From contig JBDHYB010000005.1 of the NCBI GenBank assembly GCA_039811145.1, forward strand, positions 12,299 to 76,298: 64,000 nucleotides of DNA, in the 5' to 3' direction. The notes below the pieces were generated by a model. It saw only the letters and a program-made list of their open reading frames with translations, was not told where the DNA came from and did no database searches. A program made the translations under genes and the position numbers. Shown piece by piece: positions 1 through 64,000 of this stretch. The stretch is from Chitinophagales bacterium (GTDB taxonomy: Bacteria; Bacteroidota; Bacteroidia; Chitinophagales; LD1). The first letter of the stretch is position 1; each line of letters starts with the position of its first letter.

Positions 1-2
1 TC

Positions 3-128
3 GGTGATTACGGTTACAACGAAGCTATCAAGAACGGTAACATTAAGAAAGTATCACACGTTGACTACGAAGTGTTCTCAGTTCTGGGTCTCTTCTCTAA
101 AGTTACTACATACGTTTACGGTAACTAA
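3..128 (+). CDS. C-terminal fragment (41 codons) of a CDS cut by the window edge
   Basis: My own translation of frame 3 gives GDYGYNEAIKNGNIKKVSHVDYEVFSVLGLFSKVTTYVYGN*. The frame is open to the window edge, with stop TAA at 126-128 and a strong terminator after it. The tail loosely recalls small TRL-like Bacteroidota lipoproteins, but that recollection is weak. Confidence 0.4.
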   Translation, partial: GDYGYNEAIKNGNIKKVSHVDYEVFSVLGLFSKVTTYVYGN

Positions 129-150
129 TCTTAACGATTAACTAATCCAA

Positions 151-182
151 GGCAGGCCTTATATTTGGCCTGCTTTTTTTTT
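151..182 (+). terminator. rho-independent terminator
   Basis: GCAGGCC / GGCCTGC 7-bp stem with an 8-nt loop, followed by a run of 9 T. Confidence 0.75.
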
Positions 183-193
183 ATAACCCCCTT

Positions 194-736
194 ATGATGA
201 TTAAGAAAATTTCTCTTGTTGCATTGCTTAGCTGCACTTTGTTTTTGGCTTTTGCCGGTGGCGGTAATACCAAAAAATATTTGAAGATGCTGCCTATGGG
301 CAGGGGCATGCTGTATTTCGTTAAGCCGTTAGACATGAATACCTCGGCTAAAAACATTACCGTTAACAGCGACTTTACCTATCCGTTCTTCAAGGATTCT
401 GTTCAACCGTATATGACTATGAATTTTACTGTAATGCTTGATACGGGCATCGTAAAATTCAAACGCGTGGTAGTAAAAGAAGGTAACACCGAAACTTTTT
501 CTACAGAAACTATGGAGCGCTTTTATAGCGAGCCAAGCGGCAAGAACTGGACTAACCGTTACAGCGTTAACATCAAACTAACCGATCTCTTAAACATGTT
601 TAAAAAAGGCTCGGTTTCTACTATCGAACTTTACTTTGACGATAAAAAAGTGTCAATATCCCTACCTAAAAAGGTGCGTAAATCATATAGCCTTATTGCA
701 TCAACAATTGAAATAGGTTGCCAGGGAGGCTATTAA
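194..736 (+). CDS. hypothetical exported protein or lipoprotein
   Basis: 180-aa ORF with a hydrophobic N-terminal signal sequence and a lipobox-like LLSC. I recognise no family. Confidence 0.55.
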   Translation: MMIKKISLVALLSCTLFLAFAGGGNTKKYLKMLPMGRGMLYFVKPLDMNTSAKNITVNSDFTYPFFKDSVQPYMTMNFTVMLDTGIVKFKRVVVKEGNTETFSTETMERFYSEPSGKNWTNRYSVNIKLTDLLNMFKKGSVSTIELYFDDKKVSISLPKKVRKSYSLIASTIEIGCQGGY

Positions 737-752
737 TTAAACAGAGATACCA

Positions 753-1193
753 ATGAAGATGAAATCGTTAACCGCAGTTTTCTGCCTTTTTATAATGCTG
801 GCCAGTTGCCAGGGAGGCGCTAAAATTGATACTACTGCTATTATAGGAACCTGGAAATGGGACGTGAGTTATATGAAGCAGCAGATGATTAAGAACGGCC
901 ACCTTAAATCCGATAAAAAAGCCATTGCCCAGTTAGATACAGCGCTTGCACCTTTGGAAATGCTGCGTATGGAGTTTAAGGATAAAGGTGTGGTTTTGGC
1001 CCATGTTGATTCAGTTACAACACAGGATGGCAAATACGAATTCTTAGAGAATAACCAGTTTCTGAAAACGGAAATAAACGGCCTGCCAAAGTATTACGGC
1101 ATTAAGTACATGGCCAAGGATAAAATTATACTGCTGGAAACAGCCCCAAAATCTCCAGTGCGCGAATTTGTTCTTTACCCGGCTACTTTGTAG
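753..1193 (+). CDS. hypothetical lipoprotein
   Basis: 146-aa ORF with a signal peptide ending in the lipobox MLASC. It starts 16 nt after the previous ORF. Confidence 0.55.
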   Translation: MKMKSLTAVFCLFIMLASCQGGAKIDTTAIIGTWKWDVSYMKQQMIKNGHLKSDKKAIAQLDTALAPLEMLRMEFKDKGVVLAHVDSVTTQDGKYEFLENNQFLKTEINGLPKYYGIKYMAKDKIILLETAPKSPVREFVLYPATL

Positions 1194-1219
1194 GTTTAGC
1201 CTACACAGCGGTTTAAAAA

Positions 1220-2236
1220 GTGAAACATTTCCGTTACCCGGTTTATTGCCTATTGCTATTTCTTTTGTTGGTGACGCCATCAGTGCTAAAGTGCCGGCAT
1301 ATCTCCGCCATTAGCAACAGCGATACTTCCCTTCATGCGTATTTCATTAATGCCATAAAAAGTGCGGCGTACCCTAAGGATGTTGAAGACAGCATACTAA
1401 ACGAAGAACTGCAGTACTACCCTATCACTGTTAAAGTCGAAAATACGTTCAGCAACATAAGTATGAACGACTACTTCGCTTTAATGTTTAAAGAAAAGGC
1501 GCCCTACTCTTCCAACCCTTCGGTTGATTCTCTGTATAGTATTGTTAGAGGTGTTCACGCTATAAGCAATTATAGTTGGCGGACAATACCCGGTGGTATT
1601 TCAATGTACGATTTCAGAGCCCTGCCGGTTGATTCACAGTTTATGGCTATGCGCGATTTTAATGGTAGTGGCCTATGTGGAGAGTTTGCCAGCTTCTGTA
1701 CCAAAGTATGCGAGCATTACGGTTTTAAAGCAGTTACGCTCGATTTAAAAATAACCGGCTTAAACGGCGATACCCGTTTTCATAATGTTACCGTTGCTTT
1801 AGCAGGGGGCCGATGGTATTTATTGGAAAGCACCACAGGTCAAATGTTCGTTAGCCAGTTTAACACTTTCCTTAGTTATAGCCAGCTAGTTGATTTTATC
1901 AGCCGTAAGGATTTCAGAAATATACTAACAACAGAATCCGTTAATGGCCGCTTCATCCAACCGGCCTCGGCAAAGTCCTATTCTTCTGCAGCCTGGCCTT
2001 ATGGCCATTCTGCAAAACCGGCGCTGTTAGATAGCAATGCACGATATGTTGCCGTTCAAACCAAACGCTCCTTTGCTGATTGGCAAAAAACACGGGCAGT
2101 AAAGCACACCTATCTGCGGTATTTAAAGGAAGCCGGCTACGAGCCCAATTTCTTTTACATGTATCATAAAAGCAGAATTGCAGCCGTAAATGGCAGGCAG
2201 GATGCAGTGGCGCTTTTTAAAGCTGAATTTCCTTAA
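1220..2236 (+). CDS. exported protein with a transglutaminase-like (Cys-His-Glu) core
   Basis: 338-aa ORF with a GTG start and a signal peptide. The spacing GLCGEFASF ... RFHNVTVA ... WYLLESTTG resembles the GxCxxFA / H / D(E) core of transglutaminase-like cysteine peptidase folds. Confidence 0.5.
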   Translation: MKHFRYPVYCLLLFLLLVTPSVLKCRHISAISNSDTSLHAYFINAIKSAAYPKDVEDSILNEELQYYPITVKVENTFSNISMNDYFALMFKEKAPYSSNPSVDSLYSIVRGVHAISNYSWRTIPGGISMYDFRALPVDSQFMAMRDFNGSGLCGEFASFCTKVCEHYGFKAVTLDLKITGLNGDTRFHNVTVALAGGRWYLLESTTGQMFVSQFNTFLSYSQLVDFISRKDFRNILTTESVNGRFIQPASAKSYSSAAWPYGHSAKPALLDSNARYVAVQTKRSFADWQKTRAVKHTYLRYLKEAGYEPNFFYMYHKSRIAAVNGRQDAVALFKAEFP

Positions 2237-2490
2237 TCAATATGCGCCAGTTTCATGGCGTTAAATGCTTCTTCAGCTTCCATCTTAGCACTATATAAGT
2301 TGCATTGAAAGGTCTCGTTTTCTATAGCCACGTAGTGTTCATTAAAGCCTCCTTCGCACGTACCACCACTGCACGCCGTTCTGAAATTTATAGTCATGCC
2401 TGCCAGTATTACATAAAAACCATCCTGTTGATGTTCAAGACGCAGTTCCAGAGCCTTCGCCTTGTTTTGTGCTTGTTTTATCAGTTTCAT
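2233..2490 (-). CDS. small hypothetical protein (85 aa)
   Basis: Its composition is balanced, unlike the overlapping plus-strand 66-aa ORF. It fills the gap between convergent and divergent neighbours. I recognise no family. Confidence 0.4.
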   Translation of the reverse strand: MKLIKQAQNKAKALELRLEHQQDGFYVILAGMTINFRTACSGGTCEGGFNEHYVAIENETFQCNLYSAKMEAEEAFNAMKLAHID

Positions 2491-2581
2491 TCTCTGCTAT
2501 TTTAAGCTAAAATAATTAGCCTTATGGATTTTAGCTAAATTTTGTAGCAAAATAAATTCTCCTGTATTTTGTGTTAAAACC

Positions 2582-3712
2582 ATGAAAAGCAATCAAACAA
2601 TGTTTGGTAAAACGGTAAATAACAGAAGCCTAAGTGGTAATATTGCCGCGCATAAACGAAGCGATAAAATGAATGTGATTAACAAGGAGACGATAATGGA
2701 AGATTTAAGGAACTGGAACCAGATGCTGAAGAAGTATCAAATGCCCAGTACCCGCAAGGCTATAATTCAATTGGCTAATAGCCTGGCGTTTTATATTGGC
2801 CTGCTATGCCTGCAGTTTTATTTGTTTGATAAAACCGTTATTGGCTCGGCGGCACTTGCTATACTTAATGGCTTTTTACTGGGCCGCATTTTTATTATCC
2901 AGCACGACTGCGGCCACCAGTCATTTACCCGTAACCGCACCTTTAATGATATTGTAGGCACCGTATGCAGCATTATTACCATTATACCTTACAAGTATTG
3001 GGCTAAATCGCACAACTTTCACCATGCCCACAACGGCCAGTTGGAGTATAGCGATATAGGCGATATAGAGTGTTTAACTACTGAGCAGTACGCTGCCCTT
3101 AACTGGAAACAAAAACTGTGGTACCGCATTTACCGCAACCCGTTTTACCTGTTTACCATTGGCGGCTTTATTTACGTGGTACTTTATAACCGCTTCGCAT
3201 TTTTAAACAGCGAGCAATTCAAAAAAGTAAAGAAGAGCGTTACCATAAGCAACATAATGTTTGTGTTGATTTATGCCGGCCTTGCGTGGCTTATTGGCCC
3301 GGCCCGCTTTCTGGTAGTGCAGTTTATCAACCTGCTGTTTTTTGGTACATACGCCTTATGGTTTTTTTATATCCAACACCAATACGAGCATATTTACAAA
3401 AGCGGAAAAGATAAGTGGGACTATGTGCTAAGCGCTATTAAAGGCAGCACTTATTACAAACTTCCCGGCGTTTTTCATTGGTTAACCGGCAACATAGGTT
3501 ACCACCATATCCATCACCTGTGCCCATCAATACCTAACTACAACCTGCCGCGCTGCCACCGCGAAAATCCCGTATTCGAGAAACACGCCAATGCCATTAC
3601 ATTTTGGCAAAGTTTAAAAACAGTAAGCGCCAACCTATGGGACGAACAGCGCCAAAAAATGGTAAGCTTTAGTGAGTATAAACGCAACCGCCGCCAACAG
3701 GGTGCAGCTTAG
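2582..3712 (+). CDS. membrane fatty-acid desaturase
   Basis: Three histidine boxes (HDCGHQS, HNFHHAH, HHIHHL) sit between hydrophobic segments. The start is uncertain: Met1, Met30 or Met39 of the ORF. Confidence 0.85.
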   Translation: MKSNQTMFGKTVNNRSLSGNIAAHKRSDKMNVINKETIMEDLRNWNQMLKKYQMPSTRKAIIQLANSLAFYIGLLCLQFYLFDKTVIGSAALAILNGFLLGRIFIIQHDCGHQSFTRNRTFNDIVGTVCSIITIIPYKYWAKSHNFHHAHNGQLEYSDIGDIECLTTEQYAALNWKQKLWYRIYRNPFYLFTIGGFIYVVLYNRFAFLNSEQFKKVKKSVTISNIMFVLIYAGLAWLIGPARFLVVQFINLLFFGTYALWFFYIQHQYEHIYKSGKDKWDYVLSAIKGSTYYKLPGVFHWLTGNIGYHHIHHLCPSIPNYNLPRCHRENPVFEKHANAITFWQSLKTVSANLWDEQRQKMVSFSEYKRNRRQQGAA

Positions 3713-4062
3713 GCTGTTTTACTTTTCTTTTTAGAAGGCTTCGCCTTTTTATTAAACTCCAAAGCAAGGTTCAGCCAATATTCTAATTGCTTGCGTGTTT
3801 TTAAGGCCTCCACATCTACAAAAACGTAGCCCTTCATTACTTTGCCGGTAAAGTCCATTGGGCTGCATCCTTCCTTTTCCATTACCTCATCATAAATGGT
3901 AGGGTCCAGCCGCACCATTAAACGCTCCGATTCAACACCTACACACATTTTGCCATTTACCATAAAGCAGAGGCCGCCAAACATTCTTTTCTCCTCTACC
4001 TTCTTATGCGTTTGGGCAATTATCTCACGAGTGCGGTCGGCTATTTCAAGATTATAAGCCAT
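3709..4062 (-). CDS. TfoX N-terminal domain protein
   Basis: 117 aa. RMFGGLCFMVNGKMCVGV...LMVRLDP matches the TfoX_N pattern. The C-terminal tail is Lys-rich. Confidence 0.65.
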   Translation of the reverse strand: MAYNLEIADRTREIIAQTHKKVEEKRMFGGLCFMVNGKMCVGVESERLMVRLDPTIYDEVMEKEGCSPMDFTGKVMKGYVFVDVEALKTRKQLEYWLNLALEFNKKAKPSKKKSKTA

Positions 4063-4118
4063 ATGGTTGTTTTACTAAAAATACAAAGGCTTTTATTTCG
4101 GACAACACATTCATCAAA

Positions 4119-4146
4119 TAAAAAAGGGTGGAGTAAACCCCACCCC
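4119..4146 (-). terminator. rho-independent terminator downstream of the 1635-aa adhesin gene
   Basis: On the minus strand, a GGGTGG / CCACCC stem with an 8-nt loop is followed by T6. Confidence 0.55.
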
Positions 4147-4167
4147 TTATAAATTTTGCATACAAGC

Positions 4168-7100
4168 TTAGCGCAACAATGTAATGGTTCCCTTATAACC
4201 TGAATCAGAGTGGTTATTCAGCCAAACAATTTTAGCCTGGTAAACATAAACGCCGTTATCAGCATACTTGCCCTTGTAAGTACCATCCCACTTAAAGTTA
4301 AGGTCAGTGCTTTCAAACACCATCTCTCCTATCCTGTTAAACACCTGCACTTCTATTTGTTTAATGGATGGCAGGGCGGTAAACAGTTGCCAAAAATCAT
4401 TCTCTCCATCGCCGTTAGGGGTAAACGCATTAGGCACAAACACACCATAATCAGGAACTACGCTTACAGTAAATGTAGCCGTACCCGTGCAACCGCTATC
4501 ATTGGCAGCAACCACCGTATAAACCTGTGAGTAAACGCCTTCAAAAGTTGGGTTGGCACAATCATAACAGCTCAAGCCAAATTGAGGTGTCCAGGTATAA
4601 TTTACATTACCTCCCTGGTTAGTGGCAGTGGTTAAGTTAAGTACATCGCCCAGTTTTATTTCAGCAGGCGTTGGGGTTACCTGTATACTTACTGAATCAG
4701 GTTCAGCAATTATACCGGCATCCGTTACTGTGCATCCGTTAGCGTCAGTAACTGTAACATCATAGTTACCTGCGCTTAAGCCATTAAACACACCGGTAGT
4801 ATTGGTTTGGCCGCTGTTTAGGCTAAAGGTATAAGTGGCAGTTCCGCCCGTAGGGGTTACCGTTAACACGCCGTTAGAGTATCCGTAGCAGGTAGCACCG
4901 GTTACTGATACCGCATCAGTTAACTGCTGCGGTTCAGTTACAGTAACTGTTGCATTGGCCGTGCAGTTATTAATATCTACTACCAATACGGTATAAGTAG
5001 CAGCCGCGAGATTATTGAACTGGCCGTTACCTGAGCTTACAAAGTTAACTCCATCGGGTGTTGCAGAGTAGCTATAAGCAGGTGTACCACCGCTAACAGT
5101 TGAAGCAATACTACCGTTGCTTTGCCCAAAGCAAAGTGCAGCGGTTGGCAAGGCACTTACATTAAGCACTGCGGGTTCAGTAATAGTTGCGCTTACAGAT
5201 ACCGTGCACCCTTTAGTATCAACAACAGTAACGGAATACAAGCCTGCGCTTAAAGATGATGCGGAAGTGCCGGAACTCACGTTGGGGCTCCAGTTATAGG
5301 TATAACCCGGGGTACCGCCATTTGCTGTAACATCCATTGTAGCCACTGCATCGCCAAAGCAAGGCTCAGGTATGTGTGTTTCAGTTAACAAAAGCTGCGA
5401 AGGCTCAGTAAGCACAAAGTTGCTTGAACTGGTGCAGGTGTTATTATCAGTTACCGTTACGGAATAATTACCGGCAGCAAGTCCTGTTGCCGAGTTGCCC
5501 GTGCTGGTGGTATTGGTCCACGCATAGGTATAAGGGAACGAACCACCCGTAACAGAAACAGAGGCAATACCGTCGTTGCTTTGGAAACAGCTAAGATCGG
5601 TTTGAGCCGGTGTAAGTGTAAGTGGCTGGCCGGGCTCGGTAATAGTTACCGATGAAAATACCGAACATCCTTTGTTATCAGTTACGGTTACATTATACGT
5701 ATTAGCACTTAATGAAGAAGCGCTGTTGCTGCTGCTAACGTTAGGGTTCCAGGTGTAGGTATAAGGAGATGTACCACCTGCCGTATTTACGGTTATGCTG
5801 CCATTGTTAGCACCAAAGCAGGTAATGTTGGTAGAATTGATAGTGGGCGAAAGCGCACTTGCAGGTTGAGTTAATGTAACAGAAATGGTTTTGTTACAAC
5901 TGGCCTGGTCGGTTACGGTTATATCATAAGTGCCCGCTATAAGCATAGTAGCAATGTTTGTGCTGCTTACGTTGTTGGTCCAGGCATACGTATAAGTAGC
6001 GCCGGTTCCGCCGCTAACGTTTAGAGTAACATCACCGGTGGCATCGCCAAAGCAGTTAATATCAGTATGCGTTTCCTGTATTACAATATCAGGTGCCTGG
6101 TTAATGGTAAAGGCGGCTGTTTGATTGCATGAGCCCGCATCAGTTGCTGTAACATTATAGTTACCTGCAGGTAGGGTGGCCACATTAGTTGTTGAGCCAC
6201 CACTACTCCAAACAAAACTGTATGGTGTTGTACCCCCGCTTGGCGAAGCTGTAGCTGTGCCATTACCGCCAAAACAGGTTGCATCAACTACGTTAACCGT
6301 CATAACCGGGGCGGCAGGTTCGGTAACCGCAACGCTGCCGGTGGCTGTGCATGTGTTAGCATCAGTAGCTGTTACATTATAAGTATTGGCTACAAGGCCC
6401 GTTATAGGAGTGCCTGAAGAACCATTACTCCAGTTATAAGTTACACTGCCCGTAGCATTAACAAAATTGGCGCTTGCAGTGCCGGTGTTACCGCCATTGC
6501 AGGTATTAGGGGTACTGCTTACCGTTAAGCTTTGCACGCCCGGTTGCGAAACAGTTTCTGAAACCGTAGCCGTGCATCCGTTGGCATCGGTTACTGTGCC
6601 GCTATAGGTATTAGCCACCAGGTTTGGTATAGTTAGCGGGTTAACCGGTATTGGGTTCCCCTGGTAGGTATAAGCAGGGGTGCCGCCGCTTATATTAATA
6701 GTTACAGTACCATTGCTGCCACCATAGCAACTTACGTCAGTATGCGATGTAGCAACTGTTAGTGCTGAAGCAGGTTGTGTAATGGTTATACTGTCTTTGT
6801 TCTGACAGTTATGGGTATCAGTAATCGTTAAGTTGTACTGGCCTGCAGTTAAACCTGTAGGGTTACTTCCGCTGGCAGTTGCAGGGCTCCAAGTATAGGT
6901 ATAGGCAGGCGAGCCACCGTTTGCATTTACCGTTATGGTTCCTGTTGAGCCGCCAAAGCAGTTAACATTAGTAGCACTTATGGTATGGGTTAACGCAGTT
7001 GCCGGTTGGTTTATAGTAGTGCTGCCGGTAATGGTGCAGCCCTTATCATCAGTAACCGTAACGGTGTAGGTGCCAACACCTAAACTAAGGTTATTTTGGG

Positions 7101-9075
7101 CGGAGGATATATTACTCCAGTTATACAGATAAGGCGGGTTGCCCCCCGTTGGGTTAGCCAGCGCACTACCCGTTTGCGATTGATAACAACTATCATCAAC
7201 TGCTGTAATGGTTAAGCCCAGTGTTGGCGGGCCTGTTACAGTACCTGTTGCTGTAGCCTGGCAACCGGAAGCATCGGTAATAGTTACAGTAATAGCTCCT
7301 GCACTAAGGTTGCTTACCACTGCCGTATTACCGCCACCATTGCTCCAGGCATAAGTATAGGGAGAGGTGCCTCCGGAAGTTACGGAAGCAAGCGCCTGGC
7401 CATCGTTAGTGTTAGCGCACGACATATCAACCGTGGCTAAACTTGCTGCCATTGCAGCAAACGGTTGGTTTACCGTTACTGTGCCTGATGTGCTGTAACC
7501 GGTACCATCAGAATAGTTCCAGGTATAGGTGCCGGCAGTAAGGTTGTAAATAGTATCATTGGTTACACCGTTGCTCCATGATATTACAGGTGAAGGACCA
7601 CCTGTAGCCACTAACCAGGCAATGCCATTGTTACCTCCAAAGCAACTAACGTCGGTATGGTTTGATGTAAATGAATAACCGCAGGGTGAGTTACCTACTG
7701 TAGCTGTGTATTGCAGCAGCGAAGAACATCCGTTTGCATCAGAAGGGTTTGCTGTATAAAGGCCGGGGGCAAGGTTTGTATACGTAGTGCCCACAAATGG
7801 AGCGCCGGGAACCCAGGTGTTGCTGTAAGGGCCGGTGCCACCGCTAATGGTAATGCTTACCGAACCGTTGTTAGCGCCGCAACTGGCATTGGTGCTGCTG
7901 GTAGATGCCGTTAATGGTGGTGGCTGAGGTAAGGTATAAGCGGCACTTGCTGAACATACACCATCGGTTACTGAAACCGAATAGGTGCCTGCACCCACCC
8001 CTACAAGGTTAGGGCCTACAGTGCCATTGCTCCATGTATATTGATAGCCACCATAGCCGGCAGCAGGGCCAAAGCCCCCTGTTGAAGAGGCAACAATGTT
8101 GCCGTTAGTACCAGCATTACAAGGCGGAGCCTGAGGAACCGCCGATAAAGTAATAGGCGCGGTTATAGTTACGTTGTGCGAATAGGTGTACGTGCACCCG
8201 GTAATATCTGTAATAGTAAGTGTTACCGTATAAGTACCGTTACCTGCATAGGTGTGCGTTGGGTTCTGTAATGAGGAAGTTCCGCCATCGCCAAAGTTCC
8301 ATGCCCATGATTGCACCGTACCAAGGTTGCTGGTTGATACATCAGAGAACTGCATAGTTGGGCTGCAGCTTTGGTAGTTAGTGCCTGCCACCCAGTTAGA
8401 GGTTGAGGTTACACATACCTGTTGCGTATTACTGCCGCCACCGGTAGCGCCGCTCCACCCCCAGTTAACAACAGGGTTACCGCCAAAATAATTGCCTACC
8501 ATGTTGGGTATTACAATACTTTGACGCAGAACCCCATCAAAATAAACGGAAAGGGTATTACTATTTACATCCCATACTATCCGCACGGTATGCCAGTTAC
8601 AATCATCAATAACTGCCTGGCTGGTTAAAGCCGGCACGGCCGGCCCAAGGTTGTGATTGTACTGCCCGCCCGATTCTATACCAATGTGGTCGTAACCGGG
8701 GTCGTTAGCAGGTGAGCCGTTGGCCCAGGTATCAAACTCGATTGCTATGGAGTAAGGCTGGTTGCCCCCGGCATAGCCAAGGCCTTCGCCCTGGTTACCC
8801 AGGCCGTTGGGGTTCGAGGTTAGTACAAAGCAAATACCATCGGCCCCATTGCTTCCGTTACAACCTAAAAACACGTTGAAGGTGTAATCAAACGAGTTGT
8901 TGAGGTTGATGGGATTGTTTTGGAAAATGGCCCCCGCCTGGTCATCGGCATCAGGTGTAAGCTGAAAGCAGTTACAGCCACTTAAAGAAGAGGCATTTCC
9001 GAGGACCGTATAATTCTGAGCATAAGACCAAAGTGTGATACATAGAAACAACGACAGAACGTAATATTTCCTCAT
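4168..9075 (-). CDS. giant cell-surface adhesin: legume-lectin-like domain + PKD + about 15 SprB repeats + T9SS type B (gliding motility-associated, CHU_C) C-terminal domain
   Basis: 1635 aa with a signal peptide. The N-terminal 230 aa are ConA/lectin-like. The PKD motif is WAWNFGDGGTSSLQNPTHTYAGNGTYTVTLTITD. About 15 modules of roughly 75 aa each carry CxGxxxGxxxxxxxGGxxPYxYxW. The C-terminus reads VPNAFTPNGDGENDFW...VFNRIGEMVFES...WDGTYKGK...GVYVYQ. Confidence 0.9.
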   Translation of the reverse strand: MRKYYVLSLFLCITLWSYAQNYTVLGNASSLSGCNCFQLTPDADDQAGAIFQNNPINLNNSFDYTFNVFLGCNGSNGADGICFVLTSNPNGLGNQGEGLGYAGGNQPYSIAIEFDTWANGSPANDPGYDHIGIESGGQYNHNLGPAVPALTSQAVIDDCNWHTVRIVWDVNSNTLSVYFDGVLRQSIVIPNMVGNYFGGNPVVNWGWSGATGGGSNTQQVCVTSTSNWVAGTNYQSCSPTMQFSDVSTSNLGTVQSWAWNFGDGGTSSLQNPTHTYAGNGTYTVTLTITDITGCTYTYSHNVTITAPITLSAVPQAPPCNAGTNGNIVASSTGGFGPAAGYGGYQYTWSNGTVGPNLVGVGAGTYSVSVTDGVCSASAAYTLPQPPPLTASTSSTNASCGANNGSVSITISGGTGPYSNTWVPGAPFVGTTYTNLAPGLYTANPSDANGCSSLLQYTATVGNSPCGYSFTSNHTDVSCFGGNNGIAWLVATGGPSPVISWSNGVTNDTIYNLTAGTYTWNYSDGTGYSTSGTVTVNQPFAAMAASLATVDMSCANTNDGQALASVTSGGTSPYTYAWSNGGGNTAVVSNLSAGAITVTITDASGCQATATGTVTGPPTLGLTITAVDDSCYQSQTGSALANPTGGNPPYLYNWSNISSAQNNLSLGVGTYTVTVTDDKGCTITGSTTINQPATALTHTISATNVNCFGGSTGTITVNANGGSPAYTYTWSPATASGSNPTGLTAGQYNLTITDTHNCQNKDSITITQPASALTVATSHTDVSCYGGSNGTVTINISGGTPAYTYQGNPIPVNPLTIPNLVANTYSGTVTDANGCTATVSETVSQPGVQSLTVSSTPNTCNGGNTGTASANFVNATGSVTYNWSNGSSGTPITGLVANTYNVTATDANTCTATGSVAVTEPAAPVMTVNVVDATCFGGNGTATASPSGGTTPYSFVWSSGGSTTNVATLPAGNYNVTATDAGSCNQTAAFTINQAPDIVIQETHTDINCFGDATGDVTLNVSGGTGATYTYAWTNNVSSTNIATMLIAGTYDITVTDQASCNKTISVTLTQPASALSPTINSTNITCFGANNGSITVNTAGGTSPYTYTWNPNVSSSNSASSLSANTYNVTVTDNKGCSVFSSVTITEPGQPLTLTPAQTDLSCFQSNDGIASVSVTGGSFPYTYAWTNTTSTGNSATGLAAGNYSVTVTDNNTCTSSSNFVLTEPSQLLLTETHIPEPCFGDAVATMDVTANGGTPGYTYNWSPNVSSGTSASSLSAGLYSVTVVDTKGCTVSVSATITEPAVLNVSALPTAALCFGQSNGSIASTVSGGTPAYSYSATPDGVNFVSSGNGQFNNLAAATYTVLVVDINNCTANATVTVTEPQQLTDAVSVTGATCYGYSNGVLTVTPTGGTATYTFSLNSGQTNTTGVFNGLSAGNYDVTVTDANGCTVTDAGIIAEPDSVSIQVTPTPAEIKLGDVLNLTTATNQGGNVNYTWTPQFGLSCYDCANPTFEGVYSQVYTVVAANDSGCTGTATFTVSVVPDYGVFVPNAFTPNGDGENDFWQLFTALPSIKQIEVQVFNRIGEMVFESTDLNFKWDGTYKGKYADNGVYVYQAKIVWLNNHSDSGYKGTITLLR

Positions 9076-9092
9076 CAGGTTAAGGGTTTTAT

Positions 9093-9100
9093 CAAAGATA
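9093..9100 (-). promoter_or_regulatory. candidate Bacteroidota -7 box (TATCTTTG) for the 1635-aa adhesin gene
   Basis: It matches TAnnTTTG 17 nt upstream of the ATG and is preceded by GTAAAT. The same GTAAAT-N2-3-TAnnTTTG arrangement occurs upstream of the paralog at 12101-12117. Confidence 0.4.
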
Positions 9101-9216
9101 TTATTTACGGGGTAATAGTTGCAATACGCCCTGTTGAAATCCCCCTAAACTTTAGAAGGCGAACAATGGCCCATTCCCTGTATCTGGAAATGCCCTAAAC
9201 GGTGCGGTTTAACAGT

Positions 9217-12084
9217 TTACTTAAGCACGGTGAGGCTGCCTATGTAGTGGGAGTCGCTATGGTTATCCATCCACACCAGTTTAGCCTGGTAAACATATAC
9301 CCCGGGCATAAGGGGTTTGCCTTTGTACGGAGTTTGCATTGGGTCCCATTTAAAGTCAATATCGTTGGTTTGGTACACCATCTCCCCTATCCGGTCAAAA
9401 ACCTGTATCTCCAGTTGTTTAAGCGCTTTCAGATTGCCGAAAATCTGCCAGGTATCGTTGGCTCCATCTCCGTTAGGCGTAATAGCATTAGGGAAAAAAA
9501 CATCATAAACCGGAATAACTGTTGCCTGAAAGGTAGAAGTACCTACACAACCACTATCGTTAACTGCCGTTACCGTATAAACCTGGGAATATACCCCGTC
9601 AAAAACAGGCTCTGCACAATCGTTACAGCTAAGGCCGAACGAAGGCGTCCATTGGTAGGTAACATTCTGGCTTTGATTGGTGCTGGCTACTATTGGCATT
9701 ACATCTCCCAGTTTAACTTCAGTAGGGGACGGATTAACCGTTACCAAAACCGAATCGGGTTGTGTAACGGTAGTAAAATCAGTAATGCTACAACCATTGG
9801 CATCGGTAATTGTTACGTCGTAATCATCCGCAGCAAGGCCATAAAATATACCAATGGTGTTTACCTGCCCGTCTGATAAAGAGAAAGTATAGCCGGGTGT
9901 GGCATTCATAGCATTAACTACAATAACACCATTGCTATAGTGATAACAGCTTGGCTCATAGGCGGTAACCAAATCAGTTAACTGCGTAGGTTCAGTTACT
10001 GTTATATCGATTGTTTTGGTACAACCCATTTGATCAGCCACAAGTGTACTGTAGGTGCCTGCCAAAAGGTTGGCAAACTGCCCTGTTGTTGAATAGGTAA
10101 AATTAGTGCCATCCTGCGTTATGCTAAAGGTGTATGAAGGCGAGCCTCCGGTTGCTGAAGCGGCAATAGAACCGGAGTTTTCGCCAAAGCATAAAGCCGG
10201 GGCCGGTACTGCATTTAATACCAATACCGGCGGTTCGCTGATTGTAGCGCTAATTGACATGGCACAGTTTCCGGCATCTGTTACGGTAACATTATAGGTG
10301 CCCGCAGTTAAACCGGTACCTGTTGCACCACTGCTAACATTGGGGCTCCATGCGTAAGTAAACGATGGTGTGCCGCCGTTTACTGTTATAGTTATAGAAC
10401 CTGATGCATCACCATTGCAGGGTTCATCAACGTGTGTTTCTGAAAGTTGCATGGGTGCCGGGTCAACTAATGTATAAGTTGCAGCATTAGTGCAGTTGTG
10501 ATTATCGGTTACCGTTACCGTATATCCGCCTGATGCCAAGCCTGTAGCTGTATTGCTGTTACTCACGTTGGGGTTCCATACATAACCATAAGGGGAAGTA
10601 CCCCCTGCGGCTGTAACGGTAATAGTTCCATCGCTACCCTGGTAACAGGTTGGGTTTGTTTGGGTAGCTGTTTGACTTAGTGGAGCCGATGGTTGGCTGA
10701 TAGTTTCATTTACAGCAGCGGTGCAACCATGCGCGTCAGTTATATTACCTGCATAGGTATTAGCAACAAGGCCCGGTATGGTAGTAGTACCCGCGGGCAC
10801 GTTATTGCCTAAGTAAGAATAAGGGGCAGTGCCGCCACTAACGGTTAGCGTTAATGTTCCATCATTACCACCAAAGCAGTTTACATCAGTATGCGATGTA
10901 GTTACCGTTAAAGCCGTAGGCTCATTAATTATGTTTTGCGCAGTAGCGCTACAAGTGTTGGCATCAGTTACCGTTGCCGTGTATGTACCCGCTGTTAAGC
11001 CGTTACCGGTAAAAGTGGTTGGCCCGTTGGGCGAAATGTTACTTACCGCCGGGCTCCATGTTATAGTGTAAGGTTGCGCTGTGCCACCTGTTACACTAAC
11101 GGTTGCAGTTCCATCCGCACTGCCGTTGCAAAGCGCATCAGTTTGCGAAGCGCTAAGTTGCGGAATGGGATGTATAACAACAGGGTAAGTTTGTGTGTTG
11201 GTACAAAGCGATTGATCAGTAATTGTAAGGGTAACATTGTACGTGCCCACATTTGGGAAAGTATGCGAAGGGTTTTGGGTGTTAACAACAGGTGAGCCAT
11301 CGCCAAAATCCCAGGCGTAGCCTACTATACTGTTTAAGCCGGACTGTGATGAACTGGTGAAAGGAACGTTGGAGATACCGCAGTAAGCGTTGTTAGTGCC
11401 ACCGGTAAACTCGGCATCAATATCAAGGCAAAACTGTTGAATGTTATACTCTGCGCCGGTAGCGCCGGTCCAGCCCCAATAAACGTTGGGGTTGCCAAGA
11501 AAAATGGAATTCACTAAGCCGCCGGCAAAAGTGTAGGTAAAGCGTTGCACCCCGTCAAACGAAACAGTGATGGTATTTGTAGGTGCATCCCAAACCACAT
11601 GAAAGTCGTGCCACTGGCAATCTTCTATGTTGGCTGAAACCGCGCTTGCCTGCACCGGCGCAACAAGATTATGGGCTATGTTACCGTTACTGCCCATGCC
11701 AACATGGTCCTCAGCAGGGTCGCCGAAACCGCCATTCTGGTGGGTGTCTAACTCAATACCTATAGATTGGTTGGGGAAATTAGCAAAGCCTAAACCACCG
11801 CCGCCGGTAAAAACGCCTGTATTGGTGTTTTGCAAAATGAAACAGATACCATCTGCACCCGGGTTATCATTACAACCTAAAAACACCCTGAAATGATAAT
11901 CGAAGGAGTTGGTTAGGTTAATCTGGTTATTGTTCCAGGCTGAGCCCCCTTGCGAGGGATTGTTAGATGTTAATTGATAACACTCGCAACTAAGTTGAGT
12001 GGTATTGCCGTTAATGGTAAACTGCTGCGCAGCCACCGATAAAACAGCCGATAACAAAAACAGGTTCAGTATATATTTTTTCAT
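9217..12084 (-). CDS. cell-surface adhesin paralog: lectin-like domain + PKD + about 6 SprB repeats + T9SS type B C-terminal domain
   Basis: 955 aa with the same architecture and many colinear identical stretches to 4168-9075. The PKD motif is WDFGDGSPVVNTQNPSHTFPNVGTYNVTLTITD. The C-terminus reads FPNAITPNGDGANDTW...VFDRIGEMVYQ...GVYVYQ. Confidence 0.9.
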   Translation of the reverse strand: MKKYILNLFLLSAVLSVAAQQFTINGNTTQLSCECYQLTSNNPSQGGSAWNNNQINLTNSFDYHFRVFLGCNDNPGADGICFILQNTNTGVFTGGGGLGFANFPNQSIGIELDTHQNGGFGDPAEDHVGMGSNGNIAHNLVAPVQASAVSANIEDCQWHDFHVVWDAPTNTITVSFDGVQRFTYTFAGGLVNSIFLGNPNVYWGWTGATGAEYNIQQFCLDIDAEFTGGTNNAYCGISNVPFTSSSQSGLNSIVGYAWDFGDGSPVVNTQNPSHTFPNVGTYNVTLTITDQSLCTNTQTYPVVIHPIPQLSASQTDALCNGSADGTATVSVTGGTAQPYTITWSPAVSNISPNGPTTFTGNGLTAGTYTATVTDANTCSATAQNIINEPTALTVTTSHTDVNCFGGNDGTLTLTVSGGTAPYSYLGNNVPAGTTTIPGLVANTYAGNITDAHGCTAAVNETISQPSAPLSQTATQTNPTCYQGSDGTITVTAAGGTSPYGYVWNPNVSNSNTATGLASGGYTVTVTDNHNCTNAATYTLVDPAPMQLSETHVDEPCNGDASGSITITVNGGTPSFTYAWSPNVSSGATGTGLTAGTYNVTVTDAGNCAMSISATISEPPVLVLNAVPAPALCFGENSGSIAASATGGSPSYTFSITQDGTNFTYSTTGQFANLLAGTYSTLVADQMGCTKTIDITVTEPTQLTDLVTAYEPSCYHYSNGVIVVNAMNATPGYTFSLSDGQVNTIGIFYGLAADDYDVTITDANGCSITDFTTVTQPDSVLVTVNPSPTEVKLGDVMPIVASTNQSQNVTYQWTPSFGLSCNDCAEPVFDGVYSQVYTVTAVNDSGCVGTSTFQATVIPVYDVFFPNAITPNGDGANDTWQIFGNLKALKQLEIQVFDRIGEMVYQTNDIDFKWDPMQTPYKGKPLMPGVYVYQAKLVWMDNHSDSHYIGSLTVLK

Positions 12085-12100
12085 CGCTAATGTGAGGGCG

Positions 12101-12108
12101 CAAAAATA
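12101..12108 (-). promoter_or_regulatory. candidate Bacteroidota -7 box (TATTTTTG) for the 955-aa adhesin gene
   Basis: It matches TAnnTTTG 16 nt upstream of the ATG and is preceded by GTAAAT, as in the paralog. Confidence 0.4.
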
Positions 12109-12190
12109 CGGATTTACCCCTTAAAATGCCTTTTTCTGTATTAAGACAGCTTTTTATTAAAAAAAGTTGTGAAACAGGGCAGATAAAACT

Positions 12191-13696
12191 TTAAGAATTG
12201 TTCTTTGTCGCAAGCTGTTCATTAAACCACAGGCGCAAATTATAGTTGGTCATAAACAAGCCGGCGGTACTTTCTGTATCAATTTGCAATTCAATGGCGC
12301 CGATTATTGCATCGCATTCGTTGCGGTCTTTTTCTTCTTTAAAGTTCCATTTTGCCAGCTTGCGTAAAAATTTACCAAGCTCTTTAAAGAAAGGGTCGTT
12401 TACCGCTGTTTCCGTTATTACTTTGTACAGATTTAGCGCCTTGGTATCGGCCATGGCTAAATCACCCTGATTGTAATACATAATTACCTCCAGGGTGCGT
12501 ACAGTCAGATACAGGGTTTTGTTTGTTTTGGCACTTGGCAGGCTGTAATAGCGTTCAATCCAATAATGAGTTTTATCTAAAAATCCGCCCATTAAAAGGG
12601 CCGTAACATATTTCATTACCTGTATAGGTATTAAACCGATATTAAGGGCGCTGTTTATTACCCCATCATCGTCTACAAGTTCTCTCAATTGTTCTTCCAA
12701 GGATAGTAGGCCCTTAAAATCGCGGCGGGCATGGTATAAACTGGTGCGGGTTGAAACTACACGCAACTTTACACGGTTCTCTGCATCAGGATTTATTTTA
12801 TAAAATTCCTGCATCCCACGGGCCCATTCTTCAATTTTAACTACCAGTTCTTCTACCAGGTCAAACCTTTCAAACTTTAAAGCGCTCACTATGTAGTTGG
12901 ATAGTATAACGAAGTAATAGGTCTTTGGTGATTCGTATAAAGATGGATGTATATCAAAAAGATCCACTATAGCCTGATGGCTTTTAATTGCATTTTCTTC
13001 ATCAGCAATGTTGTAGTAATAATCAGCCAAAACTCCCAGGTAGAATGTTTTAGCACGTATTGATTTTACTTCGGCCAGCTTTCGTTCGGCTTTTTTCCGA
13101 AACCCTTCGATGGTAGCCCGGCGTAAGGGCGGATTTTCGTAGTCAAACAAATTGGCATACCTTATTACCATAGTATGAAACATGGTAGCCTCATAATATT
13201 CAATCATACCCCTCGCTCCTTCCTCCAGTTCCAAAAATTTCTGATCAAAGTAGGCAAAGAATTTTTCCTTATCCCTCTCCGCTTCAGCGTTCATAATGGA
13301 ACGTACCGTTAACTCAGCAACTGCATAGTTTAACTCGCAGTCAACCGCCAGCTTAAGTAGCTTATTGATTTCCTTACGGGCTTCGGCCTTTAAATTTTTG
13401 TTAGTTAAAAATTCAATCTCGCTAAGGGCGCTGCGCACACGGTCGGCTACATTATCATCTTCGCGGTAGTTGCGCATAGCCTTTAACACCAGGCGGCGCA
13501 GTTGCGACTTTGATGCCGTTAGGTTTTTAATACCTGTCCGCTTTTTTACCACCTCTTCATCATACTCAATCAGTTCCTCTAGTACATCATATAACTTAAG
13601 TATATCGCTATCGCTTTTAAACAGGGTAGAAAACAAGCGGAAGTAGCGTTTCTCGGCCTTATCAAGCGATTGCACAATCTGATGCAGTGGGTCCAT
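12191..13696 (-). CDS. orphan all-helical (TPR-like) cytoplasmic protein, cassette copy 1
   Basis: 501-aa ORF with no signal peptide and helix-favouring composition throughout. It is a full-length paralog of 17011-18507. It is transcribed divergently from 13843-16917. I recognise no family. Confidence 0.75.
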   Translation of the reverse strand: MDPLHQIVQSLDKAEKRYFRLFSTLFKSDSDILKLYDVLEELIEYDEEVVKKRTGIKNLTASKSQLRRLVLKAMRNYREDDNVADRVRSALSEIEFLTNKNLKAEARKEINKLLKLAVDCELNYAVAELTVRSIMNAEAERDKEKFFAYFDQKFLELEEGARGMIEYYEATMFHTMVIRYANLFDYENPPLRRATIEGFRKKAERKLAEVKSIRAKTFYLGVLADYYYNIADEENAIKSHQAIVDLFDIHPSLYESPKTYYFVILSNYIVSALKFERFDLVEELVVKIEEWARGMQEFYKINPDAENRVKLRVVSTRTSLYHARRDFKGLLSLEEQLRELVDDDGVINSALNIGLIPIQVMKYVTALLMGGFLDKTHYWIERYYSLPSAKTNKTLYLTVRTLEVIMYYNQGDLAMADTKALNLYKVITETAVNDPFFKELGKFLRKLAKWNFKEEKDRNECDAIIGAIELQIDTESTAGLFMTNYNLRLWFNEQLATKNNS

Positions 13697-13778
13697 AAGG
13701 GCGAATATAAATACAGAAACAATAAAGCCGTAACTAACTCATAATCAACAAATTGATTTTGGAAAATTCTTTTTAGAA

Positions 13779-13819
13779 AAAAATCGGATTGATGGGGTCG
13801 CCGGCTAAAGGTTCATTTG
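13779..13819 (+). promoter_or_regulatory. candidate promoter region of cassette copy 1 operon (conserved AAAAATCGGATTGATG block plus a TTnnTTTG -7-like box)
   Basis: AAAAATCGGATTGATG and TTCATTTGGGCCAACAAAAA are conserved with copy 2 (18590-18640). The TTG-to-box spacing of about 23 nt is roughly compatible with -33/-7 geometry. Confidence 0.3.
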
Positions 13820-13842
13820 GGCCAACAAAAACGTAAGCTGAT

Positions 13843-15360
13843 ATGAAAAATGTAAACAAACTTGTAATGCTGTTGGTGCTATTAACAGCGGCCCTTTTCT
13901 CAAATGCTAACAACATACGTATAGGTATTGGCGCCTACAATCCTACAACCAAAGTGTTGAGCCTTACCCTTGCCTGGGATAATAGCTGGCACGACGGCAG
14001 CGGAACCTTTCGCGATGCTGCCTGGATATTCATAAAGTATAAAGACGTAACCAATGCAGAATGGCAACATGCCATATTGAGTACACCTACAGCCATACCC
14101 ATAACTGATACCTTAAGCGGACAAGGGGTAAGGTTTGAGGCATACGGCAAAAACCCCAGCACTGCACCCGCCGGCTCCCGCGGTTGGATTATCCGCCGGG
14201 GGAAAAATGCCAGCGGTTCTTTAACTGCCCCTGCTTTTGCCGGCGTGTATAACGTTGCTATGAACGTGAATGTAACCTTACAGTTTCCTACAGGAGTAAC
14301 ATTGGTTAATCCTGAATTTCGCGCTTATGCCCTGGAAATGGTGGATATACCGGTAGGCGGTTTTTACCTTGGTGATGGTACAACAACCTCAGAATTCTCT
14401 ACAACGGTTGGAACTACCAGTGCCCCACCGGTTTACGTATCCAGTGAGGCCCTGTTGAACTGCGCCCAAACGGGAGTACCAAGTTCCGTGGCGGTAAGTT
14501 TTCCGGCGGCTTATCCTAAGGGAACTACTGAGTTTTGTCAGATGAAATATGAATTATCGCGCGAGGGTTATGCGGAGTTTCTGAATACGCTTACACGCCA
14601 GCAACAAAACTATTATGACTGGTCCGGATCGCTTTCCGGTATGTCTGATTTCGATAATCTACAATCCGCTACATTAAACCTTACGCAGGAGCGCGGAGCG
14701 GGTATTGATGTAACAGCTACTGATTTAAGTTCGCCTTTAGTATTTAGCTGCGATGCAAATAATAATAATGTACCCAACGAATTGAATGACGGGCAAAACC
14801 TACCGGTAACCTTTATTGCTCCCGAATATGGATTGGCTTATTTAGATTGGGCAGGTTTGCGCCCAATGAGCAAATTGGAATATGAAAAAAGTTGTCGCGG
14901 TCCTTTAGTGCCCGTAGCAAATGAGTATGCCTGGGGCAGTACTATAAAAACAGATCTTCAATCCTCAACTGCCGTAAACGATGCCAATGGCCCTTCGGAA
15001 TCGTACACTGCTAATTACAATGGCCCATTTATAAATGGCTTTACCCGCCGTTGCGGCATATTCGCAAAAAATACAGGCTCAAACCGCCTGAATACCGGGG
15101 GAACGTATTACGGCGCAATGGAAATGACCGGTAATGCTGCTGAAATGGTGGTGACTGATTTAAATTACACCGGAGTAAACGGCGATGGCCTGTTAAGTGC
15201 AAATGGCTACTATGATGTAACGCAATGGCCAACGAGCATGATGAGGGTGATGGTGCCGGGAAGCGTATCTGCAGTGGGTTCATCTCGTTTACTGTTTTCT
15301 TCCGGTTATTCCTCGGGTTCGCTTTCAGATGTAGGTATACGCGGAGTAATTAAATTTTAA
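13843..15360 (+). CDS. exported protein with a degenerate FGE-sulfatase (SUMF1/GldJ/GldK-like) domain, cassette copy 1
   Basis: 505 aa with a signal peptide (cleavage after SNA, no lipobox Cys). MKYELSREGYAEFLNTL, YAWGS, GTYYGAMEMTGNAAEMV and the terminal VGIRGVI correspond to the (V)TxxqYxxFl, GlyDMsGNvwEW and GFRcv landmarks of FGE-sulfatase domains. There is no C-terminal Cys pair. Confidence 0.6.
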   Translation: MKNVNKLVMLLVLLTAALFSNANNIRIGIGAYNPTTKVLSLTLAWDNSWHDGSGTFRDAAWIFIKYKDVTNAEWQHAILSTPTAIPITDTLSGQGVRFEAYGKNPSTAPAGSRGWIIRRGKNASGSLTAPAFAGVYNVAMNVNVTLQFPTGVTLVNPEFRAYALEMVDIPVGGFYLGDGTTTSEFSTTVGTTSAPPVYVSSEALLNCAQTGVPSSVAVSFPAAYPKGTTEFCQMKYELSREGYAEFLNTLTRQQQNYYDWSGSLSGMSDFDNLQSATLNLTQERGAGIDVTATDLSSPLVFSCDANNNNVPNELNDGQNLPVTFIAPEYGLAYLDWAGLRPMSKLEYEKSCRGPLVPVANEYAWGSTIKTDLQSSTAVNDANGPSESYTANYNGPFINGFTRRCGIFAKNTGSNRLNTGGTYYGAMEMTGNAAEMVVTDLNYTGVNGDGLLSANGYYDVTQWPTSMMRVMVPGSVSAVGSSRLLFSSGYSSGSLSDVGIRGVIKF

Positions 15361-15381
15361 TAATAAGCTTATACACAAGCC

Positions 15382-16917
15382 ATGAAATGGTTAAAAGCTA
15401 TAATGCTTATTTTATACATGAGCGCTGCAGTTGCGCAGTCGCCCAACTATAACGGAGGCAATGAAGATGGTACTGGTATTGGCATACTTACCGTAGGTTC
15501 CTCCTTTGCTTTATACCAGGGCGGCATCGGAAACGGCTATGCAACAGCGCAGTTAGGCCAACCAACGGTGTTCGACATGTTTAGGGGCGGTGGGGCCGAC
15601 GGCTTTGCCTGGAACGATGGCAACTCACCCTTACAGGTTAATATGTACGCGGGTCAAACAGGAGATGGTTTCGCCATAGGTGTTTTAGCGCCACCTGTAT
15701 CCTTCAACATGTACAATGGAGGAGTTAACGATGGCAATGCTGCTTTTGCATTAACTACCGGTTTCGCATGCAATATTTACAATGGCGGAAGCAATGACGG
15801 CTTTGCCTGGCATGACGGCAATTCTCCTTTACAGGTTAATATTTACAGCGGAGGAGCAAATGACGGTAACGCCCAGACTTATCAAAATGCACCTACAGCA
15901 TTTAATTACTACGCTGGTGGTAATAATGATGGTATTGGTTACGCACGCTTAACCCCCGCCGGTACGTTCAATTTTTACGCGGGTGGTATAAAGGATGGCT
16001 TCGCCCGTGGGCGCTTACAGCCATGCTTCTCCATTACGGGTGTTAGCGCCAACTTTACATCTATTACTGCAACTACAACCAACTTTAACTGGACGACCGT
16101 AAACGAAGGCGCTGAATATTCTGTTAAGGTTTACGTTTCAGGTAACCCTACGGTGCTACAAAACAACACCGGTTTAACCTCTGCAGGTTTAAACACCGTG
16201 CCTTTAAACGCTTTAACGCCAAACACTAGTTATTGTGTTACAGTTGAAGAACAATGTGACGCTGCACACAGCTCGGGCGTTTCATCACAGTTTTGTTTTA
16301 CAACAGCAACTGGTAGCACCTGTGCTATGCCAAGCAACCAGGGCATTTGGTTTACCAGCGGGCAGTATTTAATGGTAAAATGGCTATCACCTTTGTATGG
16401 CAATAGTTCAAAGAGTTATGAGATTGCGGGAGGGTTGAATATAACTTCTCCAAACCAGGCTACTACAAGAGAAGTTAATGGATACTACATTTCGCAAACG
16501 CCGGCTTATCCGTCTTATCCATTCTTTACGGGTAATGTGCCCGGTTTTACCTGGTATGTGCGTGATATTTGTAACCCGGGTGACACCAGTGCATGGCTGG
16601 GGCCTTATATAGTAGGTGCATCAAAAACCGATGGGTCAGAAACTACTGCCATTACTGAAGATGAAGAACAAAATTCTTCTGCTACGCTCGTTGTTTATCC
16701 TAACCCCAATGCCGTTGGTCGCTTATTTATAAAAGCCATGGACATTAGCGATAACACTACATTGCTTATTTACACAGCGCAGGGCCAATTAGCGCTGCAA
16801 ACAACGATAGTTAACAAAACGGTAGATGTAAGCGCATTGAGCAATGGTATTTATATGCTTCGCATTGAAACACCTGCTTACAACACTCAATTGAAGAAAC
16901 TGGTAATACAACATTAG
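15382..16917 (+). CDS. T9SS type A cargo: nine 22-residue YxGGxxDG[FY]A repeats + Cys-bracketed FN3-like modules + Por secretion tail, cassette copy 1
   Basis: 511 aa with a signal peptide. Aromatic residues fall at 23, 45, 67, 89, 111, 133, 155, 177 and 199, an exact period of 22. The C-terminus reads VVYPNPNAVGRLFIKAMD...NGIYMLRIETPAYNTQLKKLVIQH. The gene starts 21 nt after the upstream gene. Confidence 0.8.
   Translation: MKWLKAIMLILYMSAAVAQSPNYNGGNEDGTGIGILTVGSSFALYQGGIGNGYATAQLGQPTVFDMFRGGGADGFAWNDGNSPLQVNMYAGQTGDGFAIGVLAPPVSFNMYNGGVNDGNAAFALTTGFACNIYNGGSNDGFAWHDGNSPLQVNIYSGGANDGNAQTYQNAPTAFNYYAGGNNDGIGYARLTPAGTFNFYAGGIKDGFARGRLQPCFSITGVSANFTSITATTTNFNWTTVNEGAEYSVKVYVSGNPTVLQNNTGLTSAGLNTVPLNALTPNTSYCVTVEEQCDAAHSSGVSSQFCFTTATGSTCAMPSNQGIWFTSGQYLMVKWLSPLYGNSSKSYEIAGGLNITSPNQATTREVNGYYISQTPAYPSYPFFTGNVPGFTWYVRDICNPGDTSAWLGPYIVGASKTDGSETTAITEDEEQNSSATLVVYPNPNAVGRLFIKAMDISDNTTLLIYTAQGQLALQTTIVNKTVDVSALSNGIYMLRIETPAYNTQLKKLVIQH
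15442..16026 (+). repeat. coding array of nine 22-residue (66-nt) YxGGxxDG[FY]A repeats
   Basis: I counted residue positions directly. Repeats 3 and 6 are near identical at protein level (GGGADGFAWNDGNSPLQVNMY versus GGSNDGFAWHDGNSPLQVNIY). Confidence 0.85.
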
Positions 16918-16986
16918 GACTTTTAAATCAGCTACGTTTTAGCTAATCCCGCTTAGCGCTTTTTAAGCGCGGCGGGATTTTTGTTT
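16546..16986 (+). repeat. near-identical 441-bp tract (copy A), covering the cargo C-terminal domain and its terminator
   Basis: Manual alignment to 21741-22180 gives 6 substitutions plus a 1-nt difference in the terminator loop. Similarity drops abruptly upstream of the tract. Confidence 0.9.
16945..16986 (+). terminator. rho-independent terminator of cassette copy 1
   Basis: An AATCCCGC / GCGGGATT outer stem encloses a GCGCTT / AAGCGC inner stem and is followed by TTTTTGTTT. Confidence 0.75.
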
Positions 16987-17010
16987 ATTATTAAACGTAA
17001 CATAGCAGAA

Positions 17011-18507
17011 TCACGAGCTTCTTATCTTTTGCTTTTCATTAAACCACTTTCTTAAATCAAATACGCCGGCAAAAAGGTTTGCGCTTCCGCCCTCAGTTGC
17101 CCTTTCTTCCATTGCTTTCAGCACCTCATCACATTCCTTACGGTCTTTTTCTTCTTTAAAATTCCATTTACACAGTTTGCGCAGAAATTTTCCCAGGTCT
17201 TTAAAGAAAGGTTCTTCCAATTCCGAATCCGCTAACAGTTTGTAAAAGTTAATAGCCTTGGTATCGGCAATATTTAAATCTCCTTCATTGTAAAACAGTA
17301 TAACCTCCAAAAACCGTACGTTGTAGTAAATAAGCTTTACAAGCTTAGCGGCGTCCAGCGTGTAAAACTTCTCAATCCAATAGCGTGCACGGTCGTTTTT
17401 GTTTCCCGACACCAGGGTAGCAATCATGCGTAGGGTCATTAACGGTGTGCTGGTGCGCTGGGCGTTGGTAGCTAACGGGTTTTCGAAGAAACTCTCTAAA
17501 TCAGGCTCAAGCCTCAAAATACTATCCGCATTTTCCTGCATATGGCAAATGCTTATACGCGTGCTCAATAAACGTATTCTAACCCTGTCAAAAACTTCGG
17601 GGTTTACTGTAAAGTAATCTTTTTCTCCGTCAACCCATTTTTGCAAACGGTTGCATAGCTTTTCAGTAAGTGGTATATCATCGGCGGCTATTGCTGTTAC
17701 TATGTAGTTGGAGATAACCGTAAAAAAGAAAGTTTTGGGAACTTCGTACAGGAAAGGGTGCTGCTCAAACAACTGTAACGACTTTTCATGATACTCCAAA
17801 GCCTTATCATATTGTTTACGGGTATTAAAGGAATCGCACAAAACACCGTAATACAGCAACCGTGCCCTAACGGAACTTACCTTTTCCGCTTTTTCAATAG
17901 CCTGTGCCTGGAAACCATCAATTGTTGATTGCCGTAAGTGTGGTTTCTCATAGTCGTATTGGTTAGAATAACGCACTGCCATGCTTTGAAACAACAGGGC
18001 ATCATACATCTCCTTCATACCTCTCGATGCCGAATCAACATCCGCATGCGCCTGTTCAAAAAAGGAAAAGAACTTCTCTTTATCCTTTTCAAGGTCAGTA
18101 TTTAGCGCCAGGCGAACTGCCAATTCAGCCACGCCATAATACAATTCAGCATCACGTACTGTTTTCATCAACTTGTTTATCTCTTTTCGCGCTTCGCCTT
18201 TAAGGCCTTTGTTCGTTAAAAATTCAATTTCGCTCAAGGCACATCGTATGCGGTCGGCCGGATTATCATCCTCGCGATAATTGCGCATGGCTTTTAGCAA
18301 AAGCTTACGCAACTGCCATTTTGCGGCAGCCAGGTTTTTAATCCCGGTTTTGCTTTTAACCGCCTCTTCGTCATATTCCTTCATGTCTTCCAGCACATCA
18401 TACAGCATTAAAATATCCGAATCGCTTTTAAAAGAAGTAGAAAACAGCCTGAAGTAACGCTTTTCGGCCTTATTAAGGGTTTGAATGATTTGATGCAATG
18501 GATCCAT
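17011..18507 (-). CDS. orphan all-helical (TPR-like) cytoplasmic protein, cassette copy 2
   Basis: 498 aa. The N-terminal ~130 aa and the C-terminal FFK(E/D)LGKFLRKLxKWNFKEEKDRxECD block are highly similar to 12191-13696. The centre has diverged. Confidence 0.75.
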   Translation of the reverse strand: MDPLHQIIQTLNKAEKRYFRLFSTSFKSDSDILMLYDVLEDMKEYDEEAVKSKTGIKNLAAAKWQLRKLLLKAMRNYREDDNPADRIRCALSEIEFLTNKGLKGEARKEINKLMKTVRDAELYYGVAELAVRLALNTDLEKDKEKFFSFFEQAHADVDSASRGMKEMYDALLFQSMAVRYSNQYDYEKPHLRQSTIDGFQAQAIEKAEKVSSVRARLLYYGVLCDSFNTRKQYDKALEYHEKSLQLFEQHPFLYEVPKTFFFTVISNYIVTAIAADDIPLTEKLCNRLQKWVDGEKDYFTVNPEVFDRVRIRLLSTRISICHMQENADSILRLEPDLESFFENPLATNAQRTSTPLMTLRMIATLVSGNKNDRARYWIEKFYTLDAAKLVKLIYYNVRFLEVILFYNEGDLNIADTKAINFYKLLADSELEEPFFKDLGKFLRKLCKWNFKEEKDRKECDEVLKAMEERATEGGSANLFAGVFDLRKWFNEKQKIRSS

Positions 18508-18589
18508 ACCTCAACGAATATACATGCTGAAGGATAAAACTACCATCAAATCAATTTCATAAAAAGGGCTTAGAAAATTGATATTCCTG

Positions 18590-18630
18590 AAAAATCGGAT
18601 TGATGCGGGGGCACCTGCGGGCTTGCTTTG
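18590..18630 (+). promoter_or_regulatory. candidate promoter region of cassette copy 2 operon
   Basis: GAAAAATCGGATTGATG and TTGCTTTGTGCCAACAAAAAAAA are conserved with copy 1. Confidence 0.3.
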
Positions 18631-18656
18631 TGCCAACAAAAAAAACGTAAACTGAT

Positions 18657-20144
18657 ATGAAAAAAGTAAACAAAATTTCTCTTTTACTACTGTTAATAGT
18701 GGTTACTGTTATTAGCAAGGCGAATAATATTCGTATTAACATTAGTTCATTTGATGCGGTAACAAATACCTTGCAGGTTAGCCTGGGCTGGGATAATTCC
18801 TGGCGCGATCAAACGGGGAACTTCCGCGATGCTGCCTGGGTATTTGTAAAATATAAAGATGTTACTGACGCCACCTGGAAACATGGCGTACTTGTGGCAC
18901 CTACCGGTACTAATGCCATTGTAAGCGACACCTTAAGCGGCAGTAATGTGAAGTTTGAAATATTAGGCAAAAATGCCAGTACATCACCTGCCGGCTCAAG
19001 AGGCTTTATAGTAAGAAGACAAAACAACCCTGTTGGCACTTCTGCCGGTTTACCGGAGTATACAGGAGTGTACAATGTGGCTATGAAAATAAACCTGAAG
19101 CTTTCATTGCCAACAGGAACTGTTTTAGTGAATCCTGAATTTAAAGTGTTTGCCCTTGAGATGGTGGATATTCCGGCAGGCTCATTTTATGCAGGCGATG
19201 GAGGTCCGAACAGTTATGTAAGTTCATCCACCACGGCATCTACCCCTTTAAATGTTACAAGTGAAGCAATTGCAAGCTATGTGCATTATGAAGGCGGCAG
19301 CCCCGCAACGGTTACAGTGCCCGCCACTTTTCCCAAGGGCTTTTCTGAGTTCTTTATAATGAAATACGAGTTAAGCAACGATGCCTACGCGCAATTTCTG
19401 AATACCTTAACCCGTGATCAGCAAAACAACCTTGTTACGGGATGGGCATCGGTTTCTGCGTCTTCTGATTATGCAGGTGGCTTTCCTGAAAACTATTACA
19501 ATACAGGTACCCCTGGTATACATGGCCTTGTGTCATCCTCAACCTCACCGGGCTATTTTTGGGCTACAACGCCAAATCACCCCGTTGTAAACTCCTCAGA
19601 TAGCTATGTTAAAAACCTGGCTTACCTTGATTGGTCAGGTATGCGCTCAATGACGGCATTTGAGTACGAAAAGGCTTGCAGGGGTAAGGGCACACCGGTT
19701 ATTGATGAGTGGGCCTGGGGTACAAGTTCTAACACTTATATTGGCTTTGGTGTAGGAACAATTACTGACCAGAACGGCCCCGGCGAAACTATAAACGAAT
19801 ATCTGGAAGGGCCTATAACGATAGAACGATTTTTCCGTTGCGGCGCTTTTGCTAAAGATGCTGCTTCAACAAGGACAAATAGCGGCGGTACATTTTACGG
19901 CGTTATGGACATGAGCAACAATATGCTGGAGGTTACAGCCGGGTATGGCGATGTCCCCGGCACCACATTTAACGGCACCATGGGTGATGGCTACCTTAGC
20001 AGTACCGGCACCGCAGACGTAGCATCCTGGTCGGGTATAGCCACTTTCTATAAAGGGTCACAGGAGATCACAACTCCAGTTGTTGGAAGAGTTTCATCAA
20101 AAGCTTCTCTTGGCCAACCGGGTATCCGTGGTGTAATTCGTTAA
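18657..20144 (+). CDS. exported protein with a degenerate FGE-sulfatase (SUMF1/GldJ/GldK-like) domain, cassette copy 2
   Basis: 495 aa, a paralog of 13843-15360. Landmarks are MKYELSNDAYAQFLNTL, WAWGT, GTFYGVMDMSNNMLEV and the terminal PGIRGVI. It has a signal peptide and no lipobox. Confidence 0.6.
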   Translation: MKKVNKISLLLLLIVVTVISKANNIRINISSFDAVTNTLQVSLGWDNSWRDQTGNFRDAAWVFVKYKDVTDATWKHGVLVAPTGTNAIVSDTLSGSNVKFEILGKNASTSPAGSRGFIVRRQNNPVGTSAGLPEYTGVYNVAMKINLKLSLPTGTVLVNPEFKVFALEMVDIPAGSFYAGDGGPNSYVSSSTTASTPLNVTSEAIASYVHYEGGSPATVTVPATFPKGFSEFFIMKYELSNDAYAQFLNTLTRDQQNNLVTGWASVSASSDYAGGFPENYYNTGTPGIHGLVSSSTSPGYFWATTPNHPVVNSSDSYVKNLAYLDWSGMRSMTAFEYEKACRGKGTPVIDEWAWGTSSNTYIGFGVGTITDQNGPGETINEYLEGPITIERFFRCGAFAKDAASTRTNSGGTFYGVMDMSNNMLEVTAGYGDVPGTTFNGTMGDGYLSSTGTADVASWSGIATFYKGSQEITTPVVGRVSSKASLGQPGIRGVIR

Positions 20145-20165
20145 TAGTAATCTCAAACCAACGAA

Positions 20166-22112
20166 ATGAGATTCTTATTAATAATCAGTCTTACATATTT
20201 ACTTCTGCCGGCATATTCGCAGGCAGTTTACAGTGGTGGAATAAATGATGGCTTTGCCTCCCACACTTTGGGTAAAAGCCCGTTTAATTTATACCAGGGT
20301 GGCAGTAACGATGGATATGCCTATCATCAGTTGAATTTTGCGGATGGAATAAACTTCTTTAAAGGAGGTACAAACGATGGCTTTGCCCAGCATGGATTGA
20401 ATCACCCAAATGATTTCAATATCTATAAAGGCGGGGTTCAGGACGGATTTGCAGTTGACGGCCGCACTTTCAATACTACCTTCTCTATCTACCGGGGTGG
20501 CCTCAATGATGGATTCAGTTACGCATTTAAAAATTCCAACTCAAACTACAACTTTTATAAAGGAGGTGTCGCCGATGGTTTTGCTTACCATGGCAGTAAC
20601 GATGTTAACCATACCTACTGTCCTTTGCCAACTACCCTTCAGCATATCAGCAATACCAGCAGCAGTGTATCCCTCTCCTGGGTTCCGGGCAGCGGCAATA
20701 CCGTATACCAGGTAATGCTTATAAAAAACGGAACCGTTGATAGTTTCTTTGCCAGCGGCTCAATAACAGCCGGTCCTATGGCCGTATCACTTAGCTGCCT
20801 GCCTACAGGAAGTTTCTTTACCTACTACGTGCGCGAAAGCTGCGCAGATAACGCATGGAGTGAATGGGCGGGTGGATTTACCTGCTATACATCAACAGGT
20901 TGCCAAACCCCAACAAACCAAACGGCAAGCATAGTAAACACCCAAAATGCCAACCTTAGTTGGGAAAGCAACTATGGCACCCAGGTGGATAAACCTTATC
21001 AAATAAGCTATGGAATAGGTATAAACAATGCAAACCAGGGAACAAAAACGGCTATAACAACCATTACGCCTGCACAGGTTAACGGCAACATTCGAACACA
21101 CGCATTATACCTTGCCGGCGGTGTTGGTAACATCACTTGGTACGTGCGTGAAATATGCAGCGAGTGTGATACAACTGTATGGCTTGGCCCAAATACATTA
21201 CCGGCTAACAGTTGCAATGTACCGCTTTCAACCGGTATGAGTGTTTCTAATCTTACAACTACCGGCGCTACACTAAATTTTACCAGCAGCAACTACAACA
21301 GCGCTTCGAAAATTGAATTACTTAACTATAGCAACAGCACTTCGGTCTTTTATGATGTATTCAATAGCCCGTCGTACGTTAGGCAGCAAATACTTAGCGG
21401 TTTAACACCAAATACGCAATATGGCTGGCGCGTTAAGGAGTACTGCAGCGCTAACGATAGCACTGCCTACACCGCTTACCAAAACTTCACCACACCGGTT
21501 AACAGCGGAGGTAACTGTGCAGCACCCACCAACCAGGGCATTTACGTTGCTACCGGGCCAATGTTAATTGTAAAATGGCTATCACCTTTGTATGGTAATA
21601 CCAGCAAGGGTTACCAGGTGGCAGGTGGAATGAATATCGGTTCACCGGCGCAGGCCACTATTGTGCAAAGCAACCCCTACTACATATCGCAAACACCGCA
21701 GCACCCCACTCATTCATTTTATGGTGGCAATACACCGGGCTTTACCTGGTATGTGCGTGATATTTGTAACCCGGGTGACACCAGTGTATGGCTGGGGCCT
21801 TATATAGTAGGTGCATCAAAAACCGATGGGTCAGAAACTACTGCCATTACTGAGGATGAAGAACAAAATTCTTCTGCTACGCTGGTTGTTTATCCTAACC
21901 CCAATGCCGATGGTCGCTTATTTATAAAAGCCATGGACATTAGCGATAACACTACATTGCTTATTTACACAGCGCAGGGCCAATTAGCGCTGCAAACAAC
22001 GATAGTTAACAAAACGGTAGATGTAAGCGCATTGAGCAATGGTGTTTACATGCTTCGCATTGAAACACCTGCTTACAACACTCAATTGAAGAAACTGGTA
22101 ATACAACATTAG
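20166..22112 (+). CDS. T9SS type A cargo: six 22-residue YxGGxxDG[FY]A repeats + four Cys-bracketed FN3-like modules + Por secretion tail, cassette copy 2
   Basis: 648 aa. Aromatic residues fall at 22, 43, 65, 87, 109 and 131. Modules begin CPLPTT, CQTPTN, CNVPLS and CAAPTN. About 120 C-terminal residues match copy 1 with only 3 differences. The gene starts 21 nt after the upstream gene. Confidence 0.8.
   Translation: MRFLLIISLTYLLLPAYSQAVYSGGINDGFASHTLGKSPFNLYQGGSNDGYAYHQLNFADGINFFKGGTNDGFAQHGLNHPNDFNIYKGGVQDGFAVDGRTFNTTFSIYRGGLNDGFSYAFKNSNSNYNFYKGGVADGFAYHGSNDVNHTYCPLPTTLQHISNTSSSVSLSWVPGSGNTVYQVMLIKNGTVDSFFASGSITAGPMAVSLSCLPTGSFFTYYVRESCADNAWSEWAGGFTCYTSTGCQTPTNQTASIVNTQNANLSWESNYGTQVDKPYQISYGIGINNANQGTKTAITTITPAQVNGNIRTHALYLAGGVGNITWYVREICSECDTTVWLGPNTLPANSCNVPLSTGMSVSNLTTTGATLNFTSSNYNSASKIELLNYSNSTSVFYDVFNSPSYVRQQILSGLTPNTQYGWRVKEYCSANDSTAYTAYQNFTTPVNSGGNCAAPTNQGIYVATGPMLIVKWLSPLYGNTSKGYQVAGGMNIGSPAQATIVQSNPYYISQTPQHPTHSFYGGNTPGFTWYVRDICNPGDTSVWLGPYIVGASKTDGSETTAITEDEEQNSSATLVVYPNPNADGRLFIKAMDISDNTTLLIYTAQGQLALQTTIVNKTVDVSALSNGVYMLRIETPAYNTQLKKLVIQH
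20223..20618 (+). repeat. coding array of six 22-residue YxGGxxDG[FY]A repeats
   Basis: I counted residue positions directly. The spacing is 21, 22, 22, 22, 22. Confidence 0.85.
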
Positions 22113-22180
22113 GACTTTTAAATCAGCTACGTTTTAGCTAATCCCGCTTAGCGCTTTAAAGCGCGGCGGGATTTTTGTTT
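21741..22180 (+). repeat. near-identical 440-bp tract (copy B)
   Basis: See 16546-16986. Confidence 0.9.
22139..22180 (+). terminator. rho-independent terminator of cassette copy 2
   Basis: Same hairpin as 16945-16986, with a 1-nt shorter loop, followed by TTTTTGTTT. Confidence 0.75.
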
Positions 22181-22230
22181 GTATTTCTATACTATTTAAG
22201 TGGCAGTTATCTTCTGCTATCTTCGCCGGT

Positions 22231-23574
22231 ATGAAGTTTACCGATTTAAACCTGAACAACCCTTTATTAAATGCCCTTAACGATTTGGGGTTCACACAAG
22301 CTACAACCATCCAGCATAAGGCTTTCCCCGTAGTTATGAGCGGCCGCGATGTGGTAGGCATAGCACAAACAGGAACAGGTAAAACGCTCGGATATTTGCT
22401 GCCGATACTACGCCAGTGGGAGTTCAGCAAAAAGAAAGAAACGCGGGTTTTAATTTTAGTGCCTACCCGCGAGTTGGTTGTGCAGGTTGTGGAAGCCGCC
22501 AAAAAGCTGACGCCTTACATGAGCGTGGCTATTGAAGGTGTATATGGTGGCGGTAATATAAAAGTGCAAATGGCCGCATTAAGCCATGGCGCGGATATAG
22601 TTGTAGGCACACCCGGGCGGGTAATAGACCTTATAATGAATGCCAGCCTTAAAATTAAAACGGTAAAAAAACTGGTGATTGACGAAGTGGATGAAATGCT
22701 GGGGCTGGGGTTCCGCCATCAGTTAACCACCATATTAAACCTGCTGCCACCTAAAAGGCAGAACCTGATGTTCTCTGCCACTTTAACTGAAGAAGTGGAG
22801 GACTTAATTAAAACCTATTTCTACGGCCCCATTAAAATTGAAGCAGCACCGGTGGGCACCCCGCTTGATAACATTGAGCAACATGCTTACGAAGTACCCA
22901 ACTTTAATACCAAGGTTAACCTGTTACAGTTGCTATTGAACCAAAGTGAAATGAAAAAAGTATTGGTGTTCGCTGCCACCAAACAATTGGCGGACGACCT
23001 TTACGAAAAAATTGAGCCGCTCTTTCCGGAGGAAATAGGGGTTATACACTCTAATAAATCGCAGAATAACCGCTTTGAAACAGTAAAGCGTTTTGGCACA
23101 GGGCAATACCGTGCTCTTATCGCCACTGATATTATCGCACGAGGATTGGATATTGCCGAAGTATCGCACGTTATAAACTTTGACGTGCCCGAAGAAGCTG
23201 AAAATTATATACACCGCATCGGCCGCACGGGCCGTGCAGATGCTAAAGGCAATGCCATTACCTTTATAACTGAACGCGAGGCGGAAACAGTTGAAGCGAT
23301 AGAAAAGTTAATGAACACCCAGGTACCTCGCTTGGATTTGCCTGAAGAACTGGAGATTTCTGACGTACTAACGAAGGACGAAATGCCTCAGTTAGACACT
23401 ATGAATGTGCAGGATAAGTACAAGAAGAAATTACCTAAAGGCGGCGGAGCATTTCATGAAAAGCTACAAAAGAACCAGAAGGTAAACTTTCATTTAACGC
23501 GTGCCGAAAAACTGAAGCTGAAGTACGGTAAACCTAAAACGCGTGGACAAAAACCGCCCCGGAAGAAAAAGTAG
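22231..23574 (+). CDS. DEAD-box ATP-dependent RNA helicase (RhlE-like) with a basic C-terminal tail
   Basis: Q motif (GFTQATTIQ), AQTGTGKT, PTRELV, motif II as DEVD, SAT, HRIGRTGRA, and a Lys/Arg-rich tail. Confidence 0.9.
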   Translation: MKFTDLNLNNPLLNALNDLGFTQATTIQHKAFPVVMSGRDVVGIAQTGTGKTLGYLLPILRQWEFSKKKETRVLILVPTRELVVQVVEAAKKLTPYMSVAIEGVYGGGNIKVQMAALSHGADIVVGTPGRVIDLIMNASLKIKTVKKLVIDEVDEMLGLGFRHQLTTILNLLPPKRQNLMFSATLTEEVEDLIKTYFYGPIKIEAAPVGTPLDNIEQHAYEVPNFNTKVNLLQLLLNQSEMKKVLVFAATKQLADDLYEKIEPLFPEEIGVIHSNKSQNNRFETVKRFGTGQYRALIATDIIARGLDIAEVSHVINFDVPEEAENYIHRIGRTGRADAKGNAITFITEREAETVEAIEKLMNTQVPRLDLPEELEISDVLTKDEMPQLDTMNVQDKYKKKLPKGGGAFHEKLQKNQKVNFHLTRAEKLKLKYGKPKTRGQKPPRKKK

Positions 23575-23580
23575 ATCAGC

Positions 23581-25302
23581 CTAAATCTGCCAGGCAATTA
23601 ATCCATTCACTTCTTCAACACTCAAAGGTTTTACCCCATTTAACCCCGTTGGGGCAAACCTGTTTTTCAGGAATGTAATGGATGGTTCAACCCAGCCCTT
23701 GCTTTCCTCAGCCAGGTTATCAATTAGCACGCTTAGTTGATAAAGGGTAGTCAACTGTTCAAAAAATGGTTTTGCACTGGCTTCCATTTCATCCTGCGGT
23801 AGTGCTTTTAAGCGCTCTGCAAAAGTTTTCAATTCCAGCAATCCATTACGCAAAAAGTCGCCATGCATCGCACTGCTGCCGGCACTGCGTTCAATTTCTG
23901 CACTAATGGTATCAAAGCCTTCACTCTTGAAAAAAGCACGAAGCATATCCAATACAATGATGTTTCCGCTGCCTTCCCAGATAGGAAGCACCATTACGTC
24001 GCGCATAATTTTAGGCAGCACGCCATCTTCAATATAACCAAGGCCACCCATCAGTTCCATGCTCTCGCGGGTAATGTAAACACCGGTTTCGGCACTCCAC
24101 TTTTTAGTCATTGGGTTAATAATGCGAAAAAGTTGTGCCTCCTTCTTATCGCCGTTATCAGCTTTATCTAACGATTCAATAGCCCGCCACACCAAATAGA
24201 AGTTAGCTACATTAAGCGCTCCCAACTCCGTTAACTTTGTGCGGATTAGGGCATGCTCCAACGCGGGTTTGCCAAATGTTTTGCGTGCATTTAAAAACTG
24301 GTAAGCCTCAATCAATGCCCTGCGCGATGCTGCCAATGCTGCTACTGAATTATACAAGCGGCTCAGGTTCACCATCTCCACCATTACCTTGAAGCCTTCA
24401 AACTCCTTGCCTACCATTTTGCCCCTGGTATCGCGCAAAATACATTCCGCACTTGCCATGCTCCTTACACCCAACTTATCTTTAAGGCGTATTACTTCCA
24501 TATAGTTGCGGGTGCCATCAGGGAGAGGGTTCTCAATCATGAATATGGATAACCCTTTGGTGCCCTTTACATCATTATCCGTGCGCGCCAGGGCAAAAAT
24601 CAATTGAGCATTTGCATTACTGCAAAACCACTTCTCGCCGTTTAAGGCATATACATCATCCTGCTGGTGTTCAGCCACTGTAATGTTTGCACCCACATCA
24701 CTACCGCCGGTTTTTTCGGTCAGGAACATCGCTCCTGTGTAAAGCTCTTCTGCTTTGTCGGTGGCTATATGTGGCAGTAAGCGTGCCTTATCCTCCTCAG
24801 TGCAGAACAAATCAATCAAACGGGCAACGCCGTCCGTCATGCACAGCGGGCAATACTGTCCGCTCTCGCTCATGGCGTACAAGTAGCCTGTGCTAAAACC
24901 AAGGCGGTGGCCTTCGCGGTTGAATTTACCGCGCAGAGAAGGTTCCCACTTAACACGGAACATCTCGCTTTTAACGGCAATATCCATTAACTGCCAATAA
25001 GCAGGATGAAAACGTATTTCATCAATATTCTCCCCGGTAAAATTGCGCTTAACTAACTCCGGTCCTTTCTTATCAGCCAACAGTGATAGTTCATTCATTA
25101 TACCGGCCGCCTGTGCGCCTGTATAATCCAACTTATCCTGCATATAAGCAAAACCGGCAGGCGATATATTGTTCTTAATATAGTGTTGAAGTATTTTATC
25201 GCTACGGTAAAAGTTGGCGCTTAAACGGTAAGCATTTTCTAACACTTTGTTCTTTTGCTGAGGGTAAGCAGCAGGCGTTCTTATGTTCATCTCCATTGCC
25301 AA
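23581..25302 (-). CDS. acyl-CoA dehydrogenase family protein (AidB-like)
   Basis: 573 aa. It has TEKTGGSDVGAN, KWFCSNA, and a C-terminal helical ACAD domain with GGLGYIE. The long N-terminal extension is typical of AidB-like members. Confidence 0.8.
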   Translation of the reverse strand: MAMEMNIRTPAAYPQQKNKVLENAYRLSANFYRSDKILQHYIKNNISPAGFAYMQDKLDYTGAQAAGIMNELSLLADKKGPELVKRNFTGENIDEIRFHPAYWQLMDIAVKSEMFRVKWEPSLRGKFNREGHRLGFSTGYLYAMSESGQYCPLCMTDGVARLIDLFCTEEDKARLLPHIATDKAEELYTGAMFLTEKTGGSDVGANITVAEHQQDDVYALNGEKWFCSNANAQLIFALARTDNDVKGTKGLSIFMIENPLPDGTRNYMEVIRLKDKLGVRSMASAECILRDTRGKMVGKEFEGFKVMVEMVNLSRLYNSVAALAASRRALIEAYQFLNARKTFGKPALEHALIRTKLTELGALNVANFYLVWRAIESLDKADNGDKKEAQLFRIINPMTKKWSAETGVYITRESMELMGGLGYIEDGVLPKIMRDVMVLPIWEGSGNIIVLDMLRAFFKSEGFDTISAEIERSAGSSAMHGDFLRNGLLELKTFAERLKALPQDEMEASAKPFFEQLTTLYQLSVLIDNLAEESKGWVEPSITFLKNRFAPTGLNGVKPLSVEEVNGLIAWQI

Positions 25303-25337
25303 ATATTATGTTTCAAAGTTAAAACTACTTAGTATAC

Positions 25338-26258
25338 CTATTTGTTTTTTAACGCTTCGTAAATCGTTTCAAAAGCGGGGGTTGGCACGTTTATATCCTT
25401 TCCTCTCTTAACAACGTAGCCGGTTATTGAATCCACTTCCGTTAACCCGCCTTTCAGAAAATCGCTGTTCATACTGGTGCGGGTTTCAGGATTGGCTTCA
25501 AAAAGCGTAGTAAGCGTGCGCTCCCTTACATCTGTTCCAAAATCTATATCCAACGCTGCTGCAACATCAAGCACCTCATCAATTAATCTTTTCAAAAGCT
25601 CCATACCATGCTCATGCTGCCTGAGTTCACCCAGCGCAAGGTTTAAATAGGATGTTACACTTGCCACGCTACTGATAAACACATACTTGATCCATACTAT
25701 TCGCTGGATGTTAGCATGTACGCGGGCATCTAAGCCGGCCTGCTTTAGTAAAAATTCAAATTCCTTAAGCCGCTCTGCGTTGCCCTGTTCTGAGCCAAAG
25801 TTAACTACGCGGCTTACTCCGGTTTCATTAATCAATCCCGGCTCGCTTAAACGGCCTACAAGGTAGGCGCATCCCTGCCAAACTTCATTTTCAGGATAAA
25901 CAGCTCTTATCTTTTCTCCACTATCCACTCCGTTTAATAGCGGTACAATTACAGTGTTGGGGCCCACACAGCCGCGCACATCGGCAAGTAAACCGGTTAA
26001 ACTATACGATTTACAACTTACAATCAGGTAGTCCACCTGCCCAATCTCTGCACTGTTATGCGTAGCTTTTTTAGGGTGGGCAGTAAATCTTCCGTGCGTA
26101 GTATCAAGCACCAGCCCCCTTTGCTTAATGGCAAGTTCATTTTCGCCGCGCACAAAAAAGTAAATTTCTGCTTCGGTTTTATCTTGGTAATAGCACGCCA
26201 ACAAACCGCCAAAATAGCCACCAACTCCTCCAATTCCTGCAACAGCTATTTTTGTCAT
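25338..26258 (-). CDS. panE: 2-dehydropantoate 2-reductase (ketopantoate reductase, ApbA/PanE family)
   Basis: N-terminal Rossmann motif IAVAGIGGVGGYFGG. The C-terminal TSMNSDFLKGGLTEVDSITGYVV pattern is typical of the family. Confidence 0.75.
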   Translation of the reverse strand: MTKIAVAGIGGVGGYFGGLLACYYQDKTEAEIYFFVRGENELAIKQRGLVLDTTHGRFTAHPKKATHNSAEIGQVDYLIVSCKSYSLTGLLADVRGCVGPNTVIVPLLNGVDSGEKIRAVYPENEVWQGCAYLVGRLSEPGLINETGVSRVVNFGSEQGNAERLKEFEFLLKQAGLDARVHANIQRIVWIKYVFISSVASVTSYLNLALGELRQHEHGMELLKRLIDEVLDVAAALDIDFGTDVRERTLTTLFEANPETRTSMNSDFLKGGLTEVDSITGYVVKRGKDINVPTPAFETIYEALKNK

Positions 26259-26299
26259 ACTGCAATTTACGGAATTGTATGTTTAAATGCCGGTGCCAA

Positions 26300-26329
26300 T
26301 AAAAAAGGCCCTCGATATCGAGAGCCTTT
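26300..26329 (-). terminator. rho-independent terminator downstream of rny
   Basis: On the minus strand, an AAGGCTCTCGA / TCGAGGGCCTT stem (one U-G pair) with a 2-nt loop is followed by TTTTTTATT. Confidence 0.65.
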
Positions 26330-26352
26330 AATTTTCTAATTAAATGTACCGC

Positions 26353-27960
26353 TTAGCGCGCTACACTTACACTTCTCTTTTCGCGGATAACAGTAACTTT
26401 TACCTGCCCCGGGTAAACCATTTCTTTCTCAATCTTCTGCGAAATGGTGAATGATAACTCTTCACTCTTTTTGTCATCAACCTTATCGGCTTCAACAATT
26501 ACGCGCAACTCGCGGCCCGCCTGTATAGCATACGCCTTCTCTACACCTTCAAAGCCCTGTGCAAGCGCTTCAAGGTCTTTAATGCGCTGCAGGTAGCCTT
26601 CCATAATCTCGCGACGTGCACCCGGCCTTGCACCACTAATAGCGTCGCATGCCTGTACAATCGGAGAGATTACGTACTTCATTTCCATTTCATCGTGGTG
26701 AGCGCCAACCGCGTTAATTACGGCAGGGTGTTCGCCATACTTTTCGCAAAGCTTGGCACCAAGCAGGGCGTGGCTCAATTCACTTTCCTCATCAGGCACC
26801 TTGCCTATGTCGTGCAGTAGGCCGGCGCGTTTAGCCAGTTTAGGGTTAAGGCCAAGTTCAGCAGCCATAGTAGCGCAAAGGTTTGCTACCTCGCGGCTGT
26901 GTTGTAACAGGTTCTGGCCATAAGATGAGCGAAAACGCATACGGCCCACAAAACGAACCAACTCCTGGTGCATACCCTGTATGCCAAGGTCAATTACTGT
27001 GCGTTCGCCTATTTCTAAAATATGTTCTTCTAATTGTTTCTTGGTTTTAGCCACCACCTCTTCAATACGTGCAGGGTGTATACGGCCGTCGGTTACAAGG
27101 CGCTGTAAGCTAAGGCGCGCAATTTCGCGGCGTATTGGGTCATAACCCGAAATGATAATTGCCTCAGGGGTATCATCCACTACAAATTCGCAACCTGTAG
27201 CGGCTTCCAGTGCACGGATGTTACGTCCTTCGCGGCCGATGATCTGGCCCTTTTGTTCGTCACTGTCCAGGTTAAACACTGATACCGTGTTTTCAATGGC
27301 ATTTTCAGCCGCTGTACGCTGTATGCTTTGGATGATGATTTTCTTAGCCTCTTTGTTAGCCTTAGACTTAGCCTCGTCCATGGCAGTTTTCATGTAAGAG
27401 AGGGCCTCAGTTTCGGCTTCCTTCTTCATGCTTTCCACCAGTTCTTTTTTGGCATCTTCCTTTGTAAGGCCGCTTATCTGCTCCAGTTTACTAACAAATA
27501 TTTCGTGGCTTTTTTCCAACTGGTCTTTTTTGGTATTTACCAGTTCCAACTGCTTATGCAGGTTATCGCGCAGGCTGTCAATTTCCTTTTCTTTTTTAGA
27601 AATTTCGTTGTTGCGCTGGTTAACCTCGTTTTGCAACTGTTTTACCTGGTTTTCCTTTTCCTGTGCCTTTTTGGTGCGGTCTGCCGTCTCGGCCTCGTGC
27701 TTACTCTTTAGTTGCAGGAAATGCTCTTTGGCTTCCAGTTGTTTGTCTTTCTTAATTTGCTCGTTGGTGCGTTTGGCATCCTCTATCAGCTTATCGGCAG
27801 TGGCTTTGGCTTCGCTCAATTTTTTTTGAACTTCTTCCTCAGCCTGCTTTTCTATTTCCCGGTTACTTTTTTGGGTAATACTGCGGCCTACTAATAAACC
27901 AATAACAAGGGCAACAACAGCACACGCAACTGCAATGAATATCATGATTGTATTATCCAT
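26353..27960 (-). CDS. rny: ribonuclease Y
   Basis: N-terminal TM helix, a long Lys/Glu coiled coil, a KH domain ([11 protein letters not shown]) and an HD domain (LLHDIGK). Confidence 0.9.
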
Positions 27961-28107
27961 GTGGTTGTGTTGGGGTTTATGTGGTTGTTATGTTGATGTA
28001 AGGTTAAACTATAAGTTACTTAAAACAGTGCTTGGCGCCAAAAGGCTTAACACCACTTTAATGATGCATGACTAACAAATACTACGGGGATAGATAACGG
28101 GGAAGGT

Positions 28108-28416
28108 TTATTTCACAGTCGCTGAAAGGGTTTCTTCCAGGCGGTTTATCTTTTCTTCCAGCAAACGGTGTTCCTGTACATTAAGCGATTGCGCATTTAC
28201 ACTTTCTACAGCAAAATTCAGCAGGCACATTGAAAGGTAATCCTGTTTATCCTTGCCGTCGTACATTGCCTGGTATTGTTTTATCTTTTCGTTTACCAGT
28301 TGCACTGCATTCCGCACTTTTTCTTCATCGCCCTTAGCCACTTTAAGCGGGTAGAGCCTCTCTGCAATCATTACATTGATGTTAACCGTTTCCGTTTTTT
28401 CACCCATGCTAATCAT
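28108..28416 (-). CDS. zapA: cell division protein ZapA
   Basis: 102 aa. It has a ZapA-like N-terminus (VNINVMIAERLYPLKV) and a C-terminal coiled coil, and it sits immediately upstream of rny. Confidence 0.7.
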   Translation of the reverse strand: MISMGEKTETVNINVMIAERLYPLKVAKGDEEKVRNAVQLVNEKIKQYQAMYDGKDKQDYLSMCLLNFAVESVNAQSLNVQEHRLLEEKINRLEETLSATVK

Positions 28417-28720
28417 TCAACATCGCTATACAATTATCTATCTCTTTTATGTATTCGTTAATTTTTCGTTTAAGTTCAGTTACCTCAGCGTTTTCGCCGG
28501 TACCCGAACCTATATTCTGCGCTAACTTAACAATTTTAATTTTTTCGCTTAATTCTTCGCTCTTTTTAGCCTCCTCGGCCATTTTTTGCCTGTAATCAGC
28601 CAACTCAGCCTCCAATTCATTAACCCGCAAACGCAACCGTTGGTTATCCTCGGTTACCTTTTTTGCCTTATTAATCAACTGTTCTAGCCGGGCGGTAAGC
28701 TGCATAGGGCTAAAATACAA
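28409..28720 (-). CDS. small coiled-coil protein upstream of zapA
   Basis: 103 aa, heptad-rich, overlapping the zapA start by 8 nt. The true start may be Met6. Confidence 0.5.
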   Translation of the reverse strand: MYFSPMQLTARLEQLINKAKKVTEDNQRLRLRVNELEAELADYRQKMAEEAKKSEELSEKIKIVKLAQNIGSGTGENAEVTELKRKINEYIKEIDNCIAMLND

Positions 28721-28998
28721 AAATACGGCAGCACTAAACCGTGTTTAGCATTAGCCGTATATTAAAAAATAAGAGTTACGGTAAAGTTGGGCGGGCACCA
28801 GGTAGTATACTGCCTGTTAAGCCGGATGAATAAATGGTCTGAACATTAGGGGTGTTTTATCGCGGGAAGGCCTTTAGCCCTGACCCCACGTAAAGTCCGC
28901 CAAGCCAACCATGACGGTACCTTACAGGGGATGTAAAAACCTAAAACCTTCCTTCGGGAAACAAAGGATGGATATTGCCCTCAACCAAACTAATTATT

Positions 28999-29050
28999 GC
29001 GGTAAACAGGAATTTAAATGAGGCTAAACAGAACCGGTAGCGGTAAACAA
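28999..29050. promoter_or_regulatory. three direct repeats GGTAAACAG / GGCTAAACAG / GGTAAACAA at 20-21-bp spacing (LytTR-box-like architecture)
   Basis: Repeat starts are at 29001, 29022 and 29042, with spacers of 12 and 10 nt. They lie 25-75 nt downstream of the stop of the LytTR regulator gene, within a 354-nt intergenic region. Confidence 0.3.
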
Positions 29051-29074
29051 GCCAAATGTGCCCATAAATGATGC

Positions 29075-29764
29075 CTACTTCTTGAACAACTTAAAGAACT
29101 CCTCCTCGTAGCTGGTGCCTATTGGTATTTCTACGCCTGATAGTTGAATTACCTTGTTACGGATACTTTCTATTTTGCTTACCGGCACTATGAATGAGCG
29201 ATGAACGCGCATAAACTCGTTAGCGGGAAGCTTTTCGATAATGGCCTTCATGGTCATACGGGCCACAACGGGCTTTTTACCCGGCAGGTGAATTTTCAGA
29301 TAATCGTCCAGCCCCTCTATATAAAGTATCTCGGCTATGTTAACCTTTACCAGGCTGTAATCAGCCCTTATGAACAGGTAGCTCTGTGTATTCTCCTTCT
29401 GGTACTGGTAGTTGTAAAACTCCTTAGCCTTTTCCACCGCCTGTTGAAAGCGCTCAAAAGTGTAAGGCTTAAGCAGGTAATCAATAGCCTGCAGGTTAAA
29501 GCCCTCCACCGCATACTCGCTATAGGCGGTGGTAAAAATCACCATCGTATTCTGTTCAATCGCTTTATGAAACTCAAGTCCGGTCATTGAGGGCATTTGA
29601 ATGTCAAGGAAAATCAGGTCAACCGGAAACTTTTTCAAATGCGCTAAAGCCTCGGTAGGTTTATTGAAGGTTTTCACCAATTCAACAGAATCCACCTTAG
29701 CACAAAAATTTTCTATAACTTTTAGGGCAGGTGGCTCATCGTCCACCGCAATCGCTTTAATCAT
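29075..29764 (-). CDS. LytR/AlgR-family response regulator (receiver + LytTR DNA-binding domain)
   Basis: Receiver motifs (VDDEP, DLIFLDIQMP, KP) and a LytTR C-terminal domain (HRSFIV). Confidence 0.9.
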   Translation of the reverse strand: MIKAIAVDDEPPALKVIENFCAKVDSVELVKTFNKPTEALAHLKKFPVDLIFLDIQMPSMTGLEFHKAIEQNTMVIFTTAYSEYAVEGFNLQAIDYLLKPYTFERFQQAVEKAKEFYNYQYQKENTQSYLFIRADYSLVKVNIAEILYIEGLDDYLKIHLPGKKPVVARMTMKAIIEKLPANEFMRVHRSFIVPVSKIESIRNKVIQLSGVEIPIGTSYEEEFFKLFKK

Positions 29765-30780
29765 TACAATTTAATGATTAGTGAAACTAAGAAATCGCGC
29801 GGATTATCACTAATGGTAAGTACGTGCCTTCCGGGGTAAACCAACTCCAACCTTGCGCGAGTATTTTCAACCCCAAGTCCACCGCCATCAATGGGCTTAC
29901 GCACCTTTACTTTGTTATTAAACACTACCAGGTGTATCTGGCTGCCGTGTATATCAATCTGCACTTTTATTACGGAATCCTCCTCAGCATTTACACCGTA
30001 CTTAAAAGCATTTTCAATAAAGGCTATAAGCACCAGGGGGGCAATTTTCTTACCAGTGGGGTCGCCCGATACATTGTAGGAAACACTAACCGCCTCGCCT
30101 GCCCGCATGCGCTGCAGTTCAATATAATCGCTCAGGTAGCTAATCTCCTTTTCAAGAGGCACAAAATCTTTACCGGCTTCGGCCATTACATACCGCATCA
30201 TGCCCGATAACTTAACAATAGTAGGTGCCGTTTTTTCACTGTGGTCAATTGCCAAAGAGTAAATACTGTTTAGGGTATTGAACAAAAAGTGCGGGTTTAT
30301 CTGGGCTTTAAGGTAACTCAACTCAGCGTTCACTCTTTCGCGCTCCACCTTACGAAGGCGGCTGGTCATCTTCAGCATTATCGAAAACAGCACCACCACT
30401 AAAAACTGAAACAGGTGATGGTTCAAGCGAAACAAATCAAAGTTTCCGTGATGGTGTGGGGGTGCAGGAATAGGCCGGTCAGAAAAATCAGGTGCAGGCA
30501 CAGCACTTTCAACCAAAAAAACAATAGCTGCAAAGCACACCAGTTCTATTGCAACAAACAGCACATAACGCCTGGTAATAAGCAGCTTAGGAACAAGGAC
30601 GTAGAAGTTGAAATAGAAGAAGACAAGAAGCACCAGGTACCGTAAAAAATCCTGCTGAAAGCCGCGCACGTGCAACATATCAAGCGCCGTATCAAAATCG
30701 GGAGAAAAGAGTACAGGCACCGAAAGGAAGGCAAGCCCCCCCAACACATGGGTTAATATCTGCCGCGTTCGGCTGGTCAT
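29764..30780 (-). CDS. sensor histidine kinase (LytS/YehU-type His_kinase domain)
   Basis: Four N-terminal TM helices, the NPHFLFNTLNSI phosphoacceptor motif and an HATPase-like C-terminus. Its stop overlaps the regulator start (TAATG). Confidence 0.85.
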   Translation of the reverse strand: MTSRTRQILTHVLGGLAFLSVPVLFSPDFDTALDMLHVRGFQQDFLRYLVLLVFFYFNFYVLVPKLLITRRYVLFVAIELVCFAAIVFLVESAVPAPDFSDRPIPAPPHHHGNFDLFRLNHHLFQFLVVVLFSIMLKMTSRLRKVERERVNAELSYLKAQINPHFLFNTLNSIYSLAIDHSEKTAPTIVKLSGMMRYVMAEAGKDFVPLEKEISYLSDYIELQRMRAGEAVSVSYNVSGDPTGKKIAPLVLIAFIENAFKYGVNAEEDSVIKVQIDIHGSQIHLVVFNNKVKVRKPIDGGGLGVENTRARLELVYPGRHVLTISDNPRDFLVSLIIKL

Positions 30781-30877
30781 TTATTGGCTCCAAAAGTGAC
30801 TTACATAGCCCAATTTCGGAAATATATTGAGGTAAGATAACTGATTGTGTCGGAGTTAAAAGCCGATAATCAAAAGG

Positions 30878-32173
30878 TTACGATTTCGACAAGGTAATTT
30901 CTGTTACTTCAGGCAAAATACCTACCCTGCCGGGGTAAAACAAGAAACCAAAACCGCGGTTAACATATAGAAACTGTTTGCCTTCCTGGTAAAGGCCTGC
31001 CCATTGTTTGTATAAATATTCCGAAGGGCTCCACTTCAGCCATTTACTTTCTATACCAAATTGGGCGCCATGCGTATGGCCGCTAAGCATAAGGTCAATA
31101 TCTCCGTATTTAGGCCGCACCTCGCGGTCCCAATGCGATGGGTCGTGACTCATTAAAATTTTTACCGGAACATCTTCAGTGCCGTTTAAGGCAGCCGGCA
31201 TATCGCTGTAATCTTTAAACCTGCCGTTCTTACCCTCGCCATGCTTTCCGCTACCGGCATTTTCAATACCTATTATGGCAATCTTCTGCCCATCCCTTTC
31301 CAAAATCCGGTTTTCATTCAACATTAAATCCCAACCCATTTGAGCGTGCACGCCCTTAAACTTTTCAAAGTTAGCCTTCTTAGCTGCAGCAGTTTCCCAG
31401 GCAATATAATCGCCATAGTCGTGGTTGCCCGTTACTGAGAGCACCCCATGCTTAGCACGCAACTCCTTAAACACATCAATAAAACCATCCATCTCATCAG
31501 CTACGTTGTTCACCAAATCACCGGTAAACAATATCAGGTCGGCATTCTTTTCGTTTATCTGGCGTATAACCTCAACAATAGGTTCGCTGCGCGTAAAACT
31601 GCCGCTGTGTATGTCGGATAGTTGAATAATGCGGAAGCCCTCAAACGCATCGGGCAGGTTAGGTAGCGTTACTTTTACGCGGTGAAAGCGATAGTTATAG
31701 GCATTTACAAAAACGCCATACAACAAGGTGGCCGCCGGTATAGCGGCTACCGTTAAAGCCATACGGCTTAAAAACTGGCTACGTGTTATGCCGTTGTTTG
31801 CCTCTGCAACTGCCGGGGCGCTGCTTAATTTGTTTATACCGAACCTAAAGATGCGCGTAATATCCTCCGGCAATAAAAACAAGGAGATTATAAGCTTTGA
31901 AAAAACTACCACCACAAAAACGGTGGAGAAGTAAGCCGTTATGGACCGCGGCATTATTTTGAACAGGAATGGCCTGTAAAGAATAAACAGTAAAAGAAGC
32001 CCTGCTGAAAAGCCCCAGTAAAGCCAATTTACGGTACGTGGGTTCGTACTTCTGAAAGCCGATTTAATAGCCTGCCATCCGTAATATTCAATTAAAGCGT
32101 AAACGATAAAAAATATAACAATAACCATAAGCAGCTGTATAAGTAATAATAGTTTTCTCATTGCATAAAACAA
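30878..32173 (-). CDS. membrane-anchored metallophosphoesterase (calcineurin-like)
   Basis: N-terminal TM helices and DIHSG, GDLVNN, GNHDYG, GHTHG motifs. Confidence 0.8.
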   Translation of the reverse strand: MFYAMRKLLLLIQLLMVIVIFFIVYALIEYYGWQAIKSAFRSTNPRTVNWLYWGFSAGLLLLFILYRPFLFKIMPRSITAYFSTVFVVVVFSKLIISLFLLPEDITRIFRFGINKLSSAPAVAEANNGITRSQFLSRMALTVAAIPAATLLYGVFVNAYNYRFHRVKVTLPNLPDAFEGFRIIQLSDIHSGSFTRSEPIVEVIRQINEKNADLILFTGDLVNNVADEMDGFIDVFKELRAKHGVLSVTGNHDYGDYIAWETAAAKKANFEKFKGVHAQMGWDLMLNENRILERDGQKIAIIGIENAGSGKHGEGKNGRFKDYSDMPAALNGTEDVPVKILMSHDPSHWDREVRPKYGDIDLMLSGHTHGAQFGIESKWLKWSPSEYLYKQWAGLYQEGKQFLYVNRGFGFLFYPGRVGILPEVTEITLSKS

Positions 32174-32287
32174 GCCCGCTGCTACTTCCTAAATAAATCA
32201 AAATAGGGCTTGCAGGCTTCATTTTATCACGAACAAGTCAGCAAAATATTTGAATTTAGTTGCTAAATCCTAACCGAAAGAAAGACA

Positions 32288-33955
32288 ATGAGGTATTTGC
32301 TGTTAATATTAGTTACGATAAGCGTTGCAGGCCTTAAGGCTCAATCGCTGGTGGAGCAAAAAAAATCCTATACGCGGGCTGACTCCCTACGTGGTTCACT
32401 TAGCCCCGAGCGCAGTTGCTACGATGTGGTTTATTACGAACTGAACCTAAAAGTTGACACCTTAAACCGTGCTATTTCCGGAAGCAACAAAATCTACTTC
32501 CGCGTACTTAAAAATTTCAGAACCATGCAGGTAGATCTTTATGAGAATCTGCCTATTGTAAATATAACTTCCGGTGGTAAAGAACTACGCTACCGCCGCG
32601 AGTTTTGCGCGGTTTTTGTTGAAATGCCCGAAACAGTTGAAGAAGGCACCGAAGCCGAAATAACAGTTAACTACGGCGGTAAACCAACTATTGCCAAACG
32701 CCCACCATGGGACGGCGGATTTACCTGGAGCCACGATAAAAACGGCAATTTATGGGTTGGCGTTAGCTGCGAAGGAATGGGAGCCAGCCTTTGGTGGCCC
32801 AATAAAGACTATTTAGGTGATGAGCCGGACAGCATGCGCATAATATGCACCGTGCCCACCGGTATGAAGTGCATAGCAAATGGCAAAGAAGAAGGAGAAA
32901 CAGATAACAGCGATGGAACCACCACCTTTAAATGGTATGTAAGCTACCCAATTAATAACTACAACGTAACGCTTAACATAGGCGACTATGTACATTGGCA
33001 CGACACCTACACCGCCGCCGATAAAACGACGTTGGACCTGGACTACTACGTGCTATCTTATAATCTTGATAAAGCCAAAAAACAATTTGAGCAGGTGCAG
33101 CCTATGCTGCGTTGCTACGAAAAATACCTGGGCAAATATCCCTTTTGGAATGATGGCTACGCCCTGGTTGAAACCCCTTACTTAGGCATGGAGCATCAAG
33201 GGGCTATTGCTTATGGCAACCAATACAAAACGGGTTATGCAGGAATTGACTTTTCAAGAATAGGTTTGGATTTCGACTATATCATTATTCATGAAACAGG
33301 GCACGAATGGTGGGGTAACAGCGTAAGCTGTACGGACATAGCCGATATGTGGATACACGAAGGCTTCTGCACCTATACTGAAAGTATTTATGTGGAGTGT
33401 ATGTATGGCTACGAAACTGCTATGCGCTACATAAATGCCAAAAAGCCTTCAGTAACCAATAAGGGGGCCATGGTTGGCGTTTACGGTGTAAACGAAGAGG
33501 GGGATGGTGATATGTATAACAAGGGCATGCTGTTTTTAAATACCCTGCGCTACGTTTATAATGACGATGATAAATGGTGGGCTACCATTAAAGGAATGAG
33601 CGACACAGTATTTAAGATGAAGAACATCGGCTACCAGGAAGTGGTAGAATATTTCAGCTTTAAAGCCGGTAAAAACCTTTCACCGGTTTTTGAGCAGTAT
33701 CTTAAACATTCCGATATTCCTAAACTGGAGTACCGGCTTAAAAAGATAAAAGGCAAAGAATATGAGTTAAGTACCCGTTGGGTTACTGATGTAAGCAATT
33801 TCAATCTGCCGGTTTACATATCCACTACCGGTAAGCCATCCTACTCGCCCATAGGCGTTAGCAACAATTGGCTTAAAACCAACATTACACTTCAAAAGGA
33901 AAGCGACTTTAAGATTAATGAGGATTGGACCTACATGGAGGTAAAGAAGTTATAG
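32288..33955 (+). CDS. exported M1-family zinc metallopeptidase
   Basis: Signal peptide, HETGHEWWGN (HExxH) plus a downstream WIHEGF glutamate. Confidence 0.85.
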   Translation: MRYLLLILVTISVAGLKAQSLVEQKKSYTRADSLRGSLSPERSCYDVVYYELNLKVDTLNRAISGSNKIYFRVLKNFRTMQVDLYENLPIVNITSGGKELRYRREFCAVFVEMPETVEEGTEAEITVNYGGKPTIAKRPPWDGGFTWSHDKNGNLWVGVSCEGMGASLWWPNKDYLGDEPDSMRIICTVPTGMKCIANGKEEGETDNSDGTTTFKWYVSYPINNYNVTLNIGDYVHWHDTYTAADKTTLDLDYYVLSYNLDKAKKQFEQVQPMLRCYEKYLGKYPFWNDGYALVETPYLGMEHQGAIAYGNQYKTGYAGIDFSRIGLDFDYIIIHETGHEWWGNSVSCTDIADMWIHEGFCTYTESIYVECMYGYETAMRYINAKKPSVTNKGAMVGVYGVNEEGDGDMYNKGMLFLNTLRYVYNDDDKWWATIKGMSDTVFKMKNIGYQEVVEYFSFKAGKNLSPVFEQYLKHSDIPKLEYRLKKIKGKEYELSTRWVTDVSNFNLPVYISTTGKPSYSPIGVSNNWLKTNITLQKESDFKINEDWTYMEVKKL

Positions 33956-33978
33956 TGCTATACTAAACGCCGAAAAGA

Positions 33979-34377
33979 ATGAAAACGAAAAGCATCAAAA
34001 AAACAGTAAGCTTTAAGGCCACGCCTGCTGAATTATACGAACTGCTGATGAATGCTAAAAAGCATGCTGCTTTTACGGGTAGCAAAGTAAAAATGAGCAA
34101 CAAGCCCAATGGCAAGTTTGACGTATGGGACGGCTACTGCCATGGTTATAATATAGAGCTGGAGGAAGGCAAAAGAATTGTGCAGGCCTGGCATTTTGCT
34201 GAAGATGGATGGCCGGACGACCACTATAGCATCTGCACTTTTGAATTCAAAAAGGCGCCTACCGGAGCCAAATTGATTTTTACGCAAACGGGAATACCGG
34301 CGCACAAAGCAGCGGCCCTGGCAAGTGGTTGGAACGATTATTATTGGAGTTTAATGAAAGAATACCTTAAGCAATAG
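33979..34377 (+). CDS. SRPBCC (AHSA1/START-like) domain protein
   Basis: 132 aa with size and pattern typical of Aha1-like SRPBCC proteins (ELYELLMNAKKHAAFTG...). Confidence 0.6.
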   Translation: MKTKSIKKTVSFKATPAELYELLMNAKKHAAFTGSKVKMSNKPNGKFDVWDGYCHGYNIELEEGKRIVQAWHFAEDGWPDDHYSICTFEFKKAPTGAKLIFTQTGIPAHKAAALASGWNDYYWSLMKEYLKQ

Positions 34378-34379
34378 AA

Positions 34380-34796
34380 ATGGCCAGTCACGAGATAGAG
34401 CTGCAATGGTTATCGGCAGAAAGATTCAACATAAAACAAAACGGCAAAACCCTGCCTATTGATGGCAACAGCAATGAAGAACTAAGCCAGGGCTTTAAAC
34501 CAAAAGCGCTTATACTTTCCTCCCTGGCGGGTTGCACTGCTATTGATGTAGTAGAGATATTGAACAAAATGCGCGTATCGTTCACTGAATTCCGCATTAA
34601 AACCAGTGGCGATTTAACGGAGGATTACCCCAAGGTTTACCATACGGTTCACCTCACCTACATTATCCGCCTTAAGGACAGTGCCGATAAAGATAAAGTA
34701 GAAAGGGCTGTTGAACTATCGCAGGAAAAGTATTGCGGCGTAAGCGCTATGGTGCGCAAGTTTGCCCACCTGGAAATACACATTGAATACCTATAA
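34380..34796 (+). CDS. OsmC-family protein
   Basis: 138 aa. It has LAGCTAIDVVEIL and a second conserved Cys (KYCGVS), typical of the OsmC/Ohr fold. Confidence 0.7.
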   Translation: MASHEIELQWLSAERFNIKQNGKTLPIDGNSNEELSQGFKPKALILSSLAGCTAIDVVEILNKMRVSFTEFRIKTSGDLTEDYPKVYHTVHLTYIIRLKDSADKDKVERAVELSQEKYCGVSAMVRKFAHLEIHIEYL

Positions 34797-34871
34797 GCAG
34801 GCCCCATACCCTATTTAAAAGATTATCTCTTACTTTGGTGCGCTAATTAAACAAGCATCAAACTATAAAGC

Positions 34872-35498
34872 ATGGCTACAGGTCTACTACACGCCCACAA
34901 ACTTTTTGTCCTACTCTTCTTAATCCACTACGTTTTAAAGCTGCTGTTTTTACAGCTGAAAAAAGATGAGTTGCTGGAGAAATACACCAAGGCAACTAAG
35001 ATACCTGAAATGGTTATAAGCTTCGGCTTTTTGGCAACGGGCATTGCTATGCTGGTTATGTCTAAGTCCTTAGGGGTTTTAATGATTGTAAAAATCCTTT
35101 GCGTTTTAGCCGCCATTCCGTTAGCAGTTATAGGCTTTAAAAAGAAGAAAGGATTTTTGGCCCTTGCTTCCGTAGTGCTTATTGTTAGTGCTTATGGCCT
35201 TGCCGAAGTAAACCGTGCTAAAAAAGCAGGCGGCGCTGTTGACACGTCGTCAGTTAGCGGCGATAAAATTGCTGTAGGTAAAGAAGTTTACCACCATAGC
35301 TGCGAAAACTGCCACGGGGCTGATGGCAAACTAAATTCAATGGGCGCAAAAGACTTATCGCTTACCGTAAAAACACCTGATGAGCAAAAGAAACTTATCC
35401 GCGAAGGCAAAAACTTTATGCCGCCGCATAAGGACCTTACCGCTGAACAGGTTGATGCCGTTGTTGAATACGTTGCAACCTTTAAGCAGGCACAATAA
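34872..35498 (+). CDS. membrane-anchored c-type cytochrome
   Basis: Four predicted TM helices, then a C-terminal domain with the haem motif CENCHG and a downstream Met (FMPP). Confidence 0.65.
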   Translation: MATGLLHAHKLFVLLFLIHYVLKLLFLQLKKDELLEKYTKATKIPEMVISFGFLATGIAMLVMSKSLGVLMIVKILCVLAAIPLAVIGFKKKKGFLALASVVLIVSAYGLAEVNRAKKAGGAVDTSSVSGDKIAVGKEVYHHSCENCHGADGKLNSMGAKDLSLTVKTPDEQKKLIREGKNFMPPHKDLTAEQVDAVVEYVATFKQAQ

Positions 35499-35522
35499 AA
35501 TAACTTCAAACTATACATCAAT

Positions 35523-35551
35523 AAAAAACGCGCTCATTGAGCGCGTTTTTT
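35523..35551. terminator. bidirectional rho-independent terminator
   Basis: Perfect 10-bp stem AAACGCGCTC / GAGCGCGTTT with a 3-nt loop, flanked by an A-run and a T-run, between convergent genes. Confidence 0.8.
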
Positions 35552-35570
35552 ATTGCAGGCTTTTGCAAAA

Positions 35571-37181
35571 CTACTTAGTATATTTTTCATCATCAGGCGC
35601 CCAGCGGCTATGTATTGGGGAGAATAATCGGCTCCAGCGTATTTTCTTTATACCGCTTCCACTTGAGTTCCAACTCATCCATATAAACCAGGCCTTGCCA
35701 ACAATATGATCTTCGGGAACAAAACCCCAATAGCGGCTATCCTGCGAGTTATGGCGGTTATCACCCATCATCCAGTAATAATTCATGGTAAAGGTGTACG
35801 ACGTAGCCTCCTTACCATTTACATAGAACTTGCCGTTGGTGCGCTGCACATCATTACCCTCATACACACGTATAGCACGGTCGTATTGTGCATAGATAGA
35901 GTCATTAAGAGGCACTGTCCAACCGGCTTTAGGAATATAAATAGGGCCGAAGTTGTCAACGTTCCACTGGTAGTGCTTCAAATCATTCGGAAAAATATTA
36001 CCGGCTCTGTCCTGTGCCTTTCCTTTCTCATAAAACCAGGGCTGTAAGGTGCTGGTAACACCCATTGCCTTAACCTTTTCAAAGCCTTCCTGGGTTAAGC
36101 GAACCACGTAATGATCGGCAGGCAATGGTGCAATAGCAGGGTCAATATACGGTGTCATATTTTCCATACCTATTTCTTCAAACTGGGCCTCGGTAATTGT
36201 AGCGCCTTCTTTTAAAACCAATAAGTACGGCGTATACAAATTCTCAGGACGGTAAGCGGGGGCATCATTAATATACAGCACGCCATCCTTTATTTCCAGC
36301 TTATCTCCTGCCACAGCCACACAACGTTTAATATAATTCTCGCGCTTATCCACCGGCCTTGCAGCTACATGGTACGCGGGGTTCTCCCACATGCGTTGTC
36401 TTGCACTACTATAATCAATTTGGTATTGATAGGCATCGTTTCTTACCAAATCGTAATACGATGGGCCTTGATTTTCCAGCACTACTGTATCACCGGCGGG
36501 GAAGTTAAACACCACCATATCATTGCGCTTAACGGTTTGAAAGCCCGGTAAAGTTTTGTAGGGCAGTTTAATCCACTCCACGTACGACTTGGTATTTATA
36601 ATAGGAATGGTGTGATGCACAAAAGGCATTGCCAAGGGAGTATTAGGCACACGCGCGCCGTAGTGGAATTTTGAAACAAAAAGGAAATCGCCCACCAATA
36701 GGGTCTTCTCCATACTTGGGGTTGGAATCATGTAGGCTTCTGCCACAAAAATACGTATCAGTGTAGCAGCTACAACTGCAAATACAATGGCATCTGCCCA
36801 CTCGCGCACTGTGCTGCGCTGTATAGGTTTTTCGCCGGGCTTTATACCACCGGGGCCAACAAACTTTTCGTTTGCTGAAAAGCCCAGGTAAGGGATATAA
36901 ACAACCGCAAACATTACGGATGCAAAATGCTCCCAAAAACCGTAGCGTCGGAAAGCCGTACTCATTTCTGAAAGCTGGCTGGCTACATAAAACAGGTTAA
37001 CACCGGGTATAAACAGCATCCAGGTCCACCAGCGTGGCTTATCAATAATCTTCTGCCACTCCATGGAACAAAGCACAGGCACAAAGGCTTTCCAGGGCTC
37101 AACTCCAAGTTTTTTGAATATGCCGTAGGTACCCACGCGGATGCCTATCATGTACAACAGAACAATAAAAAGAAAAATCAT
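35571..37181 (-). CDS. lepB: signal peptidase I (long Bacteroidota form)
   Basis: PTPSMEKTLLVGDFLFVSK (catalytic Ser), a Lys box, and GDNRHNSQDSRYWGFVPEDHIVGKA. Confidence 0.85.
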   Translation of the reverse strand: MIFLFIVLLYMIGIRVGTYGIFKKLGVEPWKAFVPVLCSMEWQKIIDKPRWWTWMLFIPGVNLFYVASQLSEMSTAFRRYGFWEHFASVMFAVVYIPYLGFSANEKFVGPGGIKPGEKPIQRSTVREWADAIVFAVVAATLIRIFVAEAYMIPTPSMEKTLLVGDFLFVSKFHYGARVPNTPLAMPFVHHTIPIINTKSYVEWIKLPYKTLPGFQTVKRNDMVVFNFPAGDTVVLENQGPSYYDLVRNDAYQYQIDYSSARQRMWENPAYHVAARPVDKRENYIKRCVAVAGDKLEIKDGVLYINDAPAYRPENLYTPYLLVLKEGATITEAQFEEIGMENMTPYIDPAIAPLPADHYVVRLTQEGFEKVKAMGVTSTLQPWFYEKGKAQDRAGNIFPNDLKHYQWNVDNFGPIYIPKAGWTVPLNDSIYAQYDRAIRVYEGNDVQRTNGKFYVNGKEATSYTFTMNYYWMMGDNRHNSQDSRYWGFVPEDHIVGKAWFIWMSWNSSGSGIKKIRWSRLFSPIHSRWAPDDEKYTK

Positions 37182-37256
37182 ATGGTAGTTAGGTGATTGT
37201 ACGTATTAATTATAAACGAAAATAGGATTTCAACCCTCATTTTAAAGAACAGGCCC

Positions 37257-38021
37257 TTAGAGCGCCAAAAGGTCCTTCATTTCATAAACCCCCTTCTTAC
37301 CAACCATCCACAGGGCGGCCAATACAGCCCCTTCGGCAAAACCTCTGCGGCTTTTGGCTTCATGTTTAAATTCGAGCACATCAACGCCGCTGGTATAGGT
37401 AACAGTGTGTGTACCGGGTACGTCAGGTTCTCTTTTAGCAACGATTAACAAGTCGCCGGGGTTTAACTGGCCCTTGGGGTTCTTTACATCCGATTTTTCG
37501 GTAACGCCTACGCCCTCGGTAACCCATTCCATTTTGCGCTTAAGTTCAGTAATAATCACTTCCGCTGTTTTTACCGCTGTACCGCTGGGGGCATCCAGCT
37601 TTTCGGTATGGTGTATTTCCTCCATGCTAACTTCATACTGTGGCTGATTATTCATCAACCGGGCCAGGTGGCGGTTTACCTCCCAAAAAATATTTACCCC
37701 TATACTAAAGTTCGGCGAGAAAAAGAGTCCTCCCCCCTTCTCATGGCAGGCCTTGCGCACTTGCGGTAATTGCTGTAGCCAGGCAGTTGTGCCCACTACC
37801 ACCGGCACACCGGCATCAAAACAAAAATTGATATTGGCTACTGCTGATTTAGGTTGTGTAAACTCTATAGCTACATCGGCCTTCTTAAGGTTTTCAACAG
37901 TTAACTCGTGCAGGTTATCTTCTGTTATCTTCAAAACAATCTCATCGCCTTTATTCTGCTCAAGTATAACCTGTTCAATGGTTTTACCCATCTTTCCATA
38001 GCCTATTAATGCAAACTTCAT
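37257..38021 (-). CDS. dapB: 4-hydroxy-tetrahydrodipicolinate reductase
   Basis: MKFALIGYGKMGK Rossmann start, the EIHHTEKLDAPSGTA signature, and a position upstream of lepB. Confidence 0.85.
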   Translation of the reverse strand: MKFALIGYGKMGKTIEQVILEQNKGDEIVLKITEDNLHELTVENLKKADVAIEFTQPKSAVANINFCFDAGVPVVVGTTAWLQQLPQVRKACHEKGGGLFFSPNFSIGVNIFWEVNRHLARLMNNQPQYEVSMEEIHHTEKLDAPSGTAVKTAEVIITELKRKMEWVTEGVGVTEKSDVKNPKGQLNPGDLLIVAKREPDVPGTHTVTYTSGVDVLEFKHEAKSRRGFAEGAVLAALWMVGKKGVYEMKDLLAL

Positions 38022-38182
38022 TGCTTTACTTTTCGCGAATGTAAAAACTTAAGCTTTGCGCTTTATAAACACTTAACGGTATGGGTTAAATTTTGGCTTG
38101 CCCATACCCCCGAATTGCGGTAAATTTGGACTACGGACACAGGATTGTTCTACTTTAAAAATCTGACCACTAAAATAACTAT

Positions 38183-39340
38183 ATGCCTCATTACCAAACC
38201 AGAGGAAGCGTGCCCCGTAAAAGGCATACACAATTCAAAAAGCCTGACGGTGGTTTATACAGTGAACAGTTGGTTTCTACTGAAGGCTTTTCCAGCCTGT
38301 ATTCCTTAATCTACCACGTGCATCCGCCAACGCTGGTAAAATCTATTGACGAGGCAATTGATGTTAACCCTACTGTAGTAGCTCAAAAAAATATGCAGCA
38401 CCGCAGTTACCTTGGGTTTAAAATTGCAGCGGAAAACGACTTTCTGAAATCGCGCAAAGCGGTTTTGGTGAATAATGATGTGCATATTGTGCTTTCAGCA
38501 CCTAAGGAATCAACCACCAAATACTTTTATAAAAACAGCGATGCCGATGAAGTGATATTTGTGCACGAAGGCACCGGCACCCTTAAAAGCATTTATGGTG
38601 AGTTAAAGTTCAGTTACGGAGATTATATTGTTATACCACGCGGCACTATCTACCAGATTTTTTTTGATGGTGACAACAACCGCCTTTTTATAGTAGAATC
38701 TTTCAGCCCCATAGTTTACCCTAAACGGTACCGAAATGAGGTGGGGCAGCTTTTAGAACATGCCCCTTTCTGCGAGCGCGATATACGCACCCCGGAAAAG
38801 CTGGAAACACATGATGAGAAGGGCGATTTTCTTGTGTATATTAAAAAACAGGGGATGCTCTATCCTTATCACTATGCCTTGCATCCTTTTGATGCCATTG
38901 GCTGGGATGGCTATTTGTATCCTTACATATTTTCAATACACGATTACGAGCCTATAACCGGACGCCTCCACATGCCTCCGCCAATCCATCAAACATTTGA
39001 AGCGCACAATTTTGTGATTTGCTCCTTTGTGCCGCGTATGTATGATTATCACCCGCTTTCTATACCCGCACCTTACAACCATAGCAATGTAGATAGCGAT
39101 GAAGTTTTATACTACGTTGACGGTGATTTTATGAGTCGTAAACATGTGGAACGCGGGATGATAACGCTACATCCCATTGGTATTCCGCATGGGCCACACC
39201 CGGGGGCAGTAGAAAAAAGTATTGGTAAAACAGAAACCAAAGAATTAGCGGTAATGGTAGATACCTTTAAGCCTTTATGGTTAACGGACATAGCCGCTGC
39301 TATTGAAGACCCGAATTATCATAAATCGTGGGTGGAATAA
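38183..39340 (+). CDS. hmgA: homogentisate 1,2-dioxygenase
   Basis: 385 aa. The family is recognisable over the full length, and the gene is adjacent to hppD. Confidence 0.85.
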   Translation: MPHYQTRGSVPRKRHTQFKKPDGGLYSEQLVSTEGFSSLYSLIYHVHPPTLVKSIDEAIDVNPTVVAQKNMQHRSYLGFKIAAENDFLKSRKAVLVNNDVHIVLSAPKESTTKYFYKNSDADEVIFVHEGTGTLKSIYGELKFSYGDYIVIPRGTIYQIFFDGDNNRLFIVESFSPIVYPKRYRNEVGQLLEHAPFCERDIRTPEKLETHDEKGDFLVYIKKQGMLYPYHYALHPFDAIGWDGYLYPYIFSIHDYEPITGRLHMPPPIHQTFEAHNFVICSFVPRMYDYHPLSIPAPYNHSNVDSDEVLYYVDGDFMSRKHVERGMITLHPIGIPHGPHPGAVEKSIGKTETKELAVMVDTFKPLWLTDIAAAIEDPNYHKSWVE

Positions 39341-39382
39341 ATCACTTCGCGCATTAATACATCAACACTTTAATACATTATA

Positions 39383-40513
39383 ATGGAGACTACAACTTTA
39401 AAAGAGCCTAAAAGCCAAATAACAGAAGACTTTCTTCCGCTAAATGGCACTGATCATATTGAATTTTATTGCGGCAATGCCAAACAAAGCGCTTACTACT
39501 ATCAAAGCGCATGGGGTTATGAGCTAATAGCTTACGCAGGCCCTGAAACAGGCGTACGCGATAAGGCAAGCTACGTATTACAACAAGGCAAAATCCGTTT
39601 GGTGCTTACAACAGCTATGAGTGCCGAGCACGAGGTTTCTCAACACCAGCTTAAGCATGGTGATGGTGTTAAGGTATTAGCGCTTTGGGTGGATGATGCA
39701 GCTAAAAGCTTTGAGGAAACCACAAAGCGGGGCGCTAAAGCGGTAATGCAACCCACCACGCTAAAGGATGAAAACGGTGAGGTGGTTATCTCAGCCATAC
39801 AAACCTATGGTGATACCATACATAAGTTTGTGGAGCGCAAAAACTATAAGGGAGTGTTCCTTCCCGGCTTTCAGCCACGCAAATCGGGTGTTCCGGTTAA
39901 ATCAGTTGGCCTTAAGCATGTTGACCATTGCGTAGGTAATGTTGAACTGGGCAGAATGAATGAGTGGGTGAAATTTTACGAAGATGTAATGGGCTTTAAA
40001 CTGCTGCTTACCTTCGATGACAAGGATATCTCTACGGAATACTCTGCATTAATGAGCAAAGTAGTTAGCAATGGGACTGGCTACGTAAAGTTCCCAATTA
40101 ACGAGCCGGCCGAAGGCAAGAAGAAATCACAGATTGAAGAATACATTGAGTTTTATAAGGGGGCGGGCTGTCAGCATATAGCCATTGCTACCGATGATAT
40201 TATTGCAACCGTAACGGAATTACGTGCCCGTGGTATTGAATTTCTTTACGTACCTGATAATTACTATGAAGAAGTTTGGCAGCGTGTAGGCAAGATTAAT
40301 GAAGATGTAGAAGCAGTAAAACGCTTGAATATATTGGTTGACCGTGACGATGAAGGCTACCTGTTGCAATTGTTTACTAAACCCGTGCAGGACCGCCCAA
40401 CCGTATTTTTTGAAATAATACAGCGTTGCGGCGCTAAAAGCTTTGGCAAAGGCAACTTCAAAGCCTTGTTTGAAGCAATTGAACGCGAACAGGAACTTCG
40501 CGGCAACTTATAA
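39383..40513 (+). CDS. hppD: 4-hydroxyphenylpyruvate dioxygenase
   Basis: Two VOC modules and the C-terminal FFEIIQRCGAKSFGKGNFKALFEAIEREQELRGNL signature. Confidence 0.9.
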   Translation: METTTLKEPKSQITEDFLPLNGTDHIEFYCGNAKQSAYYYQSAWGYELIAYAGPETGVRDKASYVLQQGKIRLVLTTAMSAEHEVSQHQLKHGDGVKVLALWVDDAAKSFEETTKRGAKAVMQPTTLKDENGEVVISAIQTYGDTIHKFVERKNYKGVFLPGFQPRKSGVPVKSVGLKHVDHCVGNVELGRMNEWVKFYEDVMGFKLLLTFDDKDISTEYSALMSKVVSNGTGYVKFPINEPAEGKKKSQIEEYIEFYKGAGCQHIAIATDDIIATVTELRARGIEFLYVPDNYYEEVWQRVGKINEDVEAVKRLNILVDRDDEGYLLQLFTKPVQDRPTVFFEIIQRCGAKSFGKGNFKALFEAIEREQELRGNL

Positions 40514-40518
40514 TAAGC

Positions 40519-41646
40519 GTGAAAAAAAACTCTCCACTGATAAAAGCAGGATTGGCTATTACGGCAGTCCTGCTTTCGCTTTTATTGGCAGAGATTGGGC
40601 TTAGGCTATCGGCTAAGAGCTCCCTATCGTATTATGTTTGGCAACCCAACCTCAGGCACACCTTTACGCCTGATTCAACTATTATAAAAGGTATTAGCGG
40701 ACCACAACAATTTACCATCAACCGCGATGGGATGCGTGGCAATTTGTTTAGCGCCAACACCAGAAACTATCTGTGCATTGGAGGCAGCACCACTGAATGC
40801 CTTTACCTGGATGACCAAAAAACATGGTGGGCCATTCTGCAGCAAATACTGCGACAACAAGGTAAGGCAATAACCATTGCAAGTATCGGCAAAAGCGGAA
40901 CCACCAGCCGGGAAAATTACATGCACCTTAAATGTTTCGCAGGGCAGTTACCGCAATTGAATGGCGTCATTATTATGGTTGGGCTTAACGATCTGTACCG
41001 CAGGCTTAACCGCGATACACTGTTTGAAAACAACTTCAGGTTTACTGAGGCAATTGAGGACTCCATGCGACAAACCATTTTTCTTAATAGCGAAAGCGCC
41101 CACGGCTGGCGCAGCCTTGCATTGGTTAAGCTGTTCAAAAATGCTTTACAACAAAACAAGGGTGTAAAATGGCAGTTGCAGGACGATAACGGCCAATACA
41201 TAAAAGCATTAAGGCAACAACGCTGCCGTGCACCTCTTATAGATTCTCTCCCACCCATGCAAAATGCGCTGGACGAATTTGAGCGCAACCTGGATAGCAT
41301 GATAGCCTTTTCGGCCCGACAAAACATCAAACTCATTTTTGTAACTCAATCGGCCCTTTACCACCCGGCTATGGACAGCTTCGAACTAAACTTGTTATGG
41401 ATGGGCGGCAAAAACGATTTTCAGAATAATCCTTCAGCCACTTATTACTCTCCTTCTGCTTTGGCGCAAGGCATTGCATTGTATAACAACAAGCTTAAAG
41501 AAGTTTGCAAGCGTAGAAGTATTCAGCTAATAGATTTAGATGCAGATTTGCCACGTAGTACAGCGGTGTTTTACGACGATTGCCACTTTAATGAACGCGG
41601 TGCGCAAAAGGTGGCGGAGATTATTGCTGCTCACTTCCCTGAATAG
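40519..41646 (+). CDS. SGNH/GDSL-like hydrolase family protein
   Basis: GTG start and an N-terminal TM helix. It has a GGSTTEC block I-like motif, GLNDL block III and DDCHFNERG (DxxH) block V. Confidence 0.55.
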   Translation: MKKNSPLIKAGLAITAVLLSLLLAEIGLRLSAKSSLSYYVWQPNLRHTFTPDSTIIKGISGPQQFTINRDGMRGNLFSANTRNYLCIGGSTTECLYLDDQKTWWAILQQILRQQGKAITIASIGKSGTTSRENYMHLKCFAGQLPQLNGVIIMVGLNDLYRRLNRDTLFENNFRFTEAIEDSMRQTIFLNSESAHGWRSLALVKLFKNALQQNKGVKWQLQDDNGQYIKALRQQRCRAPLIDSLPPMQNALDEFERNLDSMIAFSARQNIKLIFVTQSALYHPAMDSFELNLLWMGGKNDFQNNPSATYYSPSALAQGIALYNNKLKEVCKRRSIQLIDLDADLPRSTAVFYDDCHFNERGAQKVAEIIAAHFPE

Positions 41647-41704
41647 TGGTTTGTATTTCTCTTTATTCTTTGCAACCTTAGTAGCTACATACAAACAATA
41701 ACCT

Positions 41705-42403
41705 ATGGAAGAAAAATCCTTCCTTTCAATAAAAAGCTGGGCTGAAGAAGACAGGCCGCGTGAAAAGTTACTGCTGAAAGGTAAATCTTCACTTAGCGAT
41801 GCCGAGTTGCTGGCTATTCTGTTGCGCACAGGCACCAAGGGCCATTCCGCGCTTGATATTTCCAAGCACTTATTAGCTGCGGTAAACAACAACCTTAATG
41901 AACTGGGAAAGCTGAGTGTAAGTGAACTAAAGAAAATGCAGAAGGGCTTGGGCGATACCAAGTCCATCACTATTGTTGCTGCGCTGGAGTTGGGCAAACG
42001 CCGGCAAGCCAGTGATATACGCGAGAAACCCCAGATACGAAGCAGTAAAGATTCTTTTGATTACATCTACCCCGAAATTGCCGACCTGCCTCACGAAGAA
42101 TTTTATGTTATCTACCTTAATAAAGCTAACCGGGTTATCGGTCATAAACACATTAGCGCCGGTGGAGTATCAGGCACTGTGGCGGACATTAAGATAATTC
42201 TGAAGCACGCCTTGGAATGCCTCGCTTCCTCCATTATAGCCGTTCACAACCACCCATCGGGTAATTTAAAAGCCAGCGAGGCTGATATTAAACTTACCCG
42301 CAAATTAAAAGATGCCGCCGCACTTATTGACGTGGTAGTGCTGGACCACCTTATAATTGGAGATAAGGCCTATTACAGCTTTGCCGATAGCGGTTCACTT
42401 TAG
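41705..42403 (+). CDS. radC: RadC-family JAB/MPN domain protein
   Basis: N-terminal HhH region (DAELLAILLRTG) and the JAMM motif HNHPSGNLKASEADIKLT. Confidence 0.85.
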   Translation: MEEKSFLSIKSWAEEDRPREKLLLKGKSSLSDAELLAILLRTGTKGHSALDISKHLLAAVNNNLNELGKLSVSELKKMQKGLGDTKSITIVAALELGKRRQASDIREKPQIRSSKDSFDYIYPEIADLPHEEFYVIYLNKANRVIGHKHISAGGVSGTVADIKIILKHALECLASSIIAVHNHPSGNLKASEADIKLTRKLKDAAALIDVVVLDHLIIGDKAYYSFADSGSL

Positions 42404-42433
42404 TAAATACGCCTAAGGTTTTACCAAAATAAA

Positions 42434-42463
42434 AAGCCCCCCGAAAACCGGAGGGCTTTTTTG
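42434..42463. terminator. bidirectional rho-independent terminator
   Basis: GCCC-C-CCG / CGG-A-GGGC stem flanked by an A-run and a T-run, between convergent genes. Confidence 0.65.
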
Positions 42464-42480
42464 ATTTTTACGGAACCCAA

Positions 42481-44517
42481 TTATTTGCTTACAACAAAGC
42501 GTAATGTGTTTACCACTTTGTTGCCATCTTTTACTGATACGAAGTAAACTCCGTTTTCGAAAGATGAAGTATTGATAGTGGTTCTGAAATTGCCACGGCC
42601 AAAGTTAGCAGGTGCAATGCTGTGTACGTTCTGGCCTAAAACGTTGAATACTTCAAAGCTAAGCTTAGAATCGTTGCCTACAGTATAGTCAACATTAACA
42701 ACGTTTGAAGCAGGGTTAGGATACAGGCTGATGTTACCTACGTTTGCAACTTCAGCAATACCGTTACCGCCATAAATTGAAGGCGTTGCATTTTGAGAAA
42801 CAGTGCCGTTTAATGGAACTTCGATAGAGTTCATTACTTCGTTCTTACCTGATTTTGCATTTGAATTATACTCGTGTACAAAAGCAACTAAATGAACGTG
42901 GCTGTCGTTCCAGCCAGCAGGTAAAGTATAGGTATATGTTTTGCTGTATTCAGCGCCGTCGCCCGTGGTGGTAGGTATAACGCCGGTTGAGCCCCATGCG
43001 CCGCCCATAAAGTTACGCACCAGGTGGTTATGAATGTAACCGCCAATGCCCCATGTACCGCTACCAAGGTTGGTAGTACCAACACCTAACCAAGGGTTAA
43101 GGGTAGTTGGTGAGGTGTAGTAATAGCTATGCTGGTCGTAAGAAGAACCACCGGTTACGCTGTCCTCTACAATGTAACAGTTGATACGGAAAGTGCCGTT
43201 AAGCGCAGCGTAGAATTTAGCAGTAACGGTTACGCTCAGTTCGCGGCTGGTGCTGTTGTATGTATTAGTGCAGGCTACAGTAACAGGAACAATGTCATCT
43301 TCTCTTGCGATAGTAGCATCTTTCCATGAATTAGCAGTAGTACCCATACCTTGTACGCCAATAGCCAGGTCATCTTCACCTTCGTAGTAAACGCGGTCGA
43401 TACAAGCTGTAGGAGCAGCAGAAGTAAAGGCAGCAGCCAATGTACTGTGCTCAGTTATAGTCATTACGTCTGTTCCGAAACCGGCATGTAAAGCAACCGG
43501 AATAGCTTTTGACCCTTCAGAAGCTTCAATTTCCTGAATACGGGTTGCACCACCAGGGCAGTAGCCACATGGCACAGTTGTAAATTCTTCAATCATCACG
43601 TTTTTATCAGGTATTGCGCTAAGGGCAATGATGTCACCCGCTTTTGCGTTATCAGCAGTGTTACCATCAGTACCACCGTTAGGGCCCGATGCGCTAACGT
43701 TAAGTGCATACAACTGTGCAGTTGGCATAGCAACCGCCTGCGTAAATTGGAAAGGATAAGTAGCAAAAGGCTGAATGTTTACACCGTTAAAGCTTTGAGA
43801 AACTGTACCACCGCCGTTTACGGTGTAGGTAAGGTCAAACGAAGTGATAGGAGTTGAACCCTGGTTGCTTACCACACCACTGATGAACTGATCGCTAAGG
43901 CCTACATATTTAGGCAGGTTCAATTTGTCAACAGCAATGTCTAAAGCAGCAGGCTCATAAATTTTAATATCATCAACAGCCCACCAGTAGTCGTAGTTGC
44001 CCTGGTAGTTAAACTTCAGGTAAACAGTTGCCTGGTTAGCTGCATATGCAGTAAGATCTACCGTAACAACTTCAGGATTATCTGAACTGTTAGTAACCTG
44101 GTAAACCTGTGTCCAGCTTGTACCATTGGTACTAATTGATACAGTTCCTGAACTTGAAGCATATTGTTGAAAGTATTGTTGGAATTGCAGAGCTACGTGA
44201 GAGTTTGCCGAGCAATCAATTGCGCCGGTAATCAAATCAGCATTTTCTGCCTTGTTATCGTTGCCAAGAGCATCTGAATCGAAAATGTAAAAACCATTGG
44301 CAGCCGTAGCTGAAGCAAAGCCATGCGCACTGGTTTTGCGCTGCCATGTTCCGCCACCTACGCCCGATTGGTCAACGTTTTGCCAACCAGAGGGAAGGCC
44401 CGCTGTACCGAAGTTTTGCGTGTAAATAGTGGTTTGCGCATCAAGTGCCAAAGCCGCTAACACTGCAATAGCAAGTGTAAATTTTTTCATGTCTTTTAAA
44501 TTGGGTTTAAAAATCAA
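42481..44517 (-). CDS. T9SS type A cargo: MAM/choice-of-anchor-J-like N-domain + Omp28-related region + Por secretion tail
   Basis: 678 aa with a signal peptide. It has GWQNVDQSGVGGGTWQ...WWAVDDIKIYE, then EEFTTVPCGYCPGG, and the C-terminus LYPNPASNVVNV...GVYFVSVKDGNKVVNTLRFVVSK. Confidence 0.7.
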   Translation of the reverse strand: MIFKPNLKDMKKFTLAIAVLAALALDAQTTIYTQNFGTAGLPSGWQNVDQSGVGGGTWQRKTSAHGFASATAANGFYIFDSDALGNDNKAENADLITGAIDCSANSHVALQFQQYFQQYASSSGTVSISTNGTSWTQVYQVTNSSDNPEVVTVDLTAYAANQATVYLKFNYQGNYDYWWAVDDIKIYEPAALDIAVDKLNLPKYVGLSDQFISGVVSNQGSTPITSFDLTYTVNGGGTVSQSFNGVNIQPFATYPFQFTQAVAMPTAQLYALNVSASGPNGGTDGNTADNAKAGDIIALSAIPDKNVMIEEFTTVPCGYCPGGATRIQEIEASEGSKAIPVALHAGFGTDVMTITEHSTLAAAFTSAAPTACIDRVYYEGEDDLAIGVQGMGTTANSWKDATIAREDDIVPVTVACTNTYNSTSRELSVTVTAKFYAALNGTFRINCYIVEDSVTGGSSYDQHSYYYTSPTTLNPWLGVGTTNLGSGTWGIGGYIHNHLVRNFMGGAWGSTGVIPTTTGDGAEYSKTYTYTLPAGWNDSHVHLVAFVHEYNSNAKSGKNEVMNSIEVPLNGTVSQNATPSIYGGNGIAEVANVGNISLYPNPASNVVNVDYTVGNDSKLSFEVFNVLGQNVHSIAPANFGRGNFRTTINTSSFENGVYFVSVKDGNKVVNTLRFVVSK

Positions 44518-44633
44518 GAAGTGAAGATAAAAGGTAATTTGGGAAATTCACAAGCCTGCGGTAACGAAAAAAAAGAACTTGTTAATACCCCCTCACTATC
44601 CTATCTTCGTCTATTATTGACCAAAACAAAACT

Positions 44634-45359
44634 ATGCGCCTTTTAGCTTTACCAATTGTATTATTCCTTGGTTTTATTGCACAAATTGCTCAGGCTCAAG
44701 CAGTAGTAGTTTCCCCTAACGACTCTGCTTCTGTATCGGCTACCATCTCTGATGAGTACACGCCTGCTGAGGTGCACATCCACGTTATTAACAATGCCAA
44801 CTTCCAACAGGCTATTAACTGGAAGATGGTGAACGTAAACCTGCCAAGCCAAAACTGGGAAGCCAAGCTTTGCGACAATGTTAACTGCTATGATTTATTG
44901 ATAAATGCCGGCCCTTATACCTCGGCTTACATCCCTGCACACGATTCAATGGATACCAAATTCCAGTTTACCGCGCATTGCATAGATGGCACCGCTGATT
45001 GTAACGTAGTTTTCTTTATTGATGGCGACAGCGCTAATACAGCTGTGGTGGTAAACTACAAGGCAACCATAACCAACAACTGTAATACAGGCATTAATGA
45101 AGTAGGCAATACCAGCCTGCACGTTTATCCTAACCCGGTTAAAAACAGTTTTACCGTAAAGGGTATTGAAACTGCCGGCAATCTGTCGTTTGAAGTTTAC
45201 GACCTTCAGGGCCGCCTTGCTAAATCAGATGTTATTTCAGCGTCTTCAAGCGAAATTGAAATATCAATTGCTACGCTTAGCCCGGGCGCATACATACTTA
45301 AAGCCATTAACCAAAATGGCAAAGTAGTTGCCACCTCGCAGCTTAACAAAATAGATTAA
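44634..45359 (+). CDS. small T9SS type A cargo, otherwise hypothetical
   Basis: 241 aa with a signal peptide. The C-terminus reads LHVYPNPVKNSFTV...PGAYILKAINQNGKVVATSQLNKID. Confidence 0.7.
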   Translation: MRLLALPIVLFLGFIAQIAQAQAVVVSPNDSASVSATISDEYTPAEVHIHVINNANFQQAINWKMVNVNLPSQNWEAKLCDNVNCYDLLINAGPYTSAYIPAHDSMDTKFQFTAHCIDGTADCNVVFFIDGDSANTAVVVNYKATITNNCNTGINEVGNTSLHVYPNPVKNSFTVKGIETAGNLSFEVYDLQGRLAKSDVISASSSEIEISIATLSPGAYILKAINQNGKVVATSQLNKID

Positions 45360-45379
45360 TCAATAAACTTACTTATAAG

Positions 45380-45406
45380 AAAAAGGCCCCGGAGGGCCTT
45401 TTTTTA
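45380..45406. terminator. bidirectional rho-independent terminator
   Basis: AAGGCCC / GGGCCTT stem with a CGGA loop, flanked by A5 and T7, between convergent genes. Confidence 0.75.
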
Positions 45407-45421
45407 TTTTGTGCATGGTGG

Positions 45422-46315
45422 TTAGTTGTTTCCTGTAACAAAGGCTTCGTAAGCCTGTTTTACAGCTTCGTTTTGCGGTTCCAGTTTTATAGCTTCAGTA
45501 AAACACTTCTCAGCGCGCGCATAAATACCTTTGTCTGTATAAAAGCCGGCCTCAATTACCTTGTTCATTCCTTTTGAAAAGGACAATGATTGCAATAGCT
45601 CTTTATGCTGAAAGGCGATACTCTTTTTCTCGCCTGCACTTGCCAGCGTAAAGCTTCCTGTAATGCAGTTATTTCTTGTTCTGGACTCCGCCTTCCAGTA
45701 ATACACCTGCCCCGCCGTAAAGCCTTTTACCACTACAGTTGTTGTTGTATCACGTATTTCGCGAACAACCATTTGCTTCTCCAATAAAGAATCAGCAAAC
45801 ACAATAAAGGTGTAATCTTTAACTGCCGAAAAATTTTTCCAGGTAAAAGTTACTGCGCTGTCCACTACTAACTCGCCGTAATGCGGTTGCAGGTAACAGC
45901 TTTCGCCATGGCCACGTGAAACACCGCCCAGGTTTTTAAGGTTACTTTTATAATCTTCTTCAACGTCGCTATGATGATGCGTTACCTGGCCTGCTACATA
46001 TTTTAAATAATAGGCGGCGAAGCTCTGCTCGTTTTGCGCACTCTTTAAACTTTCAAAATCAGTAACGGAATAACTACCGGGCTTTTTAAGGTAAACCACT
46101 TCGCCTTTAGGGCCGCTGTAAACTGCTTCGCTTTTATCTTCCAGCTTTACTGTTTCGTTAGCAGCAAGAGTGCTACCGATACGGTTTTGTTGTATCCACA
46201 ACTTCTTATCAGTAGATGTTTGCACCACCCCTTTAAAATAAACGAGTGTATACCGGCTTTGCGCCCCGCAAAAAGTAACGGCCAGTAAAAAAATGGCCGA
46301 AAGAAACCTTCTCAT
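45422..46315 (-). CDS. exported protein with a FecR-like N-terminal beta domain (tentative) and a TPR-like C-terminus
   Basis: 297 aa with a signal peptide. YFKGVVQTSTDKKLWIQQNRIGSTLAANETVKLEDKSEAVYSGPKGEVVYLKKPGSYSV resembles the FecR sensor domain pattern. Its start overlaps the CHASE2 stop (TAATG). Confidence 0.5.
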   Translation of the reverse strand: MRRFLSAIFLLAVTFCGAQSRYTLVYFKGVVQTSTDKKLWIQQNRIGSTLAANETVKLEDKSEAVYSGPKGEVVYLKKPGSYSVTDFESLKSAQNEQSFAAYYLKYVAGQVTHHHSDVEEDYKSNLKNLGGVSRGHGESCYLQPHYGELVVDSAVTFTWKNFSAVKDYTFIVFADSLLEKQMVVREIRDTTTTVVVKGFTAGQVYYWKAESRTRNNCITGSFTLASAGEKKSIAFQHKELLQSLSFSKGMNKVIEAGFYTDKGIYARAEKCFTEAIKLEPQNEAVKQAYEAFVTGNN

Positions 46316-47505
46316 TAGTGTTTAGCGTGTTCTAAAAAATATGATTTATAGCCGAACTTCTTATTCAGCCATTTTACAATCGCATCGTAGAAATATAGTA
46401 AATCCACCGAAAGTATCACCGGCACCGCAATAATATTTTCATCAAAAACCAATTGTGGGCCGTCCAGCAACTCCAGCTTTACAAAAACCAATACCACCAA
46501 AAATACCAACTGCATCAACTTGGCAAAAAGATGATACCAAATGTGCTTCTCTACAAAATAAAAGATGTGAAACACTATGGTGATATAGGTAAGCAAAACC
46601 GCGAAAAGAAAAACTATCCAATCCGGCACATGGTTTACATAGTTATCTGCCAGTATCATTTCAACCGTATTGGCATGTATAAACACGCCGCTCATGTCGG
46701 GTTTGCTGCGGCCGGCAAGTTGCTCATTAAAAGGGGTAAAATGCAAATCCTCCAGGTCGTTATCATTGGTCTTTCCAAGTATTACAATCTTACCGTTCAG
46801 CACGTCCAGTGCTGTATTGTTAGGCTGCACTTCATCAATGGCAATGGTGGGTATAAACTGCGCGCTGGTTTTGGTGTAGTTGATAAACTCCAGTTTATTA
46901 TCGCGCTCCTTAAGCTTTTCAAAATGCGTGGGGTCGTATTGCCGCACTATTTCCGCAGCAAAAGAGTTTACTTCCTTCCCTTCAATTTCTTCATGCGGCC
47001 TGAAATAGCGGATTGTTTTCTCGTATTCTCCTACAAAGTTTAAATACGCACTTTGCCCTAAGATACTCACGGCATTAAAGGATTGCTGCATACCCAACTC
47101 CTCACCTTCCTTTTTTTCAAAAAGATAGGTACCAAGCACCAGCTTTTTATTCTGCTGCAGGGCGTTAATCAAAATAGAATCCGTTTCAGCCTGCCCTGGT
47201 TTCTCAAACCAGGCATCAATTGCCAGCACCGCAGGGCGGTGTGCATTTATCACTTCAATTTCGCGGGCTATTTCAGCGCGGTTTCTTCCTATCTCCACAA
47301 TCACCACCTTGCTGTTTGCATCGGGCCGGGAGTGTTCCTTTCGGTGCTTGTACACCAGGTCGCCGTAATCAAAATCCGATAAAGCCTTTTCTATAGGGTC
47401 CAGCGCATGAAGGTTAACCACCGAGTACTTCAATGCCCAAACGCATAGAAAAACAAACAGGGTAGAAAATATAATATCCTTATTAAGGAAGTGCCTTTTG
47501 TGCAT
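46315..47505 (-). CDS. stand-alone CHASE2 domain membrane protein with no recognisable output domain
   Basis: 396 aa. It has an N-terminal TM helix, then VVIVEIGRN...RPAVLAIDAWFE...NGKIVILGKT...DLHFTPF...SGVFIHANTVEMIL (CHASE2 landmarks), then three C-terminal TM helices, and the protein ends there. Confidence 0.7.
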   Translation of the reverse strand: MHKRHFLNKDIIFSTLFVFLCVWALKYSVVNLHALDPIEKALSDFDYGDLVYKHRKEHSRPDANSKVVIVEIGRNRAEIAREIEVINAHRPAVLAIDAWFEKPGQAETDSILINALQQNKKLVLGTYLFEKKEGEELGMQQSFNAVSILGQSAYLNFVGEYEKTIRYFRPHEEIEGKEVNSFAAEIVRQYDPTHFEKLKERDNKLEFINYTKTSAQFIPTIAIDEVQPNNTALDVLNGKIVILGKTNDNDLEDLHFTPFNEQLAGRSKPDMSGVFIHANTVEMILADNYVNHVPDWIVFLFAVLLTYITIVFHIFYFVEKHIWYHLFAKLMQLVFLVVLVFVKLELLDGPQLVFDENIIAVPVILSVDLLYFYDAIVKWLNKKFGYKSYFLEHAKH

Positions 47506-47518
47506 CAGTTCTTAAGGT

Positions 47519-49018
47519 TCAATACCACAAGGTACTTTTAATTACGTTTTGATCGCCGGAAAGATAAACGCGAGTTGATTGCGGCTGCGATTGGGTATCA
47601 TATTTATCCGTATAAACCAGGTCGTAAAAACCTGCCATACCATAAAAGCGGATGCCGGTGCCAAGGTCGGCAGTAGTACCAACGCGCCAAACTTCTTCGC
47701 TCTGCTGGTTTATTTCGCCTACCCCAATAACCTTATATTCTGTTTTTGTTTCGTTTCTGCTGTTATCAGGTCGTATGGCCTCTTGCCTGTAATTGCGTCG
47801 GTCGTCGCGGTTGTTGTTATAACTGTAGGAAGGCATGCTTTTTTTAAAGGAAATATAAACTCCCCCGTCAGAAGCAGTAAGCTGGTAACTGGGGTCGCTC
47901 TGTATCATTGCCTTTGCTAAGTCACCCATCATGCTGGCCTGTAATTCCGTAGCCTTAATAGTTACGGTTTCATTAACTCCATTCTTAATAAGCACCAGGG
48001 TAACTGTAGTATTGGGTTTAATAGCCTCAAACTCGCCCAGTACCTCTTCCACATTGCGCACCTCCACTCCATTAACCTTAAATACGGTTGCGCCTATTTT
48101 ATCAGCAAGTGCCGATGCAGGAGAGTTGGTAAACACATTGCTTATTACCGGAGATTTATCGCGCTTGGTTAAGGTAGCTTTGCTGGTATAGTAGTCGGTA
48201 GTTACATCGTAATTTTGTGAAACCTCCAACCCTAAATACGCCCTGCGCGTTTTACCGTTGTTTGTCAAAAAATCATCAGTAAGCCTGCGACACACTTTCG
48301 ATTCCAATGCAAAATTAATTTGAGGCTGCCATAAGCTGCCTTTATCCTCCGGCCCAAAAGCTATATAGCTATTCATACCTACAACTTCACCCTTCTCATT
48401 TACCAGTGGGCCACCGCTATTACCCCATATTATAGTAGCCGTGTGCTGCACATAACCGTATTTGCCTGTTAAACCTTCGCGCACGCGGTTTTTGGCGCTC
48501 ACAATACCATCTGAAACAGTATAGGGATATTCTGCCAGGGGGTTGCCAATGGCATAAACACGCTGACCTATCGATGGTGGGTCGAGGGCATATTTAATAG
48601 TGGTAATTTCTGCACCCGGAGGTGTTACAAACTCCAAAAGGGCGTAATCATAAAACGAATCACCTCCTTTAAGTTTCGCTTCATACTTTTTGCCGGTTAT
48701 GCTATAAACATAAATAGCGCCGCTTTCGTTTGTGGCGTTTTCTATTACGTGCGCGTTAGTGCACACATATTTTTTACCGTTCACTTCTATAACGTAGCCC
48801 GAACCCTTGCACAAAGCATCGCTCAGGTCCAGCTTCTTTTCGTAAGCCACATCACTTTTACCCCGGTAGCCCAAAGGTTGTTTGGTAGCTTCTGCTTTAA
48901 ATACCCCTACTGAAATAACTGCTGAAAGGGCGTTATCCAGCATTGCTTCGGTGGTTTGCTGTGCATTTGTTATGGAAAAAACAAAAAGGCACATCCATAC
49001 TATCGTTGACTTTTTCAT
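47519..49018 (-). CDS. exported trypsin-like serine protease with a PDZ domain (S1C/HtrA-like) and an extra C-terminal domain
   Basis: Signal peptide and a catalytic triad context of CTNAHVIENA, DYALLEF and GNSGGPLV. A PDZ-like segment (YLGLEVSQ...VFKVNGVEVRNVEEV) is followed by about 120 aa of unknown tail. Confidence 0.8.
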   Translation of the reverse strand: MKKSTIVWMCLFVFSITNAQQTTEAMLDNALSAVISVGVFKAEATKQPLGYRGKSDVAYEKKLDLSDALCKGSGYVIEVNGKKYVCTNAHVIENATNESGAIYVYSITGKKYEAKLKGGDSFYDYALLEFVTPPGAEITTIKYALDPPSIGQRVYAIGNPLAEYPYTVSDGIVSAKNRVREGLTGKYGYVQHTATIIWGNSGGPLVNEKGEVVGMNSYIAFGPEDKGSLWQPQINFALESKVCRRLTDDFLTNNGKTRRAYLGLEVSQNYDVTTDYYTSKATLTKRDKSPVISNVFTNSPASALADKIGATVFKVNGVEVRNVEEVLGEFEAIKPNTTVTLVLIKNGVNETVTIKATELQASMMGDLAKAMIQSDPSYQLTASDGGVYISFKKSMPSYSYNNNRDDRRNYRQEAIRPDNSRNETKTEYKVIGVGEINQQSEEVWRVGTTADLGTGIRFYGMAGFYDLVYTDKYDTQSQPQSTRVYLSGDQNVIKSTLWY

Positions 49019-49210
49019 AAACCGGTTTGTGAGTTAGTTGATTCAATACGAAGTAAAAAATTCTTTCGTTGAGATGAAATTCCGTTGCAATTCCATATCA
49101 GGGGGCAATATGAGTAACGGTAATCAACAAAAAAAGCCCCCGGTGTTTGCGGTATTTTCAAACATCATTGTATTTTAGACTTATTGTTAACCAAATTTTA
49201 ATTACTAAAC

Positions 49211-49627
49211 ATGAAAAAAGCAGCATTATTAACGGTGATGTCATTGCTACTGACAACCATCGTTTTCAACGCCAACGCACAGGATGGCTTGAGAAAAAAA
49301 GTTGAAATGAAATCGACCAAGGTTGCAAGCCGTGGCAGCAACCCGAACATCAAAGGCGATAAGCCTACCACTGATGAGGTTTCTAAAAAAGGAACATCAC
49401 GTGGCAGCGGTTATTACAACTGCTATATGTACCTGCATAACTATACCGGCTACACCATTGATGTTTACATTGATGGCTACTACGAAACAACTATAGGCGC
49501 TTATGGCGATGCTACTGTTGTTACAGGTAACGGCTGGACATCTATCTACGGCATTTCTGCCGGCAGAACTATGGAATGGAGCGGAACCGGCGACTGCCAA
49601 AGCTGGTACGACTTCTCTTTCTATTAG
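49211..49627 (+). CDS. small secreted protein (138 aa): basic disordered N-half and Tyr/Gly-rich beta C-half
   Basis: It has a signal peptide and its own strong terminator. I recognise no family. Confidence 0.55.
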   Translation: MKKAALLTVMSLLLTTIVFNANAQDGLRKKVEMKSTKVASRGSNPNIKGDKPTTDEVSKKGTSRGSGYYNCYMYLHNYTGYTIDVYIDGYYETTIGAYGDATVVTGNGWTSIYGISAGRTMEWSGTGDCQSWYDFSFY

Positions 49628-49645
49628 TAGATTCAGGAAGCTTAC

Positions 49646-49680
49646 AAAAACGCCCTGCTGTCAGTGGGGCGTTTTTATTT
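49646..49680 (+). terminator. rho-independent terminator
   Basis: AAAAACGCCC / GGGCGTTTTT stem with an 11-nt loop, followed by TTTTTATTTT. Confidence 0.7.
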
Positions 49681-49820
49681 TATACCCACCACTATACATT
49701 TTTAATTAATGGATTGCCCCATCATACCAATTAGTAAGAAAAACATAAAATTGGGCGCCTGAATACTATTGATTTATGGAATTTTCGCCCACCTTTATCT
49801 TTCATTCCAAAAGCAGCATC

Positions 49821-51821
49821 ATGAAGAAAATACCCCTCCTTTTGTTTATCCTGTTTTCCTGTGCTTTACATGCTGAAAAGTATGCTTTGATTGTGGCCAT
49901 TGGCGACTACCCGGAACCGGGTAGAAACGGTTGGGGCAAAATATCTTCGGCCAACGATGTGCCTTTGGTTAAAACGGCTTTGGAAAACCAGGGGTTTCAA
50001 ACCGGTAACATTACGTTGCTGCAGGATGGCGCAGCCACCAAGGAAGGCATTAAAGCCGCCTTTGATAAGCTGATAAGCAAGGTGCAGCCCGGCGATATAG
50101 TTGTGGTACACTTCAGCAGCCATGGCGAGCAAATAGAGGATGATAACAACGACGAGGTAGATTACCTGGATGAGTGCATTGTGCCTTACGGCGCTGTTTA
50201 CTCGCCCGATAAAAACCGCTTTAAAGAATATGCCCCCGGTTATTTCCGCGATGATGAGTTTGGACAAAAAGTAACCTTACTGCGAAACAAACTAACTGCT
50301 AAAGGCGACTTGCTGGTATTGCTTGATGCCTGCCACTCAGGCACAGGAACACGCGGCCCTAAAGATGCCGTGTTAAAACCACGCGGAGCAATGGAGCCTA
50401 TGGTGAGCAACAAATTTGATGTAGCCAAGGTTTCGGCACCTGATAATAACGGGGTATTTAAGGATAATAACGGCGCTCAGTTAAGTAAGGATGCCGCCAC
50501 TTACGTGGTTATTTCAGGCGCACAGGCAAAGGAGTTTAATTACGAGTGTTACGACGATAACGGCAATGGGGTTGGCTCGCTGTCTTATGCCTTCAGCAAG
50601 TCGGTAGCTATGCTAAAAGATAAAACCACCTACCGCGGGCTGTTTGCCAATATTGAAAATATAATGCGCGACAAAGCCCCCCGTCAAAAGCCGGTGATGG
50701 AAGGTGACGGTGTGGACCGCCAACTATTTGGAGGAAACTTTGTTAGCCAGAAACCTTACTACACTATCAAAAAATGGATTTCGGATGATGAATTTGTATT
50801 GAACGCCGGAACTGTTTCGGGGCTTACTAAAGGCTCTATTGTTAGCCTTTACCCCGCCTCCACTACCGACCCTGCCGGCTTAACTGCCATGAACAAGGGC
50901 ACCGTTATTTCAGTAGATAATTTTATTGCCAACGTTAAATTAGATAAGCCTGATACGCTGGTAAACAAATACCCCTGGGTGTTTTTGACAGAGTTGGCTT
51001 ACCAGGAAAAACTGAAAATTGATGTACGCAATGTGAATGGCTCCCTAAAGCGCGTTCAGGAAGCCTTAAAAGATTTTAAACTACTTGAGTTTACTTCTGC
51101 CTGCGATGTTTACCTGGATACATTTGGCAGCACCAAAACATGGGCGCTTAAATACCCAAACACCGGCAGTGTATTTGCGGATAAAATTAGCATCGACGGT
51201 GCAGGAGAAATTGAGAATCTGAAAGGACTATTAAAACGTTTTGCACGTTACAGATACCTGCAGACTTTGGATTTTTCTGAAACTGACCTGAGCGCACAGG
51301 TGAACCTGGTATTTTTAAAAGCTGATGGACAGATTGATTACGACAAAATTAACCAGCGCACCAAAAACGGACGCCTTGAATTGAAGAAGGACGATGCGGT
51401 ATACCTGCAGGTTATAAACACCGGCAACAAGAAATTCTACATCAACATTGTAGATATACAGCCCGATGGAAAGATAAACCCCATACTGCCTAACAAAGGG
51501 CAAAGTATAAGGCCGGAGGATTGCATGGTAGCTAAGTACGATTCATTGGTATTGCGCAGCTATAAAATTACCATCGGGCCACCTTATGGCGAAGAGGTAT
51601 TTAAAGTATTTCTTTCAAAAGATTTGTTAGACCTGGAAGATGTACTAACCACCGAAAACAAGCCTGAGGGTAGCGCATCTCGCGGGGCGCTTAAAAGCCT
51701 GAATAAGGTTTTTGCCGATAGCGAGATTATGGAGAACGGAACCCGTGGCGGAACAGGTACCGTTAATACCGACCAGAACGGAACTATATTTAATGTAAAC
51801 TTTAATATAGTGAAGCAGTAA
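49821..51821 (+). CDS. exported caspase-like peptidase (C14) with a C-terminal DUF4384-like domain
   Basis: The ORF opens at 49776, but Met16 (49821) begins a typical signal peptide, MKKIPLLLFILFSCALHA. The catalytic dyad context is VVVHFSSHGEQ and LVLLDACHSGTG. The C-terminal YLQVINTGNKKFYINIVDIQPDGKINPILPN resembles DUF4384. Confidence 0.8.
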   Translation: MKKIPLLLFILFSCALHAEKYALIVAIGDYPEPGRNGWGKISSANDVPLVKTALENQGFQTGNITLLQDGAATKEGIKAAFDKLISKVQPGDIVVVHFSSHGEQIEDDNNDEVDYLDECIVPYGAVYSPDKNRFKEYAPGYFRDDEFGQKVTLLRNKLTAKGDLLVLLDACHSGTGTRGPKDAVLKPRGAMEPMVSNKFDVAKVSAPDNNGVFKDNNGAQLSKDAATYVVISGAQAKEFNYECYDDNGNGVGSLSYAFSKSVAMLKDKTTYRGLFANIENIMRDKAPRQKPVMEGDGVDRQLFGGNFVSQKPYYTIKKWISDDEFVLNAGTVSGLTKGSIVSLYPASTTDPAGLTAMNKGTVISVDNFIANVKLDKPDTLVNKYPWVFLTELAYQEKLKIDVRNVNGSLKRVQEALKDFKLLEFTSACDVYLDTFGSTKTWALKYPNTGSVFADKISIDGAGEIENLKGLLKRFARYRYLQTLDFSETDLSAQVNLVFLKADGQIDYDKINQRTKNGRLELKKDDAVYLQVINTGNKKFYINIVDIQPDGKINPILPNKGQSIRPEDCMVAKYDSLVLRSYKITIGPPYGEEVFKVFLSKDLLDLEDVLTTENKPEGSASRGALKSLNKVFADSEIMENGTRGGTGTVNTDQNGTIFNVNFNIVKQ

Positions 51822-51835
51822 GCTACAAGCTGATA

Positions 51836-51869
51836 GAAAAAAGGGCCAACTCATCATTGGCCCTTTTTT
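51836..51869. terminator. bidirectional rho-independent terminator
   Basis: AGGGCCAA / TTGGCCCT stem with a 7-nt loop, flanked by A6 and T6, between convergent genes. Confidence 0.75.
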
Positions 51870-51882
51870 ACTTATACAGCAG

Positions 51883-53391
51883 TTAATCTCTATAACTACT
51901 CCTGTTCTTTACCCAATTGCTTTTACCGCCGGAGGAGGCGGTTGCTTTAACACCTGTGCCGGAAGGTTTGGATGATGGCTTTTTTTCGAAAGTAAAGCCT
52001 GCTAACAAGGCAGCTATTTCCATTTCATCCTCATTTTCCTGTTTCAGGTATTCAGGTTTATAGTTTTTGCCTACAAAGTTGGTATCAAACTTACCTGAAG
52101 TAAAGTCAGGATGACGCAGCACAAATTTGCCGAAGGCCAATGTATTTTTTACACCCGTAATTTTGTAATCATCTATTGCGCGTATCAAACGCTCAATGGC
52201 TTCTTCCCTATCCTTACCATAAGCAATAAGTTTGGCCAGCATAGGGTCATAATAAATCGGAATATCCATTCCTTCCTCGTAACCGTCATCAACCCGCACA
52301 CCGGGGCCTTCCGGCTTTTTGTATTGCAGCAGTTTACCAATGTCAGGCAAAAAGTTGTTCGTAGGGTCTTCAGCATAAACACGTAACTCAACCGCATGTC
52401 CGCGTATTTGCAGTTCCTCTTGTGTAAAGCTCAGCTTCTCTCCACGGGCTATTTTAATTTGCTCCTTTACCAGGTCCACCCCTGTTATCATTTCTGTAAC
52501 AGGATGCTCCACCTGCAAACGGGTATTCATCTCAAGAAAATAAAAGTTCAACTCCTCATCAACCAAAAACTCCACGGTTCCGGCACCTATGTAGGCGCAT
52601 GATTTTGCTACCAACACTGCAGCTTCGCCTATAGCTTTTCTTTTCTCGGGGTTTAAGCAACTGCTTGGCGCTTCTTCCACCACTTTCTGGTGGCGGCGCT
52701 GTACACTGCACTCGCGCTCGAAGAGATAAACAATGTTACCGTAGTTATCCCCTAATACCTGCACTTCAATATGCTTGGGGCTTCCCACATATTTCTCAAT
52801 AAAAACGCTTCCATCGCCAAAGGCACTTTGCGCTTCGCTTTGTGCGCGCTGCATTTGCTCTTCCAGTTCTTCGGCAGCGTTTACCACACGCATACCTTTA
52901 CCGCCGCCGCCGGCACTGGCCTTAATTAAAATGGGGAATCCGATTTTTGCCGCCAAAGCTTTTGCTTCTCCTATATCGGTGATAGCGCCCTCACTGCCGG
53001 GCACCATAGGTATATCAAATTTTTTAGCGGCATCCTTTGCGGCCAGCTTGCTACCCATAATCTCTATTGCCTCAGGCGTAGGGCCTATAAACGTAATACC
53101 GTTCTCTTCCACCAACCGTGCAAAGCCCGCGTTCTCACTTAAAAATCCATAGCCGGGGTGTATGCCATCTACGCCAAGCTGTTTAGCCACCTCTACAATC
53201 TTTTCGCCACGCAGGTAACTTTCCTTAGATGCTGCGGCGCCAATGCATACGGCTTCATCAGCATAGCGCACATGGGGCGAGTTTCTGTCAGCCTCTGAAA
53301 AAACAGCCACGGTTTTAATGCCCATTTCCTTTGCACTCTTCATCACCCTAAGGGCTATTTCGCCACGGTTTGCAACCAGTATCTTTTTCAT
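51883..53391 (-). CDS. accC: biotin carboxylase (acetyl/acyl-CoA carboxylase subunit)
   Basis: MKKILVANRGEIALRV, an ATP-grasp region with glycine-rich loops, and EMNTRLQVEHPVTE. It has a ~50-aa low-complexity C-terminal tail. Confidence 0.9.
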   Translation of the reverse strand: MKKILVANRGEIALRVMKSAKEMGIKTVAVFSEADRNSPHVRYADEAVCIGAAASKESYLRGEKIVEVAKQLGVDGIHPGYGFLSENAGFARLVEENGITFIGPTPEAIEIMGSKLAAKDAAKKFDIPMVPGSEGAITDIGEAKALAAKIGFPILIKASAGGGGKGMRVVNAAEELEEQMQRAQSEAQSAFGDGSVFIEKYVGSPKHIEVQVLGDNYGNIVYLFERECSVQRRHQKVVEEAPSSCLNPEKRKAIGEAAVLVAKSCAYIGAGTVEFLVDEELNFYFLEMNTRLQVEHPVTEMITGVDLVKEQIKIARGEKLSFTQEELQIRGHAVELRVYAEDPTNNFLPDIGKLLQYKKPEGPGVRVDDGYEEGMDIPIYYDPMLAKLIAYGKDREEAIERLIRAIDDYKITGVKNTLAFGKFVLRHPDFTSGKFDTNFVGKNYKPEYLKQENEDEMEIAALLAGFTFEKKPSSKPSGTGVKATASSGGKSNWVKNRSSYRD

Positions 53392-53469
53392 ACCGGCAAA
53401 CTTGCAGAAAAAAACGGCGGTTTCATTTAAAACAGCCTATTGAAATTTTAAGTGGGCAAGGGCTAAAAA

Positions 53470-53569
53470 GTGTCAACTTTTTTATTCCCGAATCCTACAT
53501 TAAAAGGTGATTATCAACTAACTATAAGGAGCTTACGTTTTTCAGGTGTCAACTTTTGTCAACCTTTTT
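53470..53569. promoter_or_regulatory. repeated T(G/A)TCAAC motif cluster in the accC / symporter divergent intergenic region
   Basis: GTGTCAACTTTT occurs at 53470 and 53546, TGTCAACC at 53557 and TATCAAC at 53512. The reverse complement contains TTGACA. Confidence 0.25.
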
Positions 53570-53628
53570 AGTGTTTGTTGTCCTGCATTCATATTCTGTA
53601 AATCGACATTTTTCTTCATCTTGCCTGC

Positions 53629-54984
53629 ATGAGCCAACGCCCAGTCTTAATTACTGCTATTGCGGTTATTGCCAGTATGTACCTTTTATCCTTTGCTACG
53701 GTTGAAGGATGGGTTTCTGTTCCTGCCAACATGCTTTCATTGGGCAGGGCAATTGGTTTAGCAGTGCTGATTTACTATGCGTGGCTACGTAAAAACCTTA
53801 CCACCTCTATTATTACCAGTATGCTGATTGGTATTGAGATAGGGCTCGATTGGCCGGGCGTTGGGGTGGAGCTAAAAGTATTAAGCGACATTTTTCTCAG
53901 GCTCATTAAATGCATCATAGCTCCCTTACTGTTCGGCACCTTAGTAGTTGGTATAGCCGGCCACTCCAACATAAGGCAGATAGGGCGTATGGGCATAAAG
54001 GCCATACTGTATTTTGAAATAGTAACAACCATAGCTCTTTTCATCGGGCTAGGGGCAATTAACCTAACCAAAGCCGGCGAGGGTATTCAGAAACCCGATT
54101 CCGTTCAAATGCCTGAAACGTTGAAGAAGGCCACCGAGAAGCACTTTGACATACGCGATATTTTTCCTGAAAATATTGCCAAGGCTATTGCCGAAGGTAA
54201 TGTGCTGCAGATAGTGATGTTCAGCATTTTGTTTGGTGTTGCCCTATCAATGATAGAAGAACACCATAAGCATAAAATGGTGCACTTCTGCGAAACCCTT
54301 AACGAGGTGATGTTTAAATTCACCAATCTTATAATGCTGTTATCTCCCCTGGCAATTGGTGGGGCCATAGCCTATACGGTCAGTACAATGGGGCTTGGTG
54401 TATTTAAAAACCTTGGGCTGCTGATGCTAACGCTCTTTGGTGCGCTGGTTGTTTTTGTAACATGCGTTCTACTACCTATAATGTGGTATTTCAAAATACC
54501 TGTAGTTAAATTCTGGAATGCTATTCATGAGCCCGTGGGTGTTGCGTTTGCCACAGCAAGTTCCGATGCTGCTTTGCCTAAGGCAATGAAGGCTATGCAG
54601 CAGTTTGGCGTGCACAAAAAAGTTTACTCTTTTGTATTGCCAATGGGCTACTCTTTTAACCTGGATGGCACAACGCTTTACCTCTCATTGGCAACTATCT
54701 TTGTAGCCCAGGCTGGCGGAATACAATTGCCATTTTCAACCCAACTTACCATTTTACTTACGCTAATGCTTTCCAGCAAGGGGGTAGCAGGGGTTGCCAA
54801 AGCATCCTTTGTAATACTTTACGCGACGGTGGCCTCCTTCCATTTGCCCGAATGGCCTGTGTTTATCGTGTTTGCCGCCGATGCGCTTATGGATATGGCT
54901 CGCACAGGGGTAAATGTTATAGGCAACTGTCTGGCAACTGTAGTTATAGCCAAATCAGAAAATGAATTAGAGCCCATTGCCTAA
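53629..54984 (+). CDS. dicarboxylate/amino acid:cation symporter (DAACS, GltP/DctA-like)
   Basis: 451 aa, polytopic. It has a SSDAALP-type motif (TASSDAALPKAM) and a family-typical C-terminal half (DMARTGVNVIGN). Confidence 0.85.
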   Translation: MSQRPVLITAIAVIASMYLLSFATVEGWVSVPANMLSLGRAIGLAVLIYYAWLRKNLTTSIITSMLIGIEIGLDWPGVGVELKVLSDIFLRLIKCIIAPLLFGTLVVGIAGHSNIRQIGRMGIKAILYFEIVTTIALFIGLGAINLTKAGEGIQKPDSVQMPETLKKATEKHFDIRDIFPENIAKAIAEGNVLQIVMFSILFGVALSMIEEHHKHKMVHFCETLNEVMFKFTNLIMLLSPLAIGGAIAYTVSTMGLGVFKNLGLLMLTLFGALVVFVTCVLLPIMWYFKIPVVKFWNAIHEPVGVAFATASSDAALPKAMKAMQQFGVHKKVYSFVLPMGYSFNLDGTTLYLSLATIFVAQAGGIQLPFSTQLTILLTLMLSSKGVAGVAKASFVILYATVASFHLPEWPVFIVFAADALMDMARTGVNVIGNCLATVVIAKSENELEPIA

Positions 54985-55014
54985 AATGTGGCAATCACTG
55001 CCTAATATTGCTTT

Positions 55015-55509
55015 GTGAAAAAGCAGGTGAGCCCCTTGGTGGAATTCGGATTGGTGTTGCTGCTGATTGCAGTGGCAATAGTATTGGCCTTAAACGTAAA
55101 CTTTAAGTGGCCTACTGCTCCTGCAGCGCAAAACAAAAAAGAAAACTCCTCCGGCCCTTCGCGCAGCCCCGAAGAACAGAAATGGTACGATGGCAAATCT
55201 TATTTTAAATCAGAATGTGCCGCCTGCCATAACCCCAAAGCTGATGGCACAGGCCCTGCTTTAACAGGCGTTGAGAAACGTTGGGAAGACGCAGGCAGCT
55301 ACCAGGGCAAAACAGGTAAGCAATGGTTATATAGCTGGATAAAAAACTGGAACGATCCTGTAAACGCAGGTTACAGTTATGCTGTAAACATGGCTAACTC
55401 ACGCATTGCTGCAATGAATACTTTTCAAACCCTTTCGGATCAAAAGATTGAAGACATTCTGTTTTACTTAAACGACCCGGATAAATACACGGGTAAGCCT
55501 ATGCCCTAA
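55015..55509 (+). CDS. membrane-anchored class I c-type cytochrome
   Basis: GTG start, one N-terminal TM helix, the haem motif CAACHN and a distal Met. Confidence 0.65.
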   Translation: MKKQVSPLVEFGLVLLLIAVAIVLALNVNFKWPTAPAAQNKKENSSGPSRSPEEQKWYDGKSYFKSECAACHNPKADGTGPALTGVEKRWEDAGSYQGKTGKQWLYSWIKNWNDPVNAGYSYAVNMANSRIAAMNTFQTLSDQKIEDILFYLNDPDKYTGKPMP

Positions 55510-55513
55510 TTCA

Positions 55514-56782
55514 CTAGGTCTTCTGCTTCTTCTTTTTAGCTGCAGGAAAAAGCACATTGTTTAATATAAGCCTATAGCCCGGCGAGTTGGGGTGCAGGTC
55601 AAGATTAGTAGGCGGGTCACCTACCAGGTGCTGATAATCTTCAGGGTCGTGCCCGCCATACCAGGTCCACATTCCTTTACCGTATTCGCCATGTATGTAA
55701 CGCGCCTCGTTGGCAGATTTATTTTGACCCATCACCAATACGCTGCTCTTTACAAATTCCTTTTTAAAAGCGGTGGTTTGCCCTAAAAAACCCTTTACAG
55801 TTTTAGTGTGGTTTTGGCAAAGCATGGTGGGTACGGGGTCCCATTTGGCGCTAAAGTCAAACAGGGTAAAATAGTCCAGGTCCTTCTGCACTGTCCTGCC
55901 GAAGTTAGCATCAATGTCGCTGTATTCGTATTCATACGGGTTGGTGCGCAGGTGAAATTTTTCAAAGGCAAAACACTCCGCATAATCCAGTTTGCTTTGG
56001 GCGTTGGGGTCCTGCGGGTCGTGGTCATACATAACATCGCATATGTCCGTATTCTGCGCGGCAAGTGCAATATCATAGGAATCTGTGGCGCTGCACATAG
56101 CAAACATAAAGCCTCCGCCAAAAACAAAATCGCGGATGGTTTTCGCCACGGCAAGTTTCATCTCACTCACTTTTTTAAATCCACGGCGGTTAGCACGGGC
56201 CTCATTATCTGCCTGGTCCTCTACATACCATTGGGCGCTGCCATAGCTTTGGTAAAATTTTCCGTACTGGCCGGTAAAATCCTCGTGGTGCAGGTGCAGC
56301 CAATCATACTGCATTAACTTGCCATCTAATATTTCATCGTCATACACTATATCATAAGGTATCTCGGCATAGGTTAAAACCATGGTAACGGCATCATCCC
56401 AGGGCTGCTTTGTTTTAGGTGAATAAACCGCCACCCGTGGCGCTTTTTCCATCTTCATCACATCCATGTTCTGCTCGGGGTCGGCTATTTCAGTAAGCAC
56501 CGCGGTATATTGCCCATCGGCAAGCACTTCGTAGCTCACGCCTCTTATCTTACACTCACTCTCAATCTTATCGTTATAAGGCACTGCAAAACTTCCCCCG
56601 CGGTAATTCAGTAGCCAATCTACCGCTACCCCTTGCTTTAACAGCCAAAATGCCACACCATAACTTTTCAGGTGGTTTGCCTGTGCTAAGTCCATCGGTA
56701 TCAATATCTCTGATGCACGTGCGGCGAAGCTGAGGCAACATATAACCACCGTAAGTAAAGAGGCTTTCTTCAATTTCATCAT
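55514..56782 (-). CDS. conserved exported hypothetical protein
   Basis: 422 aa with a signal peptide. As I recall, this family is often labelled asparagine synthetase B in Bacteroidota annotations, a label I do not trust. I see no catalytic motif. Confidence 0.6.
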   Translation of the reverse strand: MMKLKKASLLTVVICCLSFAARASEILIPMDLAQANHLKSYGVAFWLLKQGVAVDWLLNYRGGSFAVPYNDKIESECKIRGVSYEVLADGQYTAVLTEIADPEQNMDVMKMEKAPRVAVYSPKTKQPWDDAVTMVLTYAEIPYDIVYDDEILDGKLMQYDWLHLHHEDFTGQYGKFYQSYGSAQWYVEDQADNEARANRRGFKKVSEMKLAVAKTIRDFVFGGGFMFAMCSATDSYDIALAAQNTDICDVMYDHDPQDPNAQSKLDYAECFAFEKFHLRTNPYEYEYSDIDANFGRTVQKDLDYFTLFDFSAKWDPVPTMLCQNHTKTVKGFLGQTTAFKKEFVKSSVLVMGQNKSANEARYIHGEYGKGMWTWYGGHDPEDYQHLVGDPPTNLDLHPNSPGYRLILNNVLFPAAKKKKQKT

Positions 56783-56925
56783 AAGTAATCTACGTAAAAG
56801 TGATGCAAAATTTTCACTTTTCTACATAACGTTTTCCGCTGTTCTTAAGTATTAACATTCTCCTACCTTTGCAACAGTTAATGTTTAGTCAACTTTAAAG
56901 TGCAAATTGTCGTCTTAATTCTGGC

Positions 56926-59247
56926 ATGAAGTTTCACCGGTTCATCTTAATTCTACTTCTGGTATTAGCCAGTTTATGCAGGCTAAAAGCTCAAACATCG
57001 CATATAGGGGGTGTAATTAATGCTTATGCCGCCGTAAGTGCAATAGACTATTGCGAGAATAAGGTAACAGTTTCTTCAACCACCGGTTTTGCCGTAGGGC
57101 AAAAGGTGCTGCTTATTCAAATGAAAGGCGCCAGCATAAACCTGGCTAACAACACCGGTTTTGGCGATATCCTCTCCTACCTCAATTGCGGCAACTATGA
57201 AGTGGAAAAGATAAAATCCATAACCGGCAACGATATTGTTTTCGAATTTCTGGTAGAAAGGCTTTATGACCCTGCATCGCAGGTGCAGTTAGTATCCATT
57301 CCCGAATATGCCACCGCTGTTGTAGATTCTACCCTTCGCGCTAAAAACTGGGATGGCGCGGCCGGCGGGGTTTTGGTTTTAGAATGCGATTCGCTGATTT
57401 TAAATGCCAACGTAGATGTAAAAGGCAAAGGCTTTTTAGGCGCTGCACGCGTTAACGATAATGCCGGGCAGGCCTGCTATAATGGTGGCAATGGCGGCGC
57501 TACTGATTTTTTCTGTTCAACGGTGGTATGCGGCGCACCAAAAGGTGAAGGCATCGGTATTACACCTTATTTCTTCGGCCGTGGTAAGGCCGGCAATGGC
57601 GGGGGCGGAGGTAATGATCATAACACAGGAGGCGGCGGAGGTAGTAACTTTGGCGCAGGCGGCCAGGGTGGCATACGCTCTAATGTTTCTCAATTCTCAT
57701 GTCCCGGCCCGGCACCGGGCCTTGGCGGAGGCCCTCTTGACTACAACAATGCATACAATAAAACCTTTATGGGTGGCGGCGGTGGCGCCGGCGATGAAAA
57801 CAATAACGAAGGTACCAGCGGTGCAAACGGTGGCGGCATTTTTCTGTTAATGGCCGATGTATTGGTAGGCAACAACAGGCGTATTATGGCCGATGGCGAT
57901 GATGTAGGCGCCTTAGCCCAAAGCGACGGGGCCGGCGGTGGTGGTGGTGGTGGCACGGTCATGCTTTCGGTAAATACTATAGCGGGTAATTTGATTATTG
58001 ATGCCAATGGCGGTGACGGTGGAGTACTGGATAATGCCGGAATTCCGAACTACTGCTTTGGCCCCGGTGCAGGTGGTGGTGGTGGCGTGCTTTGGCTTAA
58101 GGGAGGCTCTTTACCTCCTAATGTTACCTATCGCGATACCGGCGGCATTAATGGCCGTAATGTGTTTGGCATTGGTTCGCCACAGTGCCCAACAGGTACC
58201 ACAAATTTGGCAACCCCCGGCGATACAGGCGGTATTGTTACAGGCCTTGTTATTCCTATTGCCGATACACCCTATATAAAATTAGAAGCCGGCGTTTGCT
58301 GCGATACAACAGTATGCTCAGGAGCGCCGGTATCCTTTGCTGCCACTGCTACAGGTATGCAACCCATTACTTATGCATGGAGCAACGGCCAAACGGCACC
58401 TTCTTTTGTTGAACCGGTTGCTGCAAGCACCTTATATGTAGTTACCATTAGTGATGCAGGGCATTGCCAGCTACCGTTTACTATTGTAGTTACCGTTCAA
58501 AATAACCCGCCCGATTTAAATGTATGCTGCGATACAACTGTTTGCGCAGGTAATCCGGTTTTTTTTAATGTTATCAATAACTCGGGTACACCACTTACTT
58601 ATCTCTGGAGCACAGGAGACACCACCACCTCCATCAACCCCATCGCTTACTACACACAGGGCTATTTTGTAAGCGCTACGGATGCAAGCGGCTGTGTGGT
58701 GGCAAAATCTGTTTATGTAACCGTGCCCAATACACCGCTTACTGTAATTGCTAATCCTGACTCAGCCATTTTGTTGGGCCAAACCGTGCAGCTAACAGCC
58801 CTGTCTGATACCAGCTATTCTTATCACTGGAGCCCGACCTCAGGGCTAAGCAATCCGGATATTTATAATCCAATTGCCGCACCTGACGCCGCTACCACCT
58901 ATTGTGTTACAGTAACTGATGCTTCGAACTGCTCCTCCTCGGCATGCGCCTATATTGAACTTATCATTCCGGATATACGGGTGCCGGATGCCTTTAGCCC
59001 GAATGGCGATGGCAACAATGATTTGTTTGTGGTGTTCCCCCTAAAGTTTGCAGAGATTTTTGAAATCAATATTTATAACCGCTGGGGCGAAGCCGTTTTC
59101 CATGCCACCTCCAACCAGGCGTGGGACGGTTATTACAAAGGCAATTTGCAGAACGAAGGGGCATATGTAGTTACCGTTAAGTACGGAAGCCCTCTCACCC
59201 CCGGCAAGGCAAACCTGCTTACCAAAAATCTCATTCTTATCCGTTAA
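56926..59247 (+). CDS. T9SS type B cargo with a glycine-rich predicted beta-helical region and CCDTTVC-type Ig-like modules
   Basis: 773 aa with a signal peptide. It has four Gly runs: GNGGGGGNDHNTGGGGGSNFGAGGQGG, GGGGGAGDENNNEG, GAGGGGGGGTVML and GPGAGGGGGVLWL. The C-terminus reads VPDAFSPNGDGNNDLF...IYNRWGEAVFH...WDGYYKG...GAYVV. Confidence 0.8.
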   Translation: MKFHRFILILLLVLASLCRLKAQTSHIGGVINAYAAVSAIDYCENKVTVSSTTGFAVGQKVLLIQMKGASINLANNTGFGDILSYLNCGNYEVEKIKSITGNDIVFEFLVERLYDPASQVQLVSIPEYATAVVDSTLRAKNWDGAAGGVLVLECDSLILNANVDVKGKGFLGAARVNDNAGQACYNGGNGGATDFFCSTVVCGAPKGEGIGITPYFFGRGKAGNGGGGGNDHNTGGGGGSNFGAGGQGGIRSNVSQFSCPGPAPGLGGGPLDYNNAYNKTFMGGGGGAGDENNNEGTSGANGGGIFLLMADVLVGNNRRIMADGDDVGALAQSDGAGGGGGGGTVMLSVNTIAGNLIIDANGGDGGVLDNAGIPNYCFGPGAGGGGGVLWLKGGSLPPNVTYRDTGGINGRNVFGIGSPQCPTGTTNLATPGDTGGIVTGLVIPIADTPYIKLEAGVCCDTTVCSGAPVSFAATATGMQPITYAWSNGQTAPSFVEPVAASTLYVVTISDAGHCQLPFTIVVTVQNNPPDLNVCCDTTVCAGNPVFFNVINNSGTPLTYLWSTGDTTTSINPIAYYTQGYFVSATDASGCVVAKSVYVTVPNTPLTVIANPDSAILLGQTVQLTALSDTSYSYHWSPTSGLSNPDIYNPIAAPDAATTYCVTVTDASNCSSSACAYIELIIPDIRVPDAFSPNGDGNNDLFVVFPLKFAEIFEINIYNRWGEAVFHATSNQAWDGYYKGNLQNEGAYVVTVKYGSPLTPGKANLLTKNLILIR

Positions 59248-60223
59248 GAAAAGAACGGATTATTGTTTCCTCCTCGTCAAACGCTAAACCATATTCAGAT
59301 TTTAAGTCAGCTATTTGATTCAAGGTTTGCTGAAGAAATTTTTGGTGAGCGGCCCCTGTAGGATTCCTTGGCCTGTGTTTTACAGCATGCGTTACGGCTG
59401 TTACTTCCTTTACAAGCTGTTGTGCCTTTGCCGATAGCATTACCTCGGTCAGGTTTTTCCAAACGTAGTCAATAGCCTGGCTATTGGGGTGCAACATATC
59501 CTCCTTATAAAAGCGGTAATCGCGTAAATCATCAATCACCATTTCGTATGCCGGAAAGTAATACAACTGAGGGAACTGCCGCTGCAGTTGATGAATTGCC
59601 GTGAACAAATGCGACTTGTTTATTGAGTTTTCGTAGTGCCCAAAAGCGAAATACCGAACCGGGCTAACCGTAAGCACAACTTTTACAAGGGGCAGTTTAA
59701 CCCATAATTGTTCTAACGTATTTTGAAGGCAGTCTGTAATTTCCTGCACGCTCAAAAGCTCCCGTTCAAATCTATTACCCGGTATTTTATGACAGTTAGA
59801 AACCACTTCGCCGCTTTCCTTATACCTGAAAACATGGGCGCTGCCAAAGGTCAAAAACAAAACGCCTGCTTGTTCTAGTTGCACGGCGGCTCGTTTCATT
59901 TCTGTATTGATAAGTGAAACAGTCTCCTCTCCTGTTGCGCGCGAAAAACTTCCATGGTGTTCCATGCTGTGGTAGAGCCCTTCATGCAACACTAAATCCT
60001 TCGCCTCAAAATCAACCGGGTTTAGTAGGCGTAAAATCCCCTTAGAAATTGAAAGAGGATTATACTGCTGCCCAAACGGATTGATAACAATATCAAATTT
60101 ATGTTCGCTGAATTTTCTGCCAATGTGTTCCGAAAAACAGGAGCCAATGCTCAACAACTTATCCTCAAAGCCTATAGTAAAAGCCGGCTGGCTTGCCTTA
60201 ACAACGGTTCTGAACGCTTGCAT
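59237..60223 (-). CDS. GSCFA-family protein
   Basis: The GSCFSEHIG motif lies near the N-terminus. I chose Met24 of the ORF as the start (MQAFRTVV...) because family members start about 30 aa before GSCF. The ORF itself extends to 60292. Confidence 0.7.
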   Translation of the reverse strand: MQAFRTVVKASQPAFTIGFEDKLLSIGSCFSEHIGRKFSEHKFDIVINPFGQQYNPLSISKGILRLLNPVDFEAKDLVLHEGLYHSMEHHGSFSRATGEETVSLINTEMKRAAVQLEQAGVLFLTFGSAHVFRYKESGEVVSNCHKIPGNRFERELLSVQEITDCLQNTLEQLWVKLPLVKVVLTVSPVRYFAFGHYENSINKSHLFTAIHQLQRQFPQLYYFPAYEMVIDDLRDYRFYKEDMLHPNSQAIDYVWKNLTEVMLSAKAQQLVKEVTAVTHAVKHRPRNPTGAAHQKFLQQTLNQIADLKSEYGLAFDEEETIIRSFLNG

Positions 60224-60335
60224 ACTCACTTTGTTGGCTTCAATTATATTGCAAATATGCCTTTTCCCGGCGAAGCAGAAATTATCAGGCATCTACTCCT
60301 CATAAAGCAATCTTTTATCTTAGCAAAAAAACACA

Positions 60336-60659
60336 ATGCCCCAATTCATTTATATACTGCAGTTGAAGCCCCATTTCCGCCAGTCGGAAAACTGGACTGA
60401 TGAAACCAATGCCATTTTAGGCCAGCATTGGAACTACCTCGTTGGCCTTCATCAAAAAGGGCAAATAACCCTGGTGGGCCGTACCAATGTTGACATCAGC
60501 AATGAAGAAAATCGTGGTATCGCCATTTTCGAAGCCGCAGACCTGGAAGAAGCAATAGCCATTATGAATGCCGACCCTTGCGTTGCTCAAGGAGTAATGA
60601 CAGCCCAGGTTTATCCTTTTAGTCTTGCCCTGTTTAAAGGCGTTCCGCTACCCGGCTAA
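60336..60659 (+). CDS. YciI-like protein
   Basis: 107 aa. Its size and pattern (FIYILQLKP...DPCVAQGVMT) are typical of the YciI/dimeric alpha-beta barrel family. Confidence 0.6.
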   Translation: MPQFIYILQLKPHFRQSENWTDETNAILGQHWNYLVGLHQKGQITLVGRTNVDISNEENRGIAIFEAADLEEAIAIMNADPCVAQGVMTAQVYPFSLALFKGVPLPG

Positions 60660-61309
60660 TGGAAATAAACGAAGTAATACTACTTACAGATAAACTTTCG
60701 GCTGTAAAGCACTTCTATACTGCCGAATTGGGGCTTGCCGTTATTAAGGCCTCGCAGAATGAGATTTCTTTTGCCGCCGGAACCTCCGTACTTACCTTTA
60801 AACAAAGTGCGGCGGCAGCATATTATCATTTTGCATTTAACATAGTTCCCGGGCTTTTTCACCAGGCACACGCATGGGCACAACAGCGCTTTAAACTGCT
60901 GGCGTTTGAGAATAATACCATCATCCACTTCCCAAACTGGAATGCCAACTCTCTCTATTTTATGGATCCTTCAGGCAATATTTTAGAATTCATCGCCCGG
61001 TACGATTTACCATCTCTGCACAAAAATGTATTTGACACCTCCTGCATTTTAAATATCAGCGAAATAGGCATTGTAACCGATCCTGTTTCTGCGACAAAGC
61101 AACTGCTGGAGGACAACTTCGGCCTTTCTGTGTTTCATCGCCAACAGCCAACAGAGGAGTTTTGCCCAATGGGTGATGATAGCGGCCTGCTGATCGTTGT
61201 TACGCAACACCGTAACTGGTTTCCTACCCGGCTGCCTTGCCGGCCTTACCCCGTGAAGGTAAAATTCACTAACAATGAGGGTAACTCTTTGCTGTTTAGT
61301 GTACATTAA
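60659..61309 (+). CDS. VOC (glyoxalase/bleomycin-resistance/dioxygenase) family protein
   Basis: 216 aa with two beta-alpha-beta-beta-beta-like modules (HFYTAELGL..., HFAFNI..., LYFMDPSGNILEF). Its start overlaps the previous stop (TAATG). Confidence 0.55.
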   Translation: MEINEVILLTDKLSAVKHFYTAELGLAVIKASQNEISFAAGTSVLTFKQSAAAAYYHFAFNIVPGLFHQAHAWAQQRFKLLAFENNTIIHFPNWNANSLYFMDPSGNILEFIARYDLPSLHKNVFDTSCILNISEIGIVTDPVSATKQLLEDNFGLSVFHRQQPTEEFCPMGDDSGLLIVVTQHRNWFPTRLPCRPYPVKVKFTNNEGNSLLFSVH

Positions 61310-61332
61310 CTTCCTTTCTTATTTTCATAGCT

Positions 61333-63690
61333 ATGAAAAACCTCTTTCTGCGCCTTGGTACAGCGCTACTCATAATTTACCCTGTTTTACTTAAAGCACA
61401 GGTAAGAGGCGCAGGTGTCAGTAACGAGGCCACGGTTACCGCTTCGGGCAAAGTTTATGCGCTTGTTGTAGGTATATCAGATTATAAAGAGCTACCCAAA
61501 CTTAAGTATGCCGATGTTGATGCTAGAACGTTTGCCGGCTACTTAAAAGCAACCAACGGTGCTGATACCAATAATATAAAGTTGTTGACCAATACCGACG
61601 CCAACCGCGTTAACCTTATAACGCAACTGATGTCAATAAAGAAAAGCGCCGGTCGCGGTGATAAGGTGTACATCTACTTTGCCGGGCACGGCGATATTGA
61701 AACGGAGATTTCCAATGGTGGTATTCTGTTGTTATACGATAGCCCTAAAGAAAGCTACTACATGAACCCCAATGGTTTTTTACATGAAACCGACCTTAAA
61801 AACATTATCAGCCAAATCACAAAATCCGATGCGCAGGTTTTTCTCATTACCGATGCATGCCATTCAGGTTCTTTTAGCGGAGGTGCTGATGGCGCAAGCA
61901 AAAACCTGTTGGCGCTAAAGCAGGAATGGGGTAACGAAAACAAAGTATTTTCCTGCCAGGCTAACGAGTTTTCTATGGAAGGCGCTCAGTGGGGTAATGG
62001 CCGCGGGCTTTTCTCTTATCACCTTGTAGAAGGACTTACGGGATTAGCTGATGAGGAAGGCGAAAAGGATGGCAAAGTAACTTTGTTTGAATTGCAAGCC
62101 TACCTCCAGCGCTACGTGCGCCAACAGGCTGCGCCTAATAAGCAAACTCCCTTTGTGGTAGGCAATCTGGATAACACTGTTGCAACGGTTAGCCCTGCAT
62201 TATTGGCAAAGTTAAAAGAAAGCAAGAGCAACAACTATCCCTTATTTGCAATGGCAGGTGGCAGAGGCATAGATATACTAGCGGATTTAGATGCTGCAGT
62301 TTACAACAACTTTAAAACAGCAATCACCGAAAACCGTTTGGTAGAACCTGACAAAAACAACGCTGTTTGGTTTTACAGCCAGTTAACTACTAAAACTAAA
62401 AACGATGCGGCCAAAGACCTGCTCACCCGCGACCTTGTTTCTGCACTTTTAAATCGTTCTACTGAAATCATCAACCCGCTTTTGTCAGGAGAAATCACTT
62501 ATACTTCGTCATCAAAAGTTGCCTTAGCGGTTAAGGAGATGAATAAGGCGATGGAACTGTTAGGGCCTGAACACTATCTTACGTCTAACTTTAAGGCACG
62601 GAAATTATTTCTGGAAGCGGTACAACTTACGCTCAACAAAGAGGACGAAAAAAATCCCGGCAACATTTCCAATGCTTTAAAGAAACTTCAGGAGTCTATT
62701 GCACTGGAACCTTATGCTTACTACGCCTACTACCAAAGTGGCTACTTGTATAACCTTCAGAAAAAATCGCAACAGGCAATTGACAACTACACTAAATATT
62801 TAAGCTTTTTACCCAAGGACCCCGAAGCGCTCAATAACGTTGGTGTTTCGTACTACAACATAGGCGATTACACTAAAGCAATAGAATATTACAATAAATC
62901 TCTGGCGCTTAAACCTTCGGCCCGTGCGTATACAAACATCGGCCTGGCTTACATTAAAACTAATGATGCAGTAAAAGCCAACGACAACTTCGACAAAGCC
63001 ATCGCACTTGGGAAGGATAACTTGAATACTTACTTCATTGTGGGTAAAAATTATTTCGACAATAACGCAGCCGATAAAGCCCTTACCTATTTAAACAAAG
63101 CGGCTGCATTAAACGCCAACCATGCACCAACGCTTTATTACCTGGGTCTAACTTCTCTTGGTAAAAAGGACACTACAAAAGCGCTTGATTACTTTTCAAA
63201 AGCCATCGCCTCAGATGCACGATATGCTGAACCATATCAAAAACGTGCGGAAATTTATTCAGCTAAAAAGCAGTTTGACAAGGCAGTAAAGGATTATGAT
63301 GTGGCTGTTATGCTAAATCCAAAACTGTGGGATTGCTACCAGGCTTTAGGCAAAGCATACATTGAATTAAAGCAGTACGACAAGGCTATCGATGCACTCG
63401 AAAATGCAGTAATGACCGACCGCCGCCTTGGCAAAACACTGTATTTAACACTTGGCAATCTTTATCGCGATAACCTTAAATCATACGAAAGGGCCAACGG
63501 TTATTATCAAAAGTACCTTGAGTTGAACCCTATGGACGGCAGAGCCCATGCGGAAACGGCAATGAATTTCATTTACCTGAAAAATTATACCGCTGCCGAG
63601 CAAAGCCTGCAACGTGCAACCACCCTCAACCCCGGCGACCCACTGGTTAAAACCTGTAGCGAAGCTTTAAATGCCGCCAAAACCAAGTAG
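61333..63690 (+). CDS. exported caspase-like peptidase (C14) fused to about ten TPR repeats
   Basis: Signal peptide. The dyad context is VYIYFAGHGDIE and FLITDACHSGSF. The C-terminal 400 aa carry repeated 34-aa A..Y......P....a..nlG TPR patterns. Confidence 0.85.
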   Translation: MKNLFLRLGTALLIIYPVLLKAQVRGAGVSNEATVTASGKVYALVVGISDYKELPKLKYADVDARTFAGYLKATNGADTNNIKLLTNTDANRVNLITQLMSIKKSAGRGDKVYIYFAGHGDIETEISNGGILLLYDSPKESYYMNPNGFLHETDLKNIISQITKSDAQVFLITDACHSGSFSGGADGASKNLLALKQEWGNENKVFSCQANEFSMEGAQWGNGRGLFSYHLVEGLTGLADEEGEKDGKVTLFELQAYLQRYVRQQAAPNKQTPFVVGNLDNTVATVSPALLAKLKESKSNNYPLFAMAGGRGIDILADLDAAVYNNFKTAITENRLVEPDKNNAVWFYSQLTTKTKNDAAKDLLTRDLVSALLNRSTEIINPLLSGEITYTSSSKVALAVKEMNKAMELLGPEHYLTSNFKARKLFLEAVQLTLNKEDEKNPGNISNALKKLQESIALEPYAYYAYYQSGYLYNLQKKSQQAIDNYTKYLSFLPKDPEALNNVGVSYYNIGDYTKAIEYYNKSLALKPSARAYTNIGLAYIKTNDAVKANDNFDKAIALGKDNLNTYFIVGKNYFDNNAADKALTYLNKAAALNANHAPTLYYLGLTSLGKKDTTKALDYFSKAIASDARYAEPYQKRAEIYSAKKQFDKAVKDYDVAVMLNPKLWDCYQALGKAYIELKQYDKAIDALENAVMTDRRLGKTLYLTLGNLYRDNLKSYERANGYYQKYLELNPMDGRAHAETAMNFIYLKNYTAAEQSLQRATTLNPGDPLVKTCSEALNAAKTK

Positions 63691-63692
63691 CT

Positions 63693-64000
63693 ATGGAACG
63701 CGGCAAAGGTGCCTGGTTGCCTTATATCTTTTATCTGTTGCTCTTTACCCCCTTTACCTTTTTTACGGTATTAATGTGCAGCAAGGTTATCCCTTACTTT
63801 AGCTTCGCACATGCCGTAAACTTTCTTTCTACTAAAACCGAAGCTACACTGCAAAGCCCCTTGTTTCTCACGGGCTTTTACATCCACATTACATCAAGCG
63901 CCATTGTGTTATTAGCCGGCCTACCGCAGTTTTTGCCGGCATTGTTGCGCTCTTATCCTGCCTTTCACAGGTGGTCGGGCCGGGTATATGTATTCACAAT
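63693..64000 (+). CDS. N-terminal fragment of a polytopic membrane protein (DUF2306-like, tentative), cut by the window edge
   Basis: My own translation from ATG 63693 gives MERGKGAWLPYIFYLLLFTPFTFFTVLMCSKVIPYF... The frame is hydrophobic and open to the window end. Confidence 0.45.
   Translation, partial: MERGKGAWLPYIFYLLLFTPFTFFTVLMCSKVIPYFSFAHAVNFLSTKTEATLQSPLFLTGFYIHITSSAIVLLAGLPQFLPALLRSYPAFHRWSGRVYVFT

Follow-up and report, generated by a model that had tools for sequence, protein, structure and literature searches.

The conserved unit at this locus is a pair, formed by a CHASE2 membrane protein that carries no output domain and its exported partner, hereafter p3, and not the trio of protease, CHASE2 protein and partner, because distant lineages carry the CHASE2 protein and the partner without proteases. 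In the window, i.e., the whole stretch of 64,000 nucleotides that was analysed, this pair and an HtrA-like protease make up the distal half of a five-gene Chitinophagales module, which also includes an exported metacaspase-like C14 protease and a small secreted protein; all of these products appear to face the extracytoplasmic space. The host genome is that of a soil-type Bacteroidota and the cluster is uncharacterised. The surroundings in the window consist of housekeeping genes and do not form an island.

Regarding the arrangement of the locus, the original prediction of three packed minus-strand genes agrees with the ORF coordinates and the junctions. The HtrA-like (S1C) exported serine protease (499 aa, 47519..49018, minus strand; ORF, profile and phmmer) ends with a TGA at 47519-47521, which is followed after a 13-nt gap by the ATG at 47505 of the stand-alone CHASE2 membrane protein (396 aa, 46315..47505, minus strand; Pfam profile, hydropathy and AF2 model). 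The latter gene overlaps by 1 nt, in a TAATG at 46315, with that of the MtxA-like exported partner p3 (297 aa, 45422..46315, minus strand; model, Foldseek and profiles). A GC-rich hairpin with A and T runs on either side (45378..45405, from a consensus scan only) lies between the convergent genes for p3 and a T9SS cargo protein, and resembles a terminator that closes the protease-CHASE2-p3 unit. The exported caspase homolog that had been placed beyond the shared upstream region was found on the divergent side as a metacaspase-like C14 protease with DUF4384 (49776..51821, plus strand; ORF and profile, with M16 at 49821 as the likely start). The gene for a secreted protein of 138 aa without a known-family match (49211..49627, plus strand; ORF and alignment), which was absent from the original prediction, is located between the protease and caspase genes, and a terminator-like hairpin (49646..49676, plus strand, again from a consensus scan only) lies in the interval between it and the caspase gene.

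The assignment of the middle protein to CHASE2 was upheld by its match to PF05226 (2.6e-22), which scored 80.1 bits where the cut-off is 26.3 and covered positions 53-252 of the 257 in the profile. It shows a 1+3 topology, in which TM1 precedes a periplasmic alpha/beta domain and three further TM helices lead to a short basic tail. The hydropathy segments (7-25, 297-315, 326-344 and 352-370) are accompanied by helices at 9-27, 295-319, 321-348 and 357-384 in an AF2 model with a pLDDT of 87 and a pTM of 0.85, and from the basic residues at either end we infer that the N and C termini lie inside. A comparison by Foldseek against the PDB gave no solved relative of the fold (best E 0.55). Only approximately 12-25 residues remain past TM4, and no output domain, be it a cyclase, a kinase, GGDEF or any other, was found in them. 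An output hidden by a frameshift was also looked for and not found, since all 43 database homologues (361-453 aa, roughly 390-430 aa, with PF05226 as the sole Pfam domain) and the proteins of 80 loci are equally short; the absence of an output is therefore a family trait and not the result of a frameshift. TM4 and the tail are the most conserved segment of the protein (mean column identity 0.72 versus 0.52 in the periplasmic domain), a pattern suggestive of a role within the membrane or across it; W323, K329, Q332 and D368 are invariant.

The third protein had been described as an exported FecR-like/TPR protein, and the TPR end of this description was retained, being backed by a profile-level comparison and by the model. 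Its FecR-like N-half was not detectable: PF04773 was not matched at E<=1 by any of 38 family members, of 10 additional diverse representatives or of 20 members examined one by one, and at E<=0.1 it found nothing among 66 diverse representatives, while an hhalign comparison of the family profile with E. coli FecR returned a probability of 0.4%. In the predicted model (pLDDT 77), a signal peptide leads into a beta domain (22-90), after which come a linker predicted to be disordered (103-139, pLDDT <50), an Ig-like domain (141-224) and TPRs (227-296). The top Foldseek matches were 4z29_B and 4z29_A, the C-terminal domain of MtxA (E 3.8e-6 and 6e-6, probability 1.00), with a TM score of 0.59 normalised on the target. 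PF22121 (MtxA_C) did not match p3 of the window and matched 3 of 66 family members weakly (E 0.004, 17.8 bits versus 27). On the strength of the modelled structure, p3 is a predicted MtxA-like periplasmic protein. The most conserved motif of its family, G-[GA]-V-[SE]-R-[GSA] in the linker, is near-invariant and is represented in the window by GGVSRG (residues 130-135, codons at 45911..45928, minus strand; family alignment and model), the Arg of which, R134, is present in 38 of 38 and 65 of 66 members.

The linkage was counted in 80 related Bacteroidota loci. The p3 gene directly follows that of CHASE2 in 78 of them, with a median gap of 3 nt, and this pairing was also found in six out of six more divergent p3 loci. 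In 69/80 loci an exported C14 metacaspase-like gene occurs within approximately 6 kb; its order and strand vary, and such loci come from genomes of the Chitinophagales, Sphingobacteriales, Bacteroidales and Cytophagales type; the HtrA-like protease is present in only 16/80 loci and the small secreted protein with its RG motifs in 21/80. Independent gene calls agreed with the protease linkage. Since C14 genes accompany 69 loci and S1/PDZ proteases only 16, the caspase, which the original prediction touched on only in passing, is the main protease partner in the clade. Among the three genes predicted to stay neighbours, the CHASE2-p3 junction was thus conserved, whereas the S1/PDZ protease was not, and none of the observations that would speak against the original prediction, namely a middle protein that does not score as CHASE2, a trio dispersed elsewhere, or an output masked by a frameshift, was made in full. 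The pair lacks a nearby protease in 4/5 informative distant Bacteroidota loci and in 11/80 close loci. The proposal of an extracytoplasmic proteolytic module accordingly holds insofar as CHASE2 and exported proteases are linked in the genomes of this clade, but the distant pairs without a protease nearby make a sensor-gated protease at most a clade-specific use, and the proteases dispensable for the basic function of the pair. For the same reason, the invariant Arg of p3 is not solely a caspase site. No recurrent sigma/anti-sigma, kinase or regulator family was detected in the 80 neighbourhoods, and none within the window. Astacin-like, M23, M28 and C25 genes are found near some loci, and some conserved neighbours in an all-vs-all clustering of the loci plainly reflect housekeeping synteny. 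Signal-like N-termini, as called from hydropathy and visual inspection only, were seen in 63 of 75 caspases, 16 of 17 proteases, all 23 small proteins and 76 of 79 p3 proteins.

The protease encoded upstream of the pair matched Trypsin_2 (3.4e-27, 96 bits versus a cut-off of 27.6), and with the triad H90/D124/S201, which is kept in 16 homologues, it is the S1C-type enzyme with an intact His/Asp/Ser context that had been expected. Its N-terminus is signal-like. The match of its single, probable PDZ domain to PDZ_2 (2e-5, 25.2 bits) lies slightly under the gathering cut-off of 27; phmmer alignments to DegP/DegS/DegQ at approximately 1e-27 span residues 69-361 and therefore take in PDZ1 of these proteins. 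The extra tail, previously given as about 120 aa, was found as a C-terminal extension of approximately 130 aa with a conserved end that terminates in TLWY. Because the NCBIfam DegP/HtrA subfamily model reached 168 bits versus 416, we regard the enzyme as HtrA-like and not as a DegP/Q/S orthologue; this model, TIGR02037, was the best, and that of DegS gave 119 versus 408.

The caspase homolog matched Peptidase_C14 with 68 bits versus 21.4 and carries the dyad H116 (HG) and C186, the latter in DACHSG with the CHSG motif; among solved structures, Yca1, AtMC4 and AtMC9 are the closest to it. A TRG at 192-194 follows the catalytic Cys, and further [ST]RG sites lie at 635 and 656. Among type-A caspases, Arg at +8 followed by Gly occurs in 34/38 and an RG within the last 90 aa in 37/38, while type-B caspase-TPR proteins have the RG signature in 0/29, yet the p3 motif is kept at those loci. 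Metacaspases as a class cut after Arg/Lys (PMC7475262), and the enzyme of the window may share this specificity and process itself, as judged from class membership and the conserved R-G sites. The small protein, which like the HtrA-like protease co-occurs with type-A caspases, begins with a signal peptide, continues with a low-complexity part and ends in a beta-rich domain that contains Cys. Two conserved K/A-[ST]-R-G sites lie in its low-complexity part (49328-49336 and 49397-49405), and the density of [ST]RG in its family, with two aligned sites, is 9.0 per 1000 aa versus 0.42 in background ORFs; some loci contain duplicated copies. An R-G motif is thereby common to three proteins of the module. 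PADLOC returned generic protease and caspase domain matches only, and none for CHASE2, p3 or the small protein.

A close precedent for the pair is found in magnetotactic Alphaproteobacteria, in which mtxA adjoins the gene of a CHASE2 adenylate cyclase (PMC4439547). MtxA has the same four-part layout as p3, namely a signal peptide and a beta region (25-110), a flexible linker that is sensitive to proteases, an Ig-like domain (142-226) and TPRs (227-313); both are periplasmic proteins of approximately 300 aa encoded beside a CHASE2 membrane protein, and the conserved Trp of the Ig-like domain is W161 in MtxA and W159 in p3. Their sequence similarity is under Pfam thresholds, mtxA precedes the CHASE2 gene while p3 follows it, and the magnetotactic CHASE2 protein has an adenylate cyclase output with no proteases reported, whereas that of the window lacks an output. 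A structure (4Z29), but neither a function nor a mutant phenotype, is available for MtxA (PMC4439547). The suggestion that CHASE2 and FecR-domain genes are neighbours in other phyla is documented in the literature, in which the periplasmic proteins beside CHASE2 contain FecR domains or TPRs (PMC5192318, PMC9239204, PMC4439547). [quoted passage not shown] Fusions of caspase and CHASE2 have been described as a Trichodesmium orthocaspase (PMC3501461, PMC2853523) and as EACC2-caspase-CHASE2 (PMC8195603). In them, the two domains also present in the window, a C14 protease and CHASE2, work together; however, the caspase of the fusions lies ahead of TM1, and its predicted location is the cytoplasm, on the membrane side opposite CHASE2, whereas the caspase of the window is a separate protein that bears a predicted signal peptide and lies on the CHASE2 side of the membrane. 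In Bacteroidota, genomic island 15 of Psychroflexus torquis is drawn with a CHASE2 family protein and several metacaspases that are putatively secreted (PMC3914696), and resembles the window, by published annotation only, as a metacaspase/CHASE2 cluster. This island of 35 kb, with WD40-metacaspases and a LytTR regulator, has been annotated only, and no partner protein, motif or mechanism was described.

PDZ proteases act in regulated envelope proteolysis, as exemplified by DegS with RseA and by Prc with the TPR lipoprotein NlpI. The module is similar in that it combines a membrane protein, a partner that contains TPRs and a periplasmic HtrA-type protease with a probable PDZ domain. It differs from DegS/RseA because an anti-sigma substrate, a sigma factor and a site-2 protease are absent from the window and from the recurrent neighbours of the 80 loci, and because its protease is optional (16/80) and scores far under the DegS/DegP/DegQ cut-offs.

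With a confidence somewhat short of even, we propose that the pair is a periplasm-facing receptor or scaffold, the read-out of which is, in this clade, extracytoplasmic proteolysis at Arg-Gly sites. The invariant core is the four-TM CHASE2 protein without an output and its translationally coupled MtxA-like partner, which would be anchored in the membrane and face the periplasm; in this clade the core appears to have recruited exported proteases, chiefly the metacaspase-like C14 enzyme, and in approximately one-fifth of the loci, including the window, it is joined by an HtrA-like protease with a probable PDZ domain and by a small secreted protein with conserved [ST]-R-G sites. The output would be proteolysis outside the cytoplasm instead of a second messenger. 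The Arg/Lys-specific metacaspase would process itself at R-G sites past the catalytic Cys and in the tail, cut the small secreted protein, and possibly also cut the GGVSR|G linker of p3 or compete for it, with the HtrA-like enzyme as an accessory. The analysis shows the structure of the genes, the identity of the domains, the topology, the export signals, the motifs and the conserved linkage; who binds or cleaves whom, and in which direction control runs, is what we infer from these features. A more specific version, in which the linker peptide G-[GA]-V-[SE]-R-[GSA] is a tethered CHASE2 ligand or docking element that the metacaspase writes or erases by R|G cutting in the partner, in itself and in the small protein, appears unlikely.

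It is possible, although on the whole doubtful, that the pair is instead a conventional sensor and sends a signal through its conserved TM bundle and short tail to a partner in the cytoplasm or membrane that is encoded elsewhere, and that the proteases act upstream to make or destroy the ligand, for example by cutting the linker of p3 or by freeing a peptide. The strong conservation of TM4 and the tail, together with the four invariant residues of the protein, would be expected from such signaling, as would the distant lineages that keep the pair without proteases. Every characterised CHASE2 protein feeds cytoplasmic cyclases, kinases or GGDEF domains (PMC5192318, PMC9239204, PMC13001267), and the CHASE2 cyclases of S. 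meliloti answer a signal of protein nature (PMC13001267). Nevertheless, the 80 neighbourhoods contain no recurrent cytoplasmic signaling gene, the tail comprises merely a dozen to 25 residues, and the searched literature offers no precedent for signaling in trans by an output-less CHASE2 protein.

The small protein may also be a pro-toxin or pro-signal that is inhibited by its N-terminal part and freed by the metacaspase, with CHASE2 and p3 sensing envelope damage, kin or prey to license activation. The caspase-CHASE2 fusions known from bacterial conflict systems and cyanobacterial orthocaspases (PMC8195603, PMC3501461, PMC2853523) and the P. torquis island with its secreted metacaspases and CHASE2 protein (PMC3914696) are consistent with this role in conflict or cell death, and so are the duplicated copies and the pro-region-like segment, with two conserved RG sites ahead of the Cys-containing domain. 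We consider this role quite improbable; the PADLOC matches are generic only, the context is one of housekeeping genes without an island, no immunity-like gene was recognised, and merely 21/80 loci contain the small protein. Another possibility is a co-location without a shared mechanism, in which ordinary envelope or nutritional proteases are co-regulated or syntenic with an unrelated membrane pair. The HtrA-like protease is present in just 16/80 loci, secreted proteases are numerous in Bacteroidota, astacin-like, M23, M28 and C25 genes also lie near some loci, and certain conserved neighbours are housekeeping synteny. However, C14 genes are rare in genomes and yet lie within approximately 6 kb in 69/80 loci of varied order, orientation and lineage, the genes of the window are tightly coupled through the 13-nt gap and the 1-nt overlap, and one R-G motif recurs in three module proteins, which renders mere co-location very improbable.

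Returning to the receptor or scaffold with a proteolytic read-out, CHASE2 has been, to our knowledge, an orphan sensor domain for more than 20 years, and no defined ligand or solved structure of it turned up in the present study; we also know of no substrates of exported bacterial metacaspases. In many Bacteroidota of soil and water, the module sets CHASE2, an exported metacaspase and an MtxA-like protein side by side without cytoplasmic outputs, and it offers for study two proteases, three candidate substrates and a motif of six residues. The tethered-peptide version, if true, would provide the first defined class of CHASE2 ligands and the first defined substrate set for exported bacterial metacaspases. 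If the link between the pair and the proteases holds, a sensor domain family would have been re-used for proteolysis outside the cytoplasm and not for second messengers.

The tightly packed operon of the original prediction was found as described, with all three ORFs on the minus strand: an HtrA-like protease (47519-49018, 499 aa), a stand-alone CHASE2 protein (46315-47505, 396 aa) and a third protein, p3 (45422-46315, 297 aa). The TGA stop of the protease gene and the ATG of the CHASE2 gene are 13 nt apart, and the stop of the CHASE2 gene and the start of p3 have one base in common (TAATG). Downstream of the p3 gene, at 45378-45405, is a GC-rich hairpin bordered by A/T runs. A sigma-70 scan scored at the level of shuffled sequence, and the intergenic regions contain no TAnnTTTG element of the Bacteroidetes type. 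The window is nearest to Chitinophagales metagenome-assembled genomes (CHASE2 protein identities of 96% and 84%). The genes around the module are ordinary housekeeping and T9SS-cargo genes, and neither a sigma/anti-sigma pair nor a kinase or response regulator was found near it in the window. Two T9SS cargo genes directly adjoin the module (42481-44517, minus strand; 44634-45359, plus strand), one with choice-of-anchor J, Omp28-like and Por_Secre_tail domains and the other encoding a 241-aa Por_Secre_tail protein; only L001 and L002, the loci of the closest relatives, retain them in this position.

The middle protein had been proposed to be a CHASE2 sensor lacking an output domain, and this was borne out by a CHASE2 profile score of 80 bits (cut-off 26.3). 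According to hydropathy and a confident AF2 model (pLDDT 87, pTM 0.85), a first TM helix precedes a periplasmic alpha/beta domain, and three more TM helices lead to a short basic tail. The periplasmic domain has a conserved surface rich in Asp (D44, D49, D97, D253, D270). The 43 database homologues range from 361 to 453 aa, each with CHASE2 as its sole domain; this uniform length rules out a frameshifted output domain, and the absence of an output is therefore a property of the family. A PDB fold search with the CHASE2 model returned nothing significant (best E 0.55); subtilisins among the top matches were unusable (E of at least 0.55, probability of at most 0.23, rmsd of approximately 15 Å).

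The N-terminal half of p3 was originally regarded as FecR-like, an identity that we reject at the sequence level. PF04773 (FecR) gave no match in 38 aligned family members at E<=1, in 66 more diverse representatives at E<=0.1, or in 20 members searched singly at E<=1; hhalign of the family profile against Escherichia coli FecR gave a probability of 0.4%, and phmmer with the latter protein matched none of the ORFs in the window or the compared loci. In other phyla, CHASE2 proteins are nevertheless accompanied by accessory FecR-domain or TPR proteins of the periplasm, and the original statement that CHASE2 and FecR-domain genes are neighbours is correct there (PMC5192318, PMC9239204).

In the AF2 model of p3 (pLDDT 77), the signal peptide is followed by a beta domain of six strands at 22-90, a linker at 103-139 that is disordered (pLDDT below 50), an Ig-like sandwich at 141-224 and, at the end, TPR-like helices (227-296). 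Its top Foldseek match in the PDB was the C-terminal domain of MtxA (4Z29, Ig-like plus TPR; E 3.8e-6, probability 1.0, TM 0.59 on target). MtxA is a 313-aa periplasmic protein with a signal peptide, a beta region (25-110), a flexible trypsin-sensitive linker, an Ig-like domain with a conserved Trp (142-226) and a TPR part (227-313), and its gene is followed by that of a CHASE2 adenylate cyclase (PMC4439547). Since the order of parts is identical in both proteins, both have a CHASE2 neighbour, and some p3 family members show weak sub-threshold Pfam matches to MtxA_C (TPR part), DUF7354 (N-terminal beta domain) and DUF928 (Ig-like domain), p3 is, as judged from its model, an MtxA-like protein. 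A relation to DUF928 was not adopted on these sub-threshold matches and is kept as a lead because a CHASE2 and DUF928 cluster was reported in Nostoc punctiforme (PMC5587647). In numerous giant proteins (600-6200 aa; P0095-P0229 among the p3-profile matches), the Ig-like domain (profile positions ~117-177) also matches tandem repeats, 4-24 in number, and thus represents a widespread repeat-domain class rather than a family-specific one.

A scan of one genome per species yielded 524 stretches encoding relatives, the best 80 of which were compared by calling ORFs (with approximate starts) and iterating HMMs seeded with the window proteins. Among these 80 loci, which are mutually related so that counts are not independent events, p3 directly follows CHASE2 on the same strand in 78, a C14 caspase-family gene lies within ~6 kb in 69, the small secreted protein (138 aa; 49211-49627, plus strand, in the window) has a homologue in 21, and the HtrA-like protease occurs in 16. 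The proposed trio of neighbours consequently held for CHASE2 and p3, but not for the protease. The CHASE2-p3 gap has a median of 3 nt and does not exceed 15 nt in 55 of the 78. The loci come from Chitinophagales, Sphingobacteriales, Bacteroidales and others, among them Pedobacter, Mucilaginibacter, Hymenobacter and Terrimonas (L022-L026, L082), and the gene order varies (caspase, CHASE2, p3; a divergent caspase; or small protein, protease, caspase, CHASE2, p3). Independent gene calls with precomputed Pfam labels agreed, showing C14/DUF4384, CHASE2 and a 259-aa protein in Hymenobacter, and C14-TPR, C14 and Trypsin genes close to CHASE2 and a 257-aa protein in another MAG. No recurrent cytoplasmic signalling gene emerged from all-against-all neighbour clustering of the 80 loci; the remaining recurrent families (RlmH, rhomboid, TilS and ETF) reflect lineage synteny. 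A search of 1.8 billion representatives with the p3 profile gave 1029 matches at E<=1e-3. In a small sample of the more divergent of these, from distant lineages, all six p3 genes lay directly downstream of a stand-alone CHASE2 gene (387-402 aa), and a caspase was nearby in only one of five informative loci. Distant pairs mostly without a caspase, together with the adjacency in 78 of 80 loci, identify CHASE2-p3 as the conserved unit, and the protease linkage is a trait of the clade holding the window.

Several other neighbours were observed. In 23 loci (L015:5803-6468 and 22 others), the gene of a rhomboid intramembrane protease is found 1-3 kb downstream of the pair; all come from one Chitinophagaceae lineage with RlmH, TilS and ETF alongside, and we treat the linkage as probable synteny, although an intramembrane protease beside a four-TM protein is noteworthy. 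One unrelated metagenome contig has a different rhomboid close to the pair (L085:10302-11198). Ferruginibacter-type loci carry an astacin-like metalloprotease upstream (L009:2216-3412, minus strand, and eight other loci) and, immediately after p3, a conserved ~318-aa protein that matches no Pfam family (L009:8034-8975 and 17 further loci). At a divergent locus (L091:8939-12020), three genes come after p3, encoding an unannotated protein of 486 aa, a short C14 protein of 307 aa and a protein of 227 aa. Opposite them is a gene with an FGE-sulfatase domain, a type of domain that frequently partners bacterial caspases. In a record labelled Methylophilus, probably through a binning error, a second caspase gene (772 aa, type A as defined below) immediately precedes one for a p3-like protein (273 aa), without an intervening CHASE2 gene (L028:9079-12219); the distance to a complete caspase-CHASE2-p3 set is a few kb. 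This arrangement hints at a direct caspase-p3 relationship.

The first protein of the operon was confirmed as an HtrA-type S1C protease with an intact catalytic triad (Trypsin_2 3.4e-27; H90/D124/S201). Residues 69-361 align with DegP/DegS/DegQ at ~1e-27, and the score is far under the DegP/Q/S equivalog cut-offs. Of the predicted PDZ domain and extra tail, the former matched PDZ_2 slightly below the cut-off (2e-5) and the latter, of ~130 aa, was verified, its end (R.YLSG..Q.TLWY) being kept in 16 homologues. This conserved, aromatic C-terminus (window 47519-47700, ...TLWY-COOH) is of a type bound by PDZ domains, and self-binding or oligomerisation of the protease through its own tail is conceivable. 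The idea that the small protein offers an aromatic C-terminus as a PDZ ligand, in the manner of OMP peptides on DegS, was dropped because the C-terminus of that family is not conserved.

By hydropathy, signal-like N-termini are present in 63 of 75 caspases, 16 of 17 HtrA-like proteases, all 23 small proteins and 76 of 79 p3 proteins; together with the periplasmic CHASE2 domain, they lead us to predict that the entire module faces outward. The longest ORF of the window caspase (49776-51821, plus strand) begins at ATG 49776 (MEFSPTFIFHSKSSI...), and the signal peptide-like MKKIPLLLFILFSCALHA starting at M16 (49821) marks a likelier start; FSC in this N-terminus could be a lipoprotein box. The caspases fall into type A (38 members including the window protein, 660-780 aa, often with DUF4384), which carries the metacaspase signature D-x-C-H-S-G, and type B (29 members, ~1100 aa, caspase plus TPR, usually divergent). 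Among solved structures, type A is closest to Yca1, AtMC4 and AtMC9, and the metacaspase class cuts after Arg/Lys (PMC7475262).

An R-G motif recurs across the module. In type-A caspases, an Arg followed by Gly lies eight residues past the catalytic Cys in 34 of 38 members, R-G occurs within the last 90 residues in 37 of 38, and [ST]RG is found there in 23 of 38 versus 8 of 249 background ORFs. The small-protein family, which like the HtrA-like protease co-occurs with type-A caspases, has two aligned K/A-[ST]-R-G sites in its low-complexity N-terminal part in 22 of 24 members (9.0 per 1000 aa versus a background of 0.42). G-[GA]-V-[SE]-R-[GSA] in the disordered linker is the most conserved element of the entire p3, its Arg being retained by 38/38 and 65/66 members. 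In the window proteins, the candidate cleavage sites are R193 of the caspase (catalytic Cys C186), R41 and R64 of the small protein and R134 of p3.

Caspase-CHASE2 fusions are known (PMC3501461, PMC2853523, PMC8195603), and for Psychroflexus torquis one published figure places secreted metacaspases next to a CHASE2 protein (PMC3914696). In the limited set of literature searched, we found no description of output-less CHASE2 and MtxA-like proteins as a conserved pair, of their systematic linkage with exported metacaspases, of the HtrA-like and small-protein accessories or of the shared R-G motif.

We tentatively propose, at somewhat less than an even chance, that the CHASE2 and MtxA-like pair acts as a membrane-anchored periplasmic receptor or scaffold, the read-out of which, in the window clade, would be periplasmic proteolysis by the Arg-specific metacaspase. 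This enzyme may act at R-G sites in itself, in the small protein and perhaps in the linker of the partner, and the HtrA-like PDZ protease would be an accessory. Less well supported is a conflict or pro-toxin system, which we consider improbable; a known defence system was rejected. Mere co-location of the proteases and the pair is also less well supported and appears more improbable still.

In the main alternative, which we regard as only somewhat less likely than the receptor or scaffold proposal, the pair would be a trans-membrane sensor with an unlinked partner, the signal passing through the TM bundle and tail and the proteases working upstream on the ligand. The TM bundle and tail are the best conserved parts of the CHASE2 protein. 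A purely protease-centred reading is opposed by two observations: the pair and the Arg motif of p3 are kept where no protease is nearby, and also beside type-B caspases, which are without the R-G signature. This persistence suggests that the motif of p3 (GGVSRG in the window, residues 130-135) belongs to the CHASE2-partner relationship itself.
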